DNA of 63,898 nt, filler included, from Fonticula-like sp. SCN 57-25 (GCA_001724245.1; 9 parts of 9 records of this genome joined end to end with filler, not necessarily neighbours in it); one strand, 5' to 3'; shown: positions 1 to 63,898, counted from the whole stretch's first letter. Numbers and translations are program-made. Notes: a model not told the origin generated them from the letters alone.

Positions 1-2
1 GG

Positions 3-913
3 CTACCCGCCTAATGTCTCGATCACGATGCGGTCGTCCTCGAGGCGAACGCGCACAACGCCCTTGCGCCCCTTGGTCACCTTTTCCTCTAGCGGCAGAA
101 ACATGTCGCCAATGGCCACCATCTCGGCGTCGAATTCCTCTGTAACAAAAATGTTGACGCTCTTGTTCTCGGTGGCGGCCGGCGGTGGTGGCGGCGGCGG
201 CGGCGGGGCGGTCTTGCGCGAGCCCATCGTCGGGTACGCCTCGATCACCGGACGCGGCGGCTTAGGGGCGGCGGCCTTGGGCGCCGTCCCACTGAAGGCG
301 TTGTTGAGCGCCATGCCGGCAAGCGCGCGGCCCTTGAGGCTCCCGTAGATGGTGATGTCGCCGTCGGCAAGCACCTCGCCGCCGGGGTTGACCGAGCCGA
401 TGAGGACGAGATTAGATGAAGAGTGGATCTGCTGACCCGCGCGGACGGTCGCTACGACGACTTTGGTGGCAGGCACGGTCGGCTGAGACACCGGCGAGGA
501 CGCCGAGGCGGACGAGGAGGATCCACCGGGGGGCAGCAGCGCGAGCGATGCCGCAGTTGCCGATGCCTAGAAACACGTTAGACGAGCGGTCACAGGCGAC
601 AAGATCTGCGTACGCGGAGGCCCGCGGGCGCATTGGTGACGCCGACTGGGCGCAGCTTGAGCTGCCGCAGCTCGGCGCTGAGCGAGGCGAGATCGGACGC
701 GGGCATGTCGGGGCAGTCCTCGAGGTCAACCACGACAGGCGAGTCGAGGTAAAACGTCGGCGCCATCGCGACGCGCTTCCTAAGGCCATCGAGAACCGCC
801 GAAAGAGGCTGATCTTTCGACGGCTTTAGGCAGGGAAGAAGAAACGGGCGCGCCGTCAGCGCGCCGGCCCATTGCGAGCGGCCCGCCGAGTACAGCGCCA
901 GACACCGCCTCAT
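3..913 (-). CDS. minC: Septum site-determining protein MinC homolog, about 287 aa, 2 exons (913-614, 566-3), putative mitochondrial presequence
   Basis: Exon 1 gives MinC_N-like LRKRVAMAPTFYLDSPVVVDL...LRPVGV. Exon 2 gives the MinC_C beta-helix VRAGQQIHSSSNLVLIGSVNPGGEVLADGDITIYGSLKGRALAG...IF...AEMVAIG. A 47-nt GTACGC...CTAAC...TAG intron (613-567) joins them in frame. The N-terminus MRRCLALYSAGRSQW is Arg-rich with no acidic residues. Confidence 0.92.
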
Positions 914-998
914 GGGTTGCGAATCGCGCGGTCACTTGGCTCTGCGTTTACAATAAATGATTTGACAGAGGGACCAAAGTGATCTCGCTCAGTTTGCG

Positions 999-2300
999 AT
1001 GTCAGCAGTTCCACCGCATCGACGGACCCTGCTTGTCCGAGTACGCCTTATTCGATCCCTCTCCCGCTGGCACTGACGAATGGCCGCGCACACTAGCATG
1101 TGCCGACAGAAATGGGTGAGGCGGAGGTGACGTCCTTTTTTCGTCATTTCGGAGCCACATTCGTTCGCGTCATGTGCAAGCCGCCGCGACTGGCCCGCCG
1201 CGCCTTTGTGACATTTGATTCGCCGGCCGGGGCGGAGAGCGCGATGCAGCGGCTTCAGGGGTTTGACTTTATGGGACGCAAGCTTGAGGTTGAGTGGGCG
1301 CACGGGCGGCGAGATCAGGTCGACGCGAGCGTGGCGACACCGATCGCCCCTGAGCTCAACGTAACCTACCCGTTCCCGCCACACCTGCGTTACGCGTACC
1401 CGCCGCCATCCCGCGAGATCCTCCACAACATCTCTGCGGCGCTCGTTGCTGTCCCCCGCTTTTACACGCAGGTGCTTCATCTCATGAACAAGATGAACCT
1501 CCCGGCGCCGTTCGGAGCGATGCGCGAGATCCCTCCGACCGAGGAGGACAAGGAGCGCGCCAGGCAGGAGCGGCAAAAGAAGCGCGAAATGGGGCTCGAG
1601 AGCGACGAGTCCGAGCTCGAAAGCGACGACGACGCGCAGCAGAAAAAGGCGACCGCCGCGGCCGCTTTGCCGCACAAGAAGCGGAAAAGGGACGAGCCTG
1701 TGCTTCCCCCTGCGGCGACCGAGCCGCTGCCGAGCGCGCCAATACCCGCGCCCCGCCAGCCTGCCCAGCCGCAGGTCATAAAGATGGCACCTATCCAGTG
1801 GTCGAGCGTGCTGGCCGCGCAGACAAGCAAGGCGGCGCCGGCGGAGCGCCCGCCACCGCCAACGCTCGAAAAGCTGCCGGACGACGGTGCGCCGCATACC
1901 GCTTTCTGTGTTCATACTTATCTTTTGCTCTAGTGCTTCGCATGAACCCCGCCATGAGAGGCTACACGCGGGGCCAGCCGTGCAATGTGCTGTTTGCCAG
2001 GAATGTGCCCCGCGGGCCGGCGGCGCAGGAGCGGCTGGACGCCATCTTTGGGCAGGTCGACGGCTTTCTAGAGGCCAAGCTGCTGACCGACAGGATGAAG
2101 GGCCAAGCTTTCGTAACTTTTGCGAATGCAGAGGGCGCGGGGCAAGCGCTCGACATGCTGCACGGCTCCGTTATCGATGAGCGGCCACTCATTCTGGTAC
2201 GCGATCGCATAAAAAATTCCGTTCTGACACTGTGTCGCAGCAATTCAGCAAGTCTGCGAGCGCCACATTGACAGGCGAGCGGCGAGCGAAACCAAACTGA
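999..2300 (+). CDS. RNPC3: U11/U12 snRNP 65 kDa protein (two RRMs), 4 exons
   Basis: Spliced N-terminus RTLLVR|HVP (intron 1041-1096). Diagnostic YPPPSREILHNISAALVAVPRFYTQVLHLMNKMNLPAPF. Second RRM GQPCNVLFARN...RMKGQAFVTF after intron ~1887-1933. Last intron 2197-2240. Confidence 0.88.
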
Positions 2301-2408
2301 TTATTGCCTGTAAATAAGTAACCTGTTATCCCCACTACCCACTTTCCACGCCCATAAAGTGATCGATCACCGACAATAGGTCATATAAGTATTATTGCAC
2401 ACGAACGT

Positions 2409-2972
2409 TTACTTCTGGTTGCGGCGGATGGCAGCGCTGCGGCGGGAGAGCTTGATGGCGCTGGCGGTCGTGCGGGCGGGGGCAGCGGCGCCCTCAGCCT
2501 TGGGGACAACCTCAGCCTTCTCACCGAGGATGAGCTCCAGGTGAGTGGGCGAGCTCATGTAGGGGTTAATGCGACCATGAGCGCGGTAAGTGCGGCGGCG
2601 CTGGCGGGGAGCCTGGTTAGCCTGCACGTGCTTGATGTAAAGAGACTCAAGATCGAGACCCTTGGCCTCAGCGTTCGACTCGGCGTTCTTAAGGAGGCCA
2701 AGAACGAACTCGACCGACTTAACGGGCCAGCGACCACGGGTGAAACCGAACTCCTTAACCTGACCAGTGCGGCCAGTGCCACCAGCGTAGCGGGTGAACG
2801 GAATGGCGCGCTTGTGATCCTTGACGGCCTCGAGGTAAGCGATGGCCTTGTCGAGGGGCATCTGGCGGATGGCGTGAACAGTCTCGCGCGTGTTCTTGAA
2901 GTGAACACGGAGGTACGAGCCGCTGCTCTTGGCCACCTTGGCGGGGTTCTCCGGCTGCACGGCGTAACGCAT
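2409..2972 (-). CDS. RPL17: 60S ribosomal protein L17 (uL22)
   Basis: [19 protein letters not shown] and [18 protein letters not shown] motifs. The ATG at 2972 lies just after a CTAAC...TAG acceptor; the ORF-track extension upstream is intron/UTR. Confidence 0.96.
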
Positions 2973-3631
2973 TCTACGATGCGAATGCGGGTTAGCACAC
3001 GGATGGATGGATGCTACAGCTGGAACACGGATGGATTGACCAACACAACGATGCATCCAACGACTCACGACACACAACATGCCATAGTTCAGCCATCCGG
3101 CCGCCAAAAGAGAAACGAGCAAACGGGATGGATAGACCTCCACCAGCGACAGACGCAGAGCCGGCGCAAGCCAGCCGCCACCGCGGGATACAGTGGGCAA
3201 CCTGACGGTGGATGCGCCATCGCATCCGTCCATCCGGCAAGTTCCAGGCTCCGCAGCATCGAGTCCGTGAATCCATCCCGCGTTTACCACCAAACGAAAC
3301 CTCCCTGCCCATCCCTCACGGCCCCATCTACACGAAATCCGTTGAGCAGCGTACCTCGCGAGCAACCTGTGTTGGACGCGGCGGGGAAGAGAGAGAGAGC
3401 ACACCAAGCGATGCAGCAATCCTCTTGACCACAGTGCAAACTGCAAACCAATCACACAATCTTGTGACACTATTGTTGAAACGGCGTCACAATATTGCCA
3501 CAGGCGTGTTTCAAAAACTTCCCATTGATCACGTGCTGAGGCAGGCGCAGGAGCACCCGGGGCAGTGTCATCGACGGACCATCATTAGGACCCTGCTTAC
3601 GTTGTTTGTGCGCGGGCGTACGTTGAGCACG

Positions 3632-6600
3632 ATGGCCCAGATTATCGATGGCAAGGCTATTGCCAAAAAGATTCGCGATGGCCTCTCGGAGGACATTCGC
3701 AACCTGAAGCAGCGCTACAACTTGACTCCTGGCCTGGCGATCGTGCAGGTCGGCGAGCGCGAGGATTCGACCGTCTATGTGCGCATGAAGGAGCGCGCCG
3801 CCAAGGAGGCCGGCATGAACTTTTTCATGAAGAAGCTTCCGGAGACCACCAAGCAGGTCCAGCTTCTTTCGCTGATCCAGTCGCTCAATGAGGACTCGTC
3901 GGTTCACGGCATCCTGGTGCAGCTCCCTCTCCCGTCCCACATTGACGAGCGCATCGTCACCGAGGCCATTGATGCCCGCAAGGATGTCGACGGGTGCGTT
4001 AACTCTTTTTTATTGTTTGGCGTTAACACCTTCTTTATAGTTTCCATCCGCTCAACATTGGCAAGCTCGCCACCAAGGGCGAGACGCCCTACTTTGTTCC
4101 CTGCACGCCCACCGGCGTGATGGAGCTCATCAAGAGCACTGGCGTGTCGCCGTCCGGCAAGCACGCCGTCGTCATTGGCCGCAGCAACATTGTCGGCCAC
4201 CCCGTCGCCGAGCTCCTCCTCAAGGCGGATGCCACTGTGACGATTGCGCACTCGCGCACCTCCAACCTCGACTCGATCGTGCGCCTCGCCGACATTGTCG
4301 TCGCCGCCGCCGGCAGCGCGTACCTCGTCCGCGGCGACTGGATCAAGCCCGGTGCCGTTGTCATTGACGTCGGTACGAACGCCGTTCACGACCCCGCGCA
4401 GCCCGAGCGCACCATCTGGAAGGGCGACGTGAACTATGAGGAGGCGCAGAAGGTCGCCGGCCACATCACGCCCGTCCCCGGAGGCGTCGGCCCGATGACC
4501 ATTGCCATGCTGATGGCCAACACGATCCACGGCGCGCGCTTCTCGATCAACGAGCTTCTCCCCCCCACCGAGTACCTCCCTCTTACCATCGAGTCGCCCG
4601 TCCCGAGCGACATTGTCATCTCGCGCATGCAGACGCCCAAGCACGTCCGCCGCATCGCCGAGGAGCTCGGCATCCTCGACAGCGAGCTCGACCTGTTTGG
4701 CAAGAGCAAGGCCAAGGTGTCGCTCGAGATCCTGGACCGCCTCAACTACCGCAAGGACGGCCGCTACGTGGTCGTGACGGGCATCACCCCGACGCCGCTC
4801 GGCGAGGGCAAGTCCACGACGACCATTGGTCTCAGCCAGGCGCTCGGCGCGCACCTCAAGCGCACCTGCTTTGCCAACGTGCGCCAGCCGAGCCAGGGCC
4901 CCACCTTTGGCATCAAGGGAGGCGCCGCCGGCGGTGGTTACTCGCAGGTCATCCCCATGGAGGACTTTAACCTCCACCTGACCGGCGACATCCACGCCGT
5001 CACCGCCGCAAACAACCTCCTCGCCGCCGCCATCGACGCCAGGATCCTGCACGAGGGCACGCAGACCGACGAGCAGCTCTTTAACCGCCTCTGCCCGCTC
5101 AAGAAGGGCAAGCGCGAGTTTAGCCGCATCATGTTCAAGCGCCTCGAGGTACGTTGAATGACGGAAAGTGGCTGATTTGTGGCAAGTGGCTGATTTGTGG
5201 CTGATTGGCTGCTGATTGGCCGTTGATTGGCCGCTAAAAGCCGCTTTTTCTTACCTTTTATGCATGCATGCTAACGACCTCTTTTTAGAAATTGGGCATT
5301 ACCAAGACTGACCCGTCCGAGCTGACGCCCGAGGAAGTGTCCAAGTTTGTCCGCCTCGACTTTGACGTCTCCACGATCACGTGGCAGCGCGTTCTCGACA
5401 CGAACGACCGCTTCCTTCGCCGCGTCACCATCGGCAAGGCGGCCACTGAGAGCAAGTTTACCCGCGAGACCGGCTTTGACATTGCCGTCGCCTCGGAAGT
5501 CATGGCCATTCTGGCGCTGACGACGTCGCTCGCCGACATGCGCGAGCGCCTTGGCCGCATGGTGGTCGCCAGCAGCAAGGCCGGCGAGCCGATCACCGCC
5601 AACGACCTTGGCATTACGGGCGCTTTGACTGTTCTTATGAAGGACGCGATTCGCCCCAACCTCATGCAGACGCTCGAGGGGACGCCCGTCTTTGTCCACG
5701 CGGGTCCGTTTGCCAACATTGCGCACGGAAACTCGTCCATCATTGCCGACAAGATTGCGCTCAAGCTCGTCGGTGAGGACGGATTTGTCATCACTGAGGC
5801 TGGGTACGAATTTTTGGCTTTTGGCATTTTGAGGGTCATTTTTGAGTATTTTTGAGTATTTTTGTGTCTGTTTTCTTTATTTTTGTGTCATTTTGGCCTC
5901 ACTTTGCCTCATTTTCTTCACTTTAAACTGACTTTATTTTCAGCTTTGGCGCCGATATTGGCATGGAAAAGTTCTTTGACATCAAGTGCCGCTACAGCGG
6001 CCTTCAGCCCCACTGCGTCGTCCTCGTCGCCACCGCGCGCGCCCTCAAGATGCACGGCGGCGGCCCCGAAGTCATTGCCGGCCGCCCCATCCCCGACGAG
6101 TACACGAACGAAAACCTCGACCTCGTCGCCACCGGCTGCCAAAACATGATGGCGCACATCCGCAACGCGCGCAAATTCGGCATTTCCGTCGTCGTCGCCA
6201 TCAACGGCTTCCACACCGACTCGCCCGCCGAGCACGAGCTCATCCGCCAAAAGGCGCTCGAGGCCGGCGCGTTCGACGCCGTCGTCTGCGAGCACTGGGC
6301 AAAGGGCGGCGAGGGCGCCAAGGCGCTCGCCGAGGCCGTCGTCAAGGCCACCGAGCAGCCGAGCGACTTTCACTTTTTGTACGACCTCGATCTCTCGATC
6401 GAGGCCAAGATCCGCAAGATCGCGCAGGACATTTACGGCGCCAAGGATATTGAGCTCTCGCCAGAGGCCGCGAAAAAGGTCGAGACGTACGCGCGCCAGG
6501 GCTTCGGAAGCCTGCCCATCTGCATGGCAAAGACGCACCTCAGCCTTTCGCACGACCCGCTCCTCAAGAACGTCCCCACTGGTACGCACTTTTTTTTTCT

Positions 6601-6798
6601 TTTTTTTTGATATGGAAATGCTGACGTATATCAATAGACTTTGTTGTGCCGGTGCGCGACATTCGTGCGTCCGTCGGCGCGGGCTTTTTGTACCCGCTGC
6701 TCGGCGCCATGCCGACCATCCCGGGTCTGCCGACGCGCCCGTGCTTCTTTGACGTCGATATCGACCTCGAGACGGGGCAGGTGCAGGGTCTCTTCTAG
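3632..6798 (+). CDS. MTHFD1: Trifunctional C1-tetrahydrofolate synthase (dehydrogenase/cyclohydrolase + formyl-THF synthetase), 5 exons
   Basis: [56 protein letters not shown] and PICMAKT motifs. Introns 3994-4040, 5149-5288, 5804-5943, 6582-6637. Confidence 0.96.
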
Positions 6799-6840
6799 TT
6801 ATTCGCCATGTTGTGTATCTCGATGAATGTGTGTAATGTG

Positions 6841-6918
6841 GTGTCTTAAAGGTAGATTCAATATAGGCGGACACTTTTTGGTGTCTTAAAGGTAGATTCA
6901 ATATAGGCGGACACTTTT
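6841..6918. repeat. Direct tandem duplication of a 40-bp unit
   Basis: GTGTCTTAAAGGTAGATTCAATATAGGCGGACACTTTT at 6841 and again at 6881. Confidence 0.95.
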
Positions 6919-7243
6919 AATGGGTGAATTTCGATACATGAAAGAAATGTATAGATGGAAGGCCATACGAGGCTCTATATTGATCATTACTACATGATAG
7001 GGATACAGAATAGGTACCAGGTTCATTCCGCTTTCCTACACAAGTAATACTTTTCGGTGCCTTTGGTGACTGTTTGGTGACTGAATGGCATATAATTTTT
7101 CAAATTTGCGATTTTGAGCGACCAATCCGGTGCTTGATAATTCAAAGTGTGACCAATGGGCGTCGAGGATTCCAGCTGTCACCGTCTGTCATCATGGCGG
7201 CGAGGCGCGCCACAACCGCGCCTGACCCGCGCGCCTTCTCGAG

Positions 7244-8083
7244 ATGGGGTTCAACGCTCTTTTCCTGAGCGGACAAAACAAGCACCAAGGCAAAATCGAG
7301 TCACTTGGCTACCATCAGCGCGACTTTCGATACGTATTGGAGCAGTCTGGCTGGACGACGTACCACAAGGATGTCTACTCGATCGTGGATGTCGTCGCTG
7401 CTTACGAGGAGATGCCCGACGGCCCGCTGCTCGTCATCTACACAGGCCACGGCGAAAGTCAACCGAACAGCAAGTACCCGATGATTTGCCCTGTGTCGGA
7501 AGGTTTCGATCTCGTCAAGATCCAGCGTGGCCCTGAGCAAGATCGCACGAAGAACCCGACGTCGTACATCTTTGACTGCTGCAATGTCGAGAGCGGCATC
7601 CCGCTGGCGGCACATGATCAAGCCGCCGCCACTCGCGAGTTCTCCACGCTCTGCCTGAACCCGGCTTCCGGCTACACTTTGGCCCTGCGAAGCGGCGTGT
7701 ACGGCTACACTCTTGATCAGGGCACGTACATGTCGCACGCCATGCTGAGTGTTTTGGGCAACCGCGACTGCGCGTCTATTGAGGACTTTGCCACGTACCT
7801 CAACACCCTTTGCCTTTACCAGTACAAGAGTCACAAGCTGATCGCCAGCAAGAAAGTCAAGTATGTCGTCACTTTGAATGGGTCCGATCCCAAGTCGGTC
7901 GGCGAGGACATGGTCAAGACGTTTACTCAGTCGAACGCCTACTGTCCTGAAGGTATTCTGTTCCAAAGAGAACTGAAAACCACTGCCCCAACCATTCCTA
8001 TTGCAGGAGTGAAGGCATTGATTGCGCGCATTGGTCGCTCGCCGCCGGCGTGTCCTGCCTTTCCCCTCGACAAGGGTGAATAG
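7244..8083 (+). CDS. Intronless caspase-fold (peptidase C14-like, meta/orthocaspase) protein, 279 aa
   Basis: His motif LLVIYTGHG and Cys motif YIFDCC in the caspase order and spacing. A p10-like segment LRSGVYGY...GTYMSHAMLSVL follows. Confidence 0.7.
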   Translation: MGFNALFLSGQNKHQGKIESLGYHQRDFRYVLEQSGWTTYHKDVYSIVDVVAAYEEMPDGPLLVIYTGHGESQPNSKYPMICPVSEGFDLVKIQRGPEQDRTKNPTSYIFDCCNVESGIPLAAHDQAAATREFSTLCLNPASGYTLALRSGVYGYTLDQGTYMSHAMLSVLGNRDCASIEDFATYLNTLCLYQYKSHKLIASKKVKYVVTLNGSDPKSVGEDMVKTFTQSNAYCPEGILFQRELKTTAPTIPIAGVKALIARIGRSPPACPAFPLDKGE

Positions 8084-8347
8084 GCTACAAATAGCGATGT
8101 GTATCCATCTTATAATCAAATATATCACATTACCAATAAATATACAATAGTCTATGCTTTCTGTCTCCTTTGCTACTCGTTTCAGCTACTATCTCATATA
8201 AAGTATTATAGTTTTACTGTTTTTCCTTATGCCATTGCTCTGCCACTGCTCAGGAGAATCAAGGGCAGATTCCTGCCTCTGCGCACCAATCAGATCGCTT
8301 CCCGCCCTACGATGGACGGGGCTTTTTCTTGGGTGCGTCAAGCCTCT

Positions 8348-8447
8348 NNNNNNNNNNNNNNNNNNNNNNNNNNNNNNNNNNNNNNNNNNNNTTAATTAAT
8401 TAANNNNNNNNNNNNNNNNNNNNNNNNNNNNNNNNNNNNNNNNNNNN
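8348..8447. other. Artificial contig linker N44-TTAATTAATTAA-N44 (also 15321-15420, 22268-22367, 29205-29304, 36138-36237, 43265-43364, 50167-50266, 57047-57146)
   Basis: Eight identical 100-bp spacers with stops in all six frames. Genes are cut off at them. Confidence 0.99.
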
Positions 8448-8452
8448 CCGCC

Positions 8453-11400
8453 ATGGTCTCGCGTCTTCTAACATGTACGCCATCCTCTCTCTTTATAACC
8501 ATATATCTTTCTCTCTTGTATGTTCTTGTTGCTAACATGTTTTACATGGGGCAATGGTAGCCAAGGTCAGCTCGGTCAGGGCGGTGATGCGGATACTGTT
8601 CTTGTCCCGACCGCCCTTCGCTCTTTTACAAACCGTCCAGTCCGCTCGCTCTCGAGCGGCTTTCGCCACTCTGCGCTCGTCGCCGACGACGGCGCATGCT
8701 ACACGTTTGGCAGCAATGATGACGGCGCGCTTGGCCATACCAAGCGCCGCACACGTCCCGAGACAGTCGACTCGCTCGAGGCCTTTTCAATTGAGCAGAT
8801 CGCCGCCGGCAGCCGGCACACGGTGGCGCTCACCAAGGACGGTATGGTCTTTACGTGGGGTGCGTCCGATCGCGGCCAGCTTGGTCTCGGTCTCGACGCG
8901 ATGCTGAACGGCGGCGACGGCGGCAGCGACCACAAGTTTGCGCGCCCGCAGCGCGTCCGCGCGCTTGACGGCGTGCCTGTCGTGCAGGTGGCGACCGGCG
9001 ATAACCACGTGCTTGCGCTCGACACCAGCGGGACCGTGTGGGCGTGGGGCGACAACGCAGAGGGGCAGCTCGGCATCGGCACCTTTGCCGCGTCGCACAG
9101 CCCCGTACACGTCTCGGGCCTGCGCGGCGTGCCCATCGTGCGCGTCGCGTGCGGGTCGGTGCACTCGCTCGCGCTGTCGGCGGGCGGCGACGTGTACGCA
9201 TGGGGCAGCAATCGGTTTGGCCAGATCGCGCAGGGCGACGTGCCCAAGAAGCTTCGGCCAACGTTCATTGAGGGGCTCGAGGGAAAGTGCGTCGTCGACA
9301 TTGCCTGCGGCAGCGAGCACTCGGTCGTGCTAACGTCGGCCGGGCGCGTCGTGTCGTTTGGCGCCGGCAGCAACGGGCAGCTCGGGCACGGCGCCGACCA
9401 GCATGAGGCGCTCCCGCGCACCATCGTCGACCTCATGGGCACTGAGAGCACGCTCATCGCCTGCGGGAGGAGGCACACGCTCGTGTACCAGGAGGCCACG
9501 CGGAGGCTCTACGCCTTTGGCCTCGGCGCTTCGGGGCAGCTCGGCAACGGGCGGCTCAAGAGCTGCAACGCGCCAGAGGCAGTCGTCTTGCCAGAAGGCG
9601 CGCGCGTGACACAAATCTTTGCCGGTGGCGACCAGAGCTTTGCCGTCGTCGAGGCGCCCATGGAGCCCAGTGAGGACGAGCTTGTTACTTCTACTTCTTC
9701 TATCGCCGTGGACGATGTGCTATGTCGCGCGAGGCCACCGACCGGGCCGCACACGCTCAACTACATTACTCCAGACATCCTCGCACAGCTGCTTCAGGGG
9801 CGCACAGACCGCCTTGTTGCGCATCTCTCAAGCGTCTTTTCGTCCGCCGCGTGCCTAAACGCGTCCTTTTTCCCGCCCGCGCACAATGGCGGCCCGTTCT
9901 CGTCTGCCGACGCCGCGCTGCCGATCGATCTGGCGGCCGTGCGCGACGCCTACGCGCTGCTGTGGGGCCACGCAGACTCGGCGGCCTTTGTCACTGCGAT
10001 CGGAAACGCGACGGCCAAGCTCGTGTCGTCTATTTCGACCGAGAGCGTCGTCGTGGCGCGGCCCGACAACGTCCGCTTCTTCCTGATGCTTCTGGAGAAC
10101 CCGCTTTTCCTCGCGCCGGACCGCATGTTTGCCGTTCTCGCCAAGCTCGTGACTGTCCTGGCAGGCCTGCGCGGCGAGCCGCGCGCTACGCTTGGGCGTT
10201 GGCTCGGCGCGGGCGGCGCTCCTTATCTCGGCCGCGCCTTGCAGCTTCTCCAAAACTTTTTGTCGCACGCGCTCAAGCACCCCGACCTCGGCCTGGACCT
10301 CGCCGTCCCCAACTGCACGGCTGTCATCGCGTGGCTGCACTCGGTCAATGCCGCGCACCAGCACCCGCTGCCCGTCCGCGCCTTTTACAACCCGACCATC
10401 ACGACGCACGTCGATGTCATCACCGACTTTGACAATACGATGCGCAAGACAAACATTTTCACGTTTTCGTCGATGCCGTTCCTGCTCGAGCCCGCGGTGA
10501 AAAAGCTCTTTTTCGAAATTGCCGTACACGCGCGCATGGAGGCGCTGGCGCAGGATGCCGTAGTGGCCGGCCTTCAGGGCAAAGAGCATGCGCGGCCCTA
10601 CCTCGAACTGCGGATCCGCCGCGAGCACATCATGCAAGACGCGCGCGACCAGATTGAGCAGACGCGCCAGAACTCTGACCTTCACAAGGCGCTCATTGTG
10701 CGCTTCCAGGACGAGGAGGCGCAGGACGACGGCGGTGTCCGCAAAGAATTCTTCCACCTTCTCTTCAAGGGCCTTACCGACCCCGCCTCGGGCTTTTTCT
10801 CGTACGATCCCGAGACGCGCCTGCTCTGGTTTGGCGATGGGCACACGGGCGACGCGCGCTCGTGGGAGCTGATCGGGACGTACCTCGGCCTCGCCGTACA
10901 GAACGGCTGCCTCGTCGACGTGCACCTCCCGACCGTCTTTTACAGCAAGCTGCTCGCGCGCGGCGACACGACCTTTGGCATTGAGGACCTTGCCGAGCTC
11001 CAGCCCGCCGTCCACCGCAGCCTGCGCTTTATCCTCGACGAGACGGACGAGGAGACCATCGCAAACCTCGGCCTCGTATTTGAGTACGACACGACTGTCG
11101 CGGGCGAGCCGCGCGCCGTCCCGCTCAAGCCGAATGGCGGCGACATCCCCGTCACCGTCCACAACCGCGCCGAGTACGTGCGGCTCGTCGTGCAGCACCT
11201 GCTCGTCGGATCGGTCGCCGCCATGTTTGACCCGCTCAGGAAAGGCTTTTTGCGCGTGTGCGACGGGCCGACGCTGCGCATCTTTGACCCGACCGAGGTT
11301 GAGCTGCTCGTCTGCGGCGTCCCGACGTTCCAGTTCCACGAGCTCGAGGGCATCGCGCAGTACGGCGAGGGGTACAGCAAGGACCACCCGACGATAAAGC

Positions 11401-11660
11401 TCTTTTGGCAGGCGTTCCACGCGCTGCCGACGGAGCTCAAGCGAAAGTTTTTGCTGTTTGTGTCGGGGTCGGACCGCGTGCCGCTCGGCGGGTGGAAGTC
11501 ATTCAGGCTTGTCATTCAGAGGACGGGCGACCCGGCGGCGCTGCCGGCGGCGCACACGTGCTTCAACATTCTCGACCTGCCAGAGTACACGAGCCTCGAT
11601 GAGCTACAGAGCAAGCTCGTGTACGCGCTGCAAAACACTGAGGGGTTCGGGCTCGTCTAG
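8453..11660 (+). CDS. Small HERC-type E3 ubiquitin ligase (RCC1-repeat propeller + HECT domain), HERC3/4-like
   Basis: Repeated WG-N--GQLG RCC1 units. HECT motifs DDGGVRKEFF, FLLFVSGSDRVP, LPAAHTCFNILDLP and C-terminal EGFGLV. Start is either 8453 with a non-canonical intron or 8520. Confidence 0.92.
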
Positions 11661-11743
11661 TGTGTATATTTGTTACTTTTTGTGTACATATTGTTTGAAT
11701 AAATGAATGTCAATGGTAATAATACAATGGAATGGAATGATCT

Positions 11744-12430
11744 TTAGGCGGCAGAGGAAAGGCCGCCGTCCACGACGAATGTCTGGCCTGTAATGTACTC
11801 TGCGTCCATGAGGAAGAGCGCCATTGCGGCGACTTCCTCGGACGTGCCGAATCTCCCGAGCGGGATCCGCTCGATGATTTCGGCGCGGCGAGCCTCACTC
11901 AGCCCGGCCGTCATGTCAGTCTCGATGAAGCCCGGCGCGATCGTGTTTACGCGGATGCCCCGCGAGGCGACTTCGCGCGCGAGCGAGGCGGAAAAGCCGA
12001 AAAGACCGGCCTTGCTCGCGCTGTACACGGACTGGCCGGCGCTCCCCCGGATCCCGGCGACGCTCGATACGAGGAGGACGGCGCCCGACCGCCGCGCCAG
12101 CATCCCCTTTAAAAAGGCTCGCGTCGTCGTCACGGCGCCAACCAAATTTGTGTCGAATGTACGGCGAATGTCCGCGTCGCTAGCGCGCACCAAAAGTCCG
12201 TCGACGGCAACGCCCGCGGCATTCACGAGAACGTCGACAGGGCCAACGGCGGCGGCGGCGGCGGCCACGCTAGTAGGGTCCGAAACATCAAGCGTGACGT
12301 GTTCAATGCCAGAAAGCCCGTCGGGGCGAGTGCGGCTTCCGACTATGACGGACGCACCAGAGCGCTGAGCGGCCACCGCGATCGCGCGGCCAATGCCACG
12401 CGAGCCGCCGGTCACCAAGACGCGCTTCAT
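11744..12430 (-). CDS. 3-oxoacyl-ACP reductase / SDR (FabG/CBR4-like)
   Basis: VLVTGGSRGIG, VLVNAAG, GQSVYSASKAG, IRVNTIAPGFIETDMT and YITGQTFVVDGG. Intronless; start ATG at 12430. Confidence 0.92.
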   Translation of the reverse strand: MKRVLVTGGSRGIGRAIAVAAQRSGASVIVGSRTRPDGLSGIEHVTLDVSDPTSVAAAAAAVGPVDVLVNAAGVAVDGLLVRASDADIRRTFDTNLVGAVTTTRAFLKGMLARRSGAVLLVSSVAGIRGSAGQSVYSASKAGLFGFSASLAREVASRGIRVNTIAPGFIETDMTAGLSEARRAEIIERIPLGRFGTSEEVAAMALFLMDAEYITGQTFVVDGGLSSAA

Positions 12431-12671
12431 GGCCGAGATTTTGGCGGGAAAAATCAAACACGGTTGACTTTGAGGGGTGTCAACAACCACGGGCGCATTG
12501 TAAAGACGCGCCCAGCGCGCGTTCAAGTTCCTTGGCGTGAGCAAGAGGCCGTCGTCGGCGTGCCTCGTATACATATTTTTGAATGGATATTTGCGATGAA
12601 CCAAGTATGCCAATGTCAGAGGTGCGTCCGGGGCCGCCCCGCAAATCGTTGCTAACCCCGTTCAGGATGCG

Positions 12672-13565
12672 ATGTTGCATGCGCTGCGCCAGGCGGATGA
12701 GAGCGGCAGCGGGTACATTGACGGGGCGAGCGTGTGGCGCGTCCTATTTTTCTTGCGCGCACGGCAGAGCCCAGAAGTGACCGCCGCGGCAGAGTCGATC
12801 TCTTTGTGCGATCGCGTCTCGTTCGACGACGTCATACGCACCTTCAGCCCTCTGATCTACGCTGATGACGAGCGCGAAATCGATACTCTTTATACTAATG
12901 AAGCGACTATTCAAGACAGTAACGATGCCGCCGCGCTGCGGCACAGCATCCTCTCGCTGCTCACCCGCACCGACCCTTCTCTGATCGACTCTGACGACCC
13001 TGACCTTGTCACGGTCGTTTCACGCTTCTGCCTCGCGTACGACCGCCTTCGCGCGTCGCCCTCCGCCGCTTCGCCGAGCGCGGACACTGCAACGACGGTC
13101 GCGCTGCGGTCGCTCAACGGCCTGCTGGCGACCGGCACTGGAAGCTCCGAGGCGCTGCGGCGCGCGCTCGAGTCGTGCCGCGCGCGCGTCGCTCTGCTGC
13201 GCAAGGAGGAGCTCGGCGAGACGAGCGGCGAGCGGGCGCAAGACAGCGGCGTTGAAGGCGGCGTCGGCAGCGCGGTCGACGTGCGCGGCTCAGAAGCAGT
13301 TTTGCGCGCCTTTAAAGATCTCGCGCTCCACTTTGTCACCTTTGTGCTCTTTGTTGTGCTTCAGCTTGTCTCGACCGCCCTGGCGTGGACGTCGCCGCCT
13401 GCCTCGCTGTACGCGGACGGCGGAGCGAATACTAGCACAAGGCGACCAGCGCCTCCGCGTCCGCACACGGCGGCGGTGCTGAGCACGGGTCCGGATGCCG
13501 GCTCGATGCCGGGATCGCCGGCCGACAGGAGCGTCGCAGCGCGATGGCGTCGCGTCTTTCGCTGA
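12672..13565 (+). CDS. Hypothetical protein with an EF-hand-like loop and one C-terminal transmembrane helix (5' exon not resolved)
   Basis: DESGSGYID loop. Hydrophobic FVTFVLFVVLQLVSTALAW. Acceptor GCTAAC...CAG at about 12665. Confidence 0.55.
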   Translation: MLHALRQADESGSGYIDGASVWRVLFFLRARQSPEVTAAAESISLCDRVSFDDVIRTFSPLIYADDEREIDTLYTNEATIQDSNDAAALRHSILSLLTRTDPSLIDSDDPDLVTVVSRFCLAYDRLRASPSAASPSADTATTVALRSLNGLLATGTGSSEALRRALESCRARVALLRKEELGETSGERAQDSGVEGGVGSAVDVRGSEAVLRAFKDLALHFVTFVLFVVLQLVSTALAWTSPPASLYADGGANTSTRRPAPPRPHTAAVLSTGPDAGSMPGSPADRSVAARWRRVFR

Positions 13566-13845
13566 AACCTTTTTTTGAACGCAGTGTACATTTAGTTGTT
13601 GTATTGTGTAGTGAGCCGCTTTAGTGGCACTTTTAAATAATACTTGTAATGGTTTATTACTATGGATATAGTTGCGAAACAGCTATCAAAGCGGCGCGTG
13701 CATCATCAAATTCAGTGCATAGACAATAACCAGCTTCTTTCCGGGAAAAGAAGCCCGAGCAGGACTCACGAAAACAAAATATATATATGCGTGCTTGAAA
13801 ACGGCGACTGAGCCGGCAGCCACGCGCATCACGCGCTAAAAGGCT

Positions 13846-14346
13846 CTAAAAGGCGGGCTGGACCTTGAAAAAGTTGGTGTAGCTCTTGATATAGTTGGAC
13901 GACTGCTTCTCTTCGGCTAGAAAATCACCATGGTTTAGCAATGGCACGTTGTCACAGCGAGTGCGCGTACGCTTGCCCATGAGCTCGGCGACGCGCTCGT
14001 ACTGAGGCGACTTGACAAAGCGCGGGAGCGAATCCGCAACCATGTTCCTGAAGATGGCGGCCTGGAGCTCGTCAAACATGTCGATGGGCGCGGCCTTGTA
14101 CGGGACCTCGAGAACGCCGACGAGCTGCGTGGGCACGTTGACCTGGAGCGGGCAGTCCGACTTGAGGTACGTGTTGTACAGCTTCTCGGCCAGCGTAATG
14201 CGCTTCTGCTCGTCCGCCTCCTCCTTGTAAACCTCGACATCGAGCCAGCACAGGAGGTTCTCAACATTGAACTCCTTCATGCAAAACTCCTTAAAGCCCC
14301 AGAGAAAGGCCTGGTTGCGCAGCGCTTCCTTGAGATCACGAACCAT
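13846..14346 (-). CDS. Single-domain regulator of G-protein signalling (RGS) protein
   Basis: FKEFCMKEFNVENLLCWLDVEVYK...YLKSDCPLQVNV...MFDELQ...DSLPRF. In-frame 54-nt intron 13970-13917. Confidence 0.88.
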   Translation of the reverse strand: MVRDLKEALRNQAFLWGFKEFCMKEFNVENLLCWLDVEVYKEEADEQKRITLAEKLYNTYLKSDCPLQVNVPTQLVGVLEVPYKAAPIDMFDELQAAIFRNMVADSLPRFVKSPQYERVAELMGKRTRTRCDNVPLLNHGDFLAEEKQSSNYIKSYTNFFKVQPAF

Positions 14347-15420
14347 GGCAGAGCGGGGCATCCGAGAGGGCGGGCAGAGGGCAGAGAGCAAACTGTGAGC
14401 AAAAATTACAGCCGCAAACGCGATTTTAATATGACCGATTGACGGGAATCAAAGGTCTCGACCGACCCCTGGCACGACCAATTAGCCGACAAATAAAGTC
14501 GCTCAATTACTAAATATGTAGCGCGTGAACGAATGTCCCAAATAGGCAGGCGAGACCAGGAAAGCCGTTCGCCGTGGTCGCTTTTTCTCTCATTTCGTTG
14601 ACTTTGCCCTGTTGACCGCCGTGCAAGTCCCCTGTGGTCAATTTTGGGCCTAGACTTTTGGCGAAAAAATTGGCCTGGAGCTAGCGGGCACCTCGGGGCA
14701 CCTACCCACACTTTTTTCTCACTTTATTGCATACAAACACCTCCAAAAAAGCGGCTTTTAGGCCAGGGAGCCCTGTCACACGATGGGTTCCACGAGATCG
14801 GAAATTATGGATTCCCATGATTGGAGCCCCTTATGAATCCGATTGGATTACGATCACTACAAATTGCGCCAATAAATTGCGGGGGTTCTTCTGCGAAACG
14901 CGGTCGACCATGCTGTACTTCGATTACTTTTATTCGACGAGGATAATTACATGGTATGTGGGCGACAAGGCTTACAAAGTGGGCAATCGCGGGCTTCCAT
15001 ATGATACCCGTTTTCCTATTGGTTTCCCAGCCATATGATACATTCCGAAAGGTGCAAGAGTCATGTGGGTGGGCAAGGGTTGTGGCATGTCAATGTCATG
15101 TTTGCTGACGCGGATGGTAGAAGAATGTGTGCACGGCTTGATGAAAGATGCCATATAGAGGAACAGAGGCAACAAAGGTCGGCCGGCAAGTATGAATGTG
15201 CTATTGTATATTGTATATTTGAATTATGCGAGAAGGGCGAGTGAAGAAAAATACTCGTTCTTACAGGACAGACTCGATAGAAAAAGAACGCAATACAGTA
15301 GTGACTCTGGGAATGTCTATNNNNNNNNNNNNNNNNNNNNNNNNNNNNNNNNNNNNNNNNNNNNTTAATTAATTAANNNNNNNNNNNNNNNNNNNNNNNN
15401 NNNNNNNNNNNNNNNNNNNN

Positions 15421-16236
15421 TCGCGCTGCTGGTGCGCGGCGTCGAGCTGGCTCGTGGGCAGCGCCGACGACGTGTCCGCGTCGGCGGTGACGCGCGCGTT
15501 GAGGCCGAGGAGGACGTCGGGTGAGACGCCGGCGGGGCCTTCGGTGAAGATGCGCGGCGTGTCAGTGTTGAGATCGTTGATGCGGTCGATGACGAGGTCG
15601 AGGCGGCGCTCGTCAACGAGCTCGTGCTTGTTGAGGAGGATGAGGTCGGTGTATTGTGCTTGCATCTTGGCGGTGGGGCTGCGATCGGCGTAGCCGTCAA
15701 AGTTGACGCAGTCGATCACGGTCACGATGGCGTCGAGGCCGAAGCCGGGGAGCTGGCGGATCTGCCACGCAATCGCCGCTGGCAAAGAGTCAGAAAAAGG
15801 GAAAGAGAAAAAGGACATACCAGGGAAGGCCGAGCCAGATGCTTCGACGATGATCTGCGAGGGGCGGTACTTTTCGCGCATTTCGATCAGGGCGTTCTCC
15901 ATCTGGCCGACGAGCACGCAGCAGAGGCAGCCGTTCAGCATCTCGCTCACGGCAATACTTGAATCGCCCATCAGGACGCTGTCCACTATACATATTCATT
16001 AGCCAAAAATGAGGTAAAATAAGACAAAGTACCTGCAAGATCGCCAAATTCATTCTTCAAGACTGCCACGCCATGGCCTTCGGGAAGCTGCTTTAGCAGA
16101 CTGCGCGCAAAGTTAGCTCGAACCACTCAACAATCAACACGTACCTAAGAATAATGGTCGTCTTGCCGCTACCAAGAAAGCCAGTAAACACCGTCACCGG
16201 CGTCGGGTCCAAGTCGGCACCCGCTGTGCCTGACAT
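15421..16236 (-). CDS. COG0523/CobW-family (ZNG1-like) metallochaperone GTPase, 3'-truncated by the contig end
   Basis: PVTVFTGFLGSGKTT, NEFGD, NGCLCC (CxCC), IIVEASG and LILLNK motifs. Three short introns. Confidence 0.9.
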
Positions 16237-16395
16237 CGTAGCTGCGAGAACTAGCGCGACACGTCGCTAAAGTGAACTGAACGTGAATTTCCCGCCATCT
16301 CCAGACCGACGCAGACGTACGCTGACATACAATAACCGACCTGTGACGGACAAAACAGACTCATTGCGTTCGTCAGCTTTTTCACGCACCTGGGG

Positions 16396-18203
16396 ATGCC
16401 ACGGAGCGTGGGAACCTGGGCCGCTGCCGGCTACGTGCTCGTCAGCGCGCTCGCGTGCGGCGTGGCACTCGATGGCGTGGACTTTGTTAAGTCGCCGCCA
16501 GAGTCTCTCGATGCGGCGATCGCAAGTCTTCCGCTAGATGGCCTGTTTCCGATCGCGGTACGGCGCTGCGCCATCAATTGGGGCGCTAACCATGGACCAC
16601 TTCTAGGCGCTATTAAACATGCATCTATGCGTGCTCTCGCTCGCCTACCTGTCAATTTCAAAGGTTATCTTTGGCGGCCTGTCAAAGACCAGCCCTCTCT
16701 TCTTCATCGGCTTCTACTCGATGACATACCTGTGCTACAATCATCTCCACGGCGAGCTTTCGCGCACCCTCGTCTTCGTCTACCACACCATGCTCCCCCT
16801 GCTAATTCTCCTGCAGTGCATCGTCAGCATGGCCAACGACACATTTGACCTTGTGCGCGCTGATGCGGCTCTTTGCGTTAGCTCACGGGTCCTAGATTGA
16901 TCGCCTGTCGCGCCCCACGGCCCGCCGCGTCGCGATCATGTTCCAGCTCGCGATCGTGCTGTGCGTCGTGCTCGCCTCGATGAATGTATTATTCTCGGTC
17001 ATTTCGACAGACGACGGCCCCGACTGGATGCTTCTTTCCCTCTTTGGCGATCTCCTCGGCCTACTTCTGAGCTCGCTCCACATGCTCACCAAGCACGGCC
17101 TCTTCCTACGCTTCCAGCGCGAGTGGCCCGCCCGCGCGCCGTCCATCATGGTCATGGACACTGTCTGGGGCGCCTCTGTGCACGTTGTCGGCATTGTCTT
17201 CAAGCTGATGACGCTGCCCTTGATTCTGTCGTCCTTTTCGCACGTCGTTCAGCTCGTCATGCTTCTCCTGCGCCACGCCAGCCTCATCCTCGCGCGCCTC
17301 AACGCCCTCGAGGCCTTCCGCAACGACATTGCCTTTAAGCTCGCCGACGCGTCGCCGTCCGAGCTCGCCGCGCACGACGACGCGTGCCCGATCTGCCGCG
17401 ACGCAATGTCGAGCGCCAAGCGGCTCGACTGCGGCCACATGTTCCATCTGGCGTGCCTGCGGCCGTGGATCAGCCAGCACGCGTCGTGCCCAATGTGCCG
17501 CCAGCCGGTGGCCACGGGGCGCAGAGGGCAGGCGGCGGCAGGGCAGGGGAGGCCGTTGAATGCGCCGCTGTCGCGCGTGTCGAGCATGGTTGACAGTTGG
17601 CTCGGGCAGCTGCTCCTCGTCAGGCCGCCATCGCGCTACCCGGCGTCCATCGCAGAGACCGTACGCATTATGATTTATACTTGATTTTGGGCTAAAAATG
17701 TGCGTCATTGATAGATGGACCGCCTTCGCGAGCTTTTCCCGACCGTTCCCGACGAGCGTATTTTGCGCGAACTTTTGCTGCACGGCTCGATTGACCGCGC
17801 CGCCGAGAGCCTTTTATTGCAGAGCGAGCGCGCCGCGCCGCAGCCGTTCCCTGCCGCACAGCCCGTGCCAGCTGCGCGGCCGTTCCTGTGGCCGCAGCCG
17901 AGCGAGCCAATTACGATGGGCGACGCGTTTGCGCCCGCGGGCGATGACGACGGCGCGGCGGTGCACTACTTTGCGGCGCGGCCGCAACGTGTGCCGTCGC
18001 CACCGCCGGAGCAGATCGTTATGCGCGGGGCGGCATCGTCAGCATCGCCGGCATCGGCTTCGTCGGCTGCCGCGGGCGATGCGAGCGCGGCGGTGCAGAC
18101 GGCAGAGGAGGAGGATGCGCAGCAGCCGGTGCGGCACACGCGGTCGAGCTCAGCGGGCGGTGTGACGCAGCGCAGCTCAAGGGCCTTTAGAGAACTCTGC
18201 TGA
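16396..18203 (+). CDS. Multi-pass membrane RING-H2 + CUE E3 ligase (AMFR/gp78-like)
   Basis: TM segments. RING CPICRDAM...LDCGHMFHLACLRPWISQHASCPMCR. CUE-like LRELFPTVPDERILRELLLHGSIDRAAESLL after intron ~17661-17714. Confidence 0.82.
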
Positions 18204-18404
18204 GATCGTGGCCATTTTGCTTATTATTATACATTCCTCCATTTAGTACCACCTTTTTACTTGTAAATATGTTTTGAATACACTGCCCATTTCGTCACTT
18301 TTCCGCTCTTTTCACTACTACAATAGGTGCTGTATCATCCCCTAGCTTCCCTCCATCCCCAGATGCGCGTGATGCAAGTACAAATTTATTGATGCTGCAT
18401 GTCA

Positions 18405-18880
18405 TTACGTCGGGTTCTTGACGACCAAAATGACAGAGTCGCCGCGCAAAAACATTTTACTAATAAACCTGTCCTTGTTGATCTGCCCGCCCTTGACCTT
18501 TCCCTTTCCGCCCTTGCTCGTCTCGGTCCAAAACTCGTGCGCATTCTCGAGCACCATGTTGCAATGACGGTCAAAAGCGCGAACGCGCGCAAGAAGCTTG
18601 CGGTTGTTGCGGCAGCTAATAAGAACCTGCGTCCCGTTCTTCACGGAGCCGGTAAGCACAGAGAGGGGGCCTGTGTTGAACTCGTGCTCCTCGAGCTTGC
18701 GGAGCTCCTCCTCCGTCATCGTCGCCTTTTGGATCCCCGATGCGTCACTACAAACCGCGCGATTGAGCATATTGCCAATTATAAAATCGGGCAGAGTAGA
18801 CAAGAAGGAACAAGAAGGCGAACAAAGAAAAGAGGGCCGGCGAGCGGCAAAGAGAAGCACAGAGATGTCGCGTACGCCAT
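18405..18880 (-). CDS. SNRPD2: Small nuclear ribonucleoprotein Sm D2
   Basis: [10 protein letters not shown]...[28 protein letters not shown]...[14 protein letters not shown]. Micro first exon ATGGC|GTACGC at 18880-18876. Confidence 0.95.
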
Positions 18881-19118
18881 GATTGCCGGTTGAGCTGATG
18901 CCGCCTGCCTCAACAATCAAAGGGGGATTGAATTACTACACCCCGTGACGGATTAGGGGTAAACACAATCCACCTACCCAGATTCGACTGTGCAGATCCT
19001 GTGAACAGCTGTTCCTGATCTGTGCACAGACATCTGTCCTCGCCATACAGCAACAATCGTCAAAACAACATTAACATCATAGGTTAAAATAGCTTTATAG
19101 GTAATACAAAATGAAAAT

Positions 19119-20713
19119 TTATTTTTGCTGCGTCGGGTCCGGCGTCGTCTTGCGTATGAGCGGATTTGAGGACGCTCTGGACACGCCAGCCGGCTTCTTG
19201 AGCAGCCCGGTGAAGAACTGCTGCAGCTGCTCTGTATCAAAGTTGCCCTTGGCGGCGCCGCTCCCGTCGGCACCGCCGGCGCTCGTCGCCGCAAGCGAGG
19301 GCGAGCCGGTCGGACCCGCACGCGGACGCGCAGCCTCCGCCGCCGGTGCCGCCGCGGCCGCCGCAGCGTCCATATCCTTGATGGACTCGAGCATCGCGGG
19401 CGTCGCGTCACCCGACGCCTGCTTCTGCAGAATGCGCTGCAGGAAGCTCTGCTCGTCCTCGGTGTCCTCCTCGGCCGCCTGGCCAGCGGGCCTGCTCGCC
19501 TCGGCCGGCCGCTTGATAATCTCATTGAAGGGCGCGTCGGCGGCGTGCTCAACAAAGCCCTCGGTCAGCATGGCAATCTTGTTGCGCGTGTCCCAGCCGC
19601 TCGGGATAAACACAGCGTCCTTGGTGAGCGAGTGGACGAGCTGCGCGGGCGCTTTGCTGCGCTTCTTGCCAAAGAGGATGTGGAGAAGATGGTCCAAAAA
19701 GAGGTTCACGTTCTTGTCGGCGCGCGACGAAGCATACATGAGCGAGGCGCCATCTGAGCAAAAATATAGTTAGAAGGTGTGAACTGCAATAAGAAGACGT
19801 ACATTTGAGGCAGACAGTGCGGAGCGACTGCTGGATGTACTCAAAGTCGCTCTCCTTGAGCTCGCGCGACGACTCGAAACGGTCGATCTCGTCCGACTAG
19901 AGCAGGGTTAGCGCACTGAAAAGTAAATTATATACCAAAGACGTACCTTGAGGCCGACGACAATGATGGGGAGGCCGAGGTTGTGCGTCAAGGCGCCCTC
20001 GGGAAGCGGCAGGGATGCGAGATCCGCACCGGCAGCCAGCGGCCGGCCGTCCTCCGTGTAGCCCATAAACGCCTCACGAACTGTGAAACATTCGCTTAGC
20101 AAACAAACCACACAAATTAAAAGCGTACGGCGATCCTGCGCGTCGATGAGCGTCTCGCGCGGGACGTTGAGCCCCTGCAGGTTCGACTCTAGCAGTTCGA
20201 TCCACTTGTCCAGCGAGGCCATAATGTCCCACGGTTTGCTCAAGTCAACCGCAATAACAACAACCGTCTTGTTAAAGTTCTCCTTGTCGATCGCGAATTT
20301 AAGCAGCTGGCCGTACGCTACGGCGCCCTCGAGCTGCCATACGCCGAGGCGGGCGATCACATCTGCCTCGAGCGTGAGCATGGAAAAGGGAGCGTAAAAG
20401 AGGTCTCGCGCACCGTCACTGTCGTCGTCGCACACGTCGATATAAGAGTACGCAAGCGCCAATTCGCGCTCGGTGCTCCCGTCCTCGCCACCATCCTTGG
20501 CGGCCACACGGAGCCGGTCGATAAACTGCGACTTGCCGCAGAAACGGTCACCTTTCGTGGCGGGATCGCGTTAGCACAGCAGCAAAGGAAAGCGCAAAGC
20601 AGCCGGCGCAACAGCGTACCAAGCACAATAATCTGGCGCGTGTCAAGAGTACGTGCAGACACCACCTCCTTTAGGATGTTGGACCACACATTCTCCTCGG
20701 GCTGCTCCGCCAT
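19119..20713 (-). CDS. DYNC1LI: Cytoplasmic dynein 1 light intermediate chain, multi-exon
   Basis: ENVWSNILKEV, LAYSYIDV, DLSKPW, LTHNLGLPIIVVGLK, FEYIQQSLRTVC, KDAVFIPSGWD and C-terminal LQQFFTGLL. Confidence 0.92.
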
Positions 20714-20908
20714 CCTGTCGAATAGGGCCCAGCGCCAAACAGAGTTCGTCAGGGAAAGCGCGCAAAATCGTATCGATACCAATACTTACCAAACTTTACC
20801 GTATTGCACGTGACTATTGATCACGTGTCACTGTCGAGTCATCCAGTGAACCCGCGGAGATCCCCAGGCCAGCGCCCCGCCCCGCGCTGTGCGAGACGCT
20901 GCGCTGAC

Positions 20909-22267
20909 ATGGACCTTTTGTCCTTTATGAAGGTTGGGTTTACGTCTTTTGTGCTTTTATTCATTTCTTTATCGCAACCGTATCATGTTGTCCCCTGGAT
21001 AAGCATGCTTCCAGCCGGGTCGGCCGAGCATGTGTCGTCCGAAGTGCCGCCGTGCGCGAGCAACATCTACTGCCATGGGCCGCTGCTGCACACGGTACAG
21101 ATGACCAAGCTCTTCACCGACTCAAAGACGTTCGTTGACATGCCTATGCGCGAGCATCCGGATGTTGTTTATCAGGCTTTTCTTGCCCTGCCGCCAAACC
21201 CATCCGACGAAGAGGTCCTGGTACGCGCGAGTTAATAGCTATGATTGACCGAGGATTGCGCTGACGTTAATGATATAAATAACAGGAATTTGTCAATTCA
21301 TATTTCCACGATGCCGGTTCGGATATGGAGCAGTGGACTCCCTCTGACTGGGTCGAAGAGCCCGACTTTTTGGAAAGCATCACCGACGGCAATCTCCGCA
21401 CCTTCCTTGCTGATGTCCATCGCCGCTGGAAAGTCCTCGGCCGCCAGTTCAACCAATCGAGCAGCTGCTCTGATTGCTTTTCTTCCTTTGTCCTGCCTCA
21501 CCCGTTCATTGTCCCCGGCGGCCGCTTCCGCGAGGCCTACTACTGGGACACGCTCTGGATCATTGACGGCCTCCTGATCAGCGGGATGCACGACACGGTC
21601 CTCGGCATGCTCCGCAACTTTTTCTTCCTCATTGACCTGCTCGGCTTTGTGCCCAATGGCGGCCGAATCTACTACTCGTCGCGGTCGCAGCCGCCGCTCC
21701 TCACGCGCATGGTCGATGCCTACGTCGAGGCGACCGGCGACACAGCCATCATCGCCGAGGCGCTGCCGTACCTCGACAAAGAGTATGCCTTCTGGATGCG
21801 CGAGCGTGTTGTGCTTGTTGAAGTGGCGGGGACGCCACACTCGCTCAACGTCTTCCGCGTGCCGACAAACGTGCCGAGGCCAGAGTCATACTATGAAGAC
21901 CATGAGCTCGCGGAAAGCGTCCCAGAGCAAGACCGTCCTCTCTTATTCCGGTACGCACTTTTTGGAAATGTTTGTTACGATGACTTGTTTCTGAACATGC
22001 TTGTTTTCCTTATTTTGCAGTGAATTGGCCGCGGGTGCCGAGAGCGGTTGGGATTACTCGTCACGGTGGTTCGCGCGCGCCGACGCCTTTGACACGATTC
22101 GCACGAGCCGCGTCGTCCCCGTCGACCTCAACGCCATCATGTACGACGTCGAAGCAACCCTCGCCACTTTCCACACCTCTGTCGGCGACGAGACCAATGC
22201 TGTACGTAAAGTCTCTTTGCTGGCTGTACATCTAACAAGGAAATTAGGAAAAGTACCGGTCGGCGGC
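20909..22267 (+). CDS. TREH: GH37 trehalase with a signal/anchor sequence, 3'-truncated
   Basis: IYCHGPLLHTVQ, DSKTFVDM, PGGRFREAYYWD, GFVPNGGRIYY, RSQPP, PRPESY and AESGWDYSSRW motifs. Confidence 0.93.
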
Positions 22268-22801
22268 NNNNNNNNNNNNNNNNNNNNNNNNNNNNNNNNN
22301 NNNNNNNNNNNTTAATTAATTAANNNNNNNNNNNNNNNNNNNNNNNNNNNNNNNNNNNNNNNNNNNNGGGGCTTGCTCGTCACCTTGAGCTTGGCCTTTA
22401 GGCGGATCGTCGCCGCGTCGGCCTGCTTCCCCATCGTGATGCAAACTGCAAACTGGCGTTGCCAGGAGGAACAACCTCGGGAAAAATAACAAGCAAGTAA
22501 TTTTCTGCCTGGCAACAGACAAGGGCGCAAATTTGGCAACGTAAGGATGGGCCGTTGCTGGGGTAAATACAGAATTTGCATTTATCATACAAAAGCCATT
22601 GAACATTAAAAACACATGCAAGTCCAAACTCTGGCGCGGCCGATATGCAAAACGTGGTGAAAGGGGAGGGAAAAATACACCGAAAACTAAATCGGACGCG
22701 AATGGCATCGGACTTTGAATATAGGAATAATAATATAAATGCTGCCTGCGACGGCGCCTTTCTGGAACTCGTGACCCGCACAAGCGTCCGGAAAGGGCCC
22801 C

Positions 22802-24084
22802 TTACCTCAAGCTTCCACTGTACCGCCTCCGCGCCCGCTCAATCCTGAGGTTGTGCGGCATGAACGGCGGCGTCTGCGGGAGCGGCAGGGCCGACCCCTG
22901 GCTGCCCATCATGGACATTTGCTGCATTCCCTGCGGCCCCATCATCTGGATCTGCGGCGCCGACAGCGACGTCGACGGCGGCGCCCACGCCGGCAGCGGC
23001 AGGCCAAAGCCGCCGCCGCCGCTGACGTACACCTCGGCCGACCGCGAGCGGTTGTGCTGCGGCCGCACGGGGCTCGGCAGGCTCATCAGGGACGGCGACT
23101 GCGACACGGGCGACCCCGTCGGGCTTCCCAGCGGCACGCCATAGGGAAGGCCCTGCCACGGCGGCGGGCCGAATCCGTTCATCTGGCTGCCTGGCGACGG
23201 GTCCCGCCCGCCGGGCGACTCGAGCTGCTGGCGCATCTTTCGCTCCGCCGCTTTGCGTCGCCGGCTCGAGCTGAGCGTGCCGCTCTGCGTCGGGTCGATC
23301 GTCCAGTAGTTGCCTTTCCCGAGACCAATACGCGGAATCTTGACAAAGTAGTCATGCAAAGATAAATTGTGTCGAATCGCATTCTGAAAAGGGGCGCGCA
23401 ACGCATCAGCAACAAAGGGCAAACAAGATGGGGCGCGCGAACCTTCCAGTTAATATTGCAGTATCTGTAGTACACGTGGTTCTCCTGAATCCAGTCGTAA
23501 ATTTCGCTTAATAAGAGGCGACGCGTCGGCGACGACAGGATCGCGCTCTCGATGAGGGAGCTGTACGAATTCGGCGGCTTGAAAACCGCGGTACCGCCAG
23601 GCACCTCAACAGAGTCTCTGCACGCGCGCGTATTAGTAAATTAAGCCCTCAAAGAGAGGCGCCGTACGGTAAACTGCGCTCATCCGTGAACGAGCTGGCC
23701 GCGCCGCTCGGCGATACGCTCCGCGAGGGAAACGGCGACTCTACGGCGGGCGTCAGCGCGGAGCGGCAAACCAGGCGCCGTCGTACCGTCGTCCGAATCT
23801 GTGACTGGCGTCGGCGTCTGCGCCCCGTCGACCATATTGGCCATCGAGTGCGATCGCCTAATTGGCATTGCATCGTCGTTGTGCGAAGCCGTGACGACGA
23901 CAGTGATGGGCGGCGTCGAGAGCGGCCGTAATGTCGGGCTTGATTCGCTCACGAGGATGCGCTGGAGCGACATTCGCTCCTGCACCTGCGCCGCCACCGC
24001 GTCGTCCTGCACGTACCTCCCCTGCGCGGCGTGCACCGAGGGATCGGCCATCGCGGCCGCCCCTCCTTGTCGCCCCGACTCCAT
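22802..24084 (-). CDS. Forkhead-box transcription factor, at least 3 exons
   Basis: KPPNSYSSLIESAILSSPTRRLLLSEIYDWI...WK|NAIRHNLSLHDYFVKIPR...GKGNYWTID. The 3' end is uncertain (possible GTAAG donor at about 22805). Confidence 0.92.
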
Positions 24085-24648
24085 GGCGGTAAAACGCGCC
24101 ACCAATCGCGCCGCCTGCCGGAGGGAAGAGGATCACGAACGAGCCGCGCCCCCCTTTCTCGGCTGCGTAATCGGGCCGCTTGCTGCCTGGAGCCGTCTCA
24201 CAGCCGTAGCGAAGCTAGAGCCCGGCAGTGCAAAGCGAGCAGGCCCTCCGTCAAACACCCTTGCGTGTGTTTTTGGTGTTGCTCTTTGTCCGTTTTTCGC
24301 CACCTATTTGGGCAAACCGTCTCAAAAAGGCAATCGTTAGTGCATCGGAATGCGGGGTTGTGCTTGGCAAAGGAAAGAGTTCCGATGCGGAATTATGCAA
24401 AGAAGCACAACTGTCACTTTGGGCTGTGCGGCGCGGGCACGTCGCGGTCTATACGCTAGCCAAATTTCGAGTTTGAGCCGCCGGGCGACGGGGCAAGGCG
24501 GCCCTGGGCAAACCGTCTCACACAGGGCTCAGCGCGCCGATGCGCGATTACGTTCGCCGATAATTCAAACAAACGCGAGATGTACATTGATATGGAAATA
24601 CAACGATTGGGTGGCAAATTGTTAAATTAGATCCCGACCAATCAGCGA

Positions 24649-26363
24649 TCAGGTCGGCGACATTCTTGGATAAAAACACACGGAAAAAGGTGGTCCACCT
24701 TTCGGACGCCCGCTGATTGGTCGACCTTCGCTTGGCGCAATTCGGCTCAATCGCGGAAAGCGTGGGCGCATTCCGAATGTTTGTCGGTCTATGAATAACT
24801 CTGCCAAAACGGGGCGCCCGGCAAGGGTCGTCGAGGCGGCGGGCAAGGCAAGCAGCTGATAAAAAAGCAGCTGACGGCTATTAAAAGGCGCGGAGAATAG
24901 GCTAAAAGGCCCGGAGAAAGAGCGAAAAGGGGTAGCCCGCGCCGGGCGGGCGGCTTGGCGGCATCGGCGGGACTCGGTGATTAGCAACATCCACGTGGCG
25001 AAGTAGGGGGCAGCAGCGCTCGAGCATGCCCACAAAGGGGGGCCACTCGGACTGGGCAATGTCAACGTCTATAAGCGAGAGCTGCTCGAGGTGCGGGCAC
25101 TCGCCCAGCAGTTGAAGCGCGTCCAATGAGACACGGTCGCAGCTGTTGAGCGAGAGAACGCGAAGGGACTGCCGCGCAGCTGGCCGGTCAAGTAGCCGCA
25201 AAAGTACGTCATCAGACATGTTGGTGCAGCTGTCGAGGCACAGCACCGACGGGGATGCGCAGCCAAGCACCGACGAAAGTTGCCGCCCGGTCAGGTCAGA
25301 GCAGCCTGGTAGAGCGACGTGTTGCAGGCGGGGTGCCAGCTGGGCAACTGCCGCGGCAGCTTGCCTGCCGAGGCGCACGCCGACGAGGGAAAGTGACCGC
25401 AGGCGGCTGGGGCCAACAACACACATCGTAAGCACAGGAAAAAGACCTAACAATAACGCCGCACCTGCATTGACCAAAAATAACCGCCAGGTCGGCGTCC
25501 GCGGGCTTGTTGAGCGAGCTCAGGTGAAGGCGCTCGAGCCGCCCGCAGAGCCCCGCGTCCATCTCGACGCGCTTCACATTCAGCCCGTCGCTGCGCAGCT
25601 CGAGGTCCGTGAGGCGTTCAAGGCGCGCAATGTCGGCCAGGGCGGCCGGCGTGATGAGGTCCGAGATGACGGCCAGCTCGCGCAGGTGCGGGCAGCTGGC
25701 CGGCAGCGCCTTGATCAGCGCGTCCGTCGCCGAAAAGTGCTTTATTACAAACCGGCGCAGAAAAGGGGTGTGCGCCAGCGCCGCCACGATAGCCTGTTCT
25801 TCTATTGAGCACCACGGCATCTCGAGCGACAGGAGGCACTTGCTCTCGCGAAGCGCAGCAACGAGCTCGTCCTGGCTGCCGCCGCGCCACCCCTGCGGCA
25901 GCCGCAAATGCCGCAGCTTTTCCATGGAACCCAGCATACAGCCAAGCTCGCCCACCTTGAGCGCCGGGACGCCGCCCAGGTCCACAGTGTGCAGCGACGC
26001 AAAGGGCGGAAGGCGCAGAAAGGCAATGTCGGTCAGGCGAAGTCCGACAAGCGTGAGGCGCGAAAGAGAGCCGACATGCGCAGCAATGTCGCAAATGTCG
26101 TCCGACGTGAGCGGCGACTCGCCAAGCGTCAGCTCGCGCACATGCTCCCCATTGGAGCGCAGAAACTCTATGGTTGCATCCTTGCTGCGCTCGCGACAAT
26201 CGATCCGCGACAGCGCCCACCCGCGGTACCTTTGGCGAAGCTCGGAGCACTCGCTCGACAACACCACAAGATCCGTCGGGTCCAAAAACGCGAGTATATG
26301 CTCTAGCAACTCTAGAGGAAGGCGCTCTAGCAGCTCGCGCAGGCTCGATACTGGCTGCGCCAT
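24649..26363 (-). CDS. F-box / leucine-rich-repeat protein
   Basis: F-box LERLPLELLEHILAFLDPTDL. AMN1-type LRRs (CPHLRELAV, LRVLSLNSCDRVS, CPHLEQLSL). Intron ~25400-25460; 3' end uncertain. Confidence 0.8.
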
Positions 26364-26441
26364 GCCCACATCACCCGCCACCCTGTCACCACTTTGCGTG
26401 ATCACGTGGCCACAACGGTTTCCCTTTCGGTCGTCGTCGTG

Positions 26442-27316
26442 ATGTCGTCGTCATCATCGCCGTCGAGCTCGCAGGCGCTGAGCGCAGCCTCGAGCAAGCT
26501 CAAGGAGCTTCGCGCGCGCCTTGTACGTTTTTGTTGTTGTAGTTTTTCATTCTATTATTCTTTTTTACTAATACGCCTGTCTTTAGGATCGCGAGCGCCA
26601 GGCCAACTTTGTCGAGGTCGGCAGCGAGGATCTCCGCAAGAAGGAGGACCCGAAGGCTGTCCAGAAGCGCCAGCGCGAGGCGCGCGAAGCCGCTCAGCTG
26701 CTCGAGCGCGAGGAGATTGAGCAGCAGGGCCTTGACTATGAGCGCGTGAAGAATCTGACCACGAGCGTTGCCGAAGCCGAGAGCGAAGAGCGCCGCAAGG
26801 CAAAGAAGGCCAAGCGCGCCGTGGATGGCTTCAGCGACTACGAAGACATGGCGCGTCGCAAGTACAAGCGCCTTATCCGCACGATGAAGCCCGACCTGGA
26901 GCAGTACGAGGCGGACAAGGAGCGTCTCGGCGCCGACTTTTTCCCCGACGCAAACTCGCTCAGCTACGGTCTCCACGACAAGGCGCCGGCCGCCAAGATC
27001 GACCACATGGTCAAGGACCTCGCCAAGCAGTACGTCAAATTGTCTATGTTTGAACGTTTTTTGTCTATTGTATCGCCTTTATTGTACTTTTTTGGTCTTT
27101 TCTCGGTCTTTTTCCTACTTTTTTACTGCTTTTGCTGACGTGATCTGCAGGACGGACACGAGGGACAAGCTGTCGCGCCAGCGCACCTTTGACCCCAATG
27201 CCGACGTCGACTATATCAACGACCGCAACGCGCGGTTCAACCAGTGGCTGTCGCGCTCTTTTGACAAGTACACGACGGAGATCCGCGCCAACCTCGAGCG
27301 CGGCACTGCCCTTTAG
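26442..27316 (+). CDS. SYF2: Pre-mRNA splicing factor SYF2, 3 exons
   Basis: GFSDYEDMARRKYKRL...KPDLEQY, DVDYINDRNARFN and EIRANLERGTAL* C-terminus. Confidence 0.92.
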
Positions 27317-27738
27317 CATTCTGTGTGCATAGACGAGTTGTTGATTTAGCGTGGCGGCGAAGAAGTTTTGTTTTCAATTTGTGTACAGAGTATCTTTATA
27401 ATTATATTGCTTTTTCATCGCACTTGTCTACTGGAAACATGACCGAAAGAGGCTATATTTTGGCTTGTGTTTGCTGTAGTCCATATCAAAAGTGACTCGG
27501 TCCAATTTTGGCCAACAAAACAGCATTCTCTTTATGAGTTGCTGCACTTATAGTCATGTCTTTCTATTTAATTGGTCATCGAAACACATACATACTACTC
27601 ATTACTGTGTGTGCCTTATCATATGTGGCCCACTGTTTGACCATAATTCCAATAACCACTCCCCCTACTACACAAATTGAAACCCACTACTATATTGTTC
27701 TGATATCTTCTACTATACACACCCTATCCACGTGGCCA

Positions 27739-29204
27739 CTACGCCAACGCCCTCTGCAGCTTTGCCGTCTTGAAGTTCTCCTCGTCCATATCATCCTCAT
27801 CTGAATCCGCCCCCAACTCGCGCTTGCGCACAACTCTCACAGGCTGCGCTGACTTTGCGAGCGGCGAAGAAATGTTCCATGCGCGGATTCGCGGCGTTCC
27901 TGCGGCGCCAAGGCGGCGGGCGGAGCCGAGAACAAAGGGGGAAGGGGAGGAGGAGCCGGGGAGGCGGCGAGCAGTCATGGGAGTAGACATGTTTTTCACT
28001 GAAAAGTATGGTAAGTAAATGGGAAAGCAGGGGAAAGTAGAGAGAGTGGAATGGAAAATGGACCAAAAAGTGACATAAAAAGTGACACAAAAAGATAAAA
28101 TTACACAAAAAGTGACACAAAAATATCAAAATTGCACCAAAATGTCACTCAAAGACAACCACAAATTTTACACTTAAACCCCCAATACCACCATTTCCCA
28201 TTCACCACTCTTCCCAATCTCGTACATGAAGTCGTATTCGGCGTGAAATTCGGCGACATTCCCGGCGTCGTACTCAACCTAATACTCGCAAAACTATCAT
28301 CCGCCCCTCCCAATGGCGTCTCCCCATTGGCTGCCTCACCAACCCGCCTCAGCCTCGGACTCTGGAACTCTGCCACCTCCACAGGCAACCGCGCCTGAAC
28401 ACGCACAGGCGTCCCCGCCACGTGGTCCACCTGCGTCACGTGATCATCATCACTCTGCCTCGCCGCCTCCTGCCTCGCCTTTTCCGCCCTTTCCGCGGCC
28501 CTCGCCTGCACCTGCTCGGCCTCCAATCGTCTCAAATCAAACTCGATTTCCTGCGCCAATTGCTTGTCACCGACCATAAGGTCTTCCATTTCGACGCGGT
28601 AATCGCACACAATTGCGCGCAAACACATTGTTAGGTCGCGCAAAAGAGGCGAATGTGTCCGCTCGAGGAAATGTTTCAGCTCGACAATGACTGGCACAAT
28701 ATTCTCAATCGTGTTTTTCCTATTCAATTTAGATAGGATTTTCGCCTTTGCCGCCATCGCAGCCGCCTTTTCCGAATCCGCCACCTGTGATGACGTCACT
28801 GTGGTCATATTCTCACCCTCCTCTGCCTCATTACTACCACTTGCACCACGTGGCCTCAATGCAGCAATCTTGATTTCCTCGCTCGACAGCACATAGAGCA
28901 CATCCGCGAGCACCAAGCCACCCAGCATTTCCGACGCATCTGATTGGCCATCCAAAAAGCCCGCCAACGTCTCTGTGCACAGCTTTGCAGTCAGCTGAAA
29001 CTTGTACTCGTCGGCCATGTGGGCGAGCATGAAGCGGTAGACGGCGCGGCGGCGACTGACGGCGAGCGCTGATTGGCCACAAAAGTCGGTCATGGCGCGA
29101 TCGGATGTGCCGGAAAAGGTGTCGAGGATGCGTTTGGGTGGGAGGCCATTGAGGAAGAAGAGGCACTCGACAAAGTTGCTGTAGAGAATGGAAGGGTTCT
29201 TGTT
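27739..29204 (-). CDS. NCAPD3: Condensin II subunit CAP-D3, C-terminal part (5'-truncated)
   Basis: RRAVYRFMLAHMADEYKFQLTAKLC, VLSSEEIKI, KNTIENIVPVIVELK and DKQLAQEIEFDL resemble the CAP-D3 C-terminal HEAT region. Confidence 0.82.
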
Positions 29205-29304
29205 NNNNNNNNNNNNNNNNNNNNNNNNNNNNNNNNNNNNNNNNNNNNTTAATTAATTAANNNNNNNNNNNNNNNNNNNNNNNNNNNNNNNNNNNNNNNN
29301 NNNN

Positions 29305-30433
29305 GACCACATGGCCATTTACTGACCCCTCCCAGACGGTCTTTTCGCCTCTTCCTCCCAGGACGGCGCCATCATCATATGGGCCACGCGGACCCTGACC
29401 CCCCTTCGGACACTCAACTTTCATTCTAATTATATCGACCAATCATCGCGCGCGTTTATTTATAGCGTGCCATACATGCTCGCGCTTGCCGATCGTTATG
29501 TGCTGGCGGCGATCGGGAATGGGTTTGGCATGTTTAATGTGATGACGGGGGAGTGCTTGATGGGGAGGAAGGGCGCGCATAGGGGGGAGGTCACAATGAT
29601 TATGCTGCTGTATAATGGGTGCGAAAAATGAGTGGTTTTGGGGGGAATTTTGTCATTTTTAAGAGAGTTGTGACGTTTTTTGGCACTTTTTTGGCACTTT
29701 TGGGACATGTTTCCTCTTTTTTGGCTCTTTTTTGGCTCTTTTTTGGCACTTTTTGGCACTTTTTCTTCCTTTTTATTTCTTTTTTTTGACTTGTTTCCTT
29801 CTTTTCTTCCACTTTATTCACACTTGAACAGTGAGCGATTTGTGACTGCCTCGACAGACTCTCTTATCCGCATGTGGGGCCCCGTCGAGACCCCCTCAAC
29901 GCCATGTACGCACACTTACCCAAATTGAATTTTTGCTGACTGCGCATAATTCAAGTTGGGCGTCGGAAAAGCCTTCCTAACGTTGTCCAATACTCGCCCA
30001 ACACATGGAATGAAGCCACTTCTACCTCGCCACGCCCCAAAGGAGTACGTCTAGAACATGAATTGTCATTAAAAGTTGAATATTTTGCGCTAATATGATT
30101 GGCCAGCCCGGCTGGGAAGTCTTTATTCCCACCAATCGCCGCTCCAATTCCAATTCTCCCGCCAACGCTTCCCCCGCCCTTTCGCCCTCCCATCAAACAA
30201 AAGTCGTGTGCGTGTGCGAACTTGTCGGCCACCACGACTCTGTGAATGCTCTGTTGCAATTGAGTGACACATCGTTTGCGTCGTGCGGGTCGGACAATTT
30301 AGTGCTGACGTGGAAGGACGGGTATGTGGAGAGCGCGAGGAGGAATGAAAAGGCGCAGCAGATGATGGGGAGGTATGAGGCGTATGTGGAGGCGGCGGGG
30401 ATTCTGTCGGGGGGGAAAGACGTCGCTGAATAA
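29305..30433 (+). CDS. WD40 protein C-terminal exons, WDR41-like (5'-truncated)
   Basis: AHRGEVTMI, FVTASTDSLIRMW and a final repeat LVGHHDSVNALL...FASCGSDNLVLTWKDGYVESARR that resembles the WDR41 C-terminus. Confidence 0.6.
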
Positions 30434-30755
30434 GTAAGGAAAAGGCAAGTGAGAGTGTACAATACAATACAATGAATGTCAATGGAACACGACATAGGAT
30501 GAACAGTTATGTACTGTGAATCGTTATAGGATAGTGTGGCATGTGATTGTTGAGTACAAAGTCAAACTTTTCATATCTAAATTACACTAAATGACACCCT
30601 AAACATTCATAATTCGGCCCAAAACACCCCATTTAATTTGTGTTTATATATTCGAAAGTACAAATAATATCATTGCGCCAACCGCAACCCACCCTTAATG
30701 ATCATCTACGCTCATCTACTCCACCTCTGACGTCACCCTCTGACGTCATCACCAT

Positions 30756-33674
30756 TCATTCCTCTTCCTCGTCCTCTGACGACTCGTCCGACTCGACCTG
30801 CGCCGCCGGCGTCTTCATCTCGTGCAGCGCAAACGGCCCCAGCCTATTCCCCGGGAAGAACGGCGGCGACGACAGCACCGGCGGCACCGGCAGCCCGTGC
30901 TTTTCCAGCCTCGCCAGGTACTTTGGCGCGCTACTGAGCGGATACGGATGCACGCTCTTGTCCGTTACACCATCGGGCAGCGCCGGCAAGTGCAGCGAAG
31001 CCGCGTGCGACCCGCCGACGGCGCCCGCGAGCATGTTGCTGGCGCGCTCGTGAAACTCGAGCCCGCCGATGCGCGTGCGCTTGTACCGCGAGAGCAGCGT
31101 GTGCAGCTCGTCGCGCTGGAGGTCGCGCAGCTTTTGCATGAGGTGCAGGATGGCGGCGTAGGCGGCGAACGACTCGTTGAGGAGGGAGAGGACGGCCCAG
31201 AAGCGCACGTCGGTGGGCTGGAGGAGGAGGATGACGGCGACGTCGCCGGTTTCGTCGACGAGAGAGACGTAGTCGAGGAGCTGGCGGACGGTGGAGCCGC
31301 TGACAAAGTCAATGTTGCGGCGGGTGGGCGGGAGGCGCGCAAACTCGGCGAAAAACATGTCGAGGGACCAGGTGCCTTCGAATTGGTCGAGGGTCTCGTG
31401 GAGGGAGATTTTGCGGAGGAGCATTTCGGCGTAGCGGACAACAAGGCGTGTATGAGGAACATCTATGAAAGGGAAAAAAGTGGGGAAATGGAGAGAAAAT
31501 GACGAAAATTGGTGAAGAAATACACAAAAATACACAAAAAATGCACAAGAAATATGCCAATTTACACAAAAAGACACACAAAAAGACACCAAAAGACACC
31601 AAAAAAGACACCCAGTTAGCAAAATAATTCTCTTTTCTGCGTTCGCACCCTTGGCAGCCTGCGGCCCGAAATGTTTCCTCACATCATCGATCACCGTCAC
31701 CCTCTTCCTCACATCCACCAACACCTTTGGCGGCCCCTCATAAAGCACCGCGTGCACCAACTGCAGCGCCCTCAATGTCACCACCGGGTCGTGCGCGGCG
31801 AGCAGCGGCGCCAACTCTTCAAACACCCACGCGCAAATATTGTCGTCCGTCGCCGTCCGCCACAGCTCTGTCACGACGCGGCGAATGTACTTGCGGTGGT
31901 ACGCGCCGGGGCGCGTGTCGTCCACGGCCTTGTTGACCCACTCGGCGCTGCGCGACGCGTCGTGGGGGCGCGACGCGCCACGTGGCACGCGCGCGGCACC
32001 GACAGAGTGCGCGCTGTGGGCGCTGTGCGTGCTCCCGCCAGTGTGCGTGCGCATCATGGACGCGCTGCTCATGGCCGAAGTGAGGGCGTCAAGCTCGCCG
32101 CCAGAGACGGCCGCGCCGTCGAGCATCATCTGAGGAACGGGCGCAGCTTGCGGTGCGGGCGCGGCAATAAAGTCGTCGGCGAGCGGGCTTGGCGGACGCG
32201 GGCCAGTGCTCGAAGGCCGCCTGTCGGAAACTGACGCCATGTCGACGCTGCCCGACGACGACACGGACGATGACGAGGCGAGGCGCGCGCTGCCAAAGGG
32301 GTTCGTGTCGAAAAAGTCGGCCTCAAAGGGGTTCGTGCTCGGTGTGCGCTGCAGCGAAAAGCGGTCGGCGAGCGGCGCGGCGGCGGCGGGCGCGGGGCCG
32401 CCCCACGCGTCGTCGTCGTCGAACCCGCGCGAGGCGACGGGGGCGGGGGCGGCGCCGCCCCACGGGTCGGCGTCGACGGCGGGCGGCGTCACAAGCGGCG
32501 GCGAGGAGAGCGCCTGCGAGGCGGGGACGGCGGCCGAAGCGGCGCCGGCGCGGTGCGCGCGCCCGCGGCGGAAGGCGTGGCCGGACTCGTCGACCGGCGG
32601 CGGCTCGGCGACGGGACCCGACACGTGGCTGACGCGGCGGACGGCGGCGCGGACGGGCGTGGCGGCCGAGGCGGGCTCGGGCTCGTGGACGGGCACGTCG
32701 CCGTAAATGTTTTCGATGGGGCAGGGGACCTTGAGGAGCGTGGCGCAGCGGCTCACGACCTGGTAAATGTTGGGGCGGCGCACGGGATCCGTCTGGAGGC
32801 AGAAGGAGATCAGGTTGATCAGATCGGGAGCGTACTCGGGGGTTGACGGGATCGAGTAGCGGCCGTTGAGGATCGCAAGGTTACCAGTGTCCTCAAAGGG
32901 GGTCTTAAAGTACATGAGCTTGTAGAGGACGACACCGAGCGCCCAAATGTCCACTTTCTCATTGATGGTCGTGCGCATGTAGAGGTCGATCAGCTCGGGG
33001 GCGCGGTAGGGCATCGTCGTGAGCTTTTGAACTTCCTCTTCTAGGATCGCGAGCTGCATGGGGGCAAGCGTGGTGTACGCGCGGTCCGTCACGCTGCCAA
33101 AGTCGCACAGCTTGAGCGTCCCTTCCGACGTGAACAGCATGTTTTCAACCTTGAGATCGCGATGCGCGAGCGGGGGCTTTTGGTAGTGCATGTGCGCGAC
33201 GGCCTCGCACACGGCGAAAAAGAGTAGGAGAACCTCGCGGTTGTTGTAGGGGCGCGTGAGACGCGTGTTCATTTGGTCGATGCACCCGCCGCCGCCGCAA
33301 AGCTCCATCAGAATGTTGGCAACGGTCGTGCCATTGGCACCGGGGACAATGTCGGCATCATAGAGAGCAACAATGTTCTTGTGGCCGGTAAGCTTGCGCA
33401 TAACGTCGATTTCCGTCTTGAGCAGCTTCACGGTCGCAGGGTCGCCGCCGACAGACACGCGCTTCAGCGCAGCCTGCTTGTTGTTGCTAAGGATGCGCGC
33501 AACATAGACGCGCGCGAACCCGCCATCGGCAAGCACGCGCTCAATGAGAACGGCCGTGCGGCCGATGGTGAGCGTCTGGCCAACAAGAGGATCCATGGCG
33601 CTGGCAGGCTCGGAAGTGCCCGACGTCACCGACGAAGCAAGTGCGCGAACACGCTCCGTAAGACGATGCGCCAT
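30756..33674 (-). CDS. NAK-family (AAK1/BIKE/Ark1-like) Ser/Thr kinase with endocytic motifs and a C-terminal ANTH-like domain
   Basis: LADGGFARVY, HRDLKVEN, KLCDFGS, TTMPYRAPE and KVDIWALG. The linker has DPW and 2x NPF. In-frame 186-nt intron 31648-31463. Confidence 0.9.
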   Translation of the reverse strand: MAHRLTERVRALASSVTSGTSEPASAMDPLVGQTLTIGRTAVLIERVLADGGFARVYVARILSNNKQAALKRVSVGGDPATVKLLKTEIDVMRKLTGHKNIVALYDADIVPGANGTTVANILMELCGGGGCIDQMNTRLTRPYNNREVLLLFFAVCEAVAHMHYQKPPLAHRDLKVENMLFTSEGTLKLCDFGSVTDRAYTTLAPMQLAILEEEVQKLTTMPYRAPELIDLYMRTTINEKVDIWALGVVLYKLMYFKTPFEDTGNLAILNGRYSIPSTPEYAPDLINLISFCLQTDPVRRPNIYQVVSRCATLLKVPCPIENIYGDVPVHEPEPASAATPVRAAVRRVSHVSGPVAEPPPVDESGHAFRRGRAHRAGAASAAVPASQALSSPPLVTPPAVDADPWGGAAPAPVASRGFDDDDAWGGPAPAAAAPLADRFSLQRTPSTNPFEADFFDTNPFGSARLASSSSVSSSGSVDMASVSDRRPSSTGPRPPSPLADDFIAAPAPQAAPVPQMMLDGAAVSGGELDALTSAMSSASMMRTHTGGSTHSAHSAHSVGAARVPRGASRPHDASRSAEWVNKAVDDTRPGAYHRKYIRRVVTELWRTATDDNICAWVFEELAPLLAAHDPVVTLRALQLVHAVLYEGPPKVLVDVRKRVTVIDDVRKHFGPQAAKGANAEKRIILLTGCLFWCLLVSFCVSFCVNWHISCAFFVYFCVFLHQFSSFSLHFPTFFPFIDVPHTRLVVRYAEMLLRKISLHETLDQFEGTWSLDMFFAEFARLPPTRRNIDFVSGSTVRQLLDYVSLVDETGDVAVILLLQPTDVRFWAVLSLLNESFAAYAAILHLMQKLRDLQRDELHTLLSRYKRTRIGGLEFHERASNMLAGAVGGSHAASLHLPALPDGVTDKSVHPYPLSSAPKYLARLEKHGLPVPPVLSSPPFFPGNRLGPFALHEMKTPAAQVESDESSEDEEEE

Positions 33675-34044
33675 TGCAGGGGCACCGGCTTGTTGGCTCC
33701 AGCCAAAAAAACCAACACGCTGACCGACCAAACCGACCGTGAAACCGACGCTGACAGACCGAAACCGACCTTTTCAATCGCGTTCGCGTCGAGACGGCCA
33801 ACAAAGCGCAGCAGCCAACAAAGGACAACGGGCGTGTCTGCCTTCCAGTTAAGAACGTCTAAATTGCACATTGCGTTGTATAGCGTTGTATGGACTATGT
33901 ATATGTGGCCACGCTCATTTGTGACAAGCAATATAAATATGAACTAAATGTATATTAACTAGCGAAATGAAGTAGTCATTGCGGCAATATGATAATCAGA
34001 AACAATACCTCGCCACAAAACCGTCTATATCAAAAGCGCGCCGC

Positions 34045-35732
34045 CTACTTGTCGGCAGCAATCATGGAGCGGTACGTGAGGTTAATGAGATCGCCGTCGG
34101 TCATGTTGCTCCACTTTGGCAACCTGGCCGCGCGCCTCTCCATGGCCTTGGGGTCGTTGCAGAAGCACACCGCCCACTGCGACTCGATGAGCTCGCGCGT
34201 CGACATGTTCTGGAACGCCTCCTGGTCGCAGCACGGCACCTGCCGCCAGTCGTTTCCAGGAATCGGCGTGCCCTCGCCCGTCTCGTACTGCGGGATGCCG
34301 CGCGTGATGGTGGCCTTGTGGCTGTCGGCGGCGGCGAGGATGGTTGCGACAATGTCCGGGATGGACGAAGCGTTGACGGGGAAGCTCTCTCCGGGGTCGT
34401 GCTCGAGGTTGAAGATGAGCGGCGGGTCGTAGTAGACGGGCTCGTCGGTGCCAAAGCCGGGGCGCGTCACAAAGTGCGCCTTCCAGGGGCCGTAGCGGAC
34501 GGCCGTGAGGTTGGACTCGCGCCAGTAGAAAAAGTACTCGTGCGGGCCGACGTCCGTGTCGCCGACGAGCAGCGGGACAATGCTCTTGCCGTCAATGATC
34601 AGGTCCGACGGCACGTCCACTTCGGCAAAGTCGAGCAGCGTGGGGACAATGTCGAGGTGCGACGCAATCTCCATGCTGATCTTGTTGGGCGGGATCACGC
34701 CCGGCCAGCGCACGATCGTGGGCTCGCGCATGCCGCCCTCCCACGTGCTTCCCTTGCCCTCGCGGAGCGGGCCGTTGCTGCCGCCCGCGGGCTGCATGCC
34801 GTCGGCCTCGGTGAGCGGCTCCTGCGCGTTGGGCCACGCGCCATTGTCGGACGTGAACATGGTCAGCGTGTTGTTGTCCAGGCCGAGCTCCTTGATGCGC
34901 GCCATGATGAGGCCGATCGACGCGTCCATCTCCTCCATCATGTCGCCAAAGTGGCCGCGGCGGCTCACCCCCTCAAACTCGGGGGACGAAAACTCGGGGA
35001 TGTGCGGCTGAAGGTACGACATCACGAGCAGGAAGGGCTGGCCGTCGGCGGCGCGCTCGGTCAGCAGATCAAGCGCGCGCTCCGTCATGCGGCCAGTGAG
35101 CGTCGACAGGACGACGGGCTGCTCGACGAGAAGCTCGTTCTCGTAGACGGGCACCGGCGGGAACACAGTGTCGAGCGGGTACGCGCCGGGGAAGCCCTCA
35201 TCGTGCGAGTACGGGACGCCGAAAAAGTAGTCAAAGCCGCGGCGGGTGGGGAGCGAATCAACATGGCCAAGATGCCACTTGCCCAGAAGGGCAGAGTAGT
35301 AGCCGGCCTCGCTGAGCAGCGTCGGGAGCGTCGTCTCGTTCGCGGGAAGGCTGCCGGTCGACGTCGGGAGGAACACGCGGAAGGCGAGATCGGCGGGGTA
35401 GTTAAAGGCAGTGTACAGGCCGAGGCGGATGGGCAGGCGGCCGGTCAGGAGAGCGCCGCGGCTCGGCGTGCACAGCGGACCGCCGGAATACCACTGCGTG
35501 AAACGCATGCCTTCAAGCGCCATCTGATCAAGATGGGGAGTGCGGACAGTCGGAGCACCAAAAATTCCAATATCGCCGTAGCCAGCTGCACGAGTCGCAT
35601 TAGAACAGCAAGATGGCATATAATTAACGCACCGTCATCACCCAAAAACATGACATAGTTGGGCGCAGCGCTGCCAACAAGCAGCAGCGCCGCCAGCGCG
35701 AGCGCCGTGCGGACCGGCGATGCTCGCGTCAT
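34045..35732 (-). CDS. Secreted/lysosomal arylsulfatase (ARSA/ARSG/GALNS-like)
   Basis: Signal peptide. PNYVMFLGDD|AGYGD split by a short intron. CTPSRGALLTGR formylglycine motif, GKWHLG, FTSDNG, GKGSTWEGG and LEHDPGE. Confidence 0.94.
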
Positions 35733-36237
35733 CGCGGTCGTGAGGGGCGCGTGCGGAGTCACAGTTGTTGCCGTCGGTGGCCTGATGTTGCGTTAATATC
35801 CCAAAAAGGAAATATCAATCCCTTCAAAAGGGAATTGCAATCACTTGTGTTTGTCTGCGGCCATACGTACCCGTCTCGCTCACGAAAATCAAGCGCGTGC
35901 TGGTCGAGTCAGTACAGCGGAGGGTGACCACGCCGGAATACTCGATGCTGCGGGCAATATTTTTTTTTTCGATATTTTGAGTATGCCTCGGCGTGGGTAC
36001 ACAGGGCTGTCCAACATACACTGCCACTGCACTGTCCAGTACTATTATTTTGCCGCTGCTTCTAAACTGTGCAGTGCATTATCAAGCCGCGGTACTCTTT
36101 CCCAACATACATAAAGTTTGCAGTTTGCGATTTGCAANNNNNNNNNNNNNNNNNNNNNNNNNNNNNNNNNNNNNNNNNNNNTTAATTAATTAANNNNNNN
36201 NNNNNNNNNNNNNNNNNNNNNNNNNNNNNNNNNNNNN

Positions 36238-36587
36238 TACTATGAGGTCATGAGCTCGCCCGACCGCGCGTGCAATCTCGCCAAGCAGGCCTTTGACGAC
36301 GCCATCGGTGCGTCTCGTGGGAAAGACCGTGGGAAAGGAAAAAAAGAAGGGAAAAGTAAAGGGAAAGAGGAAAAGTGGATAGATGGCCAATGGTCACTTT
36401 GGTACTGGCTTTAATATACAGTGTGTGTTTCGACACTGTTTTTGTTTCTTGTCTTCTTGTCTTGTTTCTTGTCTTTTACTTGTCTTCTCTTTTCGTTCTT
36501 TTTGCTGACTGTTTATTTCTAGCCGAGCTTGACACGCTGTCCGAGGACTGCTACAAGGACTCTACACTGATCATGCAGCTCCTCCGC
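36238..36587 (+). pseudogene. 14-3-3 protein fragment, 5'-cut by the contig edge and broken after ...IMQLLR
   Basis: [45 protein letters not shown] (intron 36308-36522). The near-invariant DNLTLW does not follow and there is no GT donor at the break. Confidence 0.7.
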
Positions 36588-37453
36588 CCAGGGCCAGTAA
36601 GAAAAGAGCGGGACGCGAGTGTGGCGCGCCGCGGGCGCAGGCGAGATTGGTAGGACTCTGATTGGACGGCGAGTATGAAAGGGACATTTTGATTGGTCAA
36701 TTTTCAATTTTATGCTCGGCGCTTTTATTCAATTGCTTCTTTTCCCGTCCCGCTTGCGGCGCTGTCCACGTTCGTTTTTTTTATTCCTCAAGATAAATCC
36801 TGCATCCCAATTCGGCGTTTGACTCTTTCCTTTTCCTTCTTGCTCGGTTTTTTATCCTTTGGCTCTCTGACCCCATTGCCTTTTCGACTTTGGCTTTCGC
36901 GTTCTTTTGTGGTCGTTGTTTTCTTCTTCTTCTTCTTCTTTCTTTCACCTGTTCAAAGTGAGTGGCAGAGTAGGAAAATGGATTGACGTCCTTTACGCGC
37001 AATGCTCTTTAATGGAATGGGAAAAGTTTTAATTTTTGCAAATTGACCACAAAAAGCACTAAAAAGCAAATAAGCAAAAGTAAGGTGCAAACTGAGCACA
37101 CATTGCAGAACATGTTGCTATAGATTATGGCACAGCTGAGCACAGACTGGGCTGTGAACATGGGCATGAATTGCAGAGATATTATGCTCGTATCATGTTA
37201 TGTGGCCTAACTGAGCACAAACTAAACACATTTTAGCATTTCATATGATGCAAACTGGACAAATTGCATTGAAATTCTTATGGGCAGCCGAAATTACTAT
37301 GGAAATTGCATTGTCGAATATTGCATTGTCATAATGAGCGACGCAAGGCGCGGTTGAAAAAGAGCCATGTCTCGTTTGCTGCAATTCAGCAGAGAGGCAA
37401 AGCAAAGAAAAGAGACACTAACAGAGAAAGCAGAGTGGACATCAGCGGCAAGA

Positions 37454-38950
37454 TCATGTGTGCAAGATGCGATCCTTGCCTTGATCATTACACGTGCTGC
37501 TGCTGCTGGGCGGCGTAGGCGGACGTGGCGGCCTGGCCGATGGCCGCGCGGCCGGCGTCGCTCGTGGCGGCGTCCGTGGCCGCCTGCGAGAGCTCGGCCT
37601 TGGCCTTTTCGTTGCCGCCCTTGGAGCGGTAGAAGCGGAGCACCTGTAAGGAAATGCACAGTCAGCATGGTAAGGGGATGCGATGAGGGACGCACGGCCT
37701 GGAACTGCCAGACGTGGTAGATCGAGACGAGCGTCCACGCAATGGAGGCGATGAGCATGACAATGAACGAGCCGAGGTTGGTGCCGACGGCGGTGAACGC
37801 GTTGATGTAGCCGCTGGGATCACGCGTCAGGGTCATCGTTGATCACAAGTGCACAGTGAAATAGACACAAAGTATATACACAATACATCATGTTCATATA
37901 TAATTATGCACAACATAATATCAAATATACGCAATTTTCGTGCTTTTCCTACATGTTTCCCTTTCCATTCCAAATATAATTGTGTTCGTACGCAGATCCG
38001 CTGTTGGGGATGCCGATCGTCATGACGATACTAAAGATGACGTGGAATCCAAAGCAGAACAAAAAGAGGAAATACGACATGGAGCGGTCACGCTGCACGG
38101 CGCGGTACAGGGGACGGTACCAGAAAACGAAAAAGATGATCGGACCGAGGATGCCGAGCGCAATCGAGATGCCAAAGTCGGTGCCACTATTTGGCGGGAA
38201 ACGCAAAATCAGAAAAATCAGGTAAAATCAGGAATAAACAGGTAAAATCAGAGAAAATCAGAGACAAATCAGAAGGTGCGGCGGCGTGGAGTTGGCCAAG
38301 GTTGACTGGCGGGCTGACGCGGCCGCACAGGAGAAAAAAGAGAGAAAAACAGACATAAAAAGCAAGGAAAAGACGCGTACCCGGTGTTGGTTCCGATAAG
38401 AAGGGCCAGCGTGCCGATAAAGTTGAGGCCCATGACGATCGTTGAGCCTATTGCACCGGTGCAAGGTGAGCCCAGGATCCCCTTCCGCAATAAAAGATCG
38501 TACAGATCCAGCCAAAGTAGACGCGCTTGACGAGAAGCTGCCCGTCCTCCGGGATATCCTCCTTGATATTGTGGTAGATGATCGGCCTGCACTTGGGCCA
38601 GTTGGGCGTGCGGTCAGCCACGAGGCCGAGCTCCGCCTGCAGATCACCGACCTTGCGCTCGCGGTACTCCAACTGCTGCTCGCGGCGCTCCAGCTCGCGC
38701 TCGCGGCGGTTCAGTTCATCTTCGCGATCAGAGATCTGAAATGGGAAAGAAGGATGGCGAGAGATTAGCACAATAAGAAGTGGGATCCAGCGCGCGACGC
38801 ACGTAGGCATTGGTGCCGGCCTAAAGTGGGCGAAAATGGAAAAAGATACAAAAGTGGTATGGTTAAAAAGAGGCGAAAATGGGAAAGAAAGAGCGCAGGT
38901 GTGCCAATGAAAGCGCAGCGCACCTCTTCGTCGCGGAATGGGTTCGACAT
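37454..38950 (-). CDS. SCAMP: Secretory carrier membrane protein (SCAMP), multi-exon
   Basis: N-terminal NPF (MSNPF), coiled coil ELNRRERELERRE, PNWP...IIYHNIKEDIP, FWYRPLYRA and four TM segments. Stop position approximate. Confidence 0.88.
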
Positions 38951-39191
38951 GGCGCCGTCGGTCAGGGCAAAATAGCACTACCGAGAAGAGCGGTCGACGA
39001 CTAACAGTTCACCCAGGAGTCTGGGGCTGATTTTAGGGATGACACCGAAATCTGGAAATGGACCAATCACATTGCGAGGTCAGCCACAGGTCAGCACAGC
39101 AGGCTACAGTCCTGCCGCGCCAAGGAAGAAAAGGTCTCTATCCACTTTTCGTTGAACGCGTCCACAGCTGCAGGTCGTGCATCCGTGACTA

Positions 39192-40250
39192 ATGGGTATG
39201 CTTGTCACCTTGTGTATGTTGTCAACTAGTTTAACGGTCCTCTTTCAAGCTGGGATGCAGAAAATACAACTTGATTGGCGCAAGACGCTTGACACGCTTG
39301 GCGTTTCGTCAAGAGCAAAGCATCAAGACATGCTTTGGTATGAGGAGCTGTACTTTCCAGGTGAAACCGAAGTCAATCGAGCACGAGTGGTCAGCAAGTT
39401 GAACATGGTGTATTTTGCTTTTTTCGTCAAGCGAGAGGCCGTCCTACGAATGACCGCGTTTATTTCATGGGAAAAGATGCCCGCTGACGACTTTGTTGTG
39501 GTGCCGCTTCATCCAATAATGTTTCCCCCGAGGGAAGACTCTCGTGTGGTATTTTTCTCGCATTGTTGGTACCAAAGGGATCATCCAGATCCAGCCAACA
39601 AGGATCTAGAATTTCTTCAACGCTACCTAAACCAAACGTCGTCTGCGCAGTTGGTGTGGGTAGACTTTTGCTGCCTTCCGCAAGGTTCGAGCGAAACGCT
39701 TTCCCCCGATGATTGGCATTACAAGAAATTGACGTTTCAGAAAATGCCTGGGCTAATTAAAGTTTGCACATTTACTTTCCAGTACGACAAGAATGACAAA
39801 CGTCATCGTGCCTGGATATTTTTTGAACTCGCTTTGAATTGGCTTTTAACTGGTCAAATAACTTGCACTGATGGTAACCGGAAGTATATTGTCATGATTT
39901 TAAAATATTTAGTTAACTGCCACGAAGTGACCCTGCATGATTTTTTTGGCAGGTCAAATATCAAAACGGCAGGTGAATCGAAGGAAGTGCTTCAGTTCCT
40001 TACAAGCCTTCTTACAATTTCGTTCACTTTCTACTTTAAAGGTGAAGCTCTTCATGACATTATTAGTAACTTTGTAAACTGCTACAGCGTTGATTTTTAC
40101 AAACCAGGAACCCTGTATGTGCATTCGTTGATCGGATATTCTCCGCTCAAAGTTGAATGCTCGACCGGCCGTACGACATATGATGGCCGACCTTTTCCTA
40201 TTGACGGAAAGGGTTTACTAAAGGACTTAAAAGAGTGTTTGAATCGTTGA
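39192..40250 (+). CDS. Intronless HET-domain-like (heterokaryon incompatibility / TIR-related) protein, 352 aa
   Basis: FFSHCW...HPDP, VWVDFCCLPQ and RAWIFFE follow the HET pattern SHxW / WxDxxCIxQ / RxWxxxE. Visibly AT-richer than neighbouring genes. Confidence 0.68.
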   Translation: MGMLVTLCMLSTSLTVLFQAGMQKIQLDWRKTLDTLGVSSRAKHQDMLWYEELYFPGETEVNRARVVSKLNMVYFAFFVKREAVLRMTAFISWEKMPADDFVVVPLHPIMFPPREDSRVVFFSHCWYQRDHPDPANKDLEFLQRYLNQTSSAQLVWVDFCCLPQGSSETLSPDDWHYKKLTFQKMPGLIKVCTFTFQYDKNDKRHRAWIFFELALNWLLTGQITCTDGNRKYIVMILKYLVNCHEVTLHDFFGRSNIKTAGESKEVLQFLTSLLTISFTFYFKGEALHDIISNFVNCYSVDFYKPGTLYVHSLIGYSPLKVECSTGRTTYDGRPFPIDGKGLLKDLKECLNR

Positions 40251-40869
40251 AGAAGTGTCTGAATTTTGGAGTTGTCTGTTCCCCGGTTGTACCCGAGGGA
40301 CGTGTAGAAGTGGGACAGTATGGTGTCTGTTTGTGTGTCAGAATATCCTATTCTTCGTCTTCATCATGCTTTACAATACATTAACTAAAAAAATCTTCGA
40401 TGATAATCTTTTCGTTTAAATCATTTAATTTGTCAATCCACAAGTTACCCTCTGTCACCGTGAATATGTCCTTATTCGGCTCGGCTGGCGGACCTATCAA
40501 ATTCGGGCTCTTTCTTATTGACCAGTTGATTGAACAGTCTAACTCAAACCTCATTTTCAAACCCAGCCATTAATTGTCGTCGTATATCTCCTCCAAACTT
40601 AAAATCTGCCAAGAAGAACCGAATTTGAAATTTGCTCGACTCCCGCCACGTTGAAACATTTTTTGCCAGCAAAATTGCTTCCCAGTCGTATGTATTTTCT
40701 TTTCTATCCTCAATTCTCCCTGCATTCTTTTCATAAACAACGAATAAAACTGTTTTGTAAATCATCGCGTTCATTTTGCGCTACCTTTCATTCACAGAAT
40801 CACAGCTAATTCTATTCTTCTATCTCTTCAATCCTGATCGCGATCGACCGATCCCGATTGATTTGTTTG

Positions 40870-43264
40870 ACTGCCCAAACTTTGCGGTTGAGTCATCTTT
40901 GGTGCGCCGCCTTGAAGGGGTGGAGAGGGATCGACGCCGGGACTATTGTTGCCCTCGTGCCTGTACCGGGTGCAAGCGGCAATGTCCTCGCAGCCGACGT
41001 TCCGCTACCGAGGTGCGTTGCAATTGGCGCGTTTTTGCTATTCTCTTGTTTAACTCTTGCATCATTGCACAGGGCCAGAGTTTGACCAGGTCTACCAGGC
41101 GGGGACGATTTCGGCCCGCCTCGACTTTCCCGCAGAGTACCTTGAGCCGCCAACAACACTCGTGCGTTGTCTTATGGATGTGTACTGTGAATGAATTGCT
41201 AATGCACGGCGTAGGCTTCACTTCGGCTTTTGCCCATTCCTGACCGGTCAGGCGCTGAGGTGCGTCAGTCGGCCCTCGGCCATGGGACATGTGCAGTGTG
41301 CAAAGTGGACTTGATACTGTGTATCTTTGTTCATATTTGCTGCTTGTTGTGTTTTATATCGTCTTTTGTCCTGTTTTTCTTATTCGATTCCGTGTCTCGA
41401 TGGCGTGTACGCCGTGCTGACATTGTGAACAATGTGTGTCCTGTGCAATGTCTGATGACGTACACCCAGACTCTTGCCTCTTTTCGTGCCCGCCCTGTAC
41501 TCATTCCCATTTCTATTGTTTCATTAGCTTCCTTCTCTTCGCACTGAGCGCGCCATTATCGCCAAATATGAAGAAGAACGCCAGCTAGAATCCCAGCGCA
41601 TCCTCCAGGAGCAGCTCGCCCTCGCCGCCGAGCGCCGCGAGGAGCAGCTCGAGCAGGAGCGCCGCCAGCGCGAAGAGCAAGAAAAGGCCGAGCAGCAGCG
41701 CCGCGAAGAAGAAGAGCGCGAGCAGGCGCGAGAACAAGCACGGCAAGATCAGGCGAGGCAAGATCAGCTCAAAGAGCAGCAACTCAAGGAGCAGCAGGAG
41801 CAGCAGAGGCAAGAAAAGGAAATTTTGGAAAAGGAAAAGATGCAGCAGCAAGAGCAGCTGAGTGAAAAGATGCGGCAGGCGCAGTTGCAAGAGCAGACGA
41901 CGTCGTATTCGTCGCCGCCATTGGTCGCGGCTGCGAGAGAGTCGCCTTTTATAGAGTTTGTCCCTGGGATATCATCAGACAAGGTGCGAAGTGTGTTTTG
42001 AGTGTTTATGAGTGTTTATGCGTGTTTTTGAGTGATTATGATGATTATTTTGATATTTGTTTTAATGATTGTTTTGACATGCTTGTTGCATTATCATTTC
42101 TTGTACCTCTTTTGACACTTTTCCTTTTCTTCTGACACCATTTCCAGCTGAAACCGCTCACAAACTATGACGAATTCGAGGACGGCCTCCCACCACCCGA
42201 CCCCTGGGACGTCCCCCCCAACGAGATGCAGCTCCTCATGTCTGCCATGGGCGACCAATCAACTGCATCCAGTGCAGGTGCAAGCGCAGGTGTATCTGGT
42301 GTGTCAGCAGTATCAACACCAGTATCAACTTTTTCTTCAGTATCACCTTCAGTATCAGTGTTGCCAATGTCTGCAAATGACGTCACTGCACCAGCCAATG
42401 GCGCGCCAGTGCAGCAGCGATTGGCAGTGTCGGCGCAGATGCTTCTCATGCAGCGGCTCAAGGAGCAGCAGGCAAAGATGGACGAGGCAAAGCAATACGA
42501 AGCCAAGCATATCGAGGCCAAGCAACTCGAAAGTGGTTATGACAAGACTCAATATGACAACAAGTATGAGAACAAGACATCATATGACAACAAGTATGAT
42601 ACCAAGTATGAGAACAAGACACCATATGATGCCAAGTATGAGACGGCGCAGCATCATATGCAACATCAGCATCACGTGACACATTTGCCTCTTCAGCCGC
42701 AGCCACAAGTCCCTCTTCCTCATGCTCCCCAGCCACAAGTACCATTGCAGCAAGCTCCTATTCAGCAGCAAATTCCATTGTCGAGCCCGCCAATGCCATC
42801 ACTGCCATCGTACACGTCATCACTTTCATCATACCCGCCTCATGCTCAGCAGCCATACCAGCACCAGCCCTACCAGCAGCAGCAGCAGCAACATAATCAG
42901 GCAAATCAGCAGAATCAGACACCCTACCCACAACATGATCCCTACCCACCACGTGGCCAACAGTATCCTAATGCTCAGCAGCGCCTTGTTGACCACCTCG
43001 ACCGCCGCGCTTCGCCCGCGCCGCCGCCGCTTCAGCCGAAACCAGATTCACTTAAGGGCAGCGGCAATGTCCATGATGTGAGGGCGGCGGCGGCGGCGGC
43101 AGCAGCGCGCATATTTGCTGGCGCGGACACGTGGACAGTGAGCGCGCAGGCGGACGCCATGGCGGGGTTCATGGAGATGGGGTACGACGCGGCGGCGGTC
43201 GAGATCGCGTTCGAGGCGTGCCAGGGGGACTATCCGCTCATATTGGATTTCTTGACGGGTGCGA
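40870..43264 (+). CDS. UBAP1-like ESCRT-I subunit (coiled coil, Q/P-rich region, UBA/SOUBA start), multi-exon, 3'-truncated
   Basis: Exon 41528-41982 (not in the ORF track) reads SLRTERAIIAKYEEE plus an E/Q coiled coil. Then NYDEFEDGLPPPDPWD and UBA-like FMEMGYDAAAVEIAF...ILDFL. 5' exons uncertain. Confidence 0.5.
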
Positions 43265-43364
43265 NNNNNNNNNNNNNNNNNNNNNNNNNNNNNNNNNNNN
43301 NNNNNNNNTTAATTAATTAANNNNNNNNNNNNNNNNNNNNNNNNNNNNNNNNNNNNNNNNNNNN

Positions 43365-43448
43365 TTCTTGACCACGTCCTTCTTGACCACGTCCTTCTTG
43401 ACCACGTCCTTCTTGACCACGTCCTTCTTGACCACGTCCTTCTTGACC
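43365..43448. repeat. 15-bp coding minisatellite (TTCTTGACCACGTCC)x5+ at the contig edge
   Basis: Five perfect copies plus a partial one, directly visible. Confidence 0.95.
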
Positions 43449-43816
43449 TCCTTTGTGGGGGCAGCGGTAGCGGGCGTCTTGGAGTCGTCGTTTGCCTCGG
43501 CGTCCTCCTTGGCGTCGCCGCTATCAGAAGATGACGTCTTCGTGGGTTGAACAGATGCGACTTTAGAGTTCTTGTTCTTACCGCCAAACACGTTCACAAC
43601 CTTGCGACGTGCTCTGTGGCATCATTGTAAGCACGGAGCGGAAAATTTGAACTGTGCGTACGGCGATGCTGGCAAAGCCGGGGTCCTGTCTCCAGGGACA
43701 TGATCGTTCTTGACTTCTTGTTCGACGGGCGACTTGGCAGACATAGATGCCTTGGCCCCTTTCGCGTCGATGGAAGCGTTCTCTCCGTCCAGCGCGCTGT
43801 CCTTCGCATCCACCAT
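43365..43816 (-). CDS. Hypothetical protein N-terminus running into (KKDVV)n repeats, truncated
   Basis: GCCATGG start at 43816, a probable short intron near 43660-43616, then a K/D/V repeat reading frame. Confidence 0.45.
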
Positions 43817-44468
43817 GGCGGGTAGCGTTCAAAAAAACAAATGAGCCCGCGAATCTGTCAGTCGCGCACCTCGTCGCAATTTCGAATTTCCCGCCAAACA
43901 TGAGACGTTTGATTGGATAGGCAGATCGACGTCGCTGATTGGTCCCATCAATTTGACGTCACATTTTCTTTTGTTTTCAGTACTTCACCCTCGCACACGC
44001 GCTGGCGGGGCTGTTCTTTTTGTTGGGACATTGAAGTGGTGCTTGCTGAGGTCGGCTCGATTCAGGTTGCTTCCTTTTGCGGGGTTGGCGCGATCGTGAG
44101 GCCGAATTTTTTGCTTTGGCCAGATCGAGATTTCTTTAGAGAACCTCGTCGCCATCTCTCGATTCCTTCTGGTCAAGGAAGGTGCGTGCAGTGTGGCTCG
44201 TGGGTGTGGAGCACTTGCTTATTGCAGTCGGGACTAATTCCTTTCGTTCTCGCTTAGGTTGAAGCTAGCGTACTAGATTGCGCTGAGATTGGCCGGCTTC
44301 ACGCTTCCCTTAGCGCATCACCGCTTTTACGTGTTGTCAGCATCGCATTTGCAACAGCTTGCGATCTCGGACCGACTTACCGCAAACAGGCTTCTGGTAG
44401 CTTCTGTGTTAGCCGAAGCTTTCTTTTCAAGGAGTTATTTTTAGAGTTGCCGAGTATTTTCCTACTAC

Positions 44469-46664
44469 ATGGCTGATCAATCGACCTTGCCTGACGCGGA
44501 GGAGCTCCAGCAGGATGTTCGTCTTGACGCAGATGAAGCGGCGGATGTCTCGGTAAGCGGGCAGGTTGAAAAGCGGAAGAAAAAGAAGAAGGTAGAGGGT
44601 GCCTCCGACGATAGTATGGCTGCCGACTCGGCGTCTCCTCAAAAGACACGCCGGAAATCCAAATCGAAGGATTCTGTTGAATCTACAGGTGCGGTTGAGG
44701 CAGTTTGTGTTTTTGGTCAAACTCACCAGTTGCTCTCAGATGCTCCTCTCGGGGAAAAGAAAAAGAAGAAGCGCGCCACAAAGCACGCGGACGGAGATGA
44801 CCAGCCAGATGCGGTCAAGACCAAAAAGAAAAAGTCGTCGTCTAAGCGCTCGGTAGCGCAGTCAGAGACCGAGGGGAGCCAGCAGGATTCGAATTTAGAT
44901 ACTTCGATGGAGTCGTCCGTCTCGGATCAGGCGTCGTCGTCACACATCGTAGAGGCGTCGTCCTCGGACTCTCTACTCCACCACGGGACAGAGGACGAAG
45001 CCAACGACACCGACTCTGGTAGCGAGGACGAGGATGCCGAGCCGTCGGCTTCCAACGACGCGCCTGAAGAGGAGAGTGCTACAGTTGACGAGGTTGCTTC
45101 CACCCCAGCACAGAATCTGGACCACAGTGCAAGCCCGCAGGCCGTTGAGGCTGTTGCCAATGTGGTGGTGTCTCCCGATACGAATGGTTTTGGAATCGCT
45201 ACCGACGCGACAGCGGAGGAGCGCCTTGCGCAATTGCTAGCCGGCTCGCGACTGGACCCTGCGCACACGTTTGAGCTTGCGCCCCTTGCGACTGAGGCGT
45301 ACGTTTCACCGCTTGTGCTCGAGCCCCTCGAGCTCCTTCATTCGTCCTCGGAGAGTTCGTCGAGCGACGACGACGATTGCGACAAGGATGGAGATGAGGA
45401 TGAAGAGTATTATGATGCAGATCAAACGGCAGATGGGCAGGAGGGCGGTGCCGACGCCACCAGTTCTAATGCTGCTGCGCGTGCAATGAAGCGCCCTTCA
45501 CCTCTTGGCCCGCTGATGCAGTCTCTTCAATCGAGTCTCGAATCGCCTGCTGTCCTGACGCCAGACACCGAGTTTACGCAGCAGCTTAACGATGGCTGTG
45601 ACGAGGTTGAAATTACGCCGACCTCGGAGCTCGGCACGCACACCGAACTTCCCGAGCTTCCGCCGGATTACCTCCCGACGATGGACATCATTGCTTATGC
45701 TCCTGACGACGACGATGATGACGATGAAGACGAAGCGGCGCCAGTGTGCCCGGACGACGCGGCTGCGGAGGGCGGCGACGCTCAGCCTGCTGGCATCGTT
45801 GATCCGGCGCTCGTACCTAGGAGAGCAATCGACAAGTCGGGAGGCAAGATGAAGCAGACATCGTACGGTGGTTCTGTCAAGAATATGCGCTCCTGGGCCA
45901 AAGGCGCGCGTGCCGAGCTGGAAGCTGAAGAGGCTGCTCGCCCGAGCAGCCCCAGGTTCACGCAGTTGGTTGAAGACGCGGGCACCTTTTCACGCAAGCT
46001 TAGCCAGCGGTTCCTGAACCAGTTTAGCAAGCTGCGCCGGGGGTCTGAATCGGGTTCTTCCTCTTCATTGGCGCCGTCGTCGCAATCGACCGACCAGTCG
46101 TACATTACCTTTGCCCCGACCCCGCCTCGCAAGACCGGCCCGAGCTCGTTCTTCCAGCCTTCGAGCGTCGCGCTCGAAGTCGGCTCGTCGACCGGCCGCA
46201 GCATGTCGAGCAACACGAACCTGGCTCTCCTCGGGTCGCCCTCCTTCCAGGGATCTTCCATTGCCATGCACGCCGGCGAGGAAACCGACCCCGCGCTCGT
46301 CCGCGCGTTCAGCCTGCCCGACCTCCCCTCAAACACTAGCACTCCCGAAACTGCAGTCGCTCCTTTGCGGCGGCTTCCTGGGACTCCGATTCTCAAAAAG
46401 TCGACGTCGCATCCCGACCCGCGCGACTCTACAGGGACGGTGCGTCCGTTACGCATGCCGGGCGACAAGCGCGTTATTTTGGTCAAGTTCCACGAGAGTG
46501 TCACTGTACGGCGCACGTGGGCGAAGCGGGACTATGACCGCAAGGGCGAGGTAACGTGGCGGTTGACGACGGATCAGGCGATGTCCATCAGGAATGAGCT
46601 TAACGAGTTCAAGGCAACAATGGATATTCACATAGACAGTAGGCAGAACACGCACTACTACTAA
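44469..46664 (+). CDS. Largely disordered protein with a C-terminal Bni4/Phactr-type PP1-binding module
   Basis: ILVKFHESVTVRRTW...DYDRKG...LTTDQAMSIRNELNEFKATMDIHIDSRQNTHYY* matches the RVxF / DYDR / ELNEFK..M.VH..SR tail. Intronless, 731 aa. Confidence 0.8.
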   Translation: MADQSTLPDAEELQQDVRLDADEAADVSVSGQVEKRKKKKKVEGASDDSMAADSASPQKTRRKSKSKDSVESTGAVEAVCVFGQTHQLLSDAPLGEKKKKKRATKHADGDDQPDAVKTKKKKSSSKRSVAQSETEGSQQDSNLDTSMESSVSDQASSSHIVEASSSDSLLHHGTEDEANDTDSGSEDEDAEPSASNDAPEEESATVDEVASTPAQNLDHSASPQAVEAVANVVVSPDTNGFGIATDATAEERLAQLLAGSRLDPAHTFELAPLATEAYVSPLVLEPLELLHSSSESSSSDDDDCDKDGDEDEEYYDADQTADGQEGGADATSSNAAARAMKRPSPLGPLMQSLQSSLESPAVLTPDTEFTQQLNDGCDEVEITPTSELGTHTELPELPPDYLPTMDIIAYAPDDDDDDDEDEAAPVCPDDAAAEGGDAQPAGIVDPALVPRRAIDKSGGKMKQTSYGGSVKNMRSWAKGARAELEAEEAARPSSPRFTQLVEDAGTFSRKLSQRFLNQFSKLRRGSESGSSSSLAPSSQSTDQSYITFAPTPPRKTGPSSFFQPSSVALEVGSSTGRSMSSNTNLALLGSPSFQGSSIAMHAGEETDPALVRAFSLPDLPSNTSTPETAVAPLRRLPGTPILKKSTSHPDPRDSTGTVRPLRMPGDKRVILVKFHESVTVRRTWAKRDYDRKGEVTWRLTTDQAMSIRNELNEFKATMDIHIDSRQNTHYY

Positions 46665-47677
46665 GCCAATGTGGTTCGGTCGTCAATATTATCTTAATTT
46701 TGTGCAGTTGGGCTTTGTGGGTTTTTGCATCTGTGACAGTGATTCTTCCTGTCTCAATTTTGATGCATGCTTCTCTGCTTGAGTGGAGCGTGTGATACTC
46801 GCGATTGACCGTTTGTGTCCGGTTGGTCGCCTGTCTGTTAATTTCTTCCTTTGCATCTCTTCTTCTCCCTTCCATGAACATATATATAGTATGCTGCCGT
46901 TTGTTGCTTTTGTCGAATATACATAACAGACGTGACGCACGAACGTTCAATACAGGAAAGATTTATTTGCTAAAGAAAATTATGATACACAATACTCAAA
47001 AACTATGGGTGTGCCTCCACACGGAAATCACTGGATCGCATAGAAAGGGACGAACGACAAACGGGAAGACGGCCAACAGTAGCAAGGACCAAAGTAGCGC
47101 AAATCGCACAAAGCGCGAAACTCTAGGGATACAAAACAGTTGTAACCTCCACGTTCGGCCTCCCCGGGCACCTATTATAAAAATGGAGCGGAAAGTTACG
47201 TTTGAGCACGACCTTTTCACGCTTTGATGGCGCGCACCTCTTAAACGTCCGTGGGATGGCAGTGCAGATGCTCATGGCGTCCTGAAGACCTGTCTTGGCG
47301 TGAAGAACGCACCTGTATTGATACAATGTGTCCATCCAGCACCCGTTGGCGTCCTCTCCGGATCTCGGCCCGCGCACGACGTGCTCGTCGCGAGCTTTGC
47401 CGATCTGCAGCTCTGTTGGCGTCATGACAGAACAAACTGCCCCTCAAGTTTTCTTAGTTGAAATCAAACTGCCCCTCAAGTTGTCGATGTCCCCACGACG
47501 CTGGCGTCGACTTTCCGTGGCGGCACTTTGCCGAAAAGAAGATGAAAATGTTTCTAGTACGGCGCTCGGTATAAGGTGTCTCATGGTACTCTACTATATT
47601 ACACTTCAACCATGAGCCTCAGCCAGGTTGTCGTGTTTCCAAACAAATCGGCATTGAAGCGCAGCGCGGTTCGTGGC

Positions 47678-49176
47678 TTATTCTGCGCCATCCTCGGTTT
47701 GCGACAACATTGCGTCAGTTGATTGCGGCGTAATCTCGAGCATCTTCATCACCTTTGACGCCTCGATGGAGCCCTCGTATGTTAATTCCCTGGTTCCGCC
47801 CTCCAAGTCGCGTGTCGAATTGCTCTCCAGCCTTCCCTGGTTCTTGGGCTTTGACGACGGCTTTGACGCAGTCGAGTCGAGGTGGAATACAATTCCTTTC
47901 CGCAGCAGATCATTGAAGCGGTGCTCATAGCCTTCTCTGTCAAACAAACTGTGAAGAAAGTTAGTCGACATGGCACGACACAGTACAGCGATGGTTCCGT
48001 TGCATACCAGTAGTAGACGGAAGGTCCAATGTAGGCCCAGAAGCAGATCAAGACGAGCAATGTAAGCTGAAAATATGGCACGTTCGTAAGCGTCACAAAC
48101 ATCCATAAGGCACAAGCGCAAAAGGCGTACAAGGCCCGAAATTAAGCAGCGTCCCCATTCTTCCTTCTGCAGTCCAGCGCCAACCAAGGCGAACGCGATC
48201 ACCAGGACGAAAATAGCGATCAACATGGTGATCATGGTTTTCTTGTAGTCATTGAAGAACTTGAGCGGCAATTTGCGGAGCTTGTACGCAAGGATCGAGA
48301 GGGCCAAAATGTAGATAAAGGCGAGACCAAAACCCGTGAAAATGTAAGGGTCGTAAGAGTAGCAGATTGGTTCTCCGTTACCCTGAAACGACCGTTAGCC
48401 ATCACGGGGCCGGCTGCATTTTGAACCAAAAGCGCATCGTACCGAGCCAGGATACAAGTTGACCCAGCCAAATGCCGACACGATAACATTGACAATAAAG
48501 GAGGGGACGAAGAAGATCAAAATGGGAATACCCCACATCTGAAACATCGATTGTCCTCCGCGGCGGGTGAACGCAATGTGGAGCTACATGGCGAGCACCA
48601 CTATTAGTGCCACGCGATCAACAGCACAGGAAAATAGTCTGTCGTACACGCCACAGTCGAATGAAAAATGTGGCTGCTACCGTTGCGATGCCGAAGAACG
48701 TATAGAGCCAGCCTACAGAGCAGCAAAACAATCCGCGTCAGCAAGCGTGAGCGCCGAGGCGGCGGCGGCGTACCAATGAGAAAAATACACAGCTGTACAG
48801 GAAATCCAGGGAAAATCGGAAATACGCGATTTGACATAGAGGCGCCAGTCACCATGAAAATGCCCGCTACAACATCGCATCAGCAATCCACGTAAGCAGG
48901 GGGGTCAACGTCGGAAAAAGAGGCCGCACCAACAACAAACACCAGCATGATGGTCGGCTGCTTCGCGCGCAGCGGCCGATACCTCCGTCCCGCTACGGCA
49001 GCATAAATCGCAGCGATAAAAGTTATAAACAATGTTGAGTAGCACAAAACGATGGTGATGAGCTCGCCGGTCTCCAAAATGTACGACGTCGCTCCGTCGG
49101 CTGCTTCGGTAACCCTGTTCGCAATGAAGTACACGGGAAGACCGCCGGGAACCAGCGGCTCGTTTGAATGTGACAT
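47678..49176 (-). CDS. Multi-pass (about 7TM) membrane protein, GPCR-like, multi-exon
   Basis: Successive hydrophobic helices across several exons. RPLRAKQP after TM1. Hydrophilic C-tail. Confidence 0.55.
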
Positions 49177-49444
49177 TCAAGAAAGATCAGCTCGCAGTCG
49201 CGAGAGCAAACAAAAAACTTTCGGGAGCCACAGAGGCAAATCCAAGACGGGTGCGATCCCGACGGCGCGCTCTGCAGGGAGGGTGGAACGGGAATGATTA
49301 TCGCAAAAAACAATTGCCCGGATTGGTCGATGATCGAGTTCGATTGGTTGCGGATATTATCAAAGGCACCCCATTGGTCGATTTGGGTTCTGTTCGACGT
49401 GACTAGTCGGCTGGCCTAATCTGGCAGTATAATAAAGTATGAAC

Positions 49445-50166
49445 TAGGGTAGGTCTAAGTGTCATCGATGACACTTAGGTTATGTGTCATCGATGGCACT
49501 TAGACTGTGTCATCGAAATTTGTCACAAAACGTCGATGACACAAAAGGTTAAGTGTCATCGAATAATGAACGGTTCATTTGTAGAGTTTTTACAGTGCTT
49601 GTTTTAAGAGACCTTTACACAAGGAACGACCGTTTCATGAAATCTGGAAAGGCTCTGTGAAATTTCATGAAATTTCATGAAATTGCATGAAATTGCATGA
49701 AATATTGGAAATTTTGCTGTAGCTGCGTGTTAAAGAGCTATAAAGAGCCGTAAACACCGACACAGGCTCGGCAAAGCTACATTATATGATATGCAAGTGG
49801 AAAAACAGGTACTTTGTACTGAAAAATTTAGATATAGAGTACCTTTGCTCACGACGATTTCGCGAGGTTTCCGCTCCATGAAAAGGCCACGTGCTGGCCA
49901 CGTGGACAAGACGAGCTGAAACCGACCTAACCGACCCAGACCGACTATTTTTGCAATATTGCAAAGGCACCTTTTTTTTTGGACCGTGAAATTTCATGAA
50001 ATTTCATGAAATTTCATGCAATGGAAAAGTTGAAATTTTGCAATGGTCGTTAATGGTCGTTCCTTGGCTGTATTTTTACTCTGTACAATCGTCTCTATAT
50101 ATTCTATGAATGAACCGGCCATTATTAACTTCTCTCTGTAAAGGTCTCTTAAAACAAGCACTGTAA
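49445..50166. mobile_element. Non-coding palindrome/inverted-repeat element (MITE/foldback-like), cut by the contig end
   Basis: Perfect 30-bp IR 49590-49619 / 50137-50166. 24-bp palindrome 49455-49478. GTGTCATCGA x6. (GAAATTTCAT)n arrays at ~49659-49703 and ~49987-50017. Confidence 0.6.
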
Positions 50167-50325
50167 NNNNNNNNNNNNNNNNNNNNNNNNNNNNNNNNNN
50201 NNNNNNNNNNTTAATTAATTAANNNNNNNNNNNNNNNNNNNNNNNNNNNNNNNNNNNNNNNNNNNNGGCGACGCCATGCCCATCCAGCCCACGCAGCGAA
50301 AGAAAACAATGAAAAGAAATGACGA

Positions 50326-50377
50326 GTCACGTGATATATCCACTCGGCAATTTCACGTGACCGCACGTCACGTGACG
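50326..50377. promoter_or_regulatory. Triple TCACGTGA E-box cluster upstream of HDAC3
   Basis: TCACGTGA at 50327, 50353 and 50368 (the last inside the palindrome CGTCACGTGACG), 40-90 bp before the ATG. Confidence 0.6.
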
Positions 50378-50416
50378 CCGTAGTTTCGTTTGGCGCGTCG
50401 GCGTTGTTGAGGATCG

Positions 50417-51773
50417 ATGGCCAAGTCGACGCATAGCCGCGACCGTGTGTCCTATTTCTATGACCCGGACGTGGGAAATTACCACTATGGGCCTGGTCAC
50501 CCCATGAAGCCGCACCGGTTGAGTCTCACACACAATCTTGTGCTCAATTATGGGCTATATAAAAAGGTACTAATTTGCCCTTTCTCGTTGCCGCGACTTA
50601 CACGCCGCGTAGATGGACATGTACCGCCCTCGCAAGGCGACGCGCGAGGAGCTCGAGGCCTTCCACGCAGAGGACTACGTCGACTTTCTCTCCCGCGTAA
50701 CGCCGGACAATGTTGGCGAGTTCAAGAAAGAGATGCTTGCGCGGTTCAATGTCGGCGATGACTGTCCCGTCTTTGATGGCATGTATGAATTCTGCCGCGC
50801 CTACACAGGCGGGAGCATCGAAGCCGCGCGCAAGCTCAACATGGGCCAATCCGACATTTGCGTAAACTGGTCCGGCGGCCTTCACCACGCCAAGAAATTC
50901 GAGGCATCCGGCTTTTGCTACGTCAACGACATCAACCTCGCGATCCTCGAGCTCTTAAAGTACCATCCCCGCGTTCTGTACATTGACATTGACATCCACC
51001 ACGGCGACGGCGTCCAAGAAGCCTTTTACGTAACGGACCGCGTCATGACCGTCTCCTTTCACAAGTACGGCGACAATTTCTTCCCTGGCACCGGCGATCA
51101 GAACGAGATCGGCGTCAAGGCCGGCAAGTACTACGCCGTGAATGTGCCCCTCAAGGACGGGATCGACGACGACAGCTACCGCTTTGTGTTCCGCCCCGTC
51201 ATTCAAGCTGTCGTCGACCACTACCGCCCCTCTGCGATCGTGCTTCAGTGCGGCGCCGACTCGCTCGGCTGCGATCGCCTCGGCCGGTTCAACCTGAGCC
51301 TCAAGGGCCACGGCGACTGCGTCAAGTTTGTAAAGAGCCTTCGGTTACCCACCATTGTGCTCGGCGGCGGCGGCTACACTGTGCGCAACGTGGCGCGCTG
51401 CTGGACGTACGAGACGTCGGTGCTCGTCAACCAGCAGGTGTCCAACGAGCTCCCCTACAACGACTACCTCGAGTACTTTGCGCCGCACTTTAAGCTGCAC
51501 CCCGACATTGCGCTCAAGGTCGAAAACATGAACAGCCGCGCTTATCTCGAAAAGATTCGCGCCAAGGCGCTCGAGCACATTAGGATGCTGCAGGGCGCGC
51601 CGTCGGTGCAGATGGCCGAGATCCCGCCAGAGGTCGACCTCGATAGGGGGGAGGACGACGAGGACCCGGACGAGAGGGAGAGCCAGAGGTTCAAGGACGA
51701 GTTGATCGAGGTGGAGAACGAGTTTTATGAGGACGATAGGGATAACGACCAGGACGACGAGCTGGACGTATAG
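50417..51773 (+). CDS. HDAC3: Class I histone deacetylase (HDAC3/Hos2 type), 2 exons
   Basis: [64 protein letters not shown] and [13 protein letters not shown]. Intron ~50567-50612. Confidence 0.95.
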
Positions 51774-51973
51774 GTGTACACAAATAATATACTTTTAGAA
51801 AGGGCAGTTGACATACAGGAATGGTGGCCATATGGTATGGGTATCAAAAGAGTGGGAAATGTACCTCCAAAAGGCACTTTCCTATCAAAAATAGGTATAA
51901 AAAGACATTTTATTGAAATGGCTACAGATATTGTCTGCTTTTCGCCTGCTGTATATATGCGTTGTACTGTACA

Positions 51974-53353
51974 CTAGGCCGACTTGCTCAAGAAAGCGCG
52001 CATGAGCTCGATCTGCGCCTTGACCGCGCGCCTGCTTGTCCCCCCCTCTGCGTCGCGCTGCTCGATGCTGCGCTCAAAGTCCCAGATCTCGAGCACGTCG
52101 GGCTCAAACTCGCCGTGCAGCGTCCTGAGCTCGTCGACCGACAGCTCCTTCATGCTGACGCCCTTAGACTCGGCGAGGCGCACAGCGGCGCCAGCCACGT
52201 GGTGCGTCTCCCTGAACGGGACGCCGCGCCTGACGAGGTACTCTGCGAGGTCGGTCGCGAGCATGTCGTAGCTGAGCGCGTCGCGCATGCGCTGATCGTT
52301 GATGGTGAGCGTCGCGATCACACCGTTGGCGATCTGCAGCGATCCGGCGAGCGTGTCGACGGCGTCAAAGAGCGGCTCCTTGTCCTCCTGCAGGTCCTTG
52401 TTGTACGTGCTGCTGAGGCCCTTGAGCGTCATGAGGAGGCCGGCGAGCTGGCCAAAGGTGCGGCCAGACTTGCCGCGGAGGAGCTCGGCGCTGTCGGGGT
52501 TGCGCTTCTGAGGCATCAGAGAGCTACCGGTGCTGTAGGCGTCGGCGAGGCGGACAAAGCCAAATTCGGCAGAGCTGTAGATCACGAGATCTTCGGCAAA
52601 GCGGCTGATGTGGTTCATCGTGAGGGTGGCCCAAAAGAGGAACTCGACGATAAAGTCGCGATCGCTGACGGCATACATGCTGTTGGGCATCACGCGCGGC
52701 ATCCCGAGGCGCTCGGCGAGGAAGACGCGGTCGACCTTGAAGGGGTTGCCGGCGAGGGCGCCGCTGCCAAGGGGGAGCGACGCGATGCGCTCCATGAGCT
52801 GGCCGAGGCGCTCGGCATCGGCCTGGAGGAACCACGCGTGCATCATGAGAAAGTGGCTCCAGCGGATCGGCTGCGCGCGCTGCAGGTGCGTGTAGCCAGG
52901 CATCACGGCGTCCATCTCGCGCTCGGCGCGGTCGGTGAACGTGGCGATGAGCCCCTCGAGGTACTTCTTGAGCTTGGCGCACTCGTCGGCGAGCCAGAGG
53001 CGCGTGTCGGTCGCCACCTGGTCGTTGCGGCTGCGGCCCGTGTGCAGCTTGCCGGCAACGCTGCCGACAAGCTCGCCGAGGCGGCGTTCGTTGGCCGTGT
53101 GGATGTCCTCGTCATTGGCCTGCGCGGCAAAGGTGCCGGCGGCCCACTCTGCCTCGACGGCGGCGAGGCCCGAGATGAGCGTCTGGACCTCGTCGGGCGT
53201 CAAGAGGCCGCGCTTGCCAAGCGCCTCGGCGTACGCCTGGCTGCCGCGCACGTCCTGCGCGTACATGCGCTTGTCAAAGCGCAGCGACGCGTTGAACTCT
53301 TCCATGAGCGGATCGACCGCGCCCGTGAAGCGCCCGCCCCACAGCTTCGACAT
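51974..53353 (-). CDS. ASL: Argininosuccinate lyase
   Basis: [50 protein letters not shown] and [10 protein letters not shown]. Intronless. Confidence 0.97.
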
Positions 53354-53534
53354 GGCGGCGGGAGGAATGCTAAAATCGTCTCACGAGTGGTAAATCGAGG
53401 CCTAATATTTGAGACGAATTCCCTTTTCACATGCGAAATCGATCAACGAGGCCGTGTGCTATACACGCTATATCTGGCGGTGGGGCCGGGGGATCCCAGT
53501 TCTCTTGCGCCGTTTTCTTTCCCGCGCCAGACCA

Positions 53535-56500
53535 ATGCTGCGCGTCGTGGGAGCGCGTGCGGGCCTCGGCTCGGCGGCGGCAGCGTCGCGCGTCGGTGTG
53601 GCCGCGCCGCGTGCCGCATCGCGCGTGCCGCATGTGCGGCCGGCGGGCTATGACACGTACGTGGGGGCGCGTGCCATGTGCGCCACGTTTCTCCACATGC
53701 GCGCGTTTGCGACATCCCGCGCCAACATGGCGAGTGAGGTGAAGCGCGCGCCGCCGGTGCCGGCCAAGCGCGTGCTCGTGCTCGGATCGGGCGGCCTCTC
53801 GATCGGCCAGGCGGGCGAGTTTGACTATTCTGGCTCGCAGGCGATCAAGGCCCTCAAGGAGGAGAGCATCGAGACGATCCTCGTAAACCCCAACATTGCC
53901 ACGATCCAGACGGGCCGCGATCTCGCCGACCGCGTCTACTTTGTGCCGGTGACGCCCGAGTATGTGTCGTATGTGATTGAGCGCGAGCGCCCCGACGGCA
54001 TCCTGCTCACCTTTGGCGGCCAAACCGCGCTCAACTGCGGCGTCAAGCTGCACGAGGCCGGCGTTCTGGAGCGCAACGGCGTGCGCGTGCTGGGCACGCC
54101 CGTCAAGACGCTCGTCGTGAGCGAGGACCGCGAGCTCTTTAACGCCGCCCTCTCCGAGATCAACATTCCTTTCGCGCGCTCGACGGCCGTGTCGACCGTG
54201 CCCGCCGCGCTCGCCGCCGCGCAAGAGATCGGCTACCCCGTGATTGTGCGCTCGGCCTTTGCGCTTGGCGGCCTTGGCTCGGGCTTTGCGAACGACGCCG
54301 ACGAGCTTCAGCAGCTTGCCACGCGGTCGCTCTCGCTTTCGCCGCAGATCCTGGTCGAGCGCTCGATGAAGGGCTGGAAGGAGGTCGAGTACGAGGTCGT
54401 GCGCGACGCCGACGACAACTGCATTACGGTTTGCAACATGGAAAACTTTGACCCGCTCGGCATCCACACGGGCGACTCGATCGTCGTTGCGCCGTCGCAG
54501 ACGCTCACCGACGCCGAGTACCACATGCTCCGCTCGGCCGCCATCAAGATCGTGCGCCACGTCGGCGTTGTCGGTGAGTGCAATGTGCAGTACGCGCTCA
54601 ACCCCAACAGCATGGAGTACGTCGTGATCGAGATGAACGCGCGTCTTTCTCGCAGCAGCGCGCTCGCCTCCAAGGCGACCGGCTACCCCCTCGCCTTTGT
54701 TGCTGCCAAGCTCGCGCTCGGCTTTTCGCTGCCCGAGCTTCCCAACGCCGTCACCAAGGAGACCAAGGCCTTTTTCGAGCCGAGCCTCGACTATATCGTG
54801 TGCAAGATCCCGCGCTGGGACCTGAAAAAGTTCCAGCACGTCGGCCGCGACATTGGCTCGGCGATGAAGAGCGTCGGCGAGGTGATGGCCATCGGCCGCA
54901 CCTTTGAGGAGGCGCTCCAAAAGGCCGTCCGCATGGTCGACCCGTCGCTCACCGGCTTCCAGTCCAAGCCGTTTGACGACCTTGACACTGCGCTTTCGCG
55001 CCCCACCGACGAGCGCCTGTTTGCCGTCGGCGAGGCGATGCTCGACAAGGGCTACTCGGTCGACCGCGTCTGGGAGCTCACCAAGATTGACAAGTGGTTC
55101 CTGCACAAGCTCAAGAACATTGCCGACACGCGCGCCGAGCTCAAGGCGTACACGAGCATTTCGGCCGTCCCCGCCGATCTTCTGCGCCGCGCCAAGAAGC
55201 AGGGCTTTTCTGACAAGCAGGTCGCCATGCTCGTCGGCGGCACGGAAGATGACGCGCGCGCCGCCCGCAAGGCGCACGGCATCACGCCGTTTGTCAAGCA
55301 GATTGACACGCTCGCGGCAGAGTTCCCCGCCGCCACAAACTATCTGTACACGACCTACAACGCGTCGACTGACGACGTCGAGTTTGACCAGGCGGGCGTC
55401 ATGGTGCTCGGCAGCGGCGTGTACCGCATCGGCTCCAGCGTCGAGTTTGACTGGTGCGCCGTCACGGCGAGCCGGACGCTCCGCTCGATTGGAAAGAAGA
55501 CCATCATGCTAAACTACAACCCCGAGACTGTTTCGACCGACTTTGACGAGTGCGACAGGCTCTACTTTGACGAGCTGTCCATGGAGCGCGTCATGGATAT
55601 CTATGAAAAGGAGGGCGCCGAGGGCGTTGTCGTGTCGGTCGGTGGCCAGATTCCGCAAAACATTTGCCTGCCGCTGTCAAAGAGGGGAGTCAACGTGCTG
55701 GGCACGAGCCCCGTGTCTGTTGACATGGCCGAGGACAGATTCAAGTTTTCTCAAATTCTTGACCGGATTGGCGTTGATCAGCCCGCGTGGAAGGAGCTCA
55801 CTGACCCCGCCTCGGCCGCCGCCTTTGCCGCCGACGTCGGCTACCCCGTCCTCGTCCGCCCCTCCTACGTCCTCTCTGGCGCCGCCATGAATGTCGCCTT
55901 TTCCCCCTCTGAGCTCGCCGACTACCTCACGCGCGCCGCCGACGTCTCGCCCGAGCACCCCGTCGTGATCACAAAGTTCATCGAAGGCGCCAAGGAAGTC
56001 GACATTGACGCCGTCGCGAGCAACGGCTCTCTTGTGACGTACGCCGTCTCCGAGCACGTCGAGCAGGCCGGCGTCCACTCTGGCGACGCCACGCTCGTCC
56101 TTCCCTCCCGCGAGATGCCGCCGGCCGTGCTTGCGCGCCTCAAGGACATTACCTCGCGCGTCGCCTCTGCCTTTGAGATTTCCGGCCCGTTCAACATGCA
56201 GGTGATCTGGGACGGCGACGCACTCAAGGTCATCGAGTGCAACCTGCGCGCGTCGCGCAGCTTCCCGTTCGTGTCAAAGGTGCTCGGCACCAACTTTATC
56301 GACCTCGCCACGCGCGCCATTGTCGGCGCGCCGGTCGAGCCGGTCGACGTCATGGAGGAGGAGCGCGACTACCAGGCCATCAAGGTGTCGCAGTTTTCGT
56401 TCACGCGGCTGAGCGGCGCCGACCCGCTGCTGGGCGTCGAGATGGCGAGCACGGGCGAGGTCGCGTGCTTTGGCAAGGACAAGCACGAGGCGTTCCTGCT

Positions 56501-57046
56501 GAGCTTGCTGTCGGTGGCCAACTTTAGGCTGCCGGAGAAGAGCGTCGCGGTGGCGGTGGACGAGAGGACGGATATGGCGCTCGCGAGGGATGTCGTGGAG
56601 AGGCTGAGGGCGTGCGGGCATGAGATTGTGGCCGAGAAGACGTCGGCGGAGAGGCTCGGGAAAGAGGGAGTGAGCGTGAGGGCGGTGGATATTTCGAGTG
56701 ACCGTAGAAAGTCTCGTCAGACATTCATGTACGCAGAAAAAAAAATGGAAAATGGGAAAGTTAAAATTTTGGTCATTTTGGTGCAATTTTGGTCGTTTTA
56801 GGTCGTTTTTGTGTAATTTTGGTGTAAAATTGGTCTTTTTGGTGTGATTTTGGTCATTTTTTGCAACTTTTTTTGTGACACTCTATCATGATTTTTTTCA
56901 CTTTCCATTCTTTCCCTCGCCTTTACTGACAATTCTCCTAGTGATAGTGAGGTTGACATGATCATTTCTCTGTGCGGCAAGCGGCCGTCGGGCGTGGATG
57001 ACCCCAACTATGTGATGCGCCGCTCGGCCGTCGACTTTGGCATCCC
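53535..57046 (+). CDS. CPA2: Carbamoyl-phosphate synthase large chain, arginine-specific type, with mitochondrial presequence, 3'-truncated
   Basis: [60 protein letters not shown] and [10 protein letters not shown]. There is no glutaminase domain upstream, only an Arg/Ala-rich leader. Intron from about 56729 to 56948. Confidence 0.93.
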
Positions 57047-57146
57047 NNNNNNNNNNNNNNNNNNNNNNNNNNNNNNNNNNNNNNNNNNNNTTAATTAATT
57101 AANNNNNNNNNNNNNNNNNNNNNNNNNNNNNNNNNNNNNNNNNNNN

Positions 57147-58757
57147 CCGCGTACCTTGACGTTTTGCATGTCACGGATCGCCACGTGGGCAGTCACCGAA
57201 TCGACAGGCGCGTTGTCATCAAGAATCGACTGAAGTCTCGCATACGAAACACTCTCCATATCCATCTTGTTTTCCCGCGCAAACTGCTCTGCGGCTTCAA
57301 ACTCTTTACGACGAACAAGATGAATGAAGCGCTGCACGGGCGACGTCTCTGAAACGCTGCGAACAAACAGCTCTGGCGCGGCGGCGGCGTCCTCGGCGTC
57401 CTTTACAAGCTCAAGGAAACGAATAGGGTTCATCTCGGAAGGCTAAAAATGACGTAAAAGTTAGAAAAAGTCTCACTTTAAAATAGATGTGCCCGTACGA
57501 GCATCTTGCCTGGGACGAGTTCGACGGCGCCCTCGAGCGGAACGGCGTACTCGAGGCGCATGCGCGGCATGCTGTAGACCTCGATTTGCTGCGCGGCGTC
57601 GGCGGCGGCGGTCACGACGACCATGGAAAAGTCGACGGACGACGAGGCATTGGCAGAGGCGCAGGCAAAGTCGCGGACGTGGCCAAGATTGGTCCAGCGG
57701 CGGACAAGCAGCAGACTGCAAAAGTGCAAAAAAAGTGTCAGAAATGTCAGAAAATAGTCAGAAAAATGGCAGAAAAAGCTGTTTTAATAAAGAAAATAAA
57801 ACTTTTCGTACGTTTCAGTGTCCCAGAGCGACATTGTGCCGTCGTCGTGGAGGCTGATGAGCATGCCCGACGTGAGCTCGACCTTGACGACCGGCGCGAG
57901 CTCGCCCATTGCGCGCAGCGAAATACGCGCGCGGCACGACGTGGCGGAGCCGCGGACGGCCCACACGCTCATCAGGCCGAGGTCCTTGGAGACGGTCACG
58001 ACGGTGGCGGCGCCAAAGAGGACGCCGCTCGTGGCGCACGCGACCGACGTGCCGCCAAGCTGAACAGTCTCGATCTTGATCGACTTTTTGACTTGAGCAG
58101 CGAGGGCAGCGTTGCGAGTCGCCACGGCTTGGCGAAGCGTCGCATAGTCGACGCCGTGAACGCGAAGGAGCGTGCCGGTGGCGAGGACGACCATGAGGCT
58201 CTGCTCGGCATCGTGCCTGGAACTATCGTCAACAAAGACCAAAAACAATGAACCAGTGCGCACAGGAGGGAAAGGTGCACGATTGGGCGCGAAAGAAGCG
58301 AGCCGGGGGCCGCGCGGTAAACCTGCTGCGAAAAGACGACCGAGCGCGACGCAATGTCGAAAAAGTGGACGCTGCCGAGCGAATCGCCAACGACAACGAT
58401 CGATCCGTCGGGGCTGCTGGCGGCCGTCGTGACGCGGCAGTCTGAGTGGCGGTCAGTGCGAGGCGGCCAACAAAACAAAATACGCACCAAAGTTGATAGT
58501 GGCCAGGTGGCGCGTGCATGATGCGTCCAGCAGGTGGAGCTGGTTGTCGACAATGATGCAGAGGCCCGTTGAGGAGCTCACGGCGGCAAACTTTGCCTGC
58601 TCGGCCGAATCGCCATCCGTCTCGGTCATGAGCCTAACAAGAGTCTCTAGGCGATACACAGAGGAAGCGGACGCGGATGCGCCCCCTTTGCTGCGCGCAG
58701 GGTCCATCCGCACCGTCTCATTCTGAGCGCCCAGATCAACAGACCAGCTGCGGGCCA
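57147..58757 (-). CDS. KNTC1: Kinetochore protein Rod/KNTC1, N-terminal beta-propeller region, 3'-truncated
   Basis: VYRLETL, IVVVGDSLGSVHF and VSETSPVQRFIHLVRRKEFEAAEQFARENKMDMESV resemble the Rod PxxRxxxLxxxxxFxxAExFA motif. Confidence 0.7.
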
Positions 58758-59152
58758 TGGCGGGCAAACGGAAAACTGCAGCGTCAAACGGATTTCGTCT
58801 CTAAAGAATTTGGAATTGATAGATGGGTCTCAATTAATTATAAGAAATCAAACTGCTAGGATGAGACGATTTTCAAAATATTTCGATTTGGCGCCAATCA
58901 TTCCTGTCACCTCTTGTCACCTCTTGACAGGCGTTTAAGATTCTCTGCGTCCATGCTTCGCCCGCAAAAATGTTTTTAAAAGGGCAACGCAGTCCCTTAA
59001 CAAGGGCCATGCTCTATTTGACATGGAACTGAAGACTTCCGGATCATTGGTCGCAGGTAATGCTGCATCTGCATCATCCTTTACAAAAATGCACCATTCT
59101 AAAGAGTTATATTCAAATATACAGCAAATGTACAACCAGCCTCTCAAAACAC

Positions 59153-60495
59153 TCAATTCTTGCCCGTTGAATTGAGCACAATGTCAAGCAGCTCCTCATT
59201 GAGCGCGCGCAACCGCTTGGCCGACGCGACCGACACGGCCTGATCGGGCACCGGCGCCACCGTCTCTGCGTCTTCACCAACAAACACCTCTGCCGCCGCG
59301 CCCGCCGCCTGCGCCGCCCCGCGCGACCCCAGAACCGCGAGCGGGTCCTCTGTCTTTGCGCGAAGCTTCACCTGCAGCACCGCCGGCGCATCAACAGCGG
59401 CGCGCTTGAGCGTCGCAATGGCGCGAGCCGGCCCGCTGTGCGACCCACCGCTCCCCGCCATGCCGGCCACGAGGTCCCACGGCCGCGGGCACACTGCAAG
59501 CACCGACACGGGCCCCTTGATGGCGGGCAGCGAGCGCACAAGCTGCCGCGAGTGTGCCTCCCAGATGTGCACGTTGCCGTCCTGCAGCCCGGCGGCGACG
59601 AGCGTTCCCGACGCCGTGATGCCCATCGAGAGGATCGGCGCCTTTGTGGGCGTCGGCGCGAGCGCGACGGGAGCGCCGTCAGAGGCGCCCGCCGTGGCGG
59701 CGGAAAGGTGCGGCTCAATAAGGTAGACGTGGCCGTCCGTTGCGCCCGCAAAGTAGCGCACGCCGCACGGGTCGGCGGCGGCGCAGCGAAGCGCGGCGGG
59801 GAGGGTTGTCGTTGTGAGGCACGTGCCGGCGCCAATGTCCCACAGGCGAGCTGTGCAGTCCATGGACACGGTGAGCGCGCGCGCATTGGCCGACGTGCCG
59901 GGTGAGCAAACAACGTCCGTGATGGGGAGCGTGTGGTCGGCAAAGGAAATGGTCATGCTCTGGCCGGCTGACCGCGCAGACGATTCTTCAAAAAGACTGT
60001 AAACAAAAGAGCGTTAAAACAAAACAAAGAAGCCATAAAGGCGTACCGAGGAATAGACCACACGCGGAACATGCCGTCCTCTCCGGCCGTGAGCAGCGAC
60101 TGCGAATCGCCGAGGAAGCGGATCACAGTGACGCGGGCATAGTGCGCATCAAAGACTTTTAATAAAGCGCCTTCGCTCGTCTCCCACAAATAAAGCTTTC
60201 CATTGAGGCCGCCCGCCGCAATAAAGGCGCCGTCCGTAGACATGGCGAGGCACGCGAGGCGCTCGGGGCACACCATGCGCTCGATCGGCTGATCCTTGCT
60301 CCACCGCCACACGTGCACCGCTGCACGCGCTCCGAGCGCAGCGGCAACGAGACCGCAGCGCGCCGACGCGACAAGGCCGTGCGATACGCAGCCGGCAGAC
60401 GCATACGAGGCTAGAAGCGTGCCCGACGCGATCTGATGCAGCTGAAGGCCGCCATCCTCGGCCGACGTCCCCGTCAGCACCACCTCGTGGTTCAT
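59153..60495 (-). CDS. WDR18: WD40 pre-rRNA processing protein IPI3/WDR18, 2 exons
   Basis: KDQPIERMVCPERL, GKLYLWETSEGALL, AHYARVTVIRF, DHTLPITDV and a short C-terminal coiled coil (LRALNEEL). Confidence 0.88.
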
Positions 60496-60591
60496 CGCAG
60501 CCAATATACACCAGACTCTGCCCCGGATTCTGTGATCTTACACGTAATCGAAGCATTCTCCGCATTCTCAGGGGCCGAGGCAAACACAGCG

Positions 60592-62207
60592 ATGCCAACG
60601 GTATCGGGAGTGATCGGGTACGCCTTGCTGGCCCTGGTCACGTACTTTGCCTACGTCCTCTACGGCATTTACCAGGAAAACTTTGTGGTGCGTACAATTA
60701 ATACAGTTTATTTCCTCTGACGCATTTCCCACAGCGCGTCAAGTCGATCCACCGCCTTCCGAGCAAGCCGTTCCATCCTCTGTACGGCAATGCGAACCAG
60801 CTCCCCAAGGATCGTACGCAGACCATTGGTCGCTGGGTGAGCCTGCTTCACGAGTACACGTCGATGGGCTACAAATGCTCTCAGTTTTACATTGGCCCGT
60901 TCGCCTCGGTCGATGTCTGGGATCCCTCTGTTGCGCAGGCAATCCTCTCGACCTCCAAGCACACGACCAAGGCGCCCCTCTTTTACGACCTTCTCCGCGC
61001 GTGGCTCGGCGACGGCCTTCTCATTGCCCAGGGCGAAAAGTGGCGCTGGCGTCGCCATCTGATGACGCCCGCCTTCCACTTTGAGATCCTCTCTCAGTTT
61101 GCCGACATCATGCACGAGCAGGCCGACGCCCTCGTCGACGTGCTGCGCGCCAAGAGCGCCGACGGCCAGCCCATTGACTTTTTCCACTACATTACCAAAT
61201 CCGCCCTCGACATTATCGGCGAAACCGCGATGGGCTGCAAGATTGGCGCGCTCGCTGACGGCGACGGCGCCAACAAAGAGTACGTCCGCGCCGTGTACGA
61301 CGTCACCGTCGGCCTCCTCAACCGCCTCATGGAGCCGTACCTGCTCGTCGACTGGATCTTTTACCTCATGCCGCAGGGCCGCGCTTTCGTCCGCGACCTC
61401 AAAATCCTGCACGACTTTTCCGGCCGCGTCATCGCCGAGCGCCGCGCGCTCCGTGCCGCATCGCCTTCGCGCGCCGACGGCACCGCTCAGGAGCCGCCGC
61501 GCAGTGGCCGCGCGCCGCGCCAGGCGCTGCTTGACCTGCTGCTTGACGCGACCGACCCCGCCACCGGAAAGCCAATGACCGACCAGGAAATCAAGGAAGA
61601 GGTCGACACGTTCATGTTTGAGGGCCACGACACGACCGCCGCCGCCATCGCGTGGGCGGTGCACCTTCTTGGCAAGCACGCGGCGGTGCAGGAGCGCCTC
61701 CGCAACGAAGTCGACGACCTGTACGCGTCCCTTGCGCCCGGCGAGCGCCCCACCATGGAGATGCTCAAGAGCCGCGTGCCGTACCTCGACTGCTTCCTCG
61801 CCGAGTGCCTGCGCGTGTACCCGTCGGTGCCCGTCATTTCGCGGCAGCTCACAGAAGACCTCGACGTTGACGGCATCACAATTCCAAAGGGCGTGTCAAC
61901 GACAATCAATATTTACGCGCTGAATAGGCACCCTGCGTACTGGAAGGACCCCGACACGTTCAACCCGGAAAGGTTCCTGCCAGAGGCCGACAAGGATAGG
62001 CACAGGTTTATTTACTTGCCGTTCTCGGCGGGGCCGCGCAACTGTATTGGGCAAAAGTTTGCGCACCTTGAGGAGCAGATTATTATCATGCAGATTGTGA
62101 GGAACTTTGAGATTGAGTCGATGCAAAAGGACCCGCCGACGATTGCGGATGTGATCTTGAGGCCGAAGGAAGGGGTTATCGTAAAGCTCACGCCTCGCGT
62201 GCTGTAA
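60592..62207 (+). CDS. Cytochrome P450, CYP4 clan (CYP4V-like), 2 exons
   Basis: N-terminal TM anchor. WLGDGLL...KWRWRRHLMTPAFHF, EEVDTFMFEGHDTT, ExLR, FNPERF and PFSAGPRNCIG motifs. Confidence 0.94.
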
Positions 62208-62803
62208 AAGTGAAAGTTACCAGTATATATATGTGAATTATCTTTTCCATATTCTTTGTAAGTATAATGGAATATATACCATATACAGTGCTTGGCATTC
62301 ATGCTATCTCGCCGCATTTTGGTCGGGTTTTTGGTAGTTTTTTGCTGTTTACAATGATTTCTACCTTGCCAAAACGTTCCTTTATACCAAACTTTCCTTG
62401 TGCCACATGCAGGGAACAGTGCAGTCGGCATAGACAGTCAAGAAGCTCGTTTGAAATTTTTTGTTATACATGGAACCAATTGTTCACCTAGGGAACATTA
62501 GAGAAAGAGATGATTGTTACATTCGATGACAAAATTCCTCCCATATTGCGCCATGTTTTTATAACTTTTACATTCTTCTATGCCAGCAAACGTATTTCAA
62601 CTCTATCACATTTTCCACCGTTTATAGTGTATGTGTGCATGCGTTTATTCTTCTTTGTTTCCTCTATGGCGTATGTCTCCAATGCCATAAAAATACACAA
62701 AAATTTTGATTTGCCACCCAATCACGTAACCCAAACACGGAATTGTACAGTCATCGATTGCTAGCCCTGCACACTGCCTGCACAGCTCGGCACGGCGGAC
62801 AAG

Positions 62804-63898
62804 ATGCTGCTTCGCTCGGCTTATAGGTCGGCGCTTCCTCGCGTTGCTCTTCGCTCGCTCTCCTCGGCCTCACCCAGCTCGACGTTTGACTCTTTTGTGT
62901 CTCCCTCGTCGTCTTCCCCATCCTGGTCGTCATTGAGCGATGGCGTGATCCGTCGCATTGTGGGCTCATCCCTCGTCATCTCTGGGGATCTCAGCGGCGG
63001 CGTCCTCGACCGCTGCATGCGCCTGTACCGCTCTCTCCCGCCGACCGACCGCGGCCGCTTCATGTCCATTCTTGCCAAAGAGTTTGGCGTCAAGCGCGAC
63101 GAGGTCATCTCTAGCGCGTCATCGCTTGTTCGCAAGGCGTCAGAGTCGCCCGCCTCCGAATCCGATGCTGCCTTTGTGCGATCGCTCGGTGATCTTGAGC
63201 GTGCCGTGACGCCTCTCTACAACTCTCTTTTTGTGAGCCTTGCTGGCCAGCCCGGCGGCATGCGCTTCCTCTTTGATGTCCGCTCGGATCTCTTGTCGAT
63301 CCTGCACGCCAAGCCCCCGAACGCCGATCTCGCCGCGCTGCGCTCCCTCGACGCGTCCCTTCAGTCGCACCTTCAGACGTGGTTTGGCGCCGGCACGCTT
63401 CAGCTCGCGCGCGTCACCTGGGAGTCGTCTCCCGCCGCCCTGCTCGAGAAGCTGATCCACTACGAGGCCGTCCACCCGATGCACGGCGGCTTCCCCGACA
63501 TCAAGCAGCGCCTCATCGGGCCGAACCGCCGCTGCTACGCCTTTTTCCACTCTACAGTGCCCGACGAGCCGCTCGTCTTCATTCAGGTTGCTCTGACGAA
63601 CGCGATCAGCGACAGCGTGCAGACGATCCTCAGCGAAGCGCCGCCAAAGCAGGACAAGGACGTCTTCATCGAGGACGAGCAGCTCGAGCGCGCCTCAAAG
63701 GCCGCCCCGCCGACAACAGCAATCTTTTATTCGATTACGTCAACTCAGGACGCGCTCAGCGGTGTTAGCCTCGGCGCTTTTCTGATTAAGCGCGTCGTCA
63801 AGGAGATCCTCCGCGACATCCCGAGCGTCAAGACATTTTCGACGCTGTCGCCCATCCCGGGCTTTGCCACGTGGCTCAAGCAGCGGTTAGGTATGCTA
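62804..63898 (+). CDS. MLYCD: Malonyl-CoA decarboxylase with mitochondrial presequence, 3'-truncated (absent from the ORF track)
   Basis: Own translation: TWESSPAALLEKLIHYEAVHPM, RRCYAFFH...EPLVFIQVALT, AIFYSITSTQ...GVSLGAFLIKRVV and FSTLSPIPGF. Confidence 0.92.
   Translation, partial: MLLRSAYRSALPRVALRSLSSASPSSTFDSFVSPSSSSPSWSSLSDGVIRRIVGSSLVISGDLSGGVLDRCMRLYRSLPPTDRGRFMSILAKEFGVKRDEVISSASSLVRKASESPASESDAAFVRSLGDLERAVTPLYNSLFVSLAGQPGGMRFLFDVRSDLLSILHAKPPNADLAALRSLDASLQSHLQTWFGAGTLQLARVTWESSPAALLEKLIHYEAVHPMHGGFPDIKQRLIGPNRRCYAFFHSTVPDEPLVFIQVALTNAISDSVQTILSEAPPKQDKDVFIEDEQLERASKAAPPTTAIFYSITSTQDALSGVSLGAFLIKRVVKEILRDIPSVKTFSTLSPIPGFATWLKQRLGML

Follow-up and report, generated by a model that had tools for sequence, protein, structure and literature searches.

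The window analysed here, the whole stretch of 63,898 nucleotides with filler included, carries at positions 3-913, on the minus strand, a nuclear-type two-exon gene that encodes a MinC protein of 287 amino acids. We are highly confident that this gene is a real MinC of the mitochondrial type. On balance, our analysis favours, by a modest degree, a functional nuclear gene for mitochondrial-type MinC in an uncultured, GC-rich eukaryote that the one informative marker places with the Fungi (Holomycota). MinC of this kind is already known, and the window gene is a further member whose interest rests on its host. It is probably, not certainly, the first MinC to come from an opisthokont allied with Fungi.

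FtsZ and the Min proteins of mitochondria are a textbook case of bacterial machinery that persists in scattered protists and whose place in animals and fungi has been taken by dynamin-based fission. Mitochondrial Min systems were reportedly described by Leger and colleagues in 2015. In the passages of the literature cited here, mitochondrial FtsZ is recorded in various protists, some of which retain a Min system (PMC8321541), and Andalucia and Stygiella are listed with FtsZ together with MinCDE (PMC7050145, PMC4989108). The corresponding passages describe metazoan mitochondria as being without FtsZ (PMC8027123), and state that 'certain organisms from all supergroups' still have the ancestral complex (PMC5377515). 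The bacterial Min mechanism, and the plastid Min system as bacterial Z-ring positioning retained in an organelle, are outlined in an excerpt of a further source (PMC13650779). Our searches of the main text of full-text articles turned up no opisthokont with a Min protein, which is no proof of absence.

Results

A two-exon MinC gene

Exon 1 (913..614, minus strand) encodes 100 amino acids (residues 1-100), comprising a short Arg-rich N terminus and the MinC N-terminal domain, and begins at an ATG (913..911, minus strand) that has an in-frame stop seven codons upstream. Exon 2 (566..6, minus strand) encodes 187 amino acids (residues 101-287), a Ser/Ala-rich linker followed by the C-terminal beta-helix domain, and is closed by a TAG stop codon (5..3, minus strand). 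Between the exons, we read a spliceosomal intron of 47 nt from the sequence (613..567, minus strand), in phase 0 and of the form GTACGC...TCTAAC...TAG, so placed that the protein junction runs from '...TNAPAGLR' to 'ASATAASLALLP...'. The two exons lie in different reading frames, the frame of exon 1 ending with a stop at 590, and a TAG lies immediately 5′ of exon 2. Because the frames differ and this TAG abuts exon 2, a splice or a frameshift is required to join them; given the same TAG and the stop at 590, removal of 613..567 is the only way to do so. The GC content of the intron is 0.53, compared with 0.67-0.68 in the exons. Splicing is thus predicted from the sequence; the contigs obtained from four sequencing runs are all of DNA type, carry no exon joints and are neutral as to splicing and expression. 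Scored against a custom HMM built from 13 full-length MinCs, the joined exons gave 161 bits in a single match that crosses the splice junction (HMM positions 20-200, residues 24-188); with the difference in frame, this bears out the proposal of the first-pass annotation that both MinC domains are joined across a 47-nt intron.

The domains were also recovered separately. Pfam MinC_C (PF03775; cut-off 33.2 bits) matches exon 2 with a score of 77.9 bits (E=6.8e-22), in two stretches that are divided by a Pro/Ala-rich insert of ~46 residues occupying a beta-helix loop (156..293, minus strand). MinC_N (PF05209) scores 25.7 bits in exon 1, slightly below its cut-off of 27.3 (E=1.2e-5), and alongside this sub-cut-off score the custom full-length HMM aligns the N-terminal domain colinearly. 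With the exons scored separately, TIGR01222 gave 21.9 bits for exon 1 and 89.1 bits for exon 2, its equivalog cut-off of 95.25 applying to a whole protein.

AF2 models of the two exon products, built on alignments of MinCs, reached a pLDDT of 85.0 for exon 1 and 81.4 for exon 2, with the insert at 55-67, that is, at low confidence. When these models were compared with solved structures using Foldseek, both matches of the exon 1 model at E≤0.001 were MinC N-domains (3GHF, 4L1C), and all eight matches of the exon 2 model at the same threshold were MinC C-domains (including 6RIQ, 4V02, 5XDM and 1HF2), among them the MinC-MinD complexes 6RIQ and 4V02. A search of the ESM Atlas with MinC returned generic MinC clusters only, all below 0.9.

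Within the C-terminal domain, an RAGQ motif (432..443, minus strand) is the counterpart of the RSGQ of bacterial MinC in a 44-row alignment (A4), in which the R and G columns are invariant and Q is present in at least 90% of rows. The E. coli literature assigns the RSGQ-type motif of MinC a part in MinD binding. All invariant columns of this alignment, including the R and G of RAGQ, are kept by the window protein. The first strand of the window MinC follows [YF]-x-x-P-x-L, a pattern common to eukaryotic MinCs and present in few bacterial rows, and the Gly of the bacterial 'LKG' first-strand motif is Ala here, as it is in some other rows. The loop that holds the Pro/Ala-rich insert also holds inserts in P0128, P0150, P0171, P0176 and P0178, all eukaryote-like MinCs in the alignment. 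In both fold and conserved residues, the window protein is a MinC.

The first-pass annotation had also described an Arg-rich presequence. Its composition stands, with four Arg and no acidic residue in the N-terminal 23 residues (MRRCLALYSAGRSQWAGALTARP; 845..913, minus strand), as would suit a putative mitochondrial targeting signal. Its length and amphipathicity lend it less weight: at ~20 residues the N terminus is no longer than that of many bacterial MinCs (alignment A3), and the hydrophobic moment of 0.36 is modest. Mitochondrial targeting through this short basic N terminus is best called putative.

MinC is native to the host genome

The gene belongs to the genome in which it lies, as its shared splice donor, GC3, GC-poorer intron and eukaryotic flanks show. 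A divergent intergenic region of 85 bp (914..998) separates the MinC ATG from the ATG (999) of a two-RRM snRNP-type gene (999-2280, plus strand), in which three short introns were read by eye (1041-1096, about 1885-1933 and 2197-2240). Two of these three introns (1041-1096 and 2197-2240) open with the GTACGC donor of the MinC intron, in agreement with the earlier claim that MinC carries this genome's own splice signals. The best solved relatives of the two-RRM protein are U1A, U2B'', RBM41 and RBM40/RNPC3, all at weak scores. MinC had been described as lying 85 bp head-to-head with RNPC3; the gap and the divergent orientation are as described, and the name RNPC3 is plausible for the neighbour. 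RPL17 and a trifunctional C1-THF synthase, with three domains detected, follow on the same contig, where both had been reported. The GC3 of MinC (0.81) is close to that of the CPA2-like gene discussed below (0.85).

On the other side of MinC, contig L001 from an independent assembly overlaps positions 1-780 and runs ~990 nt past the left edge of the window. The exons in this extension (L001:781-1772) are convergent to MinC and, as judged by eye, presumably encode the C-terminal part of the catalytic subunit of DNA polymerase delta, including a Cys-rich zinc module. The window derives from a metagenome, and its best-matching run is a bioreactor sample that contains 0.91 of the sampled words. 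Run X1 includes a 634-nt contig that covers 295-928.

The window and L001 differ at 8 positions in 780 nt. Six of these differences are silent third-position changes, and the other two are replacements, both inside the Pro/Ala-rich disordered insert. Both haplotypes or strains are present in run X1, where the variant bases co-occur, and one of them is that of contig L001. Because 6/8 changes are silent and both replacements fall in the disordered insert, the comparison indicates purifying selection on a working MinC gene.

Elsewhere, the window contains HERC-like, kinase, forkhead, dynein LIC, trehalase, HDAC, LSM and SYF2 genes, together with SCAMP, KNTC1-like, P450, malonyl-CoA decarboxylase and CPA2-type genes. 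A solitary 5S rRNA gene (35853-35956, plus strand; Rfam, 44.3 bits) is surrounded by protein-coding genes, and is therefore without linkage to an rDNA unit here.

MinC groups with eukaryotic homologues

A protein search with the window MinC returned 2760 matches at E≤1e-3, and at E≤1e-30 only the query itself. The closest relatives in this search are a fragment, P0127 (about 58% identity), and then P0004; many of the top matches are long and low-complexity, and eukaryotic in appearance. A profile search identified P0157 as a protein of Achlya hypogyna. In the 120 rows listed from this search, the named eukaryotes are oomycetes or Chrysoparadoxa only, followed by gammaproteobacteria; fungi, animals and amoebozoans are absent from the named rows, the profile being oomycete-biased and most of the rows nameless. 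When 185,579 species genomes were scanned, 47 MinC loci were recovered, mostly from Gammaproteobacteria, with best-segment identities of 27-66%, the higher values extending over ~50 residues only.

For phylogenetic analysis, the eukaryotic side was represented by the window, L002 (see below), P0127, 8 named eukaryotes and 16 eukaryote-like proteins judged by eye. To these were added 25 'unknown' representatives, the 47 loci at no more than two rows per genus, 3 named bacterial proteins, and 30 loci drawn from 151 evenly sampled Pseudomonadota genomes (43/151 with MinC_C). The quick tree comprised 111 rows, of which 25 bacterial rows were then dropped for a careful tree of 86 rows and 244 columns under LG+G4. 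Since a constrained search gave a likelihood 44.9 higher, the quick search was sub-optimal; the quick tree was set aside and the careful tree used instead.

In the careful tree, the window MinC pairs with P0127 at 100/98 (UFBoot/SH-aLRT), inside a 29-row group with UFBoot 91 and SH-aLRT 87. This group holds all 8 named eukaryotes, all 16 eukaryote-like proteins, L002, 2 of the 25 unknown representatives and none of the 34 bacterial rows, and support for the proteobacterial side is 97/88, in a bacterial sample that is mostly Pseudomonadota and carries no class labels within that phylum. The tree therefore places the window MinC, with moderate support, within a eukaryotic MinC clade. A recent bacterial transfer is unlikely, because the protein groups with every named eukaryote and with none of the bacterial rows; the nesting in a recent bacterial clade that the first-pass annotation had raised as an alternative does not appear.

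A second uncultured, GC-rich eukaryote (contig GC 0.65-0.67) carries MinC at L002:3315-4335, and also in L003, encoding P0004. Its N- and C-domains lie in different frames, and on L002 MOB1-like and serpin-like genes with introns, identified by eye, adjoin it. There, an intron of 97 nt (GTACGA...CAG) joins '...IANATPAQS' to 'AAAAELGLP...', and both this intron and that of the window MinC are in phase 0 and at the same place within ~1 residue. The homologous intron and the shared [YF]-x-x-P-x-L first strand argue for an old nuclear MinC gene rather than separate recent transfers. Over the core, the L002 protein is 67% identical to the window MinC, with a GTACG donor at the homologous intron, and differs from it in being without the Pro-rich insert. 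P0127 is 56-61% identical to the window MinC in the A2, A4 and tree alignments and is among its nearest relatives. The organisms behind L002/L003 and P0127 are distinct from that of the window, and the L002/L003 gene hints that nuclear MinC extends across a broader, unsampled group.

Placement of the host

The first-pass annotation had regarded the host as apparently an opisthokont, citing a fungal-like uL22 and forkhead, Bni4-type and CPA2 genes; of these signs, uL22, forkhead and CPA2 proved to be of unequal value. Against solved ribosomes, the plant, animal and fungal chains of uL22 all score ~208-231 bits, and we rejected it as a host marker. The forkhead domain is present, as an exon encoding its C-terminal half (22805-23449, minus strand; E=1.9e-10). 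Forkhead is described as restricted to opisthokonts in the cited part of an older paper (PMC3493443), and as older than the amoebozoan-opisthokont split in that of another (PMC9828451). With the latter origin, it narrows the host to Amorphea only and does not mark opisthokonts alone.

The CPA2-like carbamoyl-phosphate synthase large subunit (53406-56801, plus strand) is more informative. It is a stand-alone protein whose Arg/Ala-rich N terminus is of the kind usual in mitochondrial presequences. A tblastn search of the whole window for a glutaminase domain detected none (best E=0.065). Among its best 120 relatives, the named rows are fungal at 62-73% identity, except for Albugo candida and the EukProt entry 'Opistho-2', which we take to be a holozoan. 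Both of these exceptions are fused proteins with a glutaminase domain, and every named unfused protein among the 120 is fungal. The closest named relatives among the matches listed are early-diverging fungi at ~70%, with none above 73%.

In a quick tree of 47 of the best 120 matches, the window CPA2 is sister to all sampled fungi. A careful tree of 22 of the 120 unites the window with Fungi at UFBoot 100 and SH-aLRT 99, and inside it the window sequence, those of chytrids and those of all remaining fungi branch as an unordered trichotomy. An AU test, whose hypothesis was framed after the first tree had already been inspected, rejects a grouping of Fungi and Opistho-2 that excludes the window (p=0.0002). 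The tree has two non-fungal outgroups, one of them long-branched, and takes fused and unfused proteins to be orthologous. CPA2 identity to the outgroups is 64-68%, not below identity to many fungi, and the alignment offers no discriminating indels besides the missing glutaminase domain. The CPA2-type gene thus keeps its value as a fungal sign, as a single gene, and of the opisthokont host originally proposed this is the part that stands. Taken together, we consider a host within Holomycota, the fungal side of the opisthokonts, to be reasonably probable from these sequence comparisons, another amorphean unlikely, and anything else very improbable.

Other genes in the window bear less directly on placement. 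The gene content is protist-like in appearance, and includes a HERC-like RCC1+HECT ligase in a single 1053-aa ORF (8499-11660, plus strand), exons resembling the N terminus of KNTC1/Rod (57787-58577, minus strand) and SCAMP exons (37300-39008, minus strand). To our knowledge, these three genes are missing from most Dikarya, and they hint at a gene-rich, early-branching host. Intronless ORFs of 1000-1131 aa occur in the window, which disfavours intron-dense amoebae such as Acanthamoeba. A 739-aa ORF (44445-46664, plus strand) has no Pfam family and an Atlas model of pLDDT 0.39; its nearest ESM Atlas clusters carry fungal labels at 0.85-0.88, one of them 'putative Bni4p', and serve as leads only. 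The P450 is CYP4-like against the PDB and gave no useful test of taxon. For comparison, the cited part of a preprint on Nuclearia thermophila gives a GC content of 44%, unlike that of the window contig, and makes no mention of Min.

Discussion

We infer the import, partners and function of the protein from its resemblance to known Min systems. MinC would be imported into the mitochondrial matrix through its short basic N terminus and would dimerise through the C-terminal beta-helix. Its RAGQ-bearing face would then dock on membrane-bound MinD-ATP, and the N-domain would keep mitochondrial FtsZ from assembling anywhere but at the division site, mid-organelle. MinE would set the pattern. Such a scheme mirrors bacteria and the mitochondrial Min systems reportedly described by Leger and colleagues in 2015. 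Given the MinC gene, a working MinCDE/FtsZ system is likely.

Several other explanations must be set against a functional mitochondrial-type MinC in a host allied with Fungi. That the gene reflects bacterial contamination or an assembly chimera might be suspected of any window derived from a metagenome. Here, the chance is negligible, as the first-pass annotation had also held: the intron has host-type signals, GC3 matches that of host genes, the adjoining genes (85 bp away upstream, immediately next downstream) are eukaryotic, and the same arrangement recurs in the L001 and X1 contigs. A true MinC could also have become an orphan, either a relic left after the loss of MinD, MinE and FtsZ or an old transfer, with another role or none in division. 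The weak N-terminal signal would fit such a history, and the large insert and the first-strand Gly-to-Ala change suggest divergence. Against it stand the dominance of silent changes between strains (6/8), the retention of every invariant column including the RAGQ face, and the confident folding of both domains in the models. Moreover, the related L002 has retained its MinC together with this intron, and the eukaryotes with whose MinCs the protein groups reportedly keep whole Min systems, according to the 2015 work of Leger and colleagues. We judge an orphan gene improbable.

The most serious competitor accepts a genuine mitochondrial MinC and changes the host, to a non-opisthokont amorphean or other protist such as an amoebozoan, apusomonad or breviate; since lineages of this kind are known or expected to have Min, the finding would then be ordinary. 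Such a host would have in its favour the protist-like gene content, a forkhead domain compatible with Amoebozoa too, an uninformative uL22 and a fungal placement that comes from a single gene. It would also suit the published mitochondrial Min systems, which in the passages cited are all in protists (PMC8321541, PMC7050145, PMC4989108). The CPA2 evidence runs the other way: the gene groups with Fungi at 100/99, the AU test rejects Fungi plus the holozoan excluding the window (p=0.0002), and the protein is unfused as in fungi, the named unfused proteins among the best 120 all being fungal. The intronless ORFs of 1000-1131 aa likewise misfit intron-dense amoebae such as Acanthamoeba. A non-opisthokont host is thus a minority possibility, and a functional mitochondrial-type MinC in a relative of Fungi is the reading that we prefer.

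A broader proposal can be put forward tentatively, at somewhat short of even chances: a deep-branching lineage of opisthokonts allied with Fungi, as yet unsampled, may have kept the alphaproteobacterial FtsZ/MinCDE machinery for mitochondrial division, within a wider group that takes in P0127 and L002/L003. If this is true, the opisthokont ancestor still had FtsZ/MinCDE, and several independent losses followed, in the relatives of animals and within Holomycota. With a holomycotan host, the bacterial divisome would have been lost in several later events and not ahead of the opisthokont ancestor, and the organism would offer a means of studying the hand-over from FtsZ/Min to dynamin beside the fungi. 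If the CPA2 placement with Fungi holds, the opisthokont side would have its first Min component in this gene, which is notable; if the host is an amoebozoan or similar, the gene is one more member of the known MinC distribution, as expected.

Comparison with known systems sets out what is shared and what is particular to the window gene. Bacterial MinCs (E. coli, P. aeruginosa, A. aeolicus) have the same two folds, with TM scores by target of 0.77-0.86 for the C-domain and 0.62-0.64 for the N-domain, and share with it the R-x-G-Q motif and all invariant columns. The window MinC departs from them in its spliceosomal intron, in a disordered insert of 46 residues and in reading RAGQ where they read RSGQ, and it lies outside any minCDE operon and off the bacterial side of the tree. 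The plastid Min proteins MinD1 and MinE1 are likewise an organelle-retained system of Z-ring positioning, but their cyanobacterial origin and plastid location are unlike those of the window MinC, and land plants have lost MinC, with ARC3 in its place. Nothing in the window points to a plastid, and we rejected a plastid-type reading. The oomycete and stramenopile MinCs (P0157 of Achlya hypogyna, Saprolegnia, Phytophthora, Chrysoparadoxa) offer the closest parallel: like the window MinC, they are nuclear, have both domains, fall in the same clade, and share the P-containing first strand and inserts in the same C-domain loop. Stramenopile MinC is reportedly located in mitochondria, according to the 2015 study of Leger and colleagues. 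These proteins are, however, only 33-37% identical to the exon 2 product (alignments A1 and A4) and have longer N-terminal extensions, and their hosts differ from that of the window, whose CPA2 groups with Fungi, apart from the stramenopile sequence.
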